DNA of 63,995 nt, counting the filler, from Stramenopiles sp. TOSAG23-2 (Eukaryota), in assembly GCA_900128395.1 (NCBI GenBank). It is 6 parts of 6 records of this genome, joined end to end, with 100 filler letters (N's around TTAATTAATTAA, not from the genome) between each part and the next. Parts side by side here need not be neighbours in the genome. Positions count along the whole stretch, not along the records: positions 11,011 to 21,872 come from LT649982.1; 5 more parts are not named here. One strand, given 5' to 3'. Shown here piece by piece: positions 1 to 63,995 of the stretch. The notes beneath the pieces are model-generated. The model did not search any database. It had not been told where the DNA came from and saw only the letters and a program-made list of their open reading frames with translations. Both the position numbers and the translations under genes were made by a program. Position 1 is the stretch's first letter, and each line of letters opens with the position of its first letter.

Positions 1-400
1 CAGTAGTATTATTACTATTATTATTATTATTTATATCCTTGTTGTTATTATTATTATTATGTACATATTGTTGTGTTTGACTATTTAAATTATTGTTGCT
101 TTTTACATTTTCTATTTCTATTGAATGTATATTATCATGATGATTATTATTATCAGACGAGATTAAAGCATTTGCATTTAAGTCATTTTGAGGTTTGTCA
201 TATAATGTTGTTTGTTCATTGTTAATCAATTCCATATTATTATTATTATTATATTCATTATTATTATTATTATTAGTAGTAGTAATACCATTAACGTCTT
301 CTTTCATTGAATTTTCTTCATTCATTTTTGCAAGATACTTTTGGTATGCTGCATCTGATCCTGATCCAGTTGTACCATCAGATGAAGCGCCACTTCCCAT
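1..400 (-). CDS. 5' part of an Asn-rich protein with an N-myristoylation-like start (MGSGAS...); runs off the window edge
   Basis: ATG at 400 on the minus strand reads MGSGASSDGTTGSGSDAAYQKYLAKMNEENS..., then poly-Asn; fits MGxxxS. Not in the ORF track. Confidence 0.6.
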   Translation of the reverse strand, partial: MGSGASSDGTTGSGSDAAYQKYLAKMNEENSMKEDVNGITTTNNNNNNEYNNNNNMELINNEQTTLYDKPQNDLNANALISSDNNNHHDNIHSIEIENVKSNNNLNSQTQQYVHNNNNNNKDINNNNNSNNTT

Positions 401-1175
401 TTTTTCTACTCAAAGAATGTGTGTCTTTTGTTTCAATCTGTTTCTATCTATTGATAAAGCTACACAGTTAAATCTATCTATGCAACCATCTATATATTAT
501 TATATGTGATGATATTTATTGAAAAAAATGTAGTATTGTTGCTCCCTGTTATTACTTTAATAAATGAAATATTATTATTATTTATTAGAATAGCTGGATA
601 GCACCACAATACCTGTAATACAAGTTTTTTTGGCACCCGTGCTTCAGTTTCAACACAACAGCATCACAGCTCCCACCCAGACAGAGATCTAACAATTCAT
701 AGATTAGTATTACCTGGAACCTGGATTACCAGATTACTCCTAGCGATAGGATTATTAGTCTATAATAAATTAGAGTAAATTAACACGTTTATAACAAGAT
801 ATAGATGTACAGTACAGTAAATCGACAGCGGACAACTTTAAAAACGCCTCTTCGTGCCTTCCTATTTCTTTCTGGCCTTAGTTCTTATTTCACTTATAGT
901 GCTGTTGTTGTGCTAGCTAGCTACCTGCTATAGAGCTGGTGCAACAACAATAATAACAATAACAATAATGGCCCATAATAATAATAGTGCAATAATGGCA
1001 ACACTGTGCTAATAATAAAAAAAAAAAAAGAACAATATTTTGTTCATACACACACGCCACAAAAATAATAATCATTATATTATAATAAATTGTATATAAA
1101 TTGCTTCTACATAATCAAGTGTAATTGCTATCCAAAAGTACATTGTACCATATCATTGAAATAAATAAGCAAACA

Positions 1176-2294
1176 ATGAGTCGGATTAAAACATTAAAAA
1201 GACCATTTACGAGGTTGCAACAAAGAAACTTGTATAAAAATATTGTCGAAAAAACCTCATCAATATCATCATCAAGGCAAGCTTTATTTTCATACAACCG
1301 GTTATCCACGCATACAACTTTTGTGAAATGTAATATAAAACATAATAGTAAAAACAATAATAAGAGTAATAGTTTTCGTCGTTATGGGAAGTCTTTTCCA
1401 AATTTATATCGAAAACAAGATTTTGCACATAAATTTCACACAACAAGTATTTTATTGAATAATGGTAAGGGTTCTGGTGGTAATAATAATAATGATGATG
1501 ACAACAACAACAACTCAAATGTGAATAGTGCAACAACAACAACAACAATACCAATCGAAGCTGCGTTAGAACAGCCGGGCAGTGACAATAAAAAGAATAC
1601 ACTTAATTGGCTGCTGCGTTTGACTGGCTATTATGGCGACGAAAGTGTCAATATAAGACAATCTGGTGCTATGTATCAAAGCGTACTTTTGCATTCATCA
1701 AATAATCGTGCATTAGATTTTTTAGGTTTAGAGGATAGTTTTTATTTCAATCATTCAATAATTATTTTACATGTATGGATGCTTCATAGAAGACTTCGAA
1801 GTATAGAAATCAAAGATTTGCAACAAGATCTTCAAGAGCAATTGTTTGATAGGGTGTGGGAAGATACGACTAAACGTATTCGTGCGATAGGTGTACAAGA
1901 GCTATCTGTTAATAAATATGTTCGGGACGCGCAAGAATTTTCATTTGGTGCAGCATGGGCATATGATCAAGGTTTAGATGCTGATGATGAAGATGCATTA
2001 CCAGGTGCGCTATTTCGTAATGTATTTCGTAGTGGGGAAGAAGTTGATGACGAGAAGGTGATATTATTATCCGAGTATGTATATTCGCAAGTTGAACATT
2101 TGGATTCGATTAGGGATGAAGATATTGTTTCTGGCAATATAACATGGTTAGCAATGCCAGGTATTGATGAAAGTAAAAATAATGATGCAGAAAATGCAAA
2201 CTGGAGGGAAGCATTATCTGAGGATGGAAGAAAATATTGGTGGAACATTGAAACTAGAGAAAGTACTTGGAGAGATCCAACGACATCTAATTGA
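1176..2294 (+). CDS. CBP3: Ubiquinol-cytochrome c reductase chaperone (Cbp3/UQCC1 family) with a C-terminal WW domain
   Basis: Basic Ser/Arg-rich transit-like N-terminus; family motifs LHVWMLHRRL, QLFDRVWED, AYDQGL, LPGALFRNVF; WW domain WREALSEDGRKYWWNIETRESTWRDP. First ATG is at 1176. Confidence 0.85.
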   Translation: MSRIKTLKRPFTRLQQRNLYKNIVEKTSSISSSRQALFSYNRLSTHTTFVKCNIKHNSKNNNKSNSFRRYGKSFPNLYRKQDFAHKFHTTSILLNNGKGSGGNNNNDDDNNNNSNVNSATTTTTIPIEAALEQPGSDNKKNTLNWLLRLTGYYGDESVNIRQSGAMYQSVLLHSSNNRALDFLGLEDSFYFNHSIIILHVWMLHRRLRSIEIKDLQQDLQEQLFDRVWEDTTKRIRAIGVQELSVNKYVRDAQEFSFGAAWAYDQGLDADDEDALPGALFRNVFRSGEEVDDEKVILLSEYVYSQVEHLDSIRDEDIVSGNITWLAMPGIDESKNNDAENANWREALSEDGRKYWWNIETRESTWRDPTTSN

Positions 2295-3895
2295 TACGTA
2301 CGTATATCTATATTATATTATAAAGCCCGTTTTAGATGAGTTTGTATATATGTTTGAGGAACTCTGTGTACATATAAGCATATATTTGGTTATTTGTTCT
2401 TTGTTCTATTTTTTATAAGAGAGAGTTTAACATTTAAAGATGATTTTTTTTATTATTATATATAAAATTAAATAATAAAAAAAAAATAATCTACTACTGG
2501 TAACAGGTAATATTATAGCTCTACATACTGTATCAACCAAAACCACACCAAACCTATCAAAGTAAAATAACACCTTAAACATTCAACACCTTTTCGGGGT
2601 GGATTATTTATTATAGATATATCATATAGTTTTATAGTAAAATATGTGTGATTTTATGGTATAGCACTATATATATTTAAGTTAATATAAAAAATTAATA
2701 TGATTACCTTTCTCTCCTCATTTAAAACACCCCTCTCTCTTCTCCATCCTCTTTGTTCCTTCGTTCGTTCGTACTTTATTCTTGTTAATATACCATATCT
2801 CTTTTTACCTACAATTAATTATTAATATTACATTTCAATGTAGATATTTTAAATTTATTTTTTTCTTTTATATTTCTCGTCTTCTTTTACATTTTTCTCT
2901 CGTCTTTTCACCTGAATAAAATTTCTCTGCTAAATCACTTCTTCCCCATAACATCGATTGCCTTTTTGGTTTTTTTGCATCCCATACAGACATATTGTGT
3001 TATTTATTGAACAGCAAAATCACAGGGATTGGACAAGGGAGTGTGTATAAATATATCTAAATATTCGTTTCACAGCCTATATATCATAATTTCTACGTAT
3101 ATATAATCATTAAATGTATATATATGAATAATAATGTGGACATAATGGTTATGGCACTATGCATATTATTACCGAGTATAATAATATACATCATTTTGAA
3201 CTTCCCAAGTGCTATGTCCATGCTAATGTGATAATTTATTCGTTGGGGCAAGGAAATCATTAATCGATTAACTGATGTGTCCGTATATTTGGCGTATGTT
3301 GTGCGTATGGCAACGCTATGTCTAAGTACAGTACATACTGTACAGTATCAACCAGTAAATGGACATATTGACATTGTATGAGATCGGGAGATGGAAAAGA
3401 GTCGCTACAGTATACTATGCCCTGTATGTAGGTAGTTGAGTGTATGTAGTAAGGAAAACCAATGGATATTTATATAGTATAAAATATAGTATTGTAATAA
3501 TAACTGTATGGACTATATATAGATGGTGCGACAAAACAAAGTGCAAAAGTTTGTAAATTATAAATTATAAAATATAAATATGGGAGATGGGGAGAAGATG
3601 ATGATGCCCACCACCGCCCAATAATAATAATAATAATAACGACGCAATAATTCTAGAATAATAAATAAATAATATATTGTACAAGTTAGTAATGATGAAT
3701 TAGAATAAATAATATAGTTGCAAATACATCAAGAGTTCTTCCATTGAATGTTATATCCCATAGACACAGAGAGAGAGGAAGAAGAAAAGAAAGTGTCGCT
3801 TCAGTCAATTTTTTTTTGTTTGAATGTAAAAAAATTAAAAATTTCATATACAATATAATCAATCCGTAGAGTTTAGGAACTATATTTTTACAAAA

Positions 3896-6535
3896 ATGGT
3901 TGTGAAAAAATTAAATAATATATTATTTAGTCCGAAACGCAATTTAATGGTTAAGCCAATAACATCTATTATCGCTTTTTTTTTCATTACGATATGTATT
4001 TGGACGTTATACACAGTAAAAAATACGCAAAGAATCCAAGCAATTAAAGCGTTATCATCCGCTGCAACTAATATAAAATCAACACCGCTGAAAATATATT
4101 TATATAACTTGCCAAAGCAATTTAATAAAAGATTATTAATAAATATAAAAAAAAATAAAAAAAGATATCAAGGTTATCAAGATCAAATGGCAGAAGCTGT
4201 CATATATTCAAAATTTATGAAAAGCAATGTAAGAACCAAAAATCCAAATGAAGCCGACCTTTTCTTCGTACCTCTTTTTTCAGCTGCCAGTATTTCTCAA
4301 CTTGTACATAAACCAGAACGTAGAGAAAAAACTCGAAAACTAGTATTGAAAACACAAGAATATATAGAAAAGCACTATCCATATTGGAAAAGATATAATG
4401 GCGCAGATCACATATGGGTATTTACACATGACCATGGAATATGCTTTGATACGACAAATGAAAGGGCTTTTGAAAGTAAAACAATGAGAAAATTGATGGA
4501 CAAGCTAAAAGATAGTATATTTTTAACAAATACTGGGGATTTGATGTCACCATGTTTCAACCCGAAGAGTTCAATTGTCATTCCACCATTTATTGATGAT
4601 AAAAAACTATCGAATTTTTTCAATCGGGAAATCGGCGGTACATCACGTGATATTTTTGCTAGTTTTCGTGGCCAGACAACTTTGATCAAACCAAGAGATC
4701 CGTGGTTTCGTTATTTGATGCTCTATGGGAGTAAAGAGGATAAAATACATAATCATGGCAAAGGACCGAGAATAGAGCCTTGTTTTGATTGGGCTACAAA
4801 TGCTGATAATTGTGCCACGTGTCAAAGCGCATGTTGTGCAGCAGAAATCACAGATGGTAGAGTTTACAGTAATGGTGTAAGGCAGCGGTTGTTGGCAATG
4901 TTTGGCAAAGAAGAAGCATACAAAAAGACTGGGTTTCTTGTATCGCGTAAAAAATCATCTCAATGGATGGACGAAATGAAACGTAGTAAGTTTTGCTTAG
5001 CGCCACTTGGATTTGCTAAATGGAGCATACGTTGCTTTGAAAGTATTGCTGCTGGCTGCATACCAGTAATTATTGCCAATAACTTAACAATGCCATTTGA
5101 AAACTATTTAAACTGGCCCGCATTTTCTATAACTATTAAAGAGACTGATATTTCTAAATTATCATTTATATTAGAAAGCATATCCCCAAGTAAGATTAGG
5201 GAAATGCAAGCTAATCTCGAACAAGTACGCTTGCATTTCACATATGGTTCCGTGCCAGATGTCGGTAAAGGGAAAGCATTTGATTTTATCGTCGATGAAT
5301 TAAAAAACAAATACGTGGAAAGAAAACCCTATTTTGCACATTACAAGGATAGAAATCATATAGTTGTAGATTTACAATCTACTAATAAACATGCACTATG
5401 GAAGACTTGGGTGCCACTTGGAAAACGAAGAGTAGATTTCGTGCCTTATCCGCCAAGTTATAATCCGGATGTCAGTAGTAAGGATAAAAATATATGTTTA
5501 GCAACTCAATTAAGTAGCGATCGAGCAGATTTACTAGCTCGAATATTGTATAGATGGGATGGACCAGTTAGTGCTGCAGTATTAATTAAAAAAGGTGCTG
5601 AAAACGGAAATGAAAGAGTTGAAGATGTATTTTCGGAAGCTTTTAATGATAGGTTAGAAGGTGACCCAGATCAAGTTTTGTCCTTCTCGTATCTTCGATA
5701 TGATGGGAACCACCCCTCTGAAAAGTTTCAGCATTATCCAGTGAATCGCTTGAGAAATATGGCTTTACGCGGTTGTAAATCCAATTACGTTTTTATATTG
5801 GATGTTGATTTTTTACCATCTGCAAATGCGTATAGAAATTTGCAAAAATATTATCATTTTCTTGATAATGAAGGACGAAACGCTTTAGTGGTTCCAGCAT
5901 TTGAAGTAGATGCTGATGTTTTAAATTATGATTCTGGTGCAATGGACAGTGTTCGTTACAAAAATAAGTTGAGACAATTGTATATGGTAGACAAACGAAA
6001 ACGATGGCGCGATACTCCACGAACAATATCGAAAGCTAGGGCATTTCAGTTAATGCATTATAAAGATGGTCACCATCCTACTAATACAGAACAATGGATG
6101 CATTCGTCAAAGCCATATACTGTGCAATATAAGTGGGGTTATGAACCATACCTGTTATTGAAACGACCTTTTCCTTTATTTGAGGAATCGTTTATTGGTT
6201 ATGGCCAGAATAAAGTATCGTATGCGTATCATTTAGCCGCTGCTCGATTTTCATTTATAGTAGTCCCTGATGTATTTATCATACATGTTCATACTGATAA
6301 AAGTATTGGTGTCAAAGTTGTATCAGATGATGCACATTTTAAAATCAACCAAAAAGCAATTGATATTATCAAAATATCAAAAGATTTCACCGTGGGGTGG
6401 AGCTGTTGGCGTCCTTTTATTGACAAAATCGATAAAATCTATGGCTTTCGAGCAGTTGAACCTTGCTGGGTGTCCGAGTATGTTTGGAATGACGTAAATT
6501 CTAAACGTGGAGAGCAGTGTGTTATTAACGTTTAA
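3896..6535 (+). CDS. Type II membrane glycosyltransferase: GT47 (exostosin) domain fused to a GT49 (LARGE/B4GAT1-like) domain
   Basis: N-terminal TM. GT47 motifs LKIYLYNLP, RTKNPNEADLFFVP, WKRYNGADHIW, SKFCLAPLG, GCIPVII. GT49 motifs LATQLSSDR, WDGPVSAAV, YPVNRLRNMA, FILDVDFLPS, YEPY, FIGYGQNKVS. Confidence 0.85.
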   Translation: MVVKKLNNILFSPKRNLMVKPITSIIAFFFITICIWTLYTVKNTQRIQAIKALSSAATNIKSTPLKIYLYNLPKQFNKRLLINIKKNKKRYQGYQDQMAEAVIYSKFMKSNVRTKNPNEADLFFVPLFSAASISQLVHKPERREKTRKLVLKTQEYIEKHYPYWKRYNGADHIWVFTHDHGICFDTTNERAFESKTMRKLMDKLKDSIFLTNTGDLMSPCFNPKSSIVIPPFIDDKKLSNFFNREIGGTSRDIFASFRGQTTLIKPRDPWFRYLMLYGSKEDKIHNHGKGPRIEPCFDWATNADNCATCQSACCAAEITDGRVYSNGVRQRLLAMFGKEEAYKKTGFLVSRKKSSQWMDEMKRSKFCLAPLGFAKWSIRCFESIAAGCIPVIIANNLTMPFENYLNWPAFSITIKETDISKLSFILESISPSKIREMQANLEQVRLHFTYGSVPDVGKGKAFDFIVDELKNKYVERKPYFAHYKDRNHIVVDLQSTNKHALWKTWVPLGKRRVDFVPYPPSYNPDVSSKDKNICLATQLSSDRADLLARILYRWDGPVSAAVLIKKGAENGNERVEDVFSEAFNDRLEGDPDQVLSFSYLRYDGNHPSEKFQHYPVNRLRNMALRGCKSNYVFILDVDFLPSANAYRNLQKYYHFLDNEGRNALVVPAFEVDADVLNYDSGAMDSVRYKNKLRQLYMVDKRKRWRDTPRTISKARAFQLMHYKDGHHPTNTEQWMHSSKPYTVQYKWGYEPYLLLKRPFPLFEESFIGYGQNKVSYAYHLAAARFSFIVVPDVFIIHVHTDKSIGVKVVSDDAHFKINQKAIDIIKISKDFTVGWSCWRPFIDKIDKIYGFRAVEPCWVSEYVWNDVNSKRGEQCVINV

Positions 6536-7254
6536 AAAATGTCGCGTGTAACCCTAACTTCGTACTACCGTATCATGTACGAGTATGAAAATATGTTGAT
6601 CTGTACCACGCTTGTTAATATATTCGTACGACGTATGCATACGAAGTATAACGCAAAATGAAATATAGCGAGAGGAGAAAAATAATTTCGTATACACACA
6701 GATGTAAATATAATTTAAAGTTTACGCGCATAAATTTATTTTTTTTTATAAAAATATTTTAATAATATTCTAATATCTCAGAACATATTCTCTATGATAA
6801 TATAACTAACGAATATACGTATGCATATATAAAGAGAAAATTTATAACTTTAAGATTTTAACCATCATTTAACACGCTATAAAATATCATTACGCGTATT
6901 TCAGTATGATATGCATATTATCATACGTATCAGATATACGAGTATAATATTAATTAAAATACGCGCGTACTTTATATATATACAGTATCATATGAGTAAG
7001 AGAACATTTTATATATATCATACAATGATATGTGTAATAATTTAATTTACGATATTTACGAACCGTAAAATAAAAAAAAAATATACGTGAAGCGTATGAT
7101 ACTTCATGTATTATTGAGATAATATATATCATAGGAGACTAAATATTATAAATATCATGCGACGTATGTTTCGTATGAGATACCATACTCGTATCATCAT
7201 ACACGTGTAAAAAAAAATATATTTTTCCTAATGCATATAGTATTATCATATTTT

Positions 7255-10200
7255 TCAATATTGTTCATTACCAACTAAGATTCCAATTGCTTGATTAATA
7301 AGATCGTCCCGTTTCTTTGGGTACATTGGGGAGTTGGAGTAGGGGGTCAATTGATGCTGTTGTGCCAATGAATTTTCATCATCGATATAAGTGGCTTGTC
7401 TAGATGTAGCTCCTTTTGCCTTGGCAGTGTACCTATATAAATCACCCGATGTACCACTTTTTTCATATCGCATTCTCGGTCCTTTTATTTCTTCAATTGA
7501 ATCTTGGCTCAAATCGCTCTTTGACGACCGTGCGGTCGACATCAATGAATCTGGTGCGTTTAGCTGGTGCTTTTTAACATTGCTTAATCCAGCAGTAAGC
7601 AGCATTTGATTAGTCGAGTCCTTCATATTATTGTCTTTCGTTAGCAGCGTTGGTTCTGTATTTACTCCAACGCCTCCTATATCCTCATCTATATTGCTAC
7701 CCTGATTATCTTGTTCTCGTTTCCATTGATACACCATGCCCATATCTGCGAGTTTCTGTCTAAACAAAGCTTTCTGGCGACCGAGAACACCTCTCCAATT
7801 TTTTTGGATCATCCTTGCCGCTGCGTTGCGCCGTCCGTCGGCTATAGCTTTTTCCTTTCTATATTTTGGCATTTGGTGTCTCACTTTGCAACCTCGAACC
7901 CATGATTGTATTATTATAGCTGAAAGGATTTCTGATCGATCTGGTACTCTAATCCATGATCGCTTCTTAAAGCGCTCTTTTTCTTGTTCGAGCTGATTTC
8001 TCAACTGCTCAGCGGTGGCACGATCCAATTCTCTCTTTTCTCTTGCAGACTCTAAGCCCTCTCTAAACGCTAGTAATTGCCTTTCTTTTTTGGCATTTGT
8101 AACTAATTGTTTTTTGTGCTTCTTCATGAGCCCGCTAAACCTATTCTTTTTCTTTGCTGCCGCTTTTTGCTTCTCTTTCTCTTGATCGTCTTGAATTTTT
8201 TTCTTTAACATTTCATTCTCTTCTCTTTCTCGGTTCAGTTTTATCATTGCAGTTAAAATTTTTCTGTTTTTTCGCACCAATTTCGACATAGACTTGCGTG
8301 TGTGCTGCTGGGCTCTTACGACTTCTGCTGCATGATCTGCTTCTGCCTTTTCCTTTTTCATTTTTAATGTTTGCAATTGCAATTCAAAAGCTTCCTTTGC
8401 TTTTAAATATTTCATCTGCTTCAACACTAACGGTCTAAGGGAATTTTTGGATGCTCTCTTTTCACCTATTAGTTCACTTTGTGATTCTTTTTCCTTCACT
8501 ACCTCTGCTATTTGTTGTATGGCTACATCGCGTTTTTCCTCTAATTGCTGCCGATCTTGCTCTATGGCTGCCAACGATGCCCGCATCTTATCCTCTGACT
8601 CTTCAATCGCTTCTGCTTCTATGCGTTTGCTCTTTTCCTTCTCTTGGTTAAATTTCTTTTCTTGGGCCATTTTTACGGCTTGAACTTTTGATCCACTGCT
8701 CTTTTCACCAATATTTTCTCCAGGCTTTGCATTAATTCTATCTTTAGCTGTAGTTGATGGAGTTGGCCTTTTGTTTATCTTTAAATGAAGCAATGCATTA
8801 TTCATTTTTAGATTACGTATCTGCTTTCTTTCTTTTTTCAGTTCCTTGGCCATCTCTTGGTACTCGTCATATTGCTTTGACAACTTTGCTTTGACAATTA
8901 AAGCACTTTTAATTTTTGTACTTATTTCTTTCAGTTTGGCATCATGTGTTACTTTTAAAATTTCTTTTTCTTGTTCCTCTTCTGCTGCCTGTCTTTCTTT
9001 TTGGTGCTTTAACTCCATCTCTTCCAATTTCTTTTTTAAATTGTCTATTTCGGCATCATTGCTTTCATTTTGTAATTTAATTTTTGCAATTTCTGCGTTT
9101 GCTGCTTCTTCAGCTTTTATTTGCTCTTCTGATGGAACATGTTGAACGGCTACCTTTTGCGGTGGCACTGTATCTTTGGTATTTTCATCAACTTCATCTG
9201 GTACTGCCTCGTCGCCTCCCATACGATCCATATTGCTAAATGGATCGTTGTCTTCCTCTGGTGGCATACTTTCGTCGCCTTCCATTCCAGGAAAGATGTC
9301 GGCATCAATGGCTTCTTCGTCGATTTCAATAGATGCATTTTGAGCGGAACTCAATTTTTCTCGCATTTCTTTAAGTGAAGCCGTCGAACTGTGCACTTCG
9401 CTAACTTTATTATTCAAAACAGATAGTTGCGGATCCGTTGCCTCTAGTGCTTCCATTTTTTCAACAGTAGACAACGCTTCTTTATCTTTCTCCGATTCTT
9501 CAAAATCGAGTTTTCTACTTTTGAGCAACAAACTCTCCTCCTTTAAGGCAGCATCTTGACTTTGTTCAAGCTTCTTCTTTTCACGTTCTAAGCGTATCTC
9601 GATATGTTTAATCCGTTCTTCTACTTCAGTCAAGCGATTTTGATATTTTTCTCGTATGTTAGCCTCATGCCTAGCAGCCTGGTCATTAATGGCCTGCTCT
9701 GAGTTCATTCTCAACTTCGACAATTCAATTTGTTTCGACACTAAAACCTCTAACTTTCCATTTAAAACAGATTGCTTTTTCTTAAGTTCCAGTGCTTTCT
9801 CATCCGGGGCAATGATAATTATATCATTATTGTGGGCTATTTCCGATTTAATTTGCTTTTCTTGAATTGCTGTATTTTCCTCTTCTTCGCCTATTTTGTT
9901 TGCATAGGTCTTCTTCAATGACGAAATGGCATCCCTAAGCTCCTGTTTGATTTGCATCTCAATTTGTCTTTTTGCAGATTTTGCTTCATTTCGTTGCTCT
10001 TCCAGAGAACCTGATGCCTTAGTGAGTACGCCCTCTAATCTTTCTAATCCCCCCTTCAATTTTTCATTTGCCGCCATTTCATCTTCTCTCAATCTCTCTC
10101 TCTTTTCTCTCTCACTTTCCCGCAAATCTAAATCTATCCGATGACTTTCTATTGAAGAAACTTTGATTTCATTATCCAATTTTACAGCTTGTTTTTCCAA

Positions 10201-10910
10201 ATCTTGTATTGCGTATTGACTATCTGCGTCATTACTATTTTGCGCCTTTTTCACTTGGTTTGCCAAAGTTTTTCGCTGTCGTTTCATCTTTTCGAGTTTA
10301 TCCCGTAAAGACAATTTTGTGTCTTCTGCCATAGCATGTAATTCCGACATATGTTCTTCGTGTGTTGCTCGCAAGGTCCTCCTTTCGTCTTGTGTATCAG
10401 AGACAATATTCCACGCTTCATCTGATACATCGTCAATAGCATTTTGCCCTTCAAGAGCATTCGAGATGTTACTTAAAAGTGATGTAACGCTTTCGCTGAT
10501 TGTTAATTCTTTTTTTGTAAATTCGTGATCAATATCATTGGTCATTTCTTTTTCTATGATCTTCATTCTTTCCGCTATGTCAGCCTCTAGTGCTTCTAGT
10601 TGCTGTCTTTCCATCTCATCAACTGCTGCGATCCTCGTTTTTTCGTTAGTATCACGCTCCTCCTCAAGGCACCTTATGACTTCCTCGGCAAATTTATTCA
10701 ATTTCTCTTTTTCATTATCAATTTCTTTAATTTTAATATTCAAACTTTCTATTTGATTTTTTGCACCAGGTGTGTTTTGTCGCGACAATTCATATATGTT
10801 ATCTCTCAAAGCATCTTCCTTCATCTCCAAAATGTATCTTTCACTATCTAAAGATCGAAGAAATGTCGTTAATATGCCTTGCTTTTGTCGAACAAGCTGT
10901 CCCGCCCCCA
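7255..10910 (-). CDS. Large coiled-coil protein with two IQ calmodulin-binding motifs; 5'-truncated by the contig end
   Basis: Glu/Lys-rich heptads; IQ motifs IIIQSWVRGCKVR and RMIQKNWRGVLGR; the frame stays open from 10830 up to the N gap. Confidence 0.75.
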
Positions 10911-11010
10911 NNNNNNNNNNNNNNNNNNNNNNNNNNNNNNNNNNNNNNNNNNNNTTAATTAATTAANNNNNNNNNNNNNNNNNNNNNNNNNNNNNNNNNN
11001 NNNNNNNNNN
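10911..11010. other. Artificial contig linker
   Basis: 44 N + TTAATTAATTAA (stops in all six frames) + 44 N. Confidence 0.98.
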
Positions 11011-12885
11011 ACTATCTAAATCATCATCGTCTTCACTATCATACCCATATATATTATCATTTAAATCATTAGTATTATTATTATTATTATTATTATTATT
11101 GCCACTAGTAATACCATTATTTGGTGAAGAAACTAATGTTAAATTTGATGGGACAGGTACTGCAGCTGCAATGGTAGATGAATTGATAATAATTGGATTG
11201 TTTACGTTGATATTGTTGTTATTATTGGTATTAACCGTAGTCGCATTTATATTATTGTTGTTCGTTCCACTTGCCATGTTACTACTATTATTATTACCAT
11301 TACCATTATCATCATCTTTATCCAATGTTTCACCATGTTCACGTTCCCAAATTTGCATTTCTGTTGACATTTCCGTATAAAATTCATTGAATTCACGTTC
11401 ACGTTCTAAATGTATACGATTACTACGTTTAATCCTAGAATTCGTTAAGATATCATCCGGTATATTACTACTAATTGGTAATGCTGCAATTGTTGCTGTA
11501 GTCATATTGTTACTACCATCACCACTCGACGACGATGCACCACTAGTAAGAGCAGCACGTCGATTCCCACCAGTACCTGAACCACCAATACCTGCAACTG
11601 CTAATGATAATAACGTACCACTTTCCACATTACTTAATAATAATTGTCGATTTTTTGCTTCCAACATTCTATTTCTAGTAAAACTTGGTGGGTCACATTC
11701 TTCTGGTAAATCAATCGTTTCAAATTCTTCTGGTGTTAACAATGCAGTAGGTGTTTGACTGAATTCACTTAAACGATTACGTAATGTTTGATCACATATC
11801 CGTGTCACACTTATAATGTCTTTTTGCGTTCGTTTAAAACCATGCATACCACTTGCTAAAAACAATGCCGCTGCACAAATACCAGCTGGTCTTCTACCAG
11901 TTTGTATCCAATCTTTTTTAAAACGTTTCACTAAACGCAATGCCGTCATTGCAACTTGATGTGTTTTTTCCCCGCCACCAAATTCCAATTTACTGCTAAA
12001 ACGATGTATGTACAATGTCGGTTCAATTAATGGCAAAGATAAATTCAATAAACGACAAAATTTTAAAAAACATGTACCTAATTCATATACATTCACTTGC
12101 AATGCATCACTGAAATCTATTAATAAATATGGTGATTTCTCTGTACGACATACGATATATAAACATGCAGCGACGACATGTGCAGTACGTCGTCCTTGTA
12201 CAAAATTACGTTGTACGGCTAATAAAAATAAACGATGGGCACTATCAACATAATGTTGCCCTAAACGTAATTTAGCTGCTAATTGTGCAATACGTTTCCG
12301 TCCATTATTAATAGTAATTTCTCTAGATTCTTTTGAATATGTAATACTACGATTTGACATACCAGATGTAAATGATTTTGTTGCAGTAGCAGCAACATAT
12401 TGACCAACAATTGAGGATGAACCACCACTTGATTCTGCAAATTGTACGGATGATACGATGGTATTTTCTTCAATCACCGTACCACATGCCATGCATACAG
12501 CATTTCCACTTGCATCATCACGGTCAATATTCGTAGAACCACATTTTGGGCATATTGTACCAGATTGTTGTTGGGATTGTTGTTGTGCACTTGCTGTTGT
12601 ATTGGATGATGTAGTTGTAGTTGATGATGATATACTTATCGGTATAGCAATATTTGTTTTTGTAGTAGTTGCTGTTGTTGATGCTGATGATGATATTATT
12701 GTTGGTATTGCTGCTATTGGTGCTTGTATGGATGATGGTGGTAATATGATATTGTTATTATTGGTGTTGGTGGTGTTGTTGCTTGTGCTTGGGGATAAAA
12801 TTTCGTTATTATTATTATTATCATCATTATTTTGTTCTAGATTTTTTTGTACTGACGGAGTCGATATGATGGTTGGGATACTCAT
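11011..12885 (-). CDS. BRF1: TFIIIB subunit Brf1 (TFIIB-related factor), 3'-truncated
   Basis: Zn ribbon CPKCGS...CMACG; cyclin repeats with NFVQGRR, ACLYIVCR, LLIDFSDALQVNVYELG, DWIQTGRRPAGICAAAL; ECDPPSF. Confidence 0.95.
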
Positions 12886-13375
12886 GTTTATATTGTTTGC
12901 AATACGTGTATTTGTTTGCCTTTTTCTTAATATGTAAGTGAACGTATTTGTTGTACGTGTGTATTTTTGTTTGTTTTTGCTTGCACTTCTTGGGAATAAT
13001 ATTATTCGATGTATATATTTTACTCCTAATTTTACTCCTAATTTTAGCTAAATGTTCAGTGATTTTGAGTGAATTTATTAAAAAAAAAAATTACAGTTTG
13101 GGGGAAAGGAAAAACGAGCCGCGTGGACAATAAATATTATATTATCGGGTGTGCAAGTATCCGATGATGTTCGGTATTTCAATTTTATGTATCTGTATAT
13201 ATCGATAATCTGTATAATTACACCAGGTCCATGTGTCCATGTCTCTCTGGTCTGGTGAACAGTTTAATTGTAATGTGTGTTTGTTTGTTGGGAGAGGAGA
13301 GAGGAGTGGCAGTTAAAAATAAGAATGAGGAGGGAGAGGATTATATAGGATATTGTAGTTGGTAGTATATAAATA

Positions 13376-13621
13376 TTAATATATTATATCTTCTGCCCAT
13401 ATCATCATCGATTTCACTTGTTGATACCCGTTTGATCCATCTATTTTATATTGTTTTATAGCTTTTAATTGTGATTTCATATTATCACTAAGTTGATTAT
13501 TACATAGGTTCAAGTAATCTAATGTATTGTTTGTTTTTAATACATCAATAATACTTTGTATTCCACTATCATCAGTAATATTATTATTATCTAGGGACAA
13601 TAACCATAATGTATTGTTTGT
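13376..13621 (-). pseudogene. Out-of-frame C-terminal continuation (two more LRRs plus cap) of the CHAT-helicase-LRR gene
   Basis: Reads TNNTLWLLSLDNNNITDDSGIQSIIDVLK TNNTLDYLNLCNNQLSDN.... Separated from the main ORF by a 14-bp duplication; removing it gives one 1526-aa ORF (17970..13376). Confidence 0.8.
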
Positions 13622-13636
13622 TATGTATTGTTTGTT
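13609..13636. repeat. Perfect 14-bp tandem duplication (ATGTATTGTTTGTT x2)
   Basis: 13609-13622 equals 13623-13636; it creates the TAA stop and the frameshift in the LRR array. Confidence 0.95.
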
Positions 13637-16600
13637 TTTAATACATCAATAATACTTTGTATTCCACTATCATCAGTAATATTATTATTCTGTAGGGACA
13701 ATACCTCTAATGTATTGTTTGTTTTTAATCCTTCACCAATACTTTGTACATCAGTAATATTATTAAAAGATAGCCACAATCTTGTTAATGTACTGTTTGT
13801 TTTTAACAATTCACCAATAGCTAATGCATCCTCATCCGTGAGATTCGTTCCACTCAAATTCACTTCTGTCTTTGTACCAATCTCCTGTTCCCATTTAATA
13901 TATGCAGCACTCTTTTTCTTGTCTACTGCATTGGTTTCATTTTTATTATTATCACTTCTTTGGTTATTTACATCATTTAAATCAATATTAACATCTTCTA
14001 AAGAAGTAAATAATAATTGATTCGATGGACCTATCATATTCTTGATGTCTTCTGGGATAGTATTTGTATTAAGAAAAGCTTGTTTTATTTTAATTACTTT
14101 AGCCAATGCTTTTCCACCAATGCTTTTCCGCGAATCGGAATGGATTATGATAGGCTCTTCGTTAACTTTTCCTCGTTTTGCATTGGGCTTTTTTATGGCT
14201 GTCTCGTTAGTATCTAAATCCTTGTAATCATTCTTCGCATTTTCATTTAAATTACTTTTTGATGGTATTTTTTCAATTTTTGTCAGCGATTGACTTTGCT
14301 TCTCATAAATCTTATTTCTCTCTGAATCTGGTATTTGCCTTTCATCCAATTCTGTAGTCCACATACTGTGATAAAGACCATATTGTACCGGTTTATCAAC
14401 TATGCCAACAAATAATTTTGCACGTGTAATAGCACGATATACAGATGCTTTCTTCCTATCTAATACCGGCTCTTCGATACCATCATCTATTGTCTCATCA
14501 AAGCCTACAATAATTGCTGCATCATATTCTAAACCATCTTGATTCGAAATTGTATCAACCACTATTTGTACTGATTTATGTACTAATTGAGGGAACATAC
14601 CAAACATTTTTTCTGCATTTACAATGTTAAACTTGTAACGATCATTTTCCCCATTTAATAAACTGCTAATTTGTTTAGAAAATTTAACAATTTGTAGATT
14701 TTCGTTATCATCAGGTAAAATTATTACAACATGGCCATCACTTAAACCATTCCATCCACCATCATCATTGTTGCTAGAGGTTTTAAAATGAATTAATGCA
14801 TCTACCGTTTTTAAAGCAAACTGTTTATATAAATCATTAGCTTTATCAGAATTGCTAATTAAAAATGGTTCAATGCGACTTCCGAATTTCTCAGAACATG
14901 ATGGACGATCTATGTTTTTTCTAAATAAATGCGATAACAAGGTAATTGCTTGTGTTGAACGTACAACATCACGAAGTTCAATTGTGAATACCTCTTCATT
15001 ACTTTCCAATGCACCCTTTATTGCATTATTAATCTCTCGTATTGCAGACGGTCCTTGATTATCATCGGAAAGTATTACACGTTGTTCTGCGTCTTCAAAA
15101 TGCCTTAATATTCGTCTCCATGTCTTATCATTGTTACGTACAATATGATGCGCTTCATCAATAACGACTAAATCATATTTCTTGATTGTTTCATCAATAG
15201 GTACAAATTTTAAATACACATTCATCTGATCGTCAATTTCAAGTGTTGCTTTTTGTGGATGCTCGCCTGTCTTTCTTGTGCAAAAATGTACTTGATTTAA
15301 AATCGATTCGGGATCATGTTGTACTCTATCAATATTATTATCTTCTTCCTTTTCTCCCTTGGTCTCATCATCATTGTGTTTAACTTTCCTACTTAGCATG
15401 CGTATTAATATCCATCGTATAAAAAAATAAGCAAATCCATTTTGTGTACATGCAAAAAGTATATTTGCATTTGGGTTTTCATTTAACATTTTACAAACAA
15501 AATGTAAGCCTAAAAATGTTTTACCCGTACCAGCAAATCCTTTTATATGAACACAACCGATGTTTTGTTTTTCGTTTATCGCAGTCGTATATTTTCTGTA
15601 TTTCTTTTTTTGTTCTTTTTTCAACTCATCTTGTGCTAATAATTTTAATTCGCAAATTTTCCGAAGCTTCATTATCATGTCAGATGATATATTTTGTACT
15701 AATACATCATTCAATTCCATTTCTTGTTTAATGTGGTCATCATTCAATCCCATTTCTAGTGCAATGCATCGTATTGCTATAATATTATCGTTTGCGTTTA
15801 AAATATCTACAATTTTCGAAAAGTTCTCTTTGCTACTGTCTATAAAATTGCGGAATTGTTTATAAAATATTTTATCATTGTCTGATACCTTGTTATTGGA
15901 TGTAACAGCACCTTTCAAGAGCAATTCTTTCACTCGTTCAATGTATATATTTTTAATTTCCGCGTTGTTTTGTTGAAAAAATGGATCTCCGCCTTGATGT
16001 TCCTTTGATAAATCAAAGATCGTATCATAAATCATCAGATTCTTTGCTTTCCAAATTTGCCATTTTTTTACCTTTAAACTTACAGATATTGTACTAAATT
16101 CAAAAGCATCTTTGGGTGGTTTCTGATTTACAAAAAGTTGATAATAAAAATCTACACTTAAAATTGGTGCAGCAATAGATGAAACTTTTGTTTTAAAACC
16201 ATACGAATATAAACCACCTCCATCAATAAAATATTGAACAATGTTAGAATTTTCAATAGCTGTTTCGCATGCACTCATCGTAAATAACGTGATGCCACTT
16301 TTGAGTAACATATTGATGAATAGTTTATAATCAATCCGTTCCAATGCCATGGGATTACTTTTAGTATCAATAAATGTAAGACCTAAAGGAACATCCCCTC
16401 CATCCAATTTTCCATGACCAATAAAGTGCACAAATCTATACACATTTGTTTGTATTTTGGTTTTAAAATCATCTACTGTACCTTGAAATATTTCAGCATC
16501 AGTTATGTTTTTGATTTTCTCGGCTTCTGCAATGCTCTCCTTAAAATCTACAGCAAGAAAAATTATCCCCTTTTCACCATTATATGACATGTTGGCAATA

Positions 16601-17970
16601 CGATGTTTCTCAATTTTACTGTTTTCTAATGTTTTAAGACGCGCAGTAAGTTTTTTAATATCATTGGCATTTTTTTGGACTTGATTCATCAATGTTTTAA
16701 TCTTTTTACATTCAATTGAAAACTGTTCAACATATTTCTTTTGCTCCTCTGTGAATTCCTGGAATATATCTTGCTGTTCTTTCAATTCTTTTATACATTG
16801 AAGATTTAATGTATTTAAAGCATTATTGCATACAATTAAATGTTTACCATTTTGCTCCCGATTTTTCATTTCTTCCTCAGAATTTACTGGACTACCATCA
16901 TGAAATGTTACTAATGGTATTCCTATTTTTTGGCCTAATTCCCATAATTGATCAGCCATTGGCCCGGCATCCATATCGCCAGTTAAATTGCCATATTCAT
17001 CAAGCCATTCATAAATATGTAATTCTAAATCTTCGGTCACTGATTTTAATATATTATTAGGACATGTTTCCATAATTAATTTAAAATTTGGATCGCTAGT
17101 AACTTTTAATTGACGTGCTTTTAATGTACCAAATTCACCATGGTTTGCTTTTATTTCCTCAAAATTATTAGAATCATTTATTAGTAAGTCGACCGGTGAA
17201 ACTATGTTATCAGTTGGAGCAGTACCAATTTCAGCTGCTTTAAATACTACTTTACTATTTTCATCCTGTGGATCCCGTTGGCGTTTTTTTTGTCGTATAA
17301 CTTTTCTTAATAGCTCTTGTTTTCGTTGTCGTTTCAATTTGATTGTAATTGAATGAGTATTTGAAGTGTGCCTTTGTCCTTTGAATATTTTGTTTTCCTC
17401 ATGTTTAGTAAGAACCACAGTAAAATCATCAAATTCTAGTTTTAATGGATTTAAGACTTTATTATTAGTTTTGATTGATTCTACGTTACTTTCATAGCTA
17501 CTTTTAAACCATAATTTAATTATTCCAAATTTTTGTGGATCTTCATTCCCTATCTGAATAACTATGCGATACTCAATAAATTCATTACTTCCCTTTTCTG
17601 TTTTGTTGTCCAGCCAATTAACATAAAAACTGCATCTTGAGTTTTCAATTTTATCGTTTGATCGATTTAGTATAAAATATTCATGTTCGTTATCTTCGAT
17701 ATGAGAAATGATATTTTTTGGACTATCTGTTTTTAGTTGAAACTTCAACATTCCATTATTTTTTATAATTTCGGGATATACTTTAATTTGTGTATAATTT
17801 GCATTATTATTATTATTGTTGTTGTTGTTGTTGTTGTTAGTATTGCTATTGCTACCGGTAGCATTATTAATGACGACACGATTGTCATTATTGTCATTGC
17901 CGTCGACGTCGTCGTAGTTATTGCTATTGTTGTTATTGTTGTGGGTACTATCCACATCCATATCACTCAT
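13621..17970 (-). CDS. Multidomain protein: unknown N-terminal region, coiled coil, CHAT (caspase-like) protease, Schlafen/DUF2075-like SF1 helicase, RI-type LRRs
   Basis: CHAT dyad FVHFIGHG / FTMSACET plus KVSSIAA..DFYYQL. Helicase motifs GFAGTGKT, LVVIDEAHH, LSDDNQ, LRDVVRS, VDTISNQDGLEYD, YRAITRAK. LRRs such as TNSTLTRLWLSFNNITD. Confidence 0.85.
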   Translation of the reverse strand: MSDMDVDSTHNNNNNSNNYDDVDGNDNNDNRVVINNATGSNSNTNNNNNNNNNNNNANYTQIKVYPEIIKNNGMLKFQLKTDSPKNIISHIEDNEHEYFILNRSNDKIENSRCSFYVNWLDNKTEKGSNEFIEYRIVIQIGNEDPQKFGIIKLWFKSSYESNVESIKTNNKVLNPLKLEFDDFTVVLTKHEENKIFKGQRHTSNTHSITIKLKRQRKQELLRKVIRQKKRQRDPQDENSKVVFKAAEIGTAPTDNIVSPVDLLINDSNNFEEIKANHGEFGTLKARQLKVTSDPNFKLIMETCPNNILKSVTEDLELHIYEWLDEYGNLTGDMDAGPMADQLWELGQKIGIPLVTFHDGSPVNSEEEMKNREQNGKHLIVCNNALNTLNLQCIKELKEQQDIFQEFTEEQKKYVEQFSIECKKIKTLMNQVQKNANDIKKLTARLKTLENSKIEKHRIANMSYNGEKGIIFLAVDFKESIAEAEKIKNITDAEIFQGTVDDFKTKIQTNVYRFVHFIGHGKLDGGDVPLGLTFIDTKSNPMALERIDYKLFINMLLKSGITLFTMSACETAIENSNIVQYFIDGGGLYSYGFKTKVSSIAAPILSVDFYYQLFVNQKPPKDAFEFSTISVSLKVKKWQIWKAKNLMIYDTIFDLSKEHQGGDPFFQQNNAEIKNIYIERVKELLLKGAVTSNNKVSDNDKIFYKQFRNFIDSSKENFSKIVDILNANDNIIAIRCIALEMGLNDDHIKQEMELNDVLVQNISSDMIMKLRKICELKLLAQDELKKEQKKKYRKYTTAINEKQNIGCVHIKGFAGTGKTFLGLHFVCKMLNENPNANILFACTQNGFAYFFIRWILIRMLSRKVKHNDDETKGEKEEDNNIDRVQHDPESILNQVHFCTRKTGEHPQKATLEIDDQMNVYLKFVPIDETIKKYDLVVIDEAHHIVRNNDKTWRRILRHFEDAEQRVILSDDNQGPSAIREINNAIKGALESNEEVFTIELRDVVRSTQAITLLSHLFRKNIDRPSCSEKFGSRIEPFLISNSDKANDLYKQFALKTVDALIHFKTSSNNDDGGWNGLSDGHVVIILPDDNENLQIVKFSKQISSLLNGENDRYKFNIVNAEKMFGMFPQLVHKSVQIVVDTISNQDGLEYDAAIIVGFDETIDDGIEEPVLDRKKASVYRAITRAKLFVGIVDKPVQYGLYHSMWTTELDERQIPDSERNKIYEKQSQSLTKIEKIPSKSNLNENAKNDYKDLDTNETAIKKPNAKRGKVNEEPIIIHSDSRKSIGGKALAKVIKIKQAFLNTNTIPEDIKNMIGPSNQLLFTSLEDVNIDLNDVNNQRSDNNKNETNAVDKKKSAAYIKWEQEIGTKTEVNLSGTNLTDEDALAIGELLKTNSTLTRLWLSFNNITDVQSIGEGLKTNNTLEVLSLQNNNITDDSGIQSIIDVLKTNNT

Positions 17971-18666
17971 TGTTTAATTTTGCTTTATGAAAACTTAAAA
18001 ACTGTACCAACTATACTAAGTATACAATTTAATAAATCTAATAAATATGGAATTATTCTTTAACGCGCGTTGTACGGTTATCAGTATATGGCCTGTCGTT
18101 ATCTGTGTACGTGTATTATTATCAATTGTATTTGTGTTTTTCCTATGTTTACTTATTCGGTTCAAAAGAGATTGACTTTCCCAAAAGTATAATACCAAGT
18201 TTTCCTGTCTATATGGATATATATATTTATTATATTTTATATATTATGGGTACAGGTAGAGCAACTATAAATAACTCTAGCCTGTGCAGTGCTAACGTGC
18301 TAGTATTTTATAAAAAAAATGCAAAAAAAAAGAGGGCTTGCAAATTTTTTTTGTTTGCAAAATAAAAAAAATATTTGCATTTTCACAATGGAAATAGTAT
18401 TAAAATGCAAATATTTAATCTAAATATTCAATCATAAATCCAAATTAGCTGATCCTGAACTGGAGTTCATTTCAATTAACATATAAACAACATCACGCAC
18501 TGGATATCAAAAATGACTAAAAGGACATTAATCACATAAATAACCATATATATGCATATATAAGCAAAAGAAGAAGCGGCGAGGAAAAGACGAAGTGCTA
18601 AAAACCAAAACAAAAAAAGAGGAACAAAGAAAGAAAAAGAATTAAAAAAGAAAAGAAGATTACGTA

Positions 18667-21156
18667 ATGAAACTTATACAATTATTATGTGCATGTGCAT
18701 TTATCACATGCGTTTATTTATCAACCACTACGGTCGTTGATGCAAAAGATGTAAAAGGTACAAGTACTCCTTCGAGTGACGTGCCTACCCCTTTCTCTGA
18801 AAGGGTTCACCACATTCGTGGTGTCACCGATGCTAGAGACGCAGTAGCAGACCTTGAAGCCAACCCAGCTTGCGAACCGGTAAAGGTGAAGTGTTTAGCA
18901 GACGCAGAGTGTCGAAGAGAGCTAAAGCATGTAATTGAACGTGTTCATTCCGACTCAGGTGAAAACTGGGTACAGTCATATGTTCCAAAACATACGTTAG
19001 CTTCTGATTTCAAAAGTTGCGAGATGGCTTATGCTTTTAAAGCTAAACCATCGTTTGTTGTTGGCAAAACTATATCAAATAGTAACAGTGCCTCAACACC
19101 CGCAGAGGCTATTGCCAACGCGGCTCGCGTTATTGCAGGGACTGCAATGCCATCCGATGCCGATGCATTGCTTGATCAACCAATGGCCGCACTAGAAGTT
19201 TCATTTCAAGTATTCCCAGGGCTTGACAAAGCTACAAGTGTTGAGACAGTTATTGAATCATTACCGAAAGAATGGAAAGAATGGAAAGGTGAAAATTATT
19301 TGGAGGCATCATTAATTCCTCTTACACTTGGTTCAAGTGGGCAGTTATTACAACGAAACTTTGCCATTAATACCATTAGCACTGCGATAGGGAACATGTC
19401 ACAATTGATGGTAGCAGCGAAAGTTATGGCTACGAATCAAATCAGTTTTGCTTTTGCAGCTGGTAGAGCAACTGCCACTCTAAAACAACTTACTCAACAA
19501 GTAAGTGAATGTGACTGCCTCATTGGAAATTGTCACACGTGGATCCGTGTCGACTGTGAGACCACTACGGTAACAATACCGCGTGGAGATACAAATGCTG
19601 AAATGGCTGATATCGAAACTATTTTATATATTGAAATAGCCAAAGGTATAATTAAGAATACCTCCACTGATGCTGTTGGATTAAATATGAAGAACGAGGA
19701 ACATCTTGCAAGATCACCAGGGCTTTCATCTAGTAAGAATCAATTGGCACCGATCCAATGGACACCAATCGAAGCTCTTATTGATATCATCGAACCTAAA
19801 ATTGAAGAGGAAGTGAAATCCTTACTACAACCGACCGACAGTAAAATTGTTGAAAAATTGCAAAAAGGTTTAAAATCTTTGGCGCAGGAGACAAATACAA
19901 TAGTTGATATGGCTGTTGACAAGCAAGATGTGCCAGAATTTGTAACCATTTCGCTTTATGATTTCGATAATACAACGCAAACGAAACTGCTAAAGAAGAT
20001 TGAAGGGTCGGAAAAACAAGCACGATGGAACCAAGCATCATTTATCAGTATGACAAAAGGCAAATTAAACTATTACACTGCGTACTTTGAATATGTACAG
20101 GGTAAATTTGACCTGGTGATGTGCACATTATCATCAAAATTTGATGGCGATAAAATGGAAGTGGATAAAAATGTCTGGTATGACAAACAAGGCATACGCC
20201 ACGAAAATATTACAGTGAAACACTCGCCATATTCACGAAATGACACATTACGTTTGCAAAACCAAATGGAGTTGAATTGTGATCAACAAGCGTACAACCA
20301 ATTGAAGGGGCAGCGTGGAAATAAAGCCAAGGGGTTGATCAATGCGAACTTAATTTTCCATCCACCAAGTTGGTTGGCGCACAATCATGTAATAAAGGTT
20401 CCAAATTTACTAGCAAAAATTATAAGTCGTCCAGATATATTGTTACTTCCAGTTCCTGGAAGTAAATTCCACATGTATGCTGTTATTGCAAAGAATAACT
20501 CAAACGAAGATGCAATGAAAATGTTTGAAAATGCAATTTTAAACACTAACGGTATAGTGAAAAAAATTGCTGGTGCAATATCAGACTTTATTAGCAGTGA
20601 GCATTCATCTGTGAAGTGGATCTCCCGCCATGGGGAATTTTCAAGATTTTTTGAATCGGTTAATGCATATGTCATACCAGGTATCAAAAATACTGACGAT
20701 TGTATGAAGGCAATAAAAATAATGGTAGAGGCGACGATATCTGATAACGCAGAAAAGATAATTGAACAGTTGAGTGTTTTACTGCTCTCACACAAAAACA
20801 CAAGTGGGTGGACAAAACACAATGTGCTTTTCAATGCAACAACAGGTGGTCGTGCGAGAACATTAAGCTTTCTTCATATTGTCGATGAGGACGGTTATGT
20901 TGATTTAGCGTATTGTTCTATCAATGCTACTTTTCAAACATTGGGTGATATTCAAATCACCAGTACCACACCTAAATACCTTGGTGGTTTATTCAGTGGT
21001 GATACGAAAATCACGGAGGTCGTAGAGCCACCATACTGGACTCAGAATGATACTGAAACGTTGGATGAGTATTTCAGTTTGATGTGCGAAAAGTATTTTG
21101 CACAAATATTGGGTTTGCCACCAATTCATGTTCCACCAATCCCAATTCACCATTAA
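18667..21156 (+). CDS. Secreted protein of unknown function with an internally duplicated ~120-aa domain
   Basis: Signal peptide MKLIQLLCACAFITCVYLS...VDA; repeat pairs GKFDLVMCTLSSKF / GYVDLAYCSINATF and PYSRNDTLRLQNQMELNC / PYWTQNDTETLDEYFSLMC. Confidence 0.75.
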   Translation: MKLIQLLCACAFITCVYLSTTTVVDAKDVKGTSTPSSDVPTPFSERVHHIRGVTDARDAVADLEANPACEPVKVKCLADAECRRELKHVIERVHSDSGENWVQSYVPKHTLASDFKSCEMAYAFKAKPSFVVGKTISNSNSASTPAEAIANAARVIAGTAMPSDADALLDQPMAALEVSFQVFPGLDKATSVETVIESLPKEWKEWKGENYLEASLIPLTLGSSGQLLQRNFAINTISTAIGNMSQLMVAAKVMATNQISFAFAAGRATATLKQLTQQVSECDCLIGNCHTWIRVDCETTTVTIPRGDTNAEMADIETILYIEIAKGIIKNTSTDAVGLNMKNEEHLARSPGLSSSKNQLAPIQWTPIEALIDIIEPKIEEEVKSLLQPTDSKIVEKLQKGLKSLAQETNTIVDMAVDKQDVPEFVTISLYDFDNTTQTKLLKKIEGSEKQARWNQASFISMTKGKLNYYTAYFEYVQGKFDLVMCTLSSKFDGDKMEVDKNVWYDKQGIRHENITVKHSPYSRNDTLRLQNQMELNCDQQAYNQLKGQRGNKAKGLINANLIFHPPSWLAHNHVIKVPNLLAKIISRPDILLLPVPGSKFHMYAVIAKNNSNEDAMKMFENAILNTNGIVKKIAGAISDFISSEHSSVKWISRHGEFSRFFESVNAYVIPGIKNTDDCMKAIKIMVEATISDNAEKIIEQLSVLLLSHKNTSGWTKHNVLFNATTGGRARTLSFLHIVDEDGYVDLAYCSINATFQTLGDIQITSTTPKYLGGLFSGDTKITEVVEPPYWTQNDTETLDEYFSLMCEKYFAQILGLPPIHVPPIPIHH

Positions 21157-21825
21157 GAGTATTGGTTAAATAAAGAGGTGTGTATGGACAGGTTGGGAGT
21201 TTATTTAATGTATAACTCCATTATATCACGTATTTCGATAGTTTTGGTAATCGGAAAAATAACAAAATCCAAATTTTACAAAAAAATAAAACATCATAGA
21301 TCGACACATTGTATATTGTATGGTACAACGCGTTCTGGTAAAAACAATAATATATCATATATATACGGTATACGGTATACGGATGGATATATGGCATGGC
21401 GAACGATGACTGGCCAATATATACGAAGGTAATAATAATATCATATATACGAAGGTAATATATATGATATATATAATGACAATGTGGCATAATAGCATTT
21501 TAAGTTTGTGTGTGTGAAAGAGAGAGAGGCACAGAGAGAGAGATAAAATTTTATTATGTTTTAAAAATTCACCAAAAAAAAAAAGAAAACAAAAAAAAAG
21601 TATATCAAAAACTTCTTCATCACTTCTTCTTCCATCAATAAAGAGAGGTGCAGAGTGCAGAGTGCAGAGCTTCTGTTCTGACATTGATGCGATAGATATA
21701 TTTCACTGATGCTAATGCTATGTCCATGCTTTATCCACTCCAAACACCTAACCCTAATTTTTTGCAATCAACTCGATGCTATTCCCATACTATTTATATA
21801 CTCCCGAACCCCAACCCTAATAACA

Positions 21826-21872
21826 TTGCCCCTTCACGGCGTGGCCAAAACATTCAAATTTAGACATAGGAG
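21826..21872. repeat. Dispersed repeat terminus (copy 1), possibly a mobile-element end
   Basis: 47 bp identical to 43723-43769; both copies run into contig ends. Confidence 0.8.
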
Positions 21873-21972
21873 NNNNNNNNNNNNNNNNNNNNNNNNNNNN
21901 NNNNNNNNNNNNNNNNTTAATTAATTAANNNNNNNNNNNNNNNNNNNNNNNNNNNNNNNNNNNNNNNNNNNN
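21873..21972. other. Artificial contig linker
   Basis: N44-TTAATTAATTAA-N44. Confidence 0.98.
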
Positions 21973-22615
21973 TATTCATGATGTATTACTTTCTTCGGCG
22001 TACATATATGAATAATATTGCATGTTTCAAAGAATAAATATTTTGAAAAAACTTGACTGCTTTACTTCTTTACCAGTTTTTTTCCTCCAGCCGCCAGCTA
22101 GTAAATTTATACATGTGTATAATAAGCTGGAAGAAGGAAATCTCAGCTGGGGGGACGAGGATGACTCTGCCAGTCGTCTGCGAATTTAATCATCCGCGGG
22201 TCTTCTGCCTTTTCTCCTGTTTCTAGTGCTGATAGTGGCCAGGCACTAAATATTTTTAGTACAAATTTTAGTATACTATAACCATCATCATCTCAAAAAT
22301 GCCTCACAGCACTCAGCACTCAGCACCTCACAAATAATCAAATAAATAGGTAATAATAATAAAATACCTGGTATTATTAGTATATTATAATTAGAATAAT
22401 AGGTGTTAGCTGGATGGTTAGATAGGACTGTGCACCACAACAACTATACAATTTCTACATATATGGATATATATGGATATATATATATTTTTTTATCATA
22501 ATATTACTCATAATAAGATATAGTTATCACTTCCATCAAGTACATATGTAAGATAGATACAAAAAACGGAAACATTTTTCACAACCTTCTTCGTTTGTGT
22601 TCATATTGATTGACT

Positions 22616-24409
22616 ATGTTTCAATCCACGCGCACGTATAAAGATAAAAAACAACCACTCCTTTCAAAGAGTGCAAAATATACAACTTTTTGTGGTTTAA
22701 TTTGTTTTGTAATTGCCCTTGTATATACAAGTTCAGTCATTTTTGGGAATAAAAATAAACTAGTTGCAATAAATAATAGTGATGATGATGGGATTGGTAT
22801 AAATAAATATGGTGGTAGTGACAGTGACGATCAAGAAAATACGAATCGAAACAAATATAGAGGAGGTGGTGTTTTAAAATCATTAGGTATTGGTACAAAT
22901 ACTAATTATTTTACAAAAGCGAAAGAAAGACGAATGAAAAATCGGCTTAAAGAGCTAGAAGACCAAGTAGCTATATATACACGGTTATTGGAGGAAACAA
23001 AAGGTTTAAAGGAGGAAGATCATAAATCATCCATAAGAAAGTTAGATAAAGCAGAAAAAGATGCAGCGGATGCAAAACGTTTATTACATGAGCAATCTAC
23101 TTTGAAATCATTGCAAAGCAAAGGTGGGAAAACGGAACGTGATGTATCAATTTTACCACCTTTAAAAATTTATGTATATGATATGCCAGAATTTTATAAT
23201 AAAGAACAAGCAAAAATAAATCCTGATTGTCGGCATGATTATTCTACAACATGGCAAACAAAATATACACTGGAGGTATACTTGCATGAGCAATTATTGA
23301 AAAGTCCATTACGAACAAAAGACCCTGAGGAAGCAAATTTATTTTATGTGCCACTTTATATCTCATGTTTTATGCATGCTAGAGCAACAAATTTTTATAG
23401 TGCAAATGACATGGTACAAAAATCATTGCATTGGGTACAAAGGAAACATCCATTTTGGAACCGTACGTTGGGCCGTGATCATGTATGGACATTCACGCAT
23501 GATATTGGTGCATGTGTAGCTCCATTTCGCACGATGCGGCATTCTATTTTTATTACCAATACTGGTGAATTACATGATCGTAGTCGTGCCATGGCATATT
23601 ATACTGGCATGTACTCCCCCGATTATCAGCAAAAGAAGCGTGATATGTCATTACCATGTTATACGCCATGGAAAGATATTGTTGCTCCACCTATGATAAA
23701 TGACCAATCGTTGATTGACTCCAAAGGTGGGAGTAAAGAAGGACATCATAAACGTACTGTACTTGCCTCGTTTCGTGGAACTATATTAACAGGAGGCACT
23801 TGGTCTATGTATAGTCGTTTTATACGTCAAAAATGGAAAACATTATATGAAGGGGATGAGGAGATACATATTACCGCTGTGCATCCACGGGAAGGAATGG
23901 GTAGCAGAGAAAAAGCAACTAAATATGCAAAAACATACAGAGAAGATTTTTTAAATTCCAAATTTTGCTTATGTCCACCAGGATGGGCTACGTGGACACC
24001 TCGTTTATATGAAGCTTTGTTATTAGGTTGTGTTCCTGTAGTTGTTGCTGATGACAATGCGTTACCATATGCACGTACATTAGATTATTCCAAATTTTCC
24101 GTTCATATTGCAGAAAAACATGCTACTAAATTACGTACAATTTTAAAAGCAGCAGAGAAACAGATCGATCAACTTAGACAAGGTATGAAAGATGTATGGG
24201 CAAATTTTGTGTATAATAGCCCACCAAAACCAGGGGATGCATTTTACAATTTAATGTGGGAATTGCATTTTCGCTCTAAAACACTAGGTGTCATGCAAGG
24301 TTATGTAATTCAAGACCCATGGGTGGGTGCTATTGAAAAAAGACTGGATAATGAAGAAAGTGATGAAGAGGAGGATGAAGAAGAAGAAGGTGGTGATGAT
24401 GTTGAGTAG
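22616..24409 (+). CDS. GT47 (exostosin family) glycosyltransferase, type II membrane protein with a coiled-coil stem
   Basis: TM near the N-terminus; LKIYVYDMP, RTKDPEEANLFYVP, WNRTLGRDHVW, SKFCLCPPGWATWTPRLYEALLLGCVPVV. Confidence 0.9.
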   Translation: MFQSTRTYKDKKQPLLSKSAKYTTFCGLICFVIALVYTSSVIFGNKNKLVAINNSDDDGIGINKYGGSDSDDQENTNRNKYRGGGVLKSLGIGTNTNYFTKAKERRMKNRLKELEDQVAIYTRLLEETKGLKEEDHKSSIRKLDKAEKDAADAKRLLHEQSTLKSLQSKGGKTERDVSILPPLKIYVYDMPEFYNKEQAKINPDCRHDYSTTWQTKYTLEVYLHEQLLKSPLRTKDPEEANLFYVPLYISCFMHARATNFYSANDMVQKSLHWVQRKHPFWNRTLGRDHVWTFTHDIGACVAPFRTMRHSIFITNTGELHDRSRAMAYYTGMYSPDYQQKKRDMSLPCYTPWKDIVAPPMINDQSLIDSKGGSKEGHHKRTVLASFRGTILTGGTWSMYSRFIRQKWKTLYEGDEEIHITAVHPREGMGSREKATKYAKTYREDFLNSKFCLCPPGWATWTPRLYEALLLGCVPVVVADDNALPYARTLDYSKFSVHIAEKHATKLRTILKAAEKQIDQLRQGMKDVWANFVYNSPPKPGDAFYNLMWELHFRSKTLGVMQGYVIQDPWVGAIEKRLDNEESDEEEDEEEEGGDDVE

Positions 24410-24508
24410 GGGGTGGGAGAGAGATTATATACTTCGTATACAACTCCCGTATATATTATTACGCTTCGTATTAAATTTAAAATATTAAAAATTTAAAACT
24501 TCCATATC

Positions 24509-27169
24509 TCACTTTTGCTTATTTGCAACCTTCGCTTTTAATGCTGCCAATTTTGCTTTCAATGCCGCTGCTTCAGTAGCTTTTTTTTTCGCTTGTAATG
24601 CTGCCATTTTAGCTTTTAACGCTGCGGCTTCATTCGCCTTATTCTTAGCTGCCTCAACTTTTGATGATGAAGCAGATGATGAAGAGCCACTACTGCTGTT
24701 GCCACTTTTTTTAGCCTCTTCTAATTCTGCTTTTAGACGTTTAGTTGCTTTCCAAAATTTTGTCGATCTTTCTTTTGCTGCTGCTAATTCCTTTGAAGTA
24801 TCTGCATTCTTTGTCTTTAGTTTCTCGAGCTCACTATTAAGTTGTTTTACTTGCGATTCCAAAGCATTGACTTTTGGATCCTCTTGAGACGATGATTTCA
24901 TAACTGATTCAAGTTGTTTGTTAAAATCATTTTGTAATTTCTTCAGTTCTGCCTCTTTGCTTGCTATATTTTTTTTAAACGACGTTTTTTCTGCTGCTAG
25001 CGATTCTTTCAACTTGTTTGCTTGACTTTGTAAGTCAGCACGACGATTTTGTTCTTTAGCTAGATCATCTTTCAATTTATTGCTTTCTTTTGAACTAGAT
25101 GAAGAGCTAGACTTTAACGTTTTGTTTTCATTAGAAAGTGCAGTTAATTCTTGTATTTTGCTTTCTAATTGTTCTTTCAACGCCGCGGTTTGCCTTTTCG
25201 ATTCTTTATGTGCATTTTGTTGACTTGTAGCCTGCTTCTTAGCATCTTCTAATTGTGCTTTCAAACGTTTTTCAGCTTCTGCAGTATTGCCTTTGCTTTG
25301 ATTTACACTTTCAATATCCTTTGTTAAAGATTTTATTTCATTAGCCGATTCCTCAATTTGCTTGCGTAACGATGCTACTTCTTTATTCACTTTTTCAATT
25401 TCAGAATCTTTTGATGCTATTGTTGATTCTAATTCTTTTGTTGATTTTTCCAATATTTTCATCTCTTTCACCGTATTTTCCAATTTCATTTCCAATGCTT
25501 TTGTAGCTTCTGATCCTTGCTTTGCTTGTTGTGATGATGAACTATTTAATTCATTAAATTTGCCTTTCCATTTAGCAATGTCTTTCGTAGCCTTTGACAT
25601 ATCCTTTTCAAATTGTTCGCGTTCGTCATTTAACATTTCTTCAACAACTTCCTCTTGATCTTTTAATTTCGTGGTCATAGACTTGACCTCTTCCTGTAGA
25701 TTATTAATTATTTTTGACGATTTAGCACTTTCTGCCTTTAACGATTTAAGTGCATGTGCTGTTTTATTTGATTTTGCTTTTTCATCCTTTAACTGACCTT
25801 TTAAATTATTAATTGTTGTCTCGCTGTTTTTTTCTTTTTTAGAGCTAGCACCATCACGATTGGATATATTTTTATTTGCTTGTTGTAACTTCTTTTCCAA
25901 ATTAGCAATTTCCTTTGCTGAACTTTTTTGTAATTTAGTCAATTGCTTCTTTGAAGTATCAATTTCCTGTTGTAGATTTGCCAACATCTCTGTTGCAGAA
26001 TCTGTCGCTTCATCAAGTAAATTTTTACTCTCCGCATTTGCTGCTTTCAATTCTTTTTCTTTTGCTGTTAATTTTGCTTTGTATTCTTCAATGCTTTTTT
26101 TCCTCGTCGACGCTGAATTTGCTAATGATTTTGTCAATGTATTTGCTTTTTTATCCAATGCAGTTATTTTTTTCTCCAATGAAACGCATAGTGATTTCGC
26201 CTTTTTCGTTTCCTCTCTTGCTTGGGTTAATAATTTCTTCTCCACTAAGTTTGCATCGTCTTTTTTTTGCTTTTTCGCTGATGCTGTAACTGCAGATGTA
26301 GCTTTTTTTTCTGCTGCTTTTATAGCATCTTTCATTTTATTAATTTCAGCAATTTTCTTTTTCAAATCATCCTCTTTACGAGCTAATGTTTTTTCCAAAC
26401 TACGTTTTTCTTGTTTTAGGGTCATTGCATTTTCAATAGCAGTAGATGCTTTTTGTTCCATGGAATCAACTTTGCGAAATAGATTCATTTGAACTCTATC
26501 TGATCTTGCTAGTTCACCCCGCATATTGGCTAGCTCTTTTAGCAATTGCTCTTTTGCGCGTTCACTGTCACGTACAATTCGCAATTTTTCAATCCTATTA
26601 GAACGCCGTTGTCCCGCTTCAAATTTATCAATATCGCTAATTCCAATCCTTTTTAAAATGGTATTTGTTCTGCCTTGTTTTGATGGTGTATTTTTTGCCG
26701 CTTCTCTCACCTCTTCCTCGTCGTCATCTTCCGGCAAATTTGTAAGATCTGTTACAATAGAATTGTTATTGTTGCTACTATCATTGTTATCATTGCTTGT
26801 TTTGGTTTTTTTCTTCGCAGTTTGGTTAGGTGATACCATTTGTGCTGGTGGTGGAGAACGACTATCAGCTTTACGTTTTCCACCAGTAATGTTTTGAGGA
26901 CTTTTATTCACAGTTACAGCGTTATTTGTGGAGTTCGTTGTTGTGGTAGTGGTAGTGGTAACGACTTCAGCTTTGACCATAGAATTCGATGACAATGAAC
27001 CACCATCTATGCTGGTATTATTGTTGCTATTACTCGTTGGACTTGATAAATCATCTACATTGAATACTTCATCAAAATCATCATCACCTAATAAATCAAC
27101 TACGTCCCCCATTTGTATTGGGTTTTGTTGTATAAATTGTACATCATCATCATTATTTTGTGCTGCCAT
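24509..27169 (-). CDS. Long coiled-coil protein with a low-complexity N-terminus
   Basis: About 886-aa ORF from MAAQNNDDD; continuous Lys/Glu/Ala heptads; VVDL and VTDLT could be SUMO-interacting motifs (weak). Confidence 0.75.
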   Translation of the reverse strand: MAAQNNDDDVQFIQQNPIQMGDVVDLLGDDDFDEVFNVDDLSSPTSNSNNNTSIDGGSLSSNSMVKAEVVTTTTTTTTNSTNNAVTVNKSPQNITGGKRKADSRSPPPAQMVSPNQTAKKKTKTSNDNNDSSNNNNSIVTDLTNLPEDDDEEEVREAAKNTPSKQGRTNTILKRIGISDIDKFEAGQRRSNRIEKLRIVRDSERAKEQLLKELANMRGELARSDRVQMNLFRKVDSMEQKASTAIENAMTLKQEKRSLEKTLARKEDDLKKKIAEINKMKDAIKAAEKKATSAVTASAKKQKKDDANLVEKKLLTQAREETKKAKSLCVSLEKKITALDKKANTLTKSLANSASTRKKSIEEYKAKLTAKEKELKAANAESKNLLDEATDSATEMLANLQQEIDTSKKQLTKLQKSSAKEIANLEKKLQQANKNISNRDGASSKKEKNSETTINNLKGQLKDEKAKSNKTAHALKSLKAESAKSSKIINNLQEEVKSMTTKLKDQEEVVEEMLNDEREQFEKDMSKATKDIAKWKGKFNELNSSSSQQAKQGSEATKALEMKLENTVKEMKILEKSTKELESTIASKDSEIEKVNKEVASLRKQIEESANEIKSLTKDIESVNQSKGNTAEAEKRLKAQLEDAKKQATSQQNAHKESKRQTAALKEQLESKIQELTALSNENKTLKSSSSSSSKESNKLKDDLAKEQNRRADLQSQANKLKESLAAEKTSFKKNIASKEAELKKLQNDFNKQLESVMKSSSQEDPKVNALESQVKQLNSELEKLKTKNADTSKELAAAKERSTKFWKATKRLKAELEEAKKSGNSSSGSSSSASSSKVEAAKNKANEAAALKAKMAALQAKKKATEAAALKAKLAALKAKVANKQK

Positions 27170-27936
27170 AATAGTATATATATATATATATATATGTATA
27201 AAACTATCTGTCTGCAATATCGATTATTGATATAAATATAAACGATTATATTTCTGGTATTATCTGTTATATATTTGATTCTTGTAGCGAATGAATTTCC
27301 ACACTGTGCCACTCTTAAGTATAATAAAGAAGTGTGCATATATTTAATAATTAAATATTAATAATAACTTTTTTTTTTGCACTTTTTTTCAACAAATAAT
27401 TATTATTATGGCGCTATGTGCTTTTATTTTGTACTGTATTATACTGGTATTAGTATATTGGCCATTAATAATATATTCTGCTGGAATTCCTGGAATTCAT
27501 TTTTTTTTTTTGATGAAAAACGAATAAAAAAAAATTCGAGTATTATATGATAGACTAGCACACTACAACTATTTGTACTTACAGTGCTGTATAAATATAA
27601 ATATTTGGAAAATGAAAAATGACACGGATATAGCACGATGATACAGTAGATCTAGACTAGCTACTACGTGCATACCAGCATACCTTTTTTGGTAAAATGG
27701 TGATTATTTGTTGTGCATTTTTAAAAAGAAGAAGAGAAGTAAGGTGCGAGATGAACAGTTTTTGTAAATTACTAAATTAGGTGTTTTCAATCATATTGAT
27801 TTTATAGATGATAGAGAGTCCAGTAACGCTAGAAGCGAATAGATCATTTTTTGTTGTTTATGTGTATGTGTGTGTGTGTTTAATTTGTGTTTGAAGTAAG
27901 AAAAAAAATAAATAAAAAAAACAAGAAGAATAAAGA

Positions 27937-28179
27937 ATGGCTAGTACAATAACTGTTATAACAGATGATAGTAGTAGATCAGTGCAAGTACCATTTGGTC
28001 CAGAAATGACGGTGGAAATGATAAAAGCAGTATTGGAAAATGAATTACAAGTTCCTACTGCAAACTTAATGTTATTACATAACAATACTATGTTACTTGA
28101 TAATAATGCCACATGTCAATCGCTTGGTATTAATAATGGTGATATGGTAAAAGTTATGTTTATTGGTGTTCGACAACAA

Positions 28180-28212
<33 letters not shown>

Positions 28213-29199
28213 ATGTTTCAAGCACCACCTGCACCTCAAAATAGCAGCGGGATTCAAGGACTTGGTAATTTACCACAAACATATGCAGAAATAAAATATG
28301 AAGATTTGCCTATCGATCCTGGTTTGACATTTCAAGATTTGCCACCGCAAATTATGAACAATCCATCAAATTTGAGAAATGTCGTATTGAAAAACCAACA
28401 TCTATTAAGACAACTTCAACATATGAATCCAAAAATGGCAGAAGCAATACAAAGTGACAATGTGGCTGCTTTGAGACAATATCAAATGGAACAACAAATG
28501 AATCAATATATGGGAAGACGTAATGAATATTTAGAAATTCAACGTTTAAATAATGATCCAACAAATCCAGAAGCGCAACGAGCTATCATGGAACGTATAC
28601 GCAATGAACAAGTGGAACAAAACAGGCAATTAGCAATGGAACATTCGCCAGAATCATTTACACGTGTATTGATGCTATATGTTCCATTACGAGTTCAAAA
28701 TACAGAAATACAAGCATTTATTGATAGTGGTGCACAAACAACTATTATGTCTGAAAGTTGTGCGAAAAAATGTGGTGTTATGCGATTATTAGATACACGA
28801 TTTGCTGGACAAGCTGTTGGTGTTGGAACGGCAAAAATTTTAGGTAAAGTACATTTAGCGCAAATTAATTTTGGTGGTACGTTTTTCCAATGTTCATTTA
28901 CTGTATTAGAAGATGCAACTGGTGATAAAAATATGGAATTTTTGTTAGGACTTGATATGTTAAAACGGTATCAAGCATCAATTGATTTAAAATCAAATCA
29001 ATTACATATGTGGGCTGGTGATAATTGTGTTAGTGTACCATTTTTATCTGAAGGGGAATTGCCTGAATCAAAAGGTGGAACAAAAGGTTTAAGTCAAGCA
29101 ATGAGTGATTCAACAAACAACAATAATAATAACAACAACAACAACAACAACAACAATGCAATGGATACATCGGATGATAAAAAGTCCAGTTCGACATGA
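27937..29199 (+). CDS. DDI1: DNA-damage-inducible protein 1 (UBL + HDD + retroviral-like aspartic protease)
   Basis: N-terminal UBL; AMEHSPESF, MLYV, AFIDSGAQTTIMS, RLLDTRFAGQAVGVGTAKILGKVH, FLLGLDMLKR. Confidence 0.95.
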
Positions 29200-29561
29200 C
29201 TGAATGAAAGTAAATATGTATATATTAGAAGTATCATACGACTATTAGCTATTTTACAGCATTTATTATAATATTTTAAAAATCAATAATAATAATATAT
29301 ATAATTATGTTTCTTAGCACCTTACTATTATTAATAATATTATTATATATATGCATATCAGGCTCAGTAATATTTATAATCATATAATATATATATATAT
29401 TATTTCTCTTACTCATATATATTATATAATCCAAAAAATATTATATATATACACACACATTATATATAATATATATTGTACGAACGTATATATATATATA
29501 TACATTCATAATACACCACCTAATTGTCTTTTCTTGGCACTATATATATTTATATATAAAG

Positions 29562-30575
29562 ATGGACATTGTAAATAATAATATATCATCACCACGCACC
29601 TTATCAAACGATGAATTAGAATTTTATCATAAACATGGATATTTAATTGTAAAAAATGTATTTAATGGTAGTGACTTCAAGGAGTTTGAAGATGACTATG
29701 CGAAGTTAATTGATATCAAAGCAAAAGAATTATTTGAACAAAAGAAAATTACTGATTTAAAGAAAGATTTAACGTTTCAATATAGATTTGCTGCTATTGC
29801 AGAGCAATGCAATGATGAAGTGTTTCATAAAGATATTATACCATTTTGTAGGAGGTTAGACTGTATGTTTGCAAGGACAAAAGGTTTCATGAATTTTATG
29901 TTTAATAAAAAATTATTGTCTGTAGTCGAATCAATTGTAGGACCTGAAATTACGGTGAATCCAATTCAACATGTAAGAGCATATTTACCTGCTCGAAATG
30001 GGCAGCATAATCGTAATTTAAGTGAAGATGGGAGTGGAAATACATCAATTGCACATCCAGCTTTGGCACCATGGCATCAAGATCAAGGTGTAACACGTGA
30101 GGAAGCAGATCAATCTGAAATATTAACTACATGGACTCCATTATTTGATGTTGGAATTGCACCTGGATTAGCTGGGCCGTTGCAAGTAATGCCAAATAGG
30201 ATAAAAGATGGATTATTGCCGCATATTAGAGCCGACTATGGAACAACTATTGACACCAACTTAATTAAAAAAAATGAAGTTGGTGTAAATTGTGTAATGA
30301 AACGTGGAGATGTGCTTTTTATTCATCGTTTCACACCACATCGTGGTACATTGAATTTATCTAATTATGTAAGATGGTCGATAGATTTACGATTTCAAAA
30401 AACTGGAACACCTACTGGCAGACATTTTTGGCCTGAATTTATCGCTAAAACTGCGGCAGCAGATCAAAGTATTATTCAAAATGATTATGAAACTTGGAAA
30501 AAAAGATGGATACATGATTTAGAACATTCAAAGGGTGAACGGTGGCATCGGGTAGCTGATAGTGGTGATTTTTAA
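29562..30575 (+). CDS. Phytanoyl-CoA dioxygenase (PhyH)-family Fe(II)/2OG dioxygenase
   Basis: FYHKHGYLIVKNVF; PWHQD (HxD); MKRGDVLFIHRFTPHRG; VRWSIDLRFQ. Confidence 0.85.
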   Translation: MDIVNNNISSPRTLSNDELEFYHKHGYLIVKNVFNGSDFKEFEDDYAKLIDIKAKELFEQKKITDLKKDLTFQYRFAAIAEQCNDEVFHKDIIPFCRRLDCMFARTKGFMNFMFNKKLLSVVESIVGPEITVNPIQHVRAYLPARNGQHNRNLSEDGSGNTSIAHPALAPWHQDQGVTREEADQSEILTTWTPLFDVGIAPGLAGPLQVMPNRIKDGLLPHIRADYGTTIDTNLIKKNEVGVNCVMKRGDVLFIHRFTPHRGTLNLSNYVRWSIDLRFQKTGTPTGRHFWPEFIAKTAAADQSIIQNDYETWKKRWIHDLEHSKGERWHRVADSGDF

Positions 30576-30762
30576 AAAAGAAAAATATTCTCTTAACACA
30601 TACTCGTAATTTATACGAAGTATAAAGTTATGATATATCATATTATACGAGTATATATGATGTATTAATAGAAGAATTGTATTTAAAGTGGTTTTTTTAT
30701 AATACAAACTTGTACGAGTTCGGTGTAATATTTTTTTAAAATGTGTACACGTATATTGTATT

Positions 30763-31629
30763 TTAATGCTTGCTGACACTTCTTAAACTTGCTGGTAATG
30801 GCATAAATATTAACATCAATAGAAAGACTAATCCAATTGCTAAAAAAATTCGTGAAAAAAAAACTTGATTTCTTGCATCTAGTTCATACGGAGATGGACG
30901 CATTGGTGCAGGTGCTTCATATCTTCTTCGTTGTTGATTATGTATCCCATTATTTACATTACTCCATGAAAAACCGAAAAATGGCAATGGGAAAAATCCA
31001 AATTGAAATCCACCACCGGTATTAGAATTATTATTTTCACCTTGTTGCCTTCGTCGTGTTTCTTGTTGTTCTCTAAATTGTTGTCTTTCATTTTCACGTT
31101 CTTTTTTTGTTTTTGTTGATTGGTTTTTTTGCCTAGCAGCTATATCGATTAATTTATCAGCAATTCCAGATGATGGATTTACATTTCGTGCAATAGTTAC
31201 TGCTGTATCACCAAGATCATTTTTACATAATACGTCTGGATCATTTTTTAAAAATTTACGTACTAAGTCCACTCTATTATTACGTATCATAACCATTAAT
31301 AAACTATCACCATTTGTATTTTTAATATTTATATCAGCTCCATTTTCAATATATACATTCATCTCATCTACAGATATATCTCGACATTTATCAATCAACT
31401 CTTTCCCTATTTTATATCTATAGCTATTGACAAGATTTGCTAATGTTTTATTTGGTATTAACTTATCTGATTTTAAATATTCATTAGTTAGTGGTGATTT
31501 TAATTTTCCACCAGAAAACCATCTTTTTATTGCTGATTCTTCATAGGTATGTCCGTCATCTGCTATAACTGGATTGATAAATAATTCTTGTGATATAGGA
31601 CATATAAATTCTTTCGGTACCTCTTGCAT
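30763..31629 (-). CDS. U-box E3 ligase with ankyrin repeats and an RNF5/RNF185-like C-terminal membrane anchor
   Basis: U-box VPKEFICPISQELFINPVIADDGHTYEESAIKRW...SPLTN; ankyrin GADINIKNTNGDSLL; GGFQFGFFP and FFSRIFLAIGLVFLLMLIF. Confidence 0.85.
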   Translation of the reverse strand: MQEVPKEFICPISQELFINPVIADDGHTYEESAIKRWFSGGKLKSPLTNEYLKSDKLIPNKTLANLVNSYRYKIGKELIDKCRDISVDEMNVYIENGADINIKNTNGDSLLMVMIRNNRVDLVRKFLKNDPDVLCKNDLGDTAVTIARNVNPSSGIADKLIDIAARQKNQSTKTKKERENERQQFREQQETRRRQQGENNNSNTGGGFQFGFFPLPFFGFSWSNVNNGIHNQQRRRYEAPAPMRPSPYELDARNQVFFSRIFLAIGLVFLLMLIFMPLPASLRSVSKH

Positions 31630-32135
31630 GGTGGTGATAACTGATGAGGATCCGTGTTGGTTGTTGTTATTATATATTGATATATATTTGATGAATATAT
31701 ATGATGGTTACTTATATTACTATATGTTTCCACACAATGCTTGTGTTTGTAGTTATTAGTATCATCCCATCATGTTTTTTTATATAGTTGTTTTTTTGAT
31801 GATGTTGTTTGTGTGATGATGTTGTTGTCGCCATGGTGTGGTAGCTAATTACATGTATATACTAATAAGTACAATACTGTCCTATATACGTAGACGACTA
31901 GGAGGATATTTGCTAGTACTCTGATGGTGCTATAATATTTTCTTCTTTATCTTCTATAATAATAATAAATGATGGCAATAATATTGAAATAATGTGCATA
32001 GTGCATATTCATAAATAATACAAAGGAGATGCACATAATTTCAATAATGTACATATTTTACATTTACAAGCAATTTGTATGTTTACATAAGTAATTCTTT
32101 TGCACTGCCATACTCATCTAATTATATATTGAATC

Positions 32136-32489
32136 ATGTCAAAGAAAAAAAGAAAAAGAAATGAACATAAACATGAAGATTTCATTTTTATTGGAATAAA
32201 TGGAACAACAGGTAAGTTCCAAAAATTAAAAAATCAAGATAAATCAAATGAGGATTTTTTATCCTTTTTAAAATGTTTAGACGGGAGAGCTGAACAATCC
32301 TCCATTCCTGTAGAGAAAGGATCTGGTAAATATCCCTATGTGAACTTTAAGAAGAATATAGCAGATGATTTTAAACAACAATTTGAAAAGCATAAGCAAA
32401 GGAAAAAAATTATCCCTATAGGATATTCTTTTGGTGCACGTGCAGCGAATGTATTAATTTTATCATTTAATGAAAGTTGGGCCATTTAA
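32136..32489 (+). CDS. Short ORF or fragment of an alpha/beta-hydrolase-like protein
   Basis: Nucleophile-elbow-like IIPIGYSFGARAA (GxSxG); too short for a full fold, so possibly a first exon or a remnant. Confidence 0.35.
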   Translation: MSKKKRKRNEHKHEDFIFIGINGTTGKFQKLKNQDKSNEDFLSFLKCLDGRAEQSSIPVEKGSGKYPYVNFKKNIADDFKQQFEKHKQRKKIIPIGYSFGARAANVLILSFNESWAI

Positions 32490-32826
32490 AGGCTTTCTTC
32501 CCTCTATGCACGTTTACTATTTTTATGTTTTTCTATTTTAAGAAATTACATGTGGACAATTATATATTGTAATATAATTAATATGCATAAATATATCTTT
32601 TTGAATTTAGTTTATTTCATTTATATGTATGCATGTGTGTAATTGATAATTAATTAAATAATGTGCTACCAGGTAAATTAGAAATTAGATATTCGAAATG
32701 TCACATAATATATGTGCTGGTGTGCACATGTGCACATATCAACAGCATATCAGATTATCCCAAGGCAATATTTAATACTGTAGCTAACAGGTGCACAGCA
32801 GCTGTTACAATATTGCTAATAGCAAA

Positions 32827-32926
32827 NNNNNNNNNNNNNNNNNNNNNNNNNNNNNNNNNNNNNNNNNNNNTTAATTAATTAANNNNNNNNNNNNNNNNNN
32901 NNNNNNNNNNNNNNNNNNNNNNNNNN
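32827..32926. other. Artificial contig linker
   Basis: N44-TTAATTAATTAA-N44. Confidence 0.98.
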
Positions 32927-32928
32927 GT

Positions 32929-33192
32929 GGTGGTAGTGGTTTTGGTGCTGTTAGCAGTAATAATAATGGAGGTGGTGGTGGCTTTGGAGGATTTGGTAGT
33001 TCAAATGCACCAAAACCGGTTGACATGGGTGGTTTTGGTAGTGGAGGAGGATTCGGTAATAGCGATGGAAGCGATGCGAAATCAAATGGTCTTTCATTTG
33101 GTTCTGGTGCAGGATTTGGTAGTTCAAATGCACCAAAACCAGTTGAAATGGGTGGTTTTGGTGGTTTTGGTGGTTTCGGTAACGAGAAATAA
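32929..33192 (+). CDS. 3' end of a Gly/FG-repeat protein (possibly an FG nucleoporin)
   Basis: The frame from 32929 reads GGSGFGAVSSNNNGGGGGFGGFGSSNAPKPVDMGGFG...GFGSSNAPKPVEMGGFGGFGGFGNEK*. The ORF-track ORF at 32927 is the wrong frame. Confidence 0.65.
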   Translation, partial: GGSGFGAVSSNNNGGGGGFGGFGSSNAPKPVDMGGFGSGGGFGNSDGSDAKSNGLSFGSGAGFGSSNAPKPVEMGGFGGFGGFGNEK

Positions 33193-33356
33193 AAACTTTA
33201 AAATATATAATGCATATTTTAGTATACGAAGTTCGTATGATATTCATATTTTTATTTTTTTATTTTAATAATATATATATATTATTATATTTAATTATAC
33301 TCGTATAAAAGATATAATATTAAATATAATATGATGTGGTTAAATTTTTTTTTATT

Positions 33357-36353
33357 TTAACACAACATTTGTTCCACCATTCGTTTCATGAAAAATTTCT
33401 CACTTGAACTCAATTGATCACCACCGGCTAAAAGCAATTTTGGTTTTGTACCAATCATATCCATAACATTTTCTTCTGGTATATTGTATTCATTTATTAA
33501 AACATCAACACTATGATTCAATTGTTCTGGTGTAAACGACAATACTTTTGGCCATTTTTCAACCATTTTTGTTGTAAATTCACGGTCAATTTTTTTCTCA
33601 ATCACAAACCAATTATACGAGTTAATAATCGTCTCTTCGTTGCATAGTAATAACAATGGTGCATCTTCAAATATCATCCCTAACTGTCGTTCAAGTATAT
33701 TACAATGTTTACAGATGACATTTCCAAGTGGTTTTAATTCATTTTCAACACTACGTGTTAAAAATTCTGGATATACTTCAACAATATTAGCCAGCCTTTG
33801 CTCTACACTAACTGGTTGTCTCCAACTTTTATCGCGTATTCCTAACCTACGTAACCAATCAAATGCAGGAAACAAAGTATTTTCTACATCTGCTTTTAAA
33901 AGTTCTGGATGTTTTATACAACACATTTTAAAAACGGCATTATTATTTCTAGTGTCCATACCAGGTGTTATTATAGTTTCTTCCTTAGAAGACGATGATG
34001 AGGTCGCGTCGCTCTTGTTCTCTTCTTGATATGGATTGATTTTCACTTTTTCAATTAAAAATTGAAATACTTTTTCAATATTTAAATCTATTTCACCTGC
34101 TTTGTAATCTTGAATAAATCTACGATATGTTTCTACATTTGAACCTACTTCAACAACAAATTGAGGATCTTCCATTGTTGTCAATGCTTTTGCATGTGGC
34201 ATTTTATTTATATGTTGATGTTCCAATAAATGCAATGCAAATTTTACCCGTGGCTCTACACGTTGCTCAAAACTATAACATAAAATAATTGGATTTAAAA
34301 ACAATATTTTTTCATTGTACAAACCACCATGATACGATGTTAAAAATTCAATATTTTTTTGTATCCATTTTTCTGGATTCGGCCATGCAAATAAACCTTT
34401 GCATAATTTACTTGTTGGATCAATATGATTTGCTTTTAAATAATCTACTAATGGCCTTACTTGCGTATCTGGATCGTAAGTTAATAATGTTGGAAAGCTT
34501 GAAACTAAATCACCACATTGTGCTTTATCAAATCCAACAAATTCTAAGAAATCAAACATTCGCATTAAGATATCTGTATCTTTCAAAAATACAGGTAAAT
34601 GTCCTTTAATAATTGCTAATATATTTACATCATATTGTTGAAACAATTCAATTTTTTGATTTAAATCTTTTGTATTTTCAGTTAATATACGTGGGGAAGC
34701 TGCTAATAATGTATCCCATTTAAAATTAGATGTATCCAATGTTATTGTTGTCAAATCATGTAAATAATCATACGTATGTTGCAGCTCTTGGACTGTGTAA
34801 AATAATAATTCTGGCGATCTTTTTAAAATTGCTTTCATTTTATTTGTTTGTTTAAAAATAGTTTTTAAATAATCATACGTATCATGTATTTCTATTTGCG
34901 ATGCATCATCCACTATACTTAGAGACAATTCTGGGCATTTTTTTTCCATTTGTTTAATTTCTTTCGATGTGAAATTTAAATCGTTTTTTAATATTTCAAT
35001 TATGGAAATGGTTTGCATCTTTGTTTTTTTCGTTTTTTCAATTGTTGTAGATGTAGTCGTGGTAGTAGTAGGAGGAGGAGAAGAAGGAGCATCACTTTCT
35101 TTTAAATGATTATTTTTTGTAGTATCATCATTTTCGTTTGTTGAATAAAGTGTTTCAAACATATTGAAAACATCATGATTTGCTGGAGTTGTTGTATTTA
35201 TGGCTGACGACTCGTTCACCACATTGTTATTATGTTTATTATTATCATCCCCATTAAAATATGGTACATCACCTTGTATCGATGCTCTTAACATTCTACG
35301 TTCCATTGTATCTGGCATATCTAAAGTTGTTGCACGATGTAACATACGCATATTATCCCATATTAACATATCACCAGGATTATTCCATTGAAAAAATTCA
35401 CAAAATGGACTATGTTCATATTCTTCTTCTATGTTGTTGTTGTTATTATTATTATTATTATTATTATTAGTATTGTTGCTGTTGTTACTACTTTCTAAAA
35501 ATACATGCCAATTGTGTCCAAACATATGATTATAAAGACGTGTTAATAATTGATTACTAACATCTAAATTTACTGGTGTTTTACCATCTGGTAATATTAA
35601 ACGAGTTGTATAACATGGATTCACATATATAGATAACCGTTTTGAATGCGGATGTTCCCTTATTACCGGATGTATTGCTTTATATGATTTGTCTTCTTCT
35701 GTAGATATTTCATTAAAATGTGCTGGATCTTTCATAATTGTCATTAAATCATTATTTTCCATTCCATATCCACCATTATGAGTTGAACTATGTTCAGCAT
35801 ATAAATTTAATATTCCATTTTTCAAATCTAAAGGCAATGCATCATACGCATTTGCACCATCGCATAGCCATGTGCCAATACCAGGAACAGTTGCAGTTCT
35901 ACCATCATTATATTTCACTAATGGCAAGCCAACTGCATATAATGCCGTTGCTGCAGCCGGTTTATCATTGTATGAATTATCAGAATGCCAATGGTCGGAA
36001 CCTCGTGGTTGTGATGGTTTTTGCGTTTCTTTTGATGACGGTATTATTTTTCTGCCTTTTGTATTATATAATTGAACACACGCACCTTGTTCATTGACAG
36101 GAACAAGCGGTTTCTTATTTCCAAAATGTTTCACTAAATCTTCAAATTGATTAGCAGCTTGTAAATTCATCGAACGAAAAGATACTGCACCATGTTCTGC
36201 TAATAATATTTGCAATTCTTCAACGGAAACATCAGTTGTACAGGTATGAACGTTTCTATTAAAATGGTGATGATAAGTTCGTTGTATATTGTTCTTGATA
36301 ATAATACGACGACGTAAAGGTAGGTAGGTCTTTTTATAATAATATCGTATCAT
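33357..36353 (-). CDS. TauD/TfdA-family 2OG-Fe(II) dioxygenase fused to mTERF repeats; predicted mitochondrial transit peptide
   Basis: HWHSDNSY (HxD), HPVIREHP..KRLSIYVN, GDMLIWDNMRMLHRA. mTERF-like repeats FPTLLTYDPDTQVRPLVDYL, NPIILCYSFEQRVEPR, HPELLKADVENTLFPAFDWL. Arg-rich, acid-free N-terminus. Confidence 0.8.
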   Translation of the reverse strand: MIRYYYKKTYLPLRRRIIIKNNIQRTYHHHFNRNVHTCTTDVSVEELQILLAEHGAVSFRSMNLQAANQFEDLVKHFGNKKPLVPVNEQGACVQLYNTKGRKIIPSSKETQKPSQPRGSDHWHSDNSYNDKPAAATALYAVGLPLVKYNDGRTATVPGIGTWLCDGANAYDALPLDLKNGILNLYAEHSSTHNGGYGMENNDLMTIMKDPAHFNEISTEEDKSYKAIHPVIREHPHSKRLSIYVNPCYTTRLILPDGKTPVNLDVSNQLLTRLYNHMFGHNWHVFLESSNNSNNTNNNNNNNNNNNNIEEEYEHSPFCEFFQWNNPGDMLIWDNMRMLHRATTLDMPDTMERRMLRASIQGDVPYFNGDDNNKHNNNVVNESSAINTTTPANHDVFNMFETLYSTNENDDTTKNNHLKESDAPSSPPPTTTTTTSTTIEKTKKTKMQTISIIEILKNDLNFTSKEIKQMEKKCPELSLSIVDDASQIEIHDTYDYLKTIFKQTNKMKAILKRSPELLFYTVQELQHTYDYLHDLTTITLDTSNFKWDTLLAASPRILTENTKDLNQKIELFQQYDVNILAIIKGHLPVFLKDTDILMRMFDFLEFVGFDKAQCGDLVSSFPTLLTYDPDTQVRPLVDYLKANHIDPTSKLCKGLFAWPNPEKWIQKNIEFLTSYHGGLYNEKILFLNPIILCYSFEQRVEPRVKFALHLLEHQHINKMPHAKALTTMEDPQFVVEVGSNVETYRRFIQDYKAGEIDLNIEKVFQFLIEKVKINPYQEENKSDATSSSSSKEETIITPGMDTRNNNAVFKMCCIKHPELLKADVENTLFPAFDWLRRLGIRDKSWRQPVSVEQRLANIVEVYPEFLTRSVENELKPLGNVICKHCNILERQLGMIFEDAPLLLLCNEETIINSYNWFVIEKKIDREFTTKMVEKWPKVLSFTPEQLNHSVDVLINEYNIPEENVMDMIGTKPKLLLAGGDQLSSSEKFFMKRMVEQMLC

Positions 36354-36798
36354 GATTGTTATCTTTCTTTATGATTATATGTTGTACTTTTGTTTCTTTT
36401 GAGATCTTCCTTGCCATAAAATCTTTTTCTTATTATAGATTCGTCTATTATTATTGTAGTGTGTATATACATTAGTTTTGTATGATATCTAAAATTAGAC
36501 CAAACAATATATATATCTTTTTTTTGTATATCTTCATACTTCATACTGTACTTCATACTGTGTAGTGCTATTTTAATATAAAAAATATCTTTATCCCTTG
36601 AACTTTAATAATTTAACTTCGGTGCAAACTGGCAAACGTGCAAACCAGCAAACTGGCCAAAGAGCATCAGAGCACCCAGAGGTCGGAGTTAAGGTTTCCT
36701 GAGTAAGGTCGGAGATCAACATAGAGCATATAGAGGGGTTTACCAGTTTGAGGTGAGGCAAAACTCATTGATCTAAATTTAGCCACGGCGAGAGGAAG

Positions 36799-38073
36799 AT
36801 GTCACCATATCCATCACAGACAACTACAAATGTTTATTATCAAGTACCTATCCAACAACCAATGAAGAATGGTATGATGATTCCACCAACGAGTAAAAAT
36901 CAACTACCGCCACCAAATATGATGCAACAACCATTTAATAACAACGGTATGATGATGATGGTTCAAGCCCCAATGCAACAACAACAGCAAATGCCACAAC
37001 AAATGCCACAAGCACCTGGCATGATGTACAATAGTTTACCACCACCTTCCGGCGGTTTCCCTAGGAATGGTGGTGGTGTACCACCTGTGCCTCCATTTGC
37101 ATTTGAAAAAACACCGGAACTGTATGCAAACGGGCAACAATTACCACCACCACAACTTCAGCAACAGCAGCAGCAGCAACAACAACAACAACAATATGGT
37201 AATGGAAATAATAATTATAATAAACAACAACCTATTAATAATAAAATGTCTTCTGTAAATAAGAATGGAATGAAAAAGAAAAAAAGGTCCAAGAAGCGTG
37301 GATTTAAATCTGGTTTTCGTGTTGTTGAACCAAGTGATTTTGAAGCAAGTGAATTTCAAGCACCAGAAAGTAAAGAAAGAGAACGACGACGTAAAGACAG
37401 ATCAATACAAAACGATAAAGTTGCTAGACGTAATAATAATTCGAAATATCGTAACAACCGCGATGCTCGTAACAATAACAATGCGAATAGGAAAAACAAA
37501 AATAATAGTAATAGAATGATGCAACAACAACAACCAGCGAATAATAGTAAACGTAATATGAATAAAAATAGAATGCAACAAAGAAATAAAAACAATAATA
37601 CAAAAAAAGCATCAATAGCACATCCAAATAAACTTGTTAGTGATAGAAAATATAGGTCATCAAATAATAATAACAATTATTATAATAATAATGGAAATAC
37701 TAATAGCTTGAAACCACAAAGGCCATTAAGGCAAAAAGGTAACAACAACAATAGTTTATCAAATGGTCAAAAGTATAGAACAAGTCCACGACAAAGAAAA
37801 GTCCAACAATTAGCAAATAGTAGTAAAAAAAATAATAACAATGCCACCAATCAAAGAAACAATCCAAGATATGGTAAAAACTTTTCAAATAGATCACAAA
37901 TAAAAGATCGAAGTAAGGACAGAGATGAAAAACGAAGAAACAACAATGATAATAGAAACAATCGTCGTAGAAAGAATGTAGATGAAGTTGAGCCTAATAA
38001 TCGTCGACGTGGTGGTGGAGGAAATCTTCGTAATAATAACAATAGGAGAAAAGTTGGAGGAAGAAGAAATTAA
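36799..38073 (+). CDS. Low-complexity Pro/Gln/Met-rich then Asn/Arg/Lys-rich disordered protein
   Basis: 424-aa ORF with the poly-Q/N composition typical of this genome; no recognisable domain. Confidence 0.6.
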   Translation: MSPYPSQTTTNVYYQVPIQQPMKNGMMIPPTSKNQLPPPNMMQQPFNNNGMMMMVQAPMQQQQQMPQQMPQAPGMMYNSLPPPSGGFPRNGGGVPPVPPFAFEKTPELYANGQQLPPPQLQQQQQQQQQQQQYGNGNNNYNKQQPINNKMSSVNKNGMKKKKRSKKRGFKSGFRVVEPSDFEASEFQAPESKERERRRKDRSIQNDKVARRNNNSKYRNNRDARNNNNANRKNKNNSNRMMQQQQPANNSKRNMNKNRMQQRNKNNNTKKASIAHPNKLVSDRKYRSSNNNNNYYNNNGNTNSLKPQRPLRQKGNNNNSLSNGQKYRTSPRQRKVQQLANSSKKNNNNATNQRNNPRYGKNFSNRSQIKDRSKDRDEKRRNNNDNRNNRRRKNVDEVEPNNRRRGGGGNLRNNNNRRKVGGRRN

Positions 38074-38353
38074 ATTTTTTTCTAGAGAGATTTTTACAAT
38101 ATTTATCACACCACTAACATTTTACTGTTGTACGTTTTTGTACACACGAAAAGTCGTACGAGAGCGTAAAATTTTATAAAATTCGTACACGAGTAAATAT
38201 ATTTTATTACAAGTCACACATATGTGAAGACAGTTTTAAACCATTAACATACCTCGCCACATATTTATATACACTCCCACCAAAAACACATAAATTTATA
38301 GACGACAATTCGTATATATAATACATGATGGGCGCACTAATTGCCAGAGAGTT

Positions 38354-39082
38354 TTATTTCTTCTTTTTCTTTTTCTTCCTCTTCTTCTTCTTCCTCTTTT
38401 TCTTCTTCTTTTTTTTCTTTTTCTCTGCAGAATTTTTATTCTTTTTCTTTTTTACATTCTTTCTTATAGGTGGTTCTCGTCCTTTGCAAGCATTTATTGT
38501 TTTGCAAAATTTAAAATCATCATTTGGTTCATGAATATAATCAGAACGAATATATTCTGTAATTTCGTCTTCATAATCTTCGACAAATATTTTACATCTG
38601 CTCATGATAGTTTCATTCATTTTTCCTTGTATCGGCACTGGTGTACACAATCCATATTTATCACATTGGTCCATATTTTCCGATGTTTTATATGTATTAC
38701 ATACTTGTTGTTGATCGAAAATATCCAATAGATGAGAATCTGATGTATGATAATTAATTTTTTTCCGTTCATCCATTCGCCATCCAACGGTTACTTCCAT
38801 ATCAACTGGTGTATTCTTCGAAGATTCTTTTAACTGACTTTTTACATGACTCACGTATGATCGACATACAGAGCATGCTAATGTCATCTCCTTTGCATTT
38901 AAAACTCTTAAATCCGCTATATACGATGGACCATTACTCGTTTTTTTCACAGCTTTGACCGGAAGGGCTATTGACCTTTTTGTATCAATTTTTGTTTTTT
39001 TCTTCTTCGCATTTAATGATGATACTTGTAAACATAACAAAAATGTAATTAATAATAATTTGTGATTCATTCTTCTTATCAT
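38354..39082 (-). CDS. Canopy (CNPY/DUF3456) saposin-like ER protein with a poly-Lys tail
   Basis: Signal peptide; CSVCR, VGWRMD...KINYHTSDSHLLDIFD, CKIFVEDYEDEI, FCKTINAC. Start is ATG 39082 or 39070. Confidence 0.75.
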   Translation of the reverse strand: MIRRMNHKLLLITFLLCLQVSSLNAKKKKTKIDTKRSIALPVKAVKKTSNGPSYIADLRVLNAKEMTLACSVCRSYVSHVKSQLKESSKNTPVDMEVTVGWRMDERKKINYHTSDSHLLDIFDQQQVCNTYKTSENMDQCDKYGLCTPVPIQGKMNETIMSRCKIFVEDYEDEITEYIRSDYIHEPNDDFKFCKTINACKGREPPIRKNVKKKKNKNSAEKKKKKKKKKRKKKKRKKKKKKK

Positions 39083-39604
39083 GTATACAAACATATAAAC
39101 TAACACAATCAATATATATATATATATATATAGAGAGCGTTAAACCGTTCGTTGTTTTTTTTTTGTTACTTACTATATATATATATTCACAAAATATAAA
39201 TATGATTTATGTATTTGTTTTTTTCTTCCATATCACAATCTGTATCTTTTCATTATCGATATATTTTGTTGTTTTTATTATTATATATATACACGTACTT
39301 ACATACTTTTCAATAATAATGGTATTACCTGTGGTAGTATATAATAATAATAATCGAATATATAATATCTATATAATGGAAAAGATATGGATTAGTCGTT
39401 GTTTTTGTTTTTTTTTGTGGAAAAGATAGAAGAAGAATAGTAGAAACATATTCATCACCGCAGGGAGTTAATATTTAAATATATACATTTCGCTTTCATA
39501 ACCGTAAATAATATATATATATATACATATAATAAATATAATATTGTGTAAGTAAAAAAAAAATATTTTTTTTTTTGATTATACACATTGGACACACTGT
39601 AGAT

Positions 39605-40672
39605 ATGGAACGATATTTACATGAACAAGCTTTTTCACAAGCAGTTGAAAGTGGTACATGTTTAATTATTAATGCAAATATAGAATCGAAAATCATTAAT
39701 TTTATCATGTTGGATCGACCAGATTTGATCGCTGAATTATATGAAACCAATAAATTACATAGTGATGCACGTTTCATTAATTTCGATCATTTCACAGGAT
39801 TGCAAGTGGCATCATTATTTAAAGCAATTGAATCAATAAAATATTTTATAAGTCTTGGTGCATCAACAACTTTAACAAATGTTATTGGACGGGATGCCCT
39901 TTGGTATGTGACTACTAAAAATATTTTAATGGGCATGAAAAAGCTTGGCGACAATGAAATTTACGACAACGAAATGGAAGAGAAAGACGATTTACAGGAG
40001 TTCTATTTCTTATCAAAACAATTGGATAAATTGTTGATTACGGCACACTTAGCACGTATACCAACTGACGTGAAGTTAGAGGATGCATATCAAAAAATGG
40101 AATTAACAAAAATATTAAGAATACGTTTCAATGAATTGCAAAATTATCAAGATATTAATGATTTGCCACCAATGCCAGAGAAAATGCATCATGATTTCAT
40201 GAAAATGATAGTACATGATGAGGTAAATGATTTTAAAGAATATCTATCAACAGTAAATAACAACGAAGAAGATGATGATGGTGATGGATCAAGTAATATT
40301 AACATAAACAATCATATCATTCACGCACCAATCTTAAATTCCAATCCATTTTTAAAACGCACATATTTACGTCATGAAATATTTAAGCGAATTCATTTAT
40401 GTCCAAAAATATATGCTTATTTCACAGCATTATCATACGTTGAGAAAAGTTCATATAAAAATTTTGTTGATTCAAATGGACGCGAAGCTGATTATTTTTT
40501 ATCATTGGAATATTTAGAATTGTCCCAAGAATTAAAATGTGATGATGCTGAATTTTTAACATTTAATGATACAGAACTGGTCATGAAAGGAAATAAGAAC
40601 GGACAGGATAATTTAAAAAGTCTTACAACATCATCGACATTGTCATTGAATACAAGAAGTGATACGAAGTAG
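39605..40672 (+). CDS. Hypothetical protein with ankyrin-like repeats; 5' exon structure unresolved
   Basis: TGLQVASLFKAIESIKYFISLGASTTLTNVIGRDALWY; a possible acceptor TGTAG at 39598-39602. Confidence 0.55.
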   Translation: MERYLHEQAFSQAVESGTCLIINANIESKIINFIMLDRPDLIAELYETNKLHSDARFINFDHFTGLQVASLFKAIESIKYFISLGASTTLTNVIGRDALWYVTTKNILMGMKKLGDNEIYDNEMEEKDDLQEFYFLSKQLDKLLITAHLARIPTDVKLEDAYQKMELTKILRIRFNELQNYQDINDLPPMPEKMHHDFMKMIVHDEVNDFKEYLSTVNNNEEDDDGDGSSNININNHIIHAPILNSNPFLKRTYLRHEIFKRIHLCPKIYAYFTALSYVEKSSYKNFVDSNGREADYFLSLEYLELSQELKCDDAEFLTFNDTELVMKGNKNGQDNLKSLTTSSTLSLNTRSDTK

Positions 40673-41019
40673 AGGGGGTGATTTTTGTGTGTTAATTATG
40701 GAAGTATTTATATGTGGACATGCAGTACGAAAACGGTTGTTGCCAATCACAGGGTGAAAGAAAGTGTGTGTGTTTGTTTGTACGAGTATATTAAAAGTAC
40801 GAATTCATACGAGACGAATATATATCATCTCTCGTATAATATACATTTTAGTAAAAGAGAATATTTTGAATATGTATATCATACAAAAAATGAAATTTAC
40901 GAATACCAGACATTGATTTTTTAAATACTACACAGCAGATCATCTCTCCCTCTCTGTCCTGTCCATCTCATTTTTTAAAAATATATATATTTTAAAAAGC
41001 TGTCTTCATATATATCTAT

Positions 41020-42408
41020 TCACTGCAAGGATGCATAATGAATGGATTCATCCCTTGCCATTTGATCACGTTGACGTTTGATCCCTAATACAATCCCACC
41101 AATAATTAATACAACACCTGCAATTCCAACTACCAAATATATTGGTTTCAAGAAATGATTTGTTGTCTTTAACGTTGATGCAGCAGCAAGATTATTATTA
41201 TTTACAGTGGTTCCTTTCATTGTTTCCTTCACAGGTTTTGATTTTGCTACTTTCGATTTTAAAACTAACTTTGTAGCTGTTTCATCATGAGGATGTTTAA
41301 CTACCTTGCTCATACTGCTACTTCCTGTTTCACTTTTAGTTGCTTCCGCTAATTTGCCTTTTGGAACAGTTTTTGCTCGTGCATATTTTGTAGGTGATTT
41401 TTTATCTACTTGAACTAAATCCAAATAAGCTTGACATGTACCACTTGTCGCACCATCATTTTGATGTTTTAAAAGACATTTATGCAATGCATTATTACCT
41501 GGTTGGACATTGGAACATACACGATCAATGTCAGCTGCACAATTACCAGCAACGGTACGATCTAAACGCTTCACACATAATGGATGTACATCTTTATGGG
41601 TTCGTTGACGATCTGCTAAACATTTCATGACTTTATAGAAACCAACAGCACCACCATCTGTATTTACATGTTTGCAAAATTTATGAATATCTTGACAACA
41701 ACACTGTTTTGGTGATTTATGTTTATGATCTGCTGAGTTCCATCGTTTATTTGGATTGCGTCCATGTCTCATACCATTTCCATAACGTTCATGATGTCTA
41801 TTGAAAACAGAATTTTCAATACCACGTATAATAGAGGATAAGAATCCATCATGTCTCCGTCTCCTATGGTGTATAGCTCCAGGAAAGAATTGTTCAAACA
41901 AGTCTTCACCACCAGCAAACTCATCTGTAATATCTGGTGCAAAAAAACCATCAAATGCATGTTGTATTTCATGGCTAGCTACTTGATCCAATGCTTCCAT
42001 GGCATGTAACCCATCAACACGTTTTGCCATGAGCTGTTCTGCTTCTTTATCAAGTTTTTCATTTTCTGCTTTATCACGTGCAATATCTTTATCTGCCTTG
42101 TCTAAAGCAATATCAGCAACGTCCTTCGCTTCTTTAAATATGTGATTAATTTTTGCTTCTTCCACTTTATTTGCTTTTTCTAAATCTGAATTTGCTAATT
42201 TATCAATATCGTTTGAGTTTGATGGAAGTTCATCGTTCTTCTTTAACCAGCTAGATATTGTATCAACTCTGCTACCACTATCGGTAAAGCTATTATCATT
42301 TGGTACATATGTTACTTTAATATTTTCTTCTTGTATTTTTTTAGTAGCATTTGTTGTTGATACATATAATAATGCAATAATTAAGAATATTATTTTTACA
42401 ATCTTCAT
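41020..42408 (-). CDS. Type I membrane protein with GLG1-like cysteine-rich repeats
   Basis: Signal peptide; CQDIHKFC...VMKCL...C and CAADIDRVCSNVQPGNNALHKCL...CQAYL; C-terminal TM and a YASL (Yxx-phi) tail. Confidence 0.8.
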   Translation of the reverse strand: MKIVKIIFLIIALLYVSTTNATKKIQEENIKVTYVPNDNSFTDSGSRVDTISSWLKKNDELPSNSNDIDKLANSDLEKANKVEEAKINHIFKEAKDVADIALDKADKDIARDKAENEKLDKEAEQLMAKRVDGLHAMEALDQVASHEIQHAFDGFFAPDITDEFAGGEDLFEQFFPGAIHHRRRRHDGFLSSIIRGIENSVFNRHHERYGNGMRHGRNPNKRWNSADHKHKSPKQCCCQDIHKFCKHVNTDGGAVGFYKVMKCLADRQRTHKDVHPLCVKRLDRTVAGNCAADIDRVCSNVQPGNNALHKCLLKHQNDGATSGTCQAYLDLVQVDKKSPTKYARAKTVPKGKLAEATKSETGSSSMSKVVKHPHDETATKLVLKSKVAKSKPVKETMKGTTVNNNNLAAASTLKTTNHFLKPIYLVVGIAGVVLIIGGIVLGIKRQRDQMARDESIHYASLQ

Positions 42409-42739
42409 GTTTTAATAATATATATATATATATATGTATACACTATAATGTGTGTGTGTGTATGTGTGTGTGTGTGTCTTTGAACTTGTTTAGTATGAAT
42501 GTTTTTGATCTTGTTTGTTTTTAAATGTATATGTTTTCCTCCCTTGTTGTGGTTTCTCATTACAAACACATCAATATTTCTATTTTTTAGTTCTATTGCA
42601 CTATTTATTATTAGAATTATATAACGCGTGTCATTTAGTTCATTTCGTTGTTGTTCCTTTTATTCAAGAAGGAAAAACAACCTAGACCTCTCCTCCTTTT
42701 TATTTGACTCTCTTCCTAATGCTATTTATATGTTAGGGA

Positions 42740-43419
42740 ATTAGGATGGAAATAGCAGCCGGCTTCGTCCATCCTTCTTTGCATAAGCTCCTTTCCCATT
42801 TCTGCCATATGAATTAATATCAAAGTCATTTCCAGTCATGAATATACATACATGTTCCATATTTTGCATTTCTGATGCCATGATGAATGGAGTAGGAATT
42901 GGATTTGGTTTGCATTGAGAAGAGTTGACAATTAATGTGCCATTTCTACTGTGTTGTTATTGACTGCATTTTTTACTGGCCACAACATTGTTAACAAGTT
43001 CAAAAATGAAGATAATTGGGCAATTGCACAAATTGACAATTTACATCATGAACATAATCGTTTTTATAATGGGTTCTGTATGTTAACAATTGGTGAAAAA
43101 AGACTTAATTACATGGGAAAATGTGAATCTGTACGTGGATGGAAGCACAGGATGCAAACTTCACTTATTGGCGCATCTTGCTGGATATTCTGCAAGGCAC
43201 TTAGGGTATTTCCAACGGAAATGTGGACAGTACAAATTGTAGAATCAATCACTATATCGACATAAGTTCATTGGTATAACCTGTGTAAAATGCTGGTTTT
43301 AACGATGAATCTAAATTGATTGATTTCACTGGATAGGTATATACACCTGCATTTGCATGATAGATAAAAAATCCATATATTATAATACATGTTATCATTA
43401 ATAATATGTTTTTCTTCAT
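42740..43419 (-). pseudogene. Probable degraded gene for a secreted protein
   Basis: ATG 43419 gives a signal peptide MKKNILLMITCIIIYGFFIYHANA-GVYTYP, then a stop after about 55 codons; coding-like segments continue in shifting frames with stops. Confidence 0.45.
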
Positions 43420-43722
43420 TTTTTCAATATATAATAAAATTGTTTTGATATATTAAATTATAAATATATTATAAATTAAATTTCGACGATTGAATTATTT
43501 TTTATAAGTTATAAATTTTCTGGTGAGTTAATTTTATATCTTTACTTTCGAATATATAAATATATAACAAATTAAAATGTGTATACATTTTTACATATAT
43601 CTTTTTATTTTAAGAATCCTTCAGGGTGAGACGTATAGTGCTATACAATAATAGAGTACCACGGTATGAGATTAAGCGTATTTGTTATATACCCGGTAGA
43701 CCCTAATTGGAACATTATAACT

Positions 43723-43769
43723 TTGCCCCTTCACGGCGTGGCCAAAACATTCAAATTTAGACATAGGAG
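43723..43769. repeat. Dispersed repeat terminus (copy 2)
   Basis: Identical to 21826-21872, at a contig end. Confidence 0.8.
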
Positions 43770-43772
43770 TTT

Positions 43773-43872
43773 NNNNNNNNNNNNNNNNNNNNNNNNNNNN
43801 NNNNNNNNNNNNNNNNTTAATTAATTAANNNNNNNNNNNNNNNNNNNNNNNNNNNNNNNNNNNNNNNNNNNN
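43773..43872. other. Artificial contig linker
   Basis: N44-TTAATTAATTAA-N44. Confidence 0.98.
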
Positions 43873-44273
43873 GAGTGCTGTGTCATGCTATCTCGTGCCC
43901 ATTATTTGGCCATTTATGAAACCCTATAGATAGGAAATCACATAGATAGAAACGGGAAGAAAAAGTCTGTAGTACCTGAGGAATGATTTGCAATGTATAT
44001 ATATATATCTATATATCTATATTATTTTATTCCCGTTTGTTCGTCGGTATACATAGCCATATATAATATTATTGTGCTCATTAGCACTAGACATTTTTTT
44101 TCAAACGTTATCTAATAATATATAATATTTAATTGATTTTTTTTTTTAAATTAATAATAATTATTTTTATTTATTTATTATAGCTATTTTTATTATTATA
44201 CAATTTTGGCATTTTTATTAATAATATATAATAAATATACACATACAGTAGTCACAATATAAATTTTCAAAAT

Positions 44274-45559
44274 ATGCCAACATCCAATAACAACAGGGAT
44301 CAGAATAACAAAAGAACAAGATCAAAACGTCGTCGCACAAAACATAATAATAATAATAATAATAACAACAAATCAAAAACGACGACAAAATATCCAACAT
44401 GGATATTTAAAACCAATAGTTATTACATCTTCAAAATATTTATATATTCCATTATATTATCCATATGTTTTATATTTGGTATATCTATATTAACAATATT
44501 ATTTTCATTATTATGTACATTTACAATATGGATATTAAGTCCACCAAATCGAAAGGTAAACTCCAATCGATATGAAACACCAAAACGATTTTTGTTGACT
44601 GGTTCTGCTAGTGGTATGTCTCAACATATAACAAAAAAATTAATATCACAAGGGTACGTTATATTAATATTTTCTCCTGTATAATAAACCTATTTATGAA
44701 TAATATCCTCTCTAACAGATCATACTCTTTCATTTATTATACGCTTACGCTAGTCATTATGTATGTGCAACTGATATCATGTTTGATTCATTAAAACAAC
44801 AATATGATAATAATACTAATAATAAAGTATTATTGTATAAATTAGATGTTACAAATCCTGATGAATGGGATTATGTTATGGATCAATGTATTAAACATTT
44901 TGATGGTTTAGATGTAGTATTTAATATTGCTGGTGTATTATGTCCAAATAAAATTCAAAATGCCACGATACGTGAAATTAATTTACAAATTGATGTTAAT
45001 GTTAAAGGTGTTATCTATGGTACACGCGCAGCTAGTAAATGTTTTCAACAAACCAAAACTAATAATGATAATAATAATAATTATTATGATAACAACAACA
45101 ACAAGGATGCTATCAATGGTGGTCATATTATTAATTTTTCATCAATGGGTGGATTAGCAACTGTTAGTGGTGTTACATTATATGCTGCATCAAAATTTGC
45201 CGTACGTGGATTTTCATTTGCAGCATCAAAAGACTTAATTGATGAAAATATTGCTGTAACATGTTTTATGCCAGATGCAGTTCAAACGCCTATGGTAGAT
45301 TTACAACTAAATTTTGATGATGCATCGATGGCATTTAGTGGTGATATTTTATCATTAGATGAAGTTGAAGAATGTATTTTTAACAAAGTGTTAATTGAAA
45401 GACCAGTTGAATGTTGGCTTAGTTCAAGAGCAAATGTAGCAAGATTTGGTGATATATTTGGTTCCTCTAGAGCTGTTGCAATAGCTGAATATTTAATGCG
45501 TAGAAAAGGTGTACAACGTCAAGAAGCATTATTAAAAAATAATAATATTCATAATAATG

Positions 45560-45592
<33 letters not shown>

Positions 45593-48500
45593 TGGAGACA
45601 AGTGATAATCGATCATCATCATTATCATCAAGAACAAATGGAACATCTATTTTACCAGATTTAAGGACAGTGAAAACTGGTTATTGTCGTGTTTTTCAAC
45701 AAATATTATTACGTTTGGTATATATATTATTGTTTCTTGAGATGTATTCAAGAATAGCACCATCCATTAATCGTGAAATGGAAACTGCAGAGGAAATTGC
45801 AAAAGGCAATATGGCTAATATACAAGGGAAAACATTTGTTGTTACTGGTGGAACTGCTGGTATTGGAAAAGAAACATCACGTGTTCTTGCCTTATATGGT
45901 GGAAATGTAATTATAGCTAGTCATAATGAAAAACGTGGACAAAAAGCAATAAATGAAATAAATAGTCAAAAACAAATACGTGGTCATGCCAAATTTGAAA
46001 AATTAGATTTATCATCATTTGCATCCGTAAATCAATTTATTGATCGATTGGAAAAAAATAATAATACAATTGTTGATGTTTGGATTTTAAATGCTGGGAA
46101 AATATCTCCAACATTTGAAAGAACAAATGATGGTTTAGAATCAACTATGCAAATTAATTTTCTAAGTCATCAATTATTGATCGATAAAGTATTGAAAAAA
46201 AGGCAAAAAAAACAAATGTTATCAACAACAACAACTACTACTGCTGCTGCTACTACTACCATTGTGGCATTATCTAGTTACGGTCCAGCTAGATATGCTA
46301 ATTTAGGAACAATCAAAAATGGAGGAATGGAACATGTATTACATGAAAACGATTATCCATTTATATTACCTGGTACATATGGTATTGCAAAGCAAGCATC
46401 TGTACGCTTTGCAAGGGAATTATATCGTCGTTTTGATCATGTTCGTACATTCTCACTTCATCCTGGTTTTGTCAGCACAAAATTAGGTACAACTCGTGGT
46501 AATAAACTAGAAGAAAATGGTGCTGCATTATGGTGGTGGTTTCTTAGTAAATTTATAAAAGTAAAAAACGTGCAAGAAGGTGCATCAACAACGGTTTTAT
46601 GTGCAACAGCAATGGATATAGATGGAACAGGTATGTTTTATGCTGATAATACCATCTCCAGTTTTCCTAAAGATGAAGACAATGATATGAATGTATTGAA
46701 AGAACGCAATTTACGAGATTCAAATGCATATGATGAAGGATTGCAAATTATTCAAAATTCTTTAAATGGTAAATATGATGACTATAACAACAACAACAAC
46801 AATAATAATAATAATAATAATAATATACAAAAAAACGATAAAAGAAAAAGACGTGATAGTAGTAGTAACAGTAATAGTACTATCTTCCTAAACAGGAATA
46901 ATCTTACAATAATCGTAGAATATTTCACTAATAATATTTGTTTATATGGTAGAAATATAATGATTATTGTAATTCTTCATATCATAGGACATCGTCTTTT
47001 GTTTCAAATAACAGAATATTTAGTTAAAACAAAATTGCCAATTAAAAGTAAAATATCACATCGTGAATTTAAAGAAATTATGATGTCACAAGAAAAAATG
47101 CGATCTATGTCTTCAGCAATTATAGATGGTATTTACTGTTATATTTTATTGCAACATGGTAAAATTGGCCCAGAAGGTTCGTATATCATGGGTATATTTA
47201 TCATCGTGTTTTGGGTTGATTTTCATTTTTACGTAACACATCGTTTTATGCATTGGTCGGAATTTTTATACAAACATGTTCATTATATACATCATCAATC
47301 GCATAATCCAAATGTTTGGAGTTCATTATCATTTCACCCAGTGGAGGCAATTATATTTTTCTCTGCATATTTAATTGTTTTAATTGTTCCAATGCCAAGT
47401 ATATTATTTTGGTCGTTTAAATTTGGTATGGTAATTGGGCCATTGCATGCGCATATTGGATATGATTTAGGACCCATTGTAAAAGGGCCTGCACATCATT
47501 ATTTACATCATGCCTTTAAAATGGGTAATTATGGCGGGTTCCCGACAGGAATATGGGATAAACTGTTTGATACAGAGTTAAATGACGATGGTAAACCTAA
47601 TAATAGTAGTAATAATAATATCAGTACTCCTATCGATGATCGTAGCTCATATCCTGTTCAAACATATTTTTTCTTTTTTCTCATTGTACAATTGTTGTTT
47701 GATTATGATGTCCCAATATGGATAGTTATTTTAAGTTTATTGATCACATGGATAGCTTTATTAGATGGTATGCTTGTTATTTTTCCATCAATGTCACAAC
47801 GTAAATGGAAAAAAAAGAAAGTATTTGTGATTGGTTTATCACGAACTGGAACAACATCGATTACGGAAGCTTTAAATAATATCGGTATTTGTACACATCA
47901 TTTTTGTGGTCCATTAGTAAAAATTGCAAATGATAATTATGAAATTGTAGATAAATATGTTGACAATTTCGATGGACATACTGATATTGCCCCAACAATA
48001 GTTGCTGAAACGTTAGCTCAAAAATATCCTGAAGCTGTTTTTATTTATACGACTCGCCCGCGTAATGAATGGGCACGTGCATTAGTTCGCTTTGTTACGG
48101 AAGAGCCACGGCGAACATTGTTTACAACTCATCCAACACCTAAAACATTTTATAGTGCTGCTTATGGAGATGGTTGGGTCAATTATGACGAAGAACAATG
48201 GGGTAAAATTCATGATGCGCATGAAAAACGAATGCAACGTTTAAAACGCCAAATTGGTAACAAACGATTTTTAAAAATTGATTTAACTTCACTTGGTAAA
48301 AAAGGTAAGGATGAAACAATGTGGAATGCCATAGGCGATTTTCTTCAAGTCGATGTTTCAAATGCACCTAAGAAATTTCCACATCGGTTTGTTTTTCAAT
48401 ATTCAGCTATCGATCAACCAAAGCGTCAAATGAAATATTTGTTACATCGTATTGTATCGCGTAAATGGGTATTGTTATTACTTTGGATCTTTGTTTATGT

Positions 48501-49278
48501 TGGTAGATTTTTTGACTCTGGGCAATGTACACGAGCATGTCGAGTCTGGAATGGAAATAATCCATTAGCTCCATTATTGGCTGGTACAACTGGGAATTGG
48601 TTTGAACCTGCCGATGTCTACGGTTTGCGTATTGGATATGATACATGTAAATGTTATGGTAATAATGAACATATTCAACGTGATGTTATTCCACGCCTTC
48701 ATCTTGAAGTCGCTACAAAGGATCAATGGTGGTTTAAAGCGGATACAACTGCTGTTTGTAGCTCAAACGGTCAAGAATATGACAATGCGTTAGATGTTCC
48801 TACGTCAGATACGGTAACAAATTGTGGAAAATGTGGCAAGTGTAGTAGTGTAAATGATGTCGATGCTATGCATACTCGTGCAGAAACATTAACTAAACGA
48901 GCATCTGTAGGTGCATTATTATATCTTTTTGCAGGGAAAGGAGCTCATAATCTTTTCTTCCAATCATCGATAGTTGGCTTTAGTCCTGCTTGTGCAAAGT
49001 GTTGGTTACTTGCAACTCAATGTAACCTAGCAAGCTGTGCAGAGTATTGTCTTTTTGGTTGGGAAAATCCATTATCAACTGAAAGTGCTACTAGCGAAGG
49101 TAAATTAAATTCATGTATGCATTGTGATGAAGTAAAATGTTCAGGGTATTATTTGCAATCATGTGGTGCAAATCGACGTGCAGCAGGTGTTGTGACAGAT
49201 ATCCAAAGAGATGAAGGTATGGAAATATGTATAGAAGCTAAGAACGGTGCAAAGAAACGTCAAACGACGTCAAATTAG
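44274..49278 (+). CDS. ~1634-aa membrane multienzyme, join(44274..44653,44754..49278): SDR, SDR (RDH/WWOX-like), fatty-acid hydroxylase/sterol desaturase, sulfotransferase-like P-loop domain, Cys-rich domain
   Basis: SDR1 TGSASGMS / NIAG / YAASK. SDR2 TGGTAGIG / NAG / YGIAK / SLHPG. His boxes HRFMH, HYIHH, HAH, HHYLHH. VIGLSRTGTTS. C-terminal CGKCGKCS...CMHCDE..CGANRR. Confidence 0.85.
44654..44753 (+). other. Spliceosomal GT-AG intron (100 nt)
   Basis: GG|GTACGT...CTAG|T; splicing restores KLISQG-HYVCATDIMFD, completing the SDR Rossmann fold in frame with ORF 44779. Confidence 0.85.
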
Positions 49279-50121
49279 TGTACGATTCAAGGACACGCGG
49301 TAACAGGAAACATGAAAAGGATGTGTGAGGAGATAATATGAAGGAATGAGGAATAAAAAATTAAACCACACTAGAATGAAACGTGAAACGAGGAGGTATT
49401 TTTAAAAATAAATTCGTATATTCGTATGCATAATAATATATCATATATAAATTTTGGTTAAAATCTAAGTTATAATAATTTTACACTTCTCATATAAATT
49501 ATAAATATTTTTCATTTTTAAATAATAATACTCGAATAATATTTTTATGAATATTGTGCATATGATATTTAAATAATTATTATAAAAATATGATATAATC
49601 AATTATACGAGTATGATATACTCGTAAAAAACACACACACATTTTTTAAAAAAATAATAATCTCCTCTATAGAGATCTTCTCTTGCTCTCTGATATCTGA
49701 TATCTGTGTGATATAATATTTTAAAAAGTTTTTACGAGAACACTTCGCGTATATTTTTTTACGAAATTCGTAAATTCGTTTTTATTACATCAATTCAACA
49801 AATGAAAATGAACAGGGATCACAAAGATCAATTTTAGAGTTCTCGGCCATGTCTTTTTTACGTTCTTATAAAACATATATATTTGATAAATATTGTACAC
49901 TCGGTTTTTAAGTCTTCTTCTTTTTTTTTTCTTTTCTTATTCTTATTCTTTACACAAATGTTGCTTCACCCTTTGAAACCATTTTCATTCACATGTATGC
50001 ATATAATGGTTAAAAAATGTATGCATATATATATTTATACTTTCATATTATTATTATTATATATATATGTATGTATGTATAAATGTGTGTGTGTGTGTGT
50101 GCGTGTGCCACACATAATAAT

Positions 50122-52832
50122 TTACAAAATTCCACTGTCCATTCCCCGTTTTATCCTAGCCGCTTTCACACCAACACGATTGATACGGAATGCATCTTTA
50201 TAATCTTTTTTACTAATTGGCGCATTTGTTGGTGGCCTTGGCTCTGATTCTGGATGCACCAAGTTATGAAGTAACTCGTAGCACATCAGTGTAACTGCAA
50301 ACTGTGGAGAAGAACGAAATACACGTGCTGCTGCACCTTTGAAAAACGCAGTTGGGCCTTCATTTTTCATAATATCAACTGCCGCTTCAGGAATTGTATT
50401 ATACGGCTTTTTGCCACCGCTACCAGTAACCTGCATCCTAGTTTTAATCACATCGGCAGGTGTGGTTAAACTAGCGGCTGGTGCTCCAGCCATTGCACCG
50501 GCAGTTAACAAGTCTAAAGGAGAAGCTTTGTCTTTGTCCCCAGTACACCATTCTTTTGCACTTGCATACGCAGGGAAATAAATAGCACTAAATGGAACGT
50601 CGCGTAACAAACACGCAGATGCACCCTTGTATAGTCCGAAAAATCCCAATTCTTTCACAATGGTAACTGCACCTTTTGGCGTAGCACCTTCTAAGCGAAC
50701 TTGCTCCCCAATAGTTTGCAAACGGATCTTTACGATTTCCAATGGATTTGTAAACATCACTTGAGATGCACCAGCAGAGCCACCGGCAATAATTTCTAAT
50801 GGAAGGGCAACTTGTTTATTTCCTTCTATATCTTCTTCCCCAAACCAACCACGAAGTAAATCATTGACGGATAATTTAATAGCTTTCTCCGGGGCAACTC
50901 CAACTAATTGAGGTAATAAACCACGATATAAGCCAATCGCACCTTCGTGTCTTATAACTTTAAGCGCACAATCGAAAGTATTTTTATATAGCGGCTCAAC
51001 CCCTTCCACAAAACGCTGGTTCTGCATTCTAGTTTTAGATAAATCAATAGGGTAGACAAAGGCTGCGCCAATACCACCAGCAATTGCGCCAAAGAAAAAA
51101 TGTTCTGCAAAATCCATAACCCCGTCAGCAAATGACTTGCTTTCCTTCTCCTCTCCATTTGCAGCGTTGTTATTACCTTTGTCGTTGTTTTGCATTGCCA
51201 TTTCCTGCCTACGTTTTTGCGCTTCCGGGTTTAAAATATCTTTCATTTGACCAGGGTTAATATCTTTCATTGTCCCCCGGAACGGATAATTTGTTACTAA
51301 ATCAGATGGGCCGACAAAACCATCACTGCTAGTATTGATAACATCCCATAAAATATCACATTGTAATGGAGTTATCATATCTATTATGCGAACTTGTGGA
51401 TTGTTATTATTGTTCATTTGTTGCAACGTTTCAACAATTGGCGCTCTCATAAATTCACTTTTTGTTATACGCCTTTGCTTTCCGTTCACTTCACGCTCAA
51501 TAATAGCTTCAAATAATTGCAATTGCTGTAACACTTTACTAAAAGCAGTGAAATACGCATAATCAATCCTATCATCCCTATAGGATGCTAACAATTGTGT
51601 TAAATTTTTCTGCATAAATGGCTTCACAGTAACAGGTGCAATTAAACGGACTAATGGAATTGCTTGATCGAATGTAATGCAACCATCCCCATCAGCCATT
51701 TCATGAAAACGTTGTGCGGCTACTTCACCTTTAAACGTTTCATAAAATTCTAAAAATTGAGAATACCCTATTTTTCTCCTAGCACTACTATCAACGGCAC
51801 CACGTGGGCCGAAAAAACGATCAACTACGGCTACGTCGAAATTTGGTACAGGATTATTTTGTTGATTACTTGACATCGATTGTATTTCCAATTTTGTTTG
51901 ACCTGATAATTCTTCACCATTTTCCAACTCCAAAGTAGAATTACTTTTATCACCCATCAAACGATTTCCACGGGTTTTCAATGCCTCTTCAAAATGGCTA
52001 CGTCGAATCCAACCGGAACGATCAATATCAAACACTTTACATATGATCTCGTGTTCTGGTCTTGGCCGTACAAGAATATCATTAAATGATACAAATTCCG
52101 CAAAATCAATCGATCCACTTTGATTCATATCTGCAATTTCAAACATAGCACGTAAAGCTTCGATGCCATCCGGTGTCACATCTTCCATATCAACATATGC
52201 AGCAATGAAATCTTCTTGCGACATGATTTTTTTCCCATCTTTATTTGTTGTAGATGCATGTTTAGTAAATATATTTTGCAATGATTTTGTATATTTGCTT
52301 GTTTCCATAAAATCATCTTTTTTCAAACGCCATACTTTCGTTGGTTTTGTAGCAATAACAGTCGCTGCGCGTGGCCTATCGTATTGCAAGGATTGCTCAC
52401 CAAATATACGACCTTGTACCGTGTTGATACTATTTCCACTTGCACGTAATGTAGCAATACGTATGTCTTGATTTCCATATTTTTTCGCCCAAAACTCCAC
52501 TTTGCCAGTATCCAATACGTATAAATATTCACCTCTCGTGCCATTGACTACGATGGTATCACCAGTTTTATATTCTACAAGCTCGAAATTATTCAAAACA
52601 TTTTTTAAACGTTCTTTGTCTTTCATTACTGGTCGAAATGCTGTTGTTGATCCTATATAACTACGTAACCTTGCTAAATCTTTTGGACTTGCTTTTGCAG
52701 TCACAACTGTTGGCTTTGATTCTTTTTTCACAGATGGCAATGTTGTAACAGGTGGTGCAGCACCAGATAAATATTGACGTGGTACCATAACTGATTCATT
52801 TTCATATTCTTCCTTTGTTTTACTATCACCTA

Positions 52833-52865
<33 letters not shown>

Positions 52866-52881
52866 TTTTCGTTTCTTCCAT
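50122..52881 (-). CDS. Ca2+-binding mitochondrial aspartate/glutamate carrier (aralar/citrin-like) with an extra N-terminal cyclic-nucleotide-binding domain
   Basis: cNMP cassette IFGEQSLQYDRPRAATVIA; EF-hands DMNQSGSIDFAEF and DIDRSGWI; carrier signatures PIDLSKTRMQ, PLEIVKIRLQ, PADVIKTRMQ; AGC-typical GVAPEKAIKL, LLRDVPFSAIYFP, RSSPQF. Confidence 0.9.
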
Positions 52882-52920
52882 GGTTTCCAATAGTAAACTA
52901 TAAATATTATTAATAGGATT

Positions 52921-52928
<8 letters not shown>

Positions 52929-52956
<28 letters not shown>

Positions 52957-52964
52957 TTTTAAGT

Positions 52965-53056
<92 letters not shown>
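52929..53056. repeat. (TA)n microsatellite, interrupted once
   Basis: Long TA dinucleotide runs just upstream of the carrier gene. Confidence 0.95.
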
Positions 53057-53059
<3 letters not shown>

Positions 53060-54712
53060 TTTATGTGGATATGTGGATATATCGATATAGATATGTATCC
53101 TTTTCTATTTGTTACTTGTTTTAAAAATGTTATAGCGAAATACAGAGCAAATAATCTTCTATTTATCTAATATTTTTTTTCCTAAAATCCTAAAATTAAA
53201 AAAACAAAATTTATAATACGGAAGAAGAAAAAACAAAAAAAATTATTTTTATATATTATATCAATGTGTATATATATATATAACTAATTAATATTGACGC
53301 ACAAAACAAAAACAAGCGTATTTAATGATCAAAACTAATAGAATGATATATATATATATATATATATACGTATATATATATATTAATATTGCTTTTCCAC
53401 AACAAAATTCACATGGATTTTTATGATATTTTAAGGAAGGTTGTGTTTGTAATATTGTATTTTAATGCTATCTAATGCTATATGGGGGGCATATTTATAA
53501 TACAAATCCTTAAAATAATAAACAATACATTTTTATCAATTAGCTAGAAGGCACAATCAAAAGAGGCAAATAGCACCAGCAAACAACAAACTCCAACATC
53601 ATTTTTTCTCGCTCTTGTTGGATTTATCCATTCAATTTGAACAAGTTTCACATTTCAAGCATATTTCGGATAACATTTGAACCGAGAGGGGAAAAAAAGT
53701 GACCCTTCTTTTGCTCATTTCAACATAAATATTAAATAAAAATACTCCAGCGGGGTATATATATCCAATTATAATTTAAATACACACGCTATAATCATAA
53801 ATAAAAATACTCCAGCTATAGCTACGCTCCGATTAAGCTAAGACTCGTGGTTTTCAGAGAGTAACAATATGGTTCTATTTTATAATTCTATGCACACTTT
53901 GTAAAAAAGCAATCAAACTTTCTTACTTTAAAACAAAAACAAATATATTTTCTTAGTTCTTACCTATAGTTTTTTGTACTCTTTCCACCGCGCCGCTCTT
54001 ACACTACCGATTTACATCCTATTTATAAAATCTGTGGCATGACTGTCAAAACACAATACCACTTTTGTACTTCGATTTATCTTGATTCTTCCTATCTGCT
54101 TCTTCACAGAGGTAACTATTTACTTGCTAAATCGATCAAAAATAGTTACAGTTAAGGTTTTCCACCTTTACATGATTCTATTTCTATGCTAAAAGCAAAA
54201 GGGCCATATCGCCGTCACTCAAATTTTCCTATAGGATATTGGATTGTTATAATACGTAAATAACATCGAACTATAAATACATCTTACGTAATTATCTTGA
54301 AACTAATATTTTGTTTATTTGTTGGGGATCGAAAAAAGGAAGAGTTGGTTGGACCGTGAATCCAGTAAAAAAAGAATAGTGATGGCCACGGCAAGAAAAA
54401 CAATTCACGCCCGACCACACGGCATCTGGGAAAAATCCACAACCGACCACGGTTTGACGGCGTTTTTGACGCCGTCACTATAACTGTTAACTATTGAAAA
54501 AATTATCAAGCCTATTTAGTGCTAATAGATGACACAATTATTAGGAACCTTAAAATTTCATGCCAATTTACATGATTTTTTTCATATTGTTTTTTTTGAT
54601 TTGAGTATACCATTCCTATATTTAAGTTATTATTTTTAATTTTGATAGTAAACAGTCTAAAATAGATTCCTGTTAAAAAATAAACCGTGTTAGTATGGAT
54701 TTTTATGTCAAT

Positions 54713-54812
54713 NNNNNNNNNNNNNNNNNNNNNNNNNNNNNNNNNNNNNNNNNNNNTTAATTAATTAANNNNNNNNNNNNNNNNNNNNNNNNNNNNNNNN
54801 NNNNNNNNNNNN
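54713..54812. other. Artificial contig linker
   Basis: N44-TTAATTAATTAA-N44. Confidence 0.98.
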
Positions 54813-55057
54813 TCTGATAAGTTTAGATTTAATTCTTCCACCATGGAATATATACCATTAGGTGATCGAAAATCTGGAATTCCTACAGAAACACTAATAC
54901 CTGCACCAATTAAACATACAATATTTTTCGCATTTTTTATTAATTCAATGTATTCTTTATTATTTTTTCTTCTCATTTTTGAATTATTATTATTACTATT
55001 ATCACTATTATTTACATCATGATCGATTAGTCGTTTACGTTTCTTTGTATCATTCAT
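54813..55057 (-). CDS. Class I sirtuin, 5' part (copy 1, truncated by the contig end)
   Basis: [15 protein letters not shown]; same sequence as the start of 58288..59292. Confidence 0.9.
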
Positions 55058-55342
55058 CTTAAATTATATAGTATTCTATAATATATGTTATTTTTTATTA
55101 ATCAATTACTGTTATGTATATATATGCTTACTCCTTTACTTTTTACATTATTATTATTCTATAATTTTATATTATTATAAGAAATGTGTGGTCTTATTGC
55201 TATTATTACTACAGGGAGAAGAAGAAAATAAATTAATTAATAATAATAATATAGTTATATATGTATTCAATATGTTTCATCATTCCGAAAATATATCGCC
55301 ATCATATATAATATATACAACAATGTATTCATCAGCATCATC

Positions 55343-57799
55343 ATGCATAAACGACGAGAAAAAAAACGAAATGATCGAGATGCAAACTTAGAAACTGCAT
55401 TGGAGCATTTGGATGGTATTTTCAACTCATCTGTAAAAAATATTAGTTTTAAATTGCCAAGTAATAGTAAGAATAAACCAATCAAATGGGAGTCACTACC
55501 AAAAGCTTTAGATCCTATGTCGCAATTAACAAAATTAACAAAGCAAGGTAGGGCACTACGAAAACGACAACAATTGCAGTCATTAATGAATGCTATAAAC
55601 TCTGTTCTAAAGCCTGGTGATCTTATATGCGATTATGGTAGTGGTCAAGGTCACCTTGGTTTATTAATTGCTTATCTCTATCCAACTTGTCGTATTATTA
55701 TATTAGACCATAATGAAGAAAAACTAAATATGGCTACTTTGCGAATTAATGAAATTGAAGAAGAAATTTTCAACAGATCTAATAATACTAATAACACCAA
55801 TGATAAAAATGCAAAGACAACCATTAAAAGTTTTAAAGAAAGAATCGAATTATGTAATGCAATGGATGATATTAAATATCGGCCAATTGATCTAGGTGTT
55901 GGACTTCATTGTTGTGGAAATTTCACTGATATTGCAATAAAACATTGTAAAGAAATTAAAGCAAATTTTTGTATCTCTCCATGTTGTTATGGGCAGGTAG
56001 ATTGTACTGGTGCTAATAATAATAATATAATTACAGATACAAATTCAATTTATTGGAAATCAGTCATACGAGGTGCTGATTTTAATATTGGTGATGCAAA
56101 TCTTTTTAATCCATTGGAAGATGAGAAATTTAAACAAACGAAAAAATGTATGAATTTTGTTGATATTGTATTACGTTCACAACATCTTGTTGGTGAAAAA
56201 CAATATGATTATCATATTACAGTTCAATCATTAATGCCATTATCATGCTCGCCAAAAAATAATGTTATAGTAGGAATTTTAAATTGTAAATTATACCCCG
56301 ATAAATATATATTTGATGATGATAAAAAATTATCATATATGTTTCCAAATGTAAAAACATTTGATGAAAAAAAAAATAATGTTTTAAAATCATTACTTGA
56401 TAATAAATTAATCGATGATAATTTCATTAATAATCAGCAACAGAATCATAATAATAATAACAACATGGTGTCATATCAAACACCAACACCATTATATCGA
56501 TTAAGATGTCGATTTGGATTTGGAAAAAATAAAGAATCAACCACAACACCTACTGATTTAGTACATTCGAAAGAATGTATTTGTGGATGCGCCCCATCAG
56601 GATTGCCTTTGTCTATGTTTGAAATGGCAAAATTACGCAAACAAAAAAGAGAAGAAGAACGAAAGAAGATTGCAGATTATCATAACAGACAACAAAATCA
56701 ACAAATAGATTTATTACAAATGTTTACAACGGGTACTACTCGGCAAAATAATAATAATAATAAACCAAAACCTTCGACTAAATTATCATTTTCTCATTAT
56801 GTTTTTACAAAGGATGGATCTAAATATTACATAAACGACTATCCTGTAGCTGCATGTGCAATAGATGTTTTAATGAAATTAGTTGTAAAAGAGATAGTAA
56901 ATTACCCAGCTATTTATAACAATATTGAAGCGGTTAATTATTTATCTTCATTACATGGTGATATGTTAGTAACATTTATTTATAGCAAACCAATTTCATC
57001 AGAAGAATGGAAAAAAGATGCATTGTATTTTCAACGTAAATTAAGTTTAAAATTGACAAATTTTAAGAATTCAAAATTTGTAGGTTTGATTGGACGGAGT
57101 AAAGGTAAATGCATTTTACTAGAAGATAACAGGAATTATGTGAATGAACAATTACATTTAAATGATGGAAGAATTTTACGATATAAACAATACGAAGGAT
57201 CATTTTCAAATCCAAATGGCCGTGTAAATGAAAAATGCCTTGATTGGTTATGCCAACGTGTCGATATTATCATCAATACTAATAGTATCGATGGAAAAAT
57301 CTGTTTATTGGAAATGTTTTGCGGTGGTGGCAACCATACAATTGCGTTGGCGGGAAAATTTGATAAAATTTATGCAGTAGAGTTGGATAATAATTTATGT
57401 AAAGCAGTTTTAGAAAATTGTAACCGAAATAATATTCATAATGTGAAAATTATTCAAGGTAAAAGTGAATATTTTTGGAATCATGACATGCATAATAATA
57501 ATAATAATAATAATAATGAAACCAATGATATAAATTATACAAATGTAATTGATTCGATTTATTTTAATACTATATTGGTAGATCCACCTCGAAAGGGCCT
57601 GGATGGAAATACATTAAATTCATGTAAATGTTTTAATAATATTTTGTACATTTCATGTAGTGCAACGAGTTTAGAAAGGGATTTAATCATATTAAAAGAA
57701 ACCCATGAGATTGTTGGAATTGCATTTTTTGATCATTTTCATCGTACAAATCATATTGAAACTGCTGTTCATATGAGGAAAATCGAAAAATCATTGTAG
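55343..57799 (+). CDS. Dual methyltransferase: GSTCD-like (Methyltransf_32) domain fused to a TrmA-type RNA m5U methyltransferase (copy 1)
   Basis: GSTCD-like RALRKRQQL, DYGSGQGHLG, LHCCG..TD, PCCYG, SCSPKNN. TrmA-like YRLRCRF, FSNPN, LEMFCGGGN, VDPPRKGL, YISC (catalytic Cys), HIE. Confidence 0.85.
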   Translation: MHKRREKKRNDRDANLETALEHLDGIFNSSVKNISFKLPSNSKNKPIKWESLPKALDPMSQLTKLTKQGRALRKRQQLQSLMNAINSVLKPGDLICDYGSGQGHLGLLIAYLYPTCRIIILDHNEEKLNMATLRINEIEEEIFNRSNNTNNTNDKNAKTTIKSFKERIELCNAMDDIKYRPIDLGVGLHCCGNFTDIAIKHCKEIKANFCISPCCYGQVDCTGANNNNIITDTNSIYWKSVIRGADFNIGDANLFNPLEDEKFKQTKKCMNFVDIVLRSQHLVGEKQYDYHITVQSLMPLSCSPKNNVIVGILNCKLYPDKYIFDDDKKLSYMFPNVKTFDEKKNNVLKSLLDNKLIDDNFINNQQQNHNNNNNMVSYQTPTPLYRLRCRFGFGKNKESTTTPTDLVHSKECICGCAPSGLPLSMFEMAKLRKQKREEERKKIADYHNRQQNQQIDLLQMFTTGTTRQNNNNNKPKPSTKLSFSHYVFTKDGSKYYINDYPVAACAIDVLMKLVVKEIVNYPAIYNNIEAVNYLSSLHGDMLVTFIYSKPISSEEWKKDALYFQRKLSLKLTNFKNSKFVGLIGRSKGKCILLEDNRNYVNEQLHLNDGRILRYKQYEGSFSNPNGRVNEKCLDWLCQRVDIIINTNSIDGKICLLEMFCGGGNHTIALAGKFDKIYAVELDNNLCKAVLENCNRNNIHNVKIIQGKSEYFWNHDMHNNNNNNNNETNDINYTNVIDSIYFNTILVDPPRKGLDGNTLNSCKCFNNILYISCSATSLERDLIILKETHEIVGIAFFDHFHRTNHIETAVHMRKIEKSL

Positions 57800-58186
57800 A
57801 GAGGTATATTAGAGAGGTACATGTAATAACTATATGAGATTACATTTCTGTATCATATATGCATATATATAGAGTACGAAGTATGCATATTATATATATA
57901 TATATACATATGAGTAAGAGAACATTTTATATATATGTGTGTTATTTCTAGATGATCTATGATATTCAAATGTTATGATACGACTCGTATGATATATGAG
58001 ATACTTTTGTCACACACATGTTCTTTTTTAAATATTTTAATACGTTTCGTACTCGTATCATATGATATGTTTTAAACAGCTATGGTTATTTACATCTAGT
58101 AGAGATATCTTTTATACTCGTATTTTTTTTCAAAAAAATTTGTTTTTATACACTCTGACACACTCTAACTTCTCGCAGCCGAGACT

Positions 58187-58351
58187 TTACAACGAGGCAT
58201 TTTTTCCATTTTTTTCTATTATCTTTCCAGCAGTATCATCAATGACCACATTCCAATCTATTATAGCAGAAACAAAACGATGAAATGCTAAAGTATGTGT
58301 AACCCTTCCACTTTCACCCGATGTGGCAGCTCCAATAATAAGGGATGCATA
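58187..58351 (-). pseudogene. Duplicated 3' remnant of the APH/choline-kinase-like gene
   Basis: Matches 62369-62536 with several substitutions and a 3-bp indel. Confidence 0.85.
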
Positions 58352-59292
58352 AGTTCTTCCTCAATATGATTAATAATATCATCAGCATTACCAATTAGCT
58401 CATAATCAAATTGTTTCACAGCATTTTTTATAGATACATGTTGTTTATTAATTAATATTTGTGGAATGTGACTAAAGTAATTGATGATATTTTTCATTGG
58501 GCTGACTTTTAAAGATGTACCTAATACAAGTAGTAAATCAGCTTTCTTTTGATCCAATGTTAAACTTTTTGCTATGTTGGATTGTATTTTTTCACCAAAA
58601 AATGTTATTCCAGGTTTCAAGGGATATTCACCACATTTTAAGCACATTGGCACTCCATCGTATGGATTATTTGTTTTTGTCATCGTTGAAGAAGATGATG
58701 ATGAATTATTATTATTTGCCAATATTAATTGTTCAATAAATGTTTCACGATTTTTTATTTTAAAATTACATTTTTTTGAATTTAAACATTTTGCACCAGA
58801 GGAAAAAGAACCATGGCAATATCGCAATGATTTTTGTTTTACACCCGCTTTTTCTTCAAGGCCATCGATATTTTGTGTATAACAACGCAATATTTTCTTA
58901 TTTTGATCTAATTTGGCTAGAAATTTATGTGTTTTGGATGGATTTTTATCTTCTTTCATGTCTGTATTAACTAGCATTTTATACATGATTTTATAAAATG
59001 GTTGTGGATCATATGTAAAATATTCTATATCAAAAACTTCTTGCGGATCTGATAAGTTTAGATTTAATTCTTCCACCATGGAATATATACCATTAGGTGA
59101 TCGAAAATCTGGAATTCCTACAGAAACACTAATACCTGCACCAATTAAACATACAATATTTTTCGCATTTTTTATTAATTCAATGTATTCTTTATTATTT
59201 TTTCTTCTCATTTTTGAATTATTATTATTACTATTATCACTATTATTTACATCATGATCGATTAGTCGTTTACGTTTCTTTGTATCATTCAT
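58288..59292 (-). CDS. Class I sirtuin (NAD+-dependent deacylase), copy 2, with a chimeric C-terminus
   Basis: [29 protein letters not shown], Zn ligands CLNSKKC and CLKC, KPGITFFGE, GTSLKV. The last 20 aa come from the kinase remnant read in another frame. Confidence 0.9.
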   Translation of the reverse strand: MNDTKKRKRLIDHDVNNSDNSNNNNSKMRRKNNKEYIELIKNAKNIVCLIGAGISVSVGIPDFRSPNGIYSMVEELNLNLSDPQEVFDIEYFTYDPQPFYKIMYKMLVNTDMKEDKNPSKTHKFLAKLDQNKKILRCYTQNIDGLEEKAGVKQKSLRYCHGSFSSGAKCLNSKKCNFKIKNRETFIEQLILANNNNSSSSSSTMTKTNNPYDGVPMCLKCGEYPLKPGITFFGEKIQSNIAKSLTLDQKKADLLLVLGTSLKVSPMKNIINYFSHIPQILINKQHVSIKNAVKQFDYELIGNADDIINHIEEELMHPLLLELPHRVKVEGLHIL

Positions 59293-59577
59293 CTTAAATT
59301 ATATAGTATTCTATAATATATGTTATTTTTTATTAATCAATTACTGTTATGTATATATATGCTTACTCCTTTACTTTTTACATTATTATTATTCTATAAT
59401 TTTATATTATTATAAGAAATGTGTGGTCTTATTGCTATTATTACTACAGGGAGAAGAAGAAAATAAATTAATTAATAATAATAATATAGTTATATATGTA
59501 TTCAATATGTTTCATCATTCCGAAAATATATCGCCATCATATATAATATATACAACAATGTATTCATCAGCATCATC

Positions 59578-62034
59578 ATGCATAAACGACGAGAAAAAAA
59601 ACGAAATGATCGAGATGCAAACTTAGAAACTGCATTGGAGCATTTGGATGGTATTTTCAACTCATCTGTAAAAAATATTAATTTTAAATTGCCAAGTAGT
59701 AGTAATAATAAACCAATCAAATGGGAGTCACTACCAAAAGCTTTAGATCCTATGTCGCAATTAACAAAGTTAACAAAGCAAGGTAGGGCACTACGAAAAC
59801 GACAACAATTGCAGTCATTAATGAATGCTATAAACTCTGTTCTAAAGCCTGGTGATCTTATATGCGATTATGGTAGTGGTCAAGGTCACCTTGGTTTATT
59901 AATTGCTTATCTCTATCCAACTTGTCGTATTATTATATTAGACCATAATGAAGAAAAACTAAATATGGCTACTTTGCGAATTAATGAAATTGAAGAAGAA
60001 ATTTTCAACAGATCTAATAATACTAATAACACCAATGATAAAAATGCAAAGACAACCATTAAAAGTTTTAAAGAAAGAATCGAATTATGTAATGCAATGG
60101 ATGATATTAAATATCGGCCAATTGATCTAGGCGTTGGACTTCATTGTTGTGGAAATTTCACTGATATTGCAATAAAACATTGTAAAGAAATTAAAGCAAA
60201 TTTTTGTATCTCTCCATGTTGTTATGGGCAGGTAGATTGTACTGGTGCTAATAATAATAATATAATTACAGATACAAATTCAATTTATTGGAAATCGGTC
60301 ATACGAGGTGCTGATTTTAATATTGGTGATGCAAATCTTTTTAATCCATTGGAAGATGAGAAATTTAAACAAACGAAAAAATGTATGAATTTTGTTGATA
60401 TTGTATTACGTTCACAACATCTTGTTGGTGAAAAACAATATGATTATCATATTACAGTTCAATCATTAATGCCATTATCATGCTCGCCAAAAAATAATGT
60501 TATAGTAGGAATTTTAAATTGTAAATTATACCCCGATAAATATATATTTGATGATGATAAAAAATTATCATATATGTTTCCAAATGTAAAAACATTTGAT
60601 GAAAAAAAAAATAATGTTTTAAAATCATTACTTGATAATAAATTAATCGATGATAATTTCATTAATAATCAGCAACAGAATCATAATAATAATAACAACA
60701 TGGTGTCATATCAAACACCAACACCATTATATCGATTAAGATGTCGATTTGGATTTGGAAAAAATAAAGAATCAACCACAACACCTACTGATTTAGTACA
60801 TTCGAAAGAATGTATTTGTGGATGCGCCCCATCAGGATTGCCTTTGTCTATGTTTGAAATGGCAAAATTACGCAAACAAAAAAGAGAAGAAGAACGAAAG
60901 AAGATTGCAAATTATCATAACAGACAACAAAATCAACAAATAGATTTATTACAAATGTTTACAACGGGTACTACTCGGCAAAATAATAATAATAATAAAC
61001 CAAAACCTGCGACTAAATTATCATTTTCTCATTATGTTTTTACAAAGGATGGATCTAAATATTACATAAACGACTATCCTGTAGCTGCATGTGCAATAGA
61101 TGTTTTAATGAAATTAGTTGTAAAAGAGATAGTAAATTACCCAGCTATTTATAACAATATTGAAGCGGTTAATTATTTATCTTCATTACATGGTGATATG
61201 TTAGTAACATTTATTTATAGCAAACCAATTTCATCAGAAGAATGGAAAAAAGATGCATTGTATTTTCAACGTAAATTAAGTTTAAAATTGACAAATTTTA
61301 AGAATTCAAAATTTGTAGGTTTGATTGGACGGAGTAAAGGTAAATGCATTTTACTAGAAGATAACAGGAATTATGTGAATGAACAATTACATTTAAATGA
61401 TGGAAGAATTTTACGATATAAACAATACGAAGGATCATTTTCAAATCCAAATGGCCGTGTAAATGAAAAATGCCTTGATTGGTTATGCCAACGTGTCGAT
61501 ATTATCATCAATACTAATAGTATCGATGGAAAAATCTGTTTATTGGAAATGTTTTGCGGTGGTGGCAACCATACAATTGCGTTGGCGGGAAAATTTGACA
61601 AAATTTATGCAGTAGAGTTGGATAATAATTTATGTAAAGCAGTTTTAGAAAATTGTAACCGAAATAATATTCATAATGTGAAAATTATTCAAGGTAAAAG
61701 TGAATATTTTTGGAATCATGACATGCATAATAATAATAATAATAATAATAATGAAACCAATGATATAAATTATACAAATGTAATTGATTCGATTTATTTT
61801 AATACTATATTGGTAGATCCACCTCGAAAGGGCCTGGATGGAAATACATTAAATTCATGTAAATGTTTTAATAATATTTTGTACATTTCATGTAGTGCAA
61901 CGAGTCTAGAAAGGGATTTAATCATATTAAAAGAAACCCATGAGATTGTTGGAATTGCATTTTTTGATCATTTTCATCGTACAAATCATATTGAAACTGC
62001 TGTTCATATGAGGAAAATCGAAAAATCATTTTAG
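59578..62034 (+). CDS. GSTCD-like + TrmA-type dual methyltransferase (copy 2)
   Basis: Same 818-aa ORF as 55343..57799 with 6 amino-acid differences. Confidence 0.85.
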   Translation: MHKRREKKRNDRDANLETALEHLDGIFNSSVKNINFKLPSSSNNKPIKWESLPKALDPMSQLTKLTKQGRALRKRQQLQSLMNAINSVLKPGDLICDYGSGQGHLGLLIAYLYPTCRIIILDHNEEKLNMATLRINEIEEEIFNRSNNTNNTNDKNAKTTIKSFKERIELCNAMDDIKYRPIDLGVGLHCCGNFTDIAIKHCKEIKANFCISPCCYGQVDCTGANNNNIITDTNSIYWKSVIRGADFNIGDANLFNPLEDEKFKQTKKCMNFVDIVLRSQHLVGEKQYDYHITVQSLMPLSCSPKNNVIVGILNCKLYPDKYIFDDDKKLSYMFPNVKTFDEKKNNVLKSLLDNKLIDDNFINNQQQNHNNNNNMVSYQTPTPLYRLRCRFGFGKNKESTTTPTDLVHSKECICGCAPSGLPLSMFEMAKLRKQKREEERKKIANYHNRQQNQQIDLLQMFTTGTTRQNNNNNKPKPATKLSFSHYVFTKDGSKYYINDYPVAACAIDVLMKLVVKEIVNYPAIYNNIEAVNYLSSLHGDMLVTFIYSKPISSEEWKKDALYFQRKLSLKLTNFKNSKFVGLIGRSKGKCILLEDNRNYVNEQLHLNDGRILRYKQYEGSFSNPNGRVNEKCLDWLCQRVDIIINTNSIDGKICLLEMFCGGGNHTIALAGKFDKIYAVELDNNLCKAVLENCNRNNIHNVKIIQGKSEYFWNHDMHNNNNNNNNETNDINYTNVIDSIYFNTILVDPPRKGLDGNTLNSCKCFNNILYISCSATSLERDLIILKETHEIVGIAFFDHFHRTNHIETAVHMRKIEKSF

Positions 62035-62368
62035 AGAGGTATATTAGAGAAGGTACATATAACTATGAGATTACATTTCTGCATCATATATATACATATA
62101 TACGAAGTATGCATTATATATGTTACGTATGTAAGTGTTATTTCTAGATGATCTATGATATTCAAATGTTACGACTCGTATGATACTTTTCACACATGTT
62201 CGTTTTTCAATACCGATGCTTCGTATATTTTACGCTTCGTACTCGTATGATATGTTTGAAACAACTATGTGGTTATTTACATCTAGAGATATCTTTTATT
62301 TTTTTCAAAAAATTTGTTTTACACTTCTCAGACACACTCTAACTTCTCGCGCGCACAGCCGAGACTTT

Positions 62369-63523
62369 TTACAACGAGGCATTTTTTCCATTTTTTTCTA
62401 TTATCTTCCCAGCAGTACCATCATCAATGGCCACATTCCAATCAATTATAGCAGAAACAAAACGATGAAATGCTAAAGTATGTGTAACTCTTCCACTTTC
62501 ACCCGATGTGGCAGCTCCAATAATAAGGGATGCATATATCAAAAGCACTGCTTTTTTAACATCATCCATTAACATATCATACGACATATTTACATTCTTT
62601 GCATCTGTTAAACATTTTAAATATGTATGAAAAAGTTCATTTTCATATTTTCTTCGGTCAGCAATATTTAAATCAAAACATATAAAATATACTAAATCAT
62701 AAACACCACGACCACGTGCAATAAATTGCCAATCAAAAACAACAATATCTTTCCCATTTTTATTAAACATCATATTACCAACACGATAATCTCCATGAAT
62801 TACAGTTCGTGGTTCCTCACTTAAATCTTTTGTATACTGTACATAAATATTTCCAATATTTTCTGATATGTCATGTATACCTTTTGATTCATATTTATCG
62901 AAAACTGATTTATATGATTTTTTTACATGTTTCCAATACGATTGCAAATTCATTGCAATATTTGGTGCAAATTCTAAATGCACGGGCATTAATGGTAAAA
63001 AATCTGCAAACTGCTTTTGTAAAGAATAGCATGTATTATGGAATTTACCAATTGTTTCTACACATACTTTTGCTTGTTTAAAAGTAGCACCAGGAGATGA
63101 ATCTATCATTTCCAAAGATATACTACTATCTAATAAATTTTCCAATATCAATGCAAAATTATTTGTTTTCTCATCATGCATAGCTAAATAACATTTTGGT
63201 ATAGTTATCATATTTGGATTAGATGGATGAATTAAATCATAAAATTTAACTTCTCGTTCATACCAACGCTGAAATGCCGCTACATTCAGTGCACTTGCAT
63301 TGCCAAAATTAGGACGCTTTACAAAGAGAGAGATTTCTTTTATATTATCCTCATCCTCATCAATATATTTATCTTTCATTTCAATTAGATAACCAAAAGT
63401 TTCACTATTTAAACCACCATTTATCACTTTTTTTGCAATAATCTTTTTAATATTTTTTTTAATACTCCAGTATCTACTATTTTGCGAACATGGTAAAGAT
63501 TTTAACCATTGTAAATCATCCAT
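62369..63523 (-). CDS. APH/choline-kinase-like (EcKinase/CHK-like) phosphotransferase
   Basis: LFVK, YEREVKFY, LILENL, Brenner motif HGDYRVGNMMF, VVFDWQ, DLVYF. Confidence 0.85.
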   Translation of the reverse strand: MDDLQWLKSLPCSQNSRYWSIKKNIKKIIAKKVINGGLNSETFGYLIEMKDKYIDEDEDNIKEISLFVKRPNFGNASALNVAAFQRWYEREVKFYDLIHPSNPNMITIPKCYLAMHDEKTNNFALILENLLDSSISLEMIDSSPGATFKQAKVCVETIGKFHNTCYSLQKQFADFLPLMPVHLEFAPNIAMNLQSYWKHVKKSYKSVFDKYESKGIHDISENIGNIYVQYTKDLSEEPRTVIHGDYRVGNMMFNKNGKDIVVFDWQFIARGRGVYDLVYFICFDLNIADRRKYENELFHTYLKCLTDAKNVNMSYDMLMDDVKKAVLLIYASLIIGAATSGESGRVTHTLAFHRFVSAIIDWNVAIDDGTAGKIIEKNGKNASL

Positions 63524-63995
63524 AATATCTTTCCTTTCTCGTTTTATTATTATTTTGCTTTGTATCTGTTTTGTGCTTTTATCATTTTATTCATTCAATT
63601 ATTCTGTATAGATATAGTCTATAGATTTAATTTTGTTTTTATATATAGGATAGGACAAAGAAAAAAGATAATAATAATAATAGAATGGAAGAAATATAAG
63701 AGGTGATGTGTGTGTGTTGTTTGTTTGTATTATACTTGGTAGTACCTGGTAGGGGTAATAAACAATAGTCATTCATAATTCTTAAAGAGAACATATTTAT
63801 AGCTAAATAAGACTATAATAATACATGTTATACATCTAATATTGACCCCCTACTAGCACCCTACGTCAAAATTCGCGAAGAAAAATAATACATATAATTG
63901 GGATGGATAACTTTATTATTAATAATAATAATAAATATCTTTTTTATACATCCATAAGTTAATATCCAAAAAAAAAAGTATAAATGTATAAATTA

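Follow-up and report, generated by a model that had tools for sequence, protein, structure and literature searches.

The CHAT-Like Helicase-LRR Gene and Its Surroundings

The window, which is the whole stretch of 63,995 nt from Stramenopiles sp. TOSAG23-2 that was analyzed, contains an open frame of 1450 aa on the minus strand (13621–17973, first Met at 17970), which joins a CHAT-like protease, a superfamily 1/2-type helicase, and a leucine-rich repeat (LRR) cassette. The CHAT (caspase-like) match covers part of the domain (16255–16488, minus strand, aa 496–573) and has an E value of 8e-4, under the Pfam cutoff; the match of the paralogue L077 is over it (E 6e-6), and His-Gly and Ala-Cys motifs are visible by eye in the CHAT-like region of the window gene. 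The helicase-like P-loop NTPase follows on the same strand (14400–15627), with a ResIII match at aa 783–962 (E 5e-10) and, by eye, a Walker A motif, a DEAH-type Walker B, and a C-terminal stretch resembling motif VI. Models of the ResIII/AAA/DEAD-type helicases matched the gene and those of NACHT and NB-ARC did not; by this domain test it is not an NLR.

The cassette occupies the 3' end of the gene, again on the minus strand. It begins with an N-cap (13801–13917) of the commonest type, followed by a 26-aa LRR unit (unit 1, 13723–13800, with its x9 codon at 13774) and by unit A (13636–13722), a 29-aa unit of the penultimate type whose x codons lie at 13707–13702, 13698–13696, and 13692–13687. 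After 14 extra bases (13622–13635) come a second 29-aa unit, B (13535–13621), and the terminal unit with the C-cap (13376–13534), in which the last hypervariable strand is followed by the stop codon. A shared noncoding 3' tail (13340–13375), consisting of an AT-rich run and a 17-nt core (13369–13353), completes the cassette. The x residues of an LRR face the concave binding surface; in the units described here they are encoded by codons 6, 7, 9, 11, and 12.

The downstream neighbor is the gene for BRF1 (TFIIIB 90 kDa; 11011–13047, minus strand), which is outside the LRR system and was used as an orthology anchor and lineage marker. Its closest relatives stand at 88–91%, and the named matches are mostly diatoms and Parmales at 55–58%, with one haptophyte at 60%. 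The host is an AT-rich eukaryote, and its lineage may tentatively be called stramenopile-like.

Units A and B

The original prediction started from the 87-bp units A (13722–13636) and B (13621–13535), reported to match at 82 of 87 nt with no synonymous change. Recomputation gave the same identity, and all five differences (13707, 13706, 13704, 13692, and 13690) lie within x codons, with zero synonymous ones. The codons concerned are 6 (GAG/TGG), 7 (GTA/TTA), and 11 (CAG/GAT), and if differences were spread uniformly, all five would land within the 15 nt that make up the x codons with a probability of 8e-5. The x residues over the four units (TR-W-SF, EV-S-QN, WL-S-DN, and DY-N-CN) were also the same on re-reading. 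The closeness of A and B is not special, as 91 of 1741 cross-contig pairs of the 29-aa type differ at 5 nt or fewer, and closer matches are found on other contigs (3 differences for A, 4 for B).

The two units are in different frames. A direct duplication of 14 bp (13609–13636), absent from the earlier note, inserts 14 nt between them and creates a TAA at 13623–13621 together with a frame shift; the 1450-aa frame stops early at this codon, after unit A, and unit B is in frame with the terminal unit. The tandem is doubtful because the family plan has a single 29-aa unit preceding the terminal one, and because contig ends and broken junctions gather at the same point. Two consecutive 29-aa units occur in none of the 61 database proteins having such a unit (99 family proteins among 120 listed) and in two G000 arrays among those examined, namely the array in the window and an in-frame identical pair on C653. 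Furthermore, the 17 contigs with an end inside an array all stop at, or at most 23 nt before, the first x codon, which is also where the first piece of the window array ends, and other broken junctions (C1493, C653) carry the same unit on either side. It is likelier, if not strongly so, that assembly joined two versions of the penultimate unit than that a real duplication took place. The x-codon pattern read from the two near-identical units was confirmed, and the pair itself is probably not a real in-frame tandem.

The own assembly (G000) is error-prone inside arrays: of 221 unit junctions, 14 are frameshifted, a count that misses the breaks visible in L092, L118, L136, and L137, and 16 are irregular in frame, so that unit order and number are unreliable. 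The excess of frameshifted junctions over other assemblies (14/221 against 0/57) is not significant (p 0.08). No metagenome piece listed bridges the junction at 13609–13636; these pieces are contigs only, and the result carries no weight either way.

The LRR Cassette Family

The window region matched at least 76 places in G000. The pattern of the C-cap gave 108 matches there and that of the unit framework 318, both against 0 in the control, and two N-cap patterns gave 39 (the type found in the window) and 16. The unit set analyzed below is a part of the 318 and comprises 290 units, 180 of them of the 26-aa type, which come from 61 contigs and 90 loci fetched there. The best explanation is that about 100 receptor-like, intracellular genes form a family with a common LRR cassette, the window holding the 3' end of one putative member.

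The cassette is built in a constant order, consisting of the N-cap, n units of 26 aa, one of 29 aa, the terminal unit with the C-cap, and the short noncoding tail. Within open frames the units follow each other directly, at 78 or 87 nt, and the arrays are intronless; array length varies among loci, and assemblies break inside arrays. Among the loci fetched, most units belong to capped arrays of genes and few to noncoding remnants. Older, divergent LRRs are kept upstream of the standard 3' end in L016, L108, and L140.

The cassette sits 3' of unrelated effector or signaling domains. In 37 scanned frames and the proteins P0001 and P0002, the N-terminal partners were TIR-kinase, kinase-TIR, kinase, MLKL-kinase, NB-ARC with a winged helix (WHD), SAP-U-box-ankyrin, ankyrin, XK-related, SidE-type PDE, and CHAT-, TIR-, or S74-helicase; many of the scanned cassette frames had no named N-terminal domain. 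NB-ARC was matched at L025 only among the loci examined, and no ROCO domain was seen in the cassette genes. Taken by themselves, the partner domains suggest that these genes may act in non-self recognition or cell death. The model of the family member P0012 is an LRR solenoid with pLDDT above 90 in the repeats, whose strands span x7-L8-x9 in every unit as well as the variable residues at the end, and its fold matches include the LRRs of Roco, internalin, NLRP1, and NOD2.

The C-cap is found exactly in 50 loci of other assemblies. Viral contigs gave 0 matches to its pattern, counting exact matches only, and a viral origin or viral copies of the cassette were rejected on this basis. An Atlas search with a cassette homologue returned unnamed or generic LRR clusters only, and literature searches, whose coverage left out most subscription papers, found no paper on this LRR cassette family among those listed.

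Variation of the x Codons and of the Framework

From locus to locus the framework DNA hardly changes, and the variation is concentrated in the x codons. In 178 complete 26-aa units, codons 6, 7, 9, 11, and 12 carry 2.1, 3.5, 3.1, 3.4, and 1.8 bits, respectively, the L8 and N13 codons carry 0 bits, codons 1, 3, 23, and 24 are modestly variable (0.8–1.6 bits), and the remainder is nearly fixed. Over 289 units, the Leu codons interleaved with the five x codons (1.8–3.5 bits) are fixed even synonymously: L8 is TTG in 287 of the 289, and L10 is CTA in 280 of the 289 and in 58 of 58 units of the 29-aa type. The ratio pN/pS, obtained from pairwise counts on saturated sites with no codon model, is 2.9 at the x codons of 49 distinct 29-aa units (pN 0.49, pS 0.17; framework pS 0.027) and 1.8 at those of 160 distinct 26-aa units (pN 0.49, pS 0.27; framework pS 0.095). 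Even variation across positions with normal synonymous divergence is thus not what the units display genome-wide.

The third base stays the same unless the residue demands another, being C at x9 in 263 of the 272 codons where C is possible and T at x11 in 253 of the 262 where T is possible; Trp, Glu, and Gln x codons take A or G. The 289 own units contain no stop, against about 48 expected with independent bases. As far as the codons tell, this third-base behavior and the lack of stops are the work of selection on the protein.

The x codons are also combined almost freely, with distinct x-codon sets in 144 of 159 distinct units. Linkage is absent for the pairs x7-x9 and x9-x11, whose members are 6 nt apart (z 0.5 and 0.6); among 36 position pairs, linkage was found for adjacent codons (z 2.8–3.9) and a few others (6-24, 7-11, and 1-24), and it never exceeds 10% of the entropy. 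In other assemblies, 4 of 91 units have a TAA at x7 (p 0.003 by comparison with the own units). These four codons could be a consensus artifact or fresh, unpurged variants, and the x9 residue of all four units is the commonest one, in keeping with an artifact of a consensus called column by column.

Putative Alleles and Paralogues

Thirteen loci were paired across assemblies by their 3' flanks, one pair per locus; orthology here means flank similarity alone, and the pairs may include recent segmental duplicates. They provide 79 comparable x codons, mostly from the last strand. The window pairs with L131 (flank 95.8% over 1501 columns), and the last strand of this putative orthologue is unlike that of the window; in the pair L006/L114 the last strand is identical. 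Between putative orthologues the flanks differ at 160 of 9891 nt (1.6%), and the x residues differ at 62 of 79, one of the differences being a stop, as compared with 76% in paralogue pairs. Framework residues differ at 22 of 297 (paralogues 11.5%), and framework codons for the same residue differ silently at 3 of 275 (paralogues 1.6%). Whether paralogues or putative alleles are compared, the x codons and the last-strand x positions are close to saturation; at the binding face, alleles of one locus appear to differ as much as unrelated paralogues do.

The genes themselves are older than this uniformity would imply. Among four helicase-LRR paralogues, the synonymous difference is 18–50% in the N-terminal part versus 17 of 190 (9%) in the 5' cassette framework, and between the window and L079 it is 76 of 177 upstream versus 0 of 41 in the cassette framework; the contrast is weaker for the pairs with L077 (4 of 40 versus 18%). 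Homogenization appears, from these comparisons, to be younger than the gene duplications, which is concerted evolution. The proposal that repeat exchange acts together with diversifying selection on the x residues, made from a few units of the window, thus holds on 289 units and on the putative orthologous loci.

The 3' Tail and Orphan Ends

The 17-nt core of the tail has 111 matches in G000 against 5 in the control, and the tail is present after 91 of 124 C-caps (55 of 74 in the own assembly). Conversely, 35 of 134 tails have no C-cap within 200 nt. Sorted by eye, six of these orphans are preceded by 5'-truncated cassette remnants of 34–199 nt (L144, L148, L149, L157, L175, and L178); the remaining ones are about 13 tail-only copies, about 9 that look like chance, and others that are displaced, at a contig edge, or in another repeat. 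Of 20 further N-cap loci, L196 alone is a clear internal cassette lacking the 3' end, 17 being uninformative (off contig ends), and C-caps (108) outnumber both N-cap types together (39 + 16). In 18 long arrays, synonymous departures number 7 of 421 in the last three units versus 27 of 548 upstream (p 0.007, with units that are not independent). Homogenization tighter toward the 3' end suggests that exchange may be anchored there. One subfamily, represented by 24 complete arrays, also has its lowest x variation in the first unit.

At 17 junctions, target-site duplications did not rise above background. The tail forms no stable hairpin (−1.8 kcal/mol) and is followed by no regular poly(A), and none of 8 reverse transcriptase (RT) loci with an RVT_1 match in the incomplete assembly has a tail within about 1.5 kb. 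Classic retroposition of the cassette was rejected on the lack of target-site duplication, hairpin, and RT locus with a tail. The 3' flank of the tail-only copy L156 is shared with the degenerate L149 (96%) and the full L115 (85%), and the older 3' flank of the window is shared with L010 and L072 (74–78%); such shared flanks point to duplication and decay at the DNA level. The 5' truncation of the remnants with a fixed 3' end is explained by deletion too. The analysis of 3' extension was too noisy for use in AT-rich DNA.

Origin of the Diversity

The pattern is probably the outcome of family-wide conversion and diversifying selection, as in the HET WD40 repeats of Podospora. All loci would frequently undergo ectopic gene conversion or unequal exchange with one another, which would turn the units into one pool, fed by ordinary point mutations, and selection at the protein level would retain new residues of the binding face. 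Exchange of short tracts would both recombine the x residues and reset the framework, and it would be strongest at the 3' end, including the noncoding tail. The LRR is predicted to bind fast-changing non-self ligands, such as virus, parasite, or prey proteins, and, once bound, to activate the N-terminal domain, which in the window would be the CHAT protease acted on via the helicase-type motor. The synonymous diversity of 1–2% at the 3' units might be below the drift expectation with hundreds of copies, in which case a sweep may have occurred recently, conversion may be biased, or a template may be at work.

Targeted mutagenesis, by DGR-like adenine randomization, a deaminase, or a regional mutator, would make the x diversity directly. 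It could draw on the variation of x9, x11, and x12 at codon positions 1–2 only, since DGR templates have AAC/AAT codons with variation at those positions, as well as on the near absence of linkage among x codons and the four TAA stops at x7 in other assemblies. Such a process is very unlikely in view of the silent A, T, C, and G that are spared within and beside the variable strand, in particular at L8 and L10. In addition, x9 is almost free of C-to-T changes, third-base changes follow the residue needed, the own units have no stops and the four stop-bearing ones fit a consensus artifact, a template repeat was not seen, and none of the 8 RVT_1 hits in the incomplete assembly lies beside a cassette tail. 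The DGR and deaminase types were rejected on the silent-site counts, the silent adenines of the framework being unchanged, and mutagenesis appears largely refuted in its base-specific and its regional form; in these forms, this alternative of the original prediction gained no support. It is more improbable still that the pattern is mostly an assembly artifact, in which collapsed repeats and pooled cells would mimic a uniform framework with mosaic x codons. Broken junctions are indeed frequent, contigs end just before the first x codon, and blocks such as C1658 are duplicated, but the same framework and x spectrum recur in other assemblies (50 loci) and among the listed database proteins (99 of 120), and the codons are intact, with 0 stops where about 48 are expected. 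Moreover, sites 6 nt apart share one assembly k-mer, and sites within one k-mer are not normally recombined by assembly. Artifact would explain the A/B tandem and not the x-codon pattern.

A dedicated, 3'-anchored mechanism could also drive the exchange, with the tail as a cis element, either a priming site for reverse transcription or a start of recombination. Copies or conversion tracts would then run 5'-ward, so that existing cassettes would be rewritten and new genes would acquire one; this would add to conversion and selection rather than replace them, as residues would still be chosen by selection. The tail after most C-caps, the six 5'-truncated remnants and the tail-only copies set against the single clear 3'-less cassette, the surplus of C-caps, the older LRRs upstream of a standard 3' end, and the few synonymous departures in the last three units are all consistent with such a mechanism. 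It is nevertheless unlikely, given that target-site duplication, a stable hairpin, regular poly(A), and a tail near the RT loci were lacking and that the shared 3' flanks of L156/L149/L115 and of window/L010/L072 indicate DNA duplication and decay. Conservation of the tail is also expected of a 3' UTR regulatory element under purifying selection, which is a simple alternative. A programmed, 3'-anchored module of diversification, in which the tail would guide RNA-templated or nick-initiated conversion from the common pool, is a rather doubtful proposition. It is likewise doubtful that such a module would rewrite the binding faces of the approximately 100 receptor genes and graft the sensor onto new effector genes, and that the NNC/NNT form of three x codons would, to this end, let positions 1–2 recombine without ever creating a stop. 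If it were true, it would amount to a heritable, combinatorial, immune-like repertoire with no need of introns, a donor locus, or a mutator. Family-wide conversion with diversifying selection remains the preferred reading, and the shared tail offers a concrete handle on the mechanism of exchange.

Comparison with Known Systems

Trypanosome VSGs form a large family whose genes share a short, conserved 3' UTR motif close to where conversion stops on the 3' side. The cassette family is like them in its size and conserved 3' motif; unlike it, VSG is a surface coat with a single expression site and an unrelated protein. Lamprey VLRs are extracellular and are somatically assembled into one incomplete gene from flanking donor cassettes. 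In contrast, many complete genes share the pool here, with no evident signal peptide, and no lamprey-type donor-cassette locus, which the original prediction had proposed to look for, was seen among the loci fetched (a part of all). Caps, variable LRR modules, and a hypervariable concave face are features in common with the VLRs (PMC3341825).

The closest parallel is the NWD family of Podospora anserina (het-d, het-e), for which WD40 units exchanged within and between 10 genes, 69 units in all, are described (PMC1805685, PMC4986451). Like the NWD and other fungal NLR repeats, the cassette has a near-identical framework with few diversifying surface codons flanking conserved ones, and its N-terminal effectors are varied (PMC1805685, PMC4986451). 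Three features of the HET type were found, namely, strong identity of the repeats within and between genes, homogenization younger than the gene duplications, and, by pairwise counts, a few surface codons with an excess of nonsynonymous change. The differences from what these sources report are an LRR instead of WD, ANK, or TPR repeats and about 100 loci instead of 10 genes (PMC1805685, PMC4986451); PMC4986451 reports no LRR in fungal NLRs. Compared with the fungal NLRs described there, the cassette family is mostly devoid of a STAND NTPase, and its caps and noncoding tail are also shared.

The LRR genes of Ectocarpus likewise come from a stramenopile; the concave-face residues of their LRRs are under positive selection, and the LRRs move between loci by shuffling (PMC3341825). 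There the LRR is an exon shuffled with introns, unlike the intronless arrays with near-identical framework DNA found here (PMC3341825). The 90-bp-exon LRR genes of Tetrahymena are similar in forming a massive protist family fused to kinases and other domains, and ectopic recombination, possibly with retrotransposition, has been proposed for them (PMC6564038); unlike them, the cassette has no exon-intron units, and no retroelement was found beside it.

The way in which fungi build HET-type repertoires would thus extend to LRRs and to an uncultured marine protist with about 10 times the number of genes. One sensor cassette would be coupled to kinase, TIR, MLKL, NB-ARC, ubiquitin-ligase, and protease-helicase outputs, which bears on whether single-celled grazers possess variable, immune-like recognition; the family may also serve as a naturally occurring library of LRR binders that share one scaffold. 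The divergence of putative alleles at the binding face, being at the level of paralogues, suggests a turnover fast enough to be followed in population reads. A seawater metagenome contains pieces matching the window, and a related version of the window gene, with 80 differences over 13746–16000, is present in the runs X2 and X3, where it differs from the window at the x9 codon (13774) of unit 1.

Protein Architectures Built on the LRR Cassette

The 1450-aa frame of the window (13621-17973, minus strand), located on contig C1904 together with the LRR locus, belongs to a helicase-LRR protein family that also includes the loci L077, L032, L192, L193, L205, L130, and L135 and the database proteins P0001 and P0002. 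The N-terminal effector of this family switches between CHAT and TIR, and several members possess a segment resembling an endosialidase chaperone (Peptidase_S74). The layout is NLR-like, but the motor is not of the STAND type.

The cassette is joined to other N-terminal partners as well. A single frame (L190:2578-4275, plus strand) consists of an MLKL N-terminal domain (MLKL_N, E = 7e-14), a kinase, and the cassette, an architecture reminiscent of necroptosis proteins, while another cassette gene (L203:2-2248, minus strand) begins with a SidE-type phosphodiesterase domain (E = 2e-36). A large subfamily (L008, L027, L037, L059, L111, and P0004-P0056), which accounts for most of the database matches, has a second type of N-cap and a short helical N-terminal region; this region appears F-box-like by eye only and has no Pfam match. 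At L108, L016, and L140, the standard cassette occupies the 3' end and is preceded by older, divergent LRRs; the L108 gene (2345-4048, plus strand) also encodes an XK-related domain.

Stop Codons at a Hypervariable Position

Four units from other assemblies (L094, L101, L130, and L134) have TAA at x7, the hypervariable binding-face codon 7, and each of them encodes Tyr at x9, the corresponding codon 9. These stop codons could be either a consensus artefact or unpurged recombinants.

Duplications, Assembly Structure, and Dispersed Repeats

The window joins separate contigs; it contains five spacers (10911-11010, 21873-21972, 32827-32926, 43773-43872, and 54713-54812), each made of two 44-N runs that flank 12 bases. 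Two near-identical 849-aa frames (55250-57796 and 59485-62031), which enclose a frame judged sirtuin-like by eye (58291-59298), represent a duplication or an assembly repeat. Elsewhere, exact block duplications occur within and outside genes at L017/L018 (contig C1658), L021, L023, and L030, consistent with scaffolding artefacts in the assembly of this genome (G000).

The 17-nt core of the noncoding tail (window 13369-13353) is also contained in another dispersed repeat, which has no upstream LRR (L145 and L146). Eight loci (L161-L168) match reverse transcriptases, for the most part as fragments. Judging by eye, we take the 1126-aa frame of L168 to be telomerase-like and the others to be pieces resembling DIRS, gypsy, or non-LTR elements.
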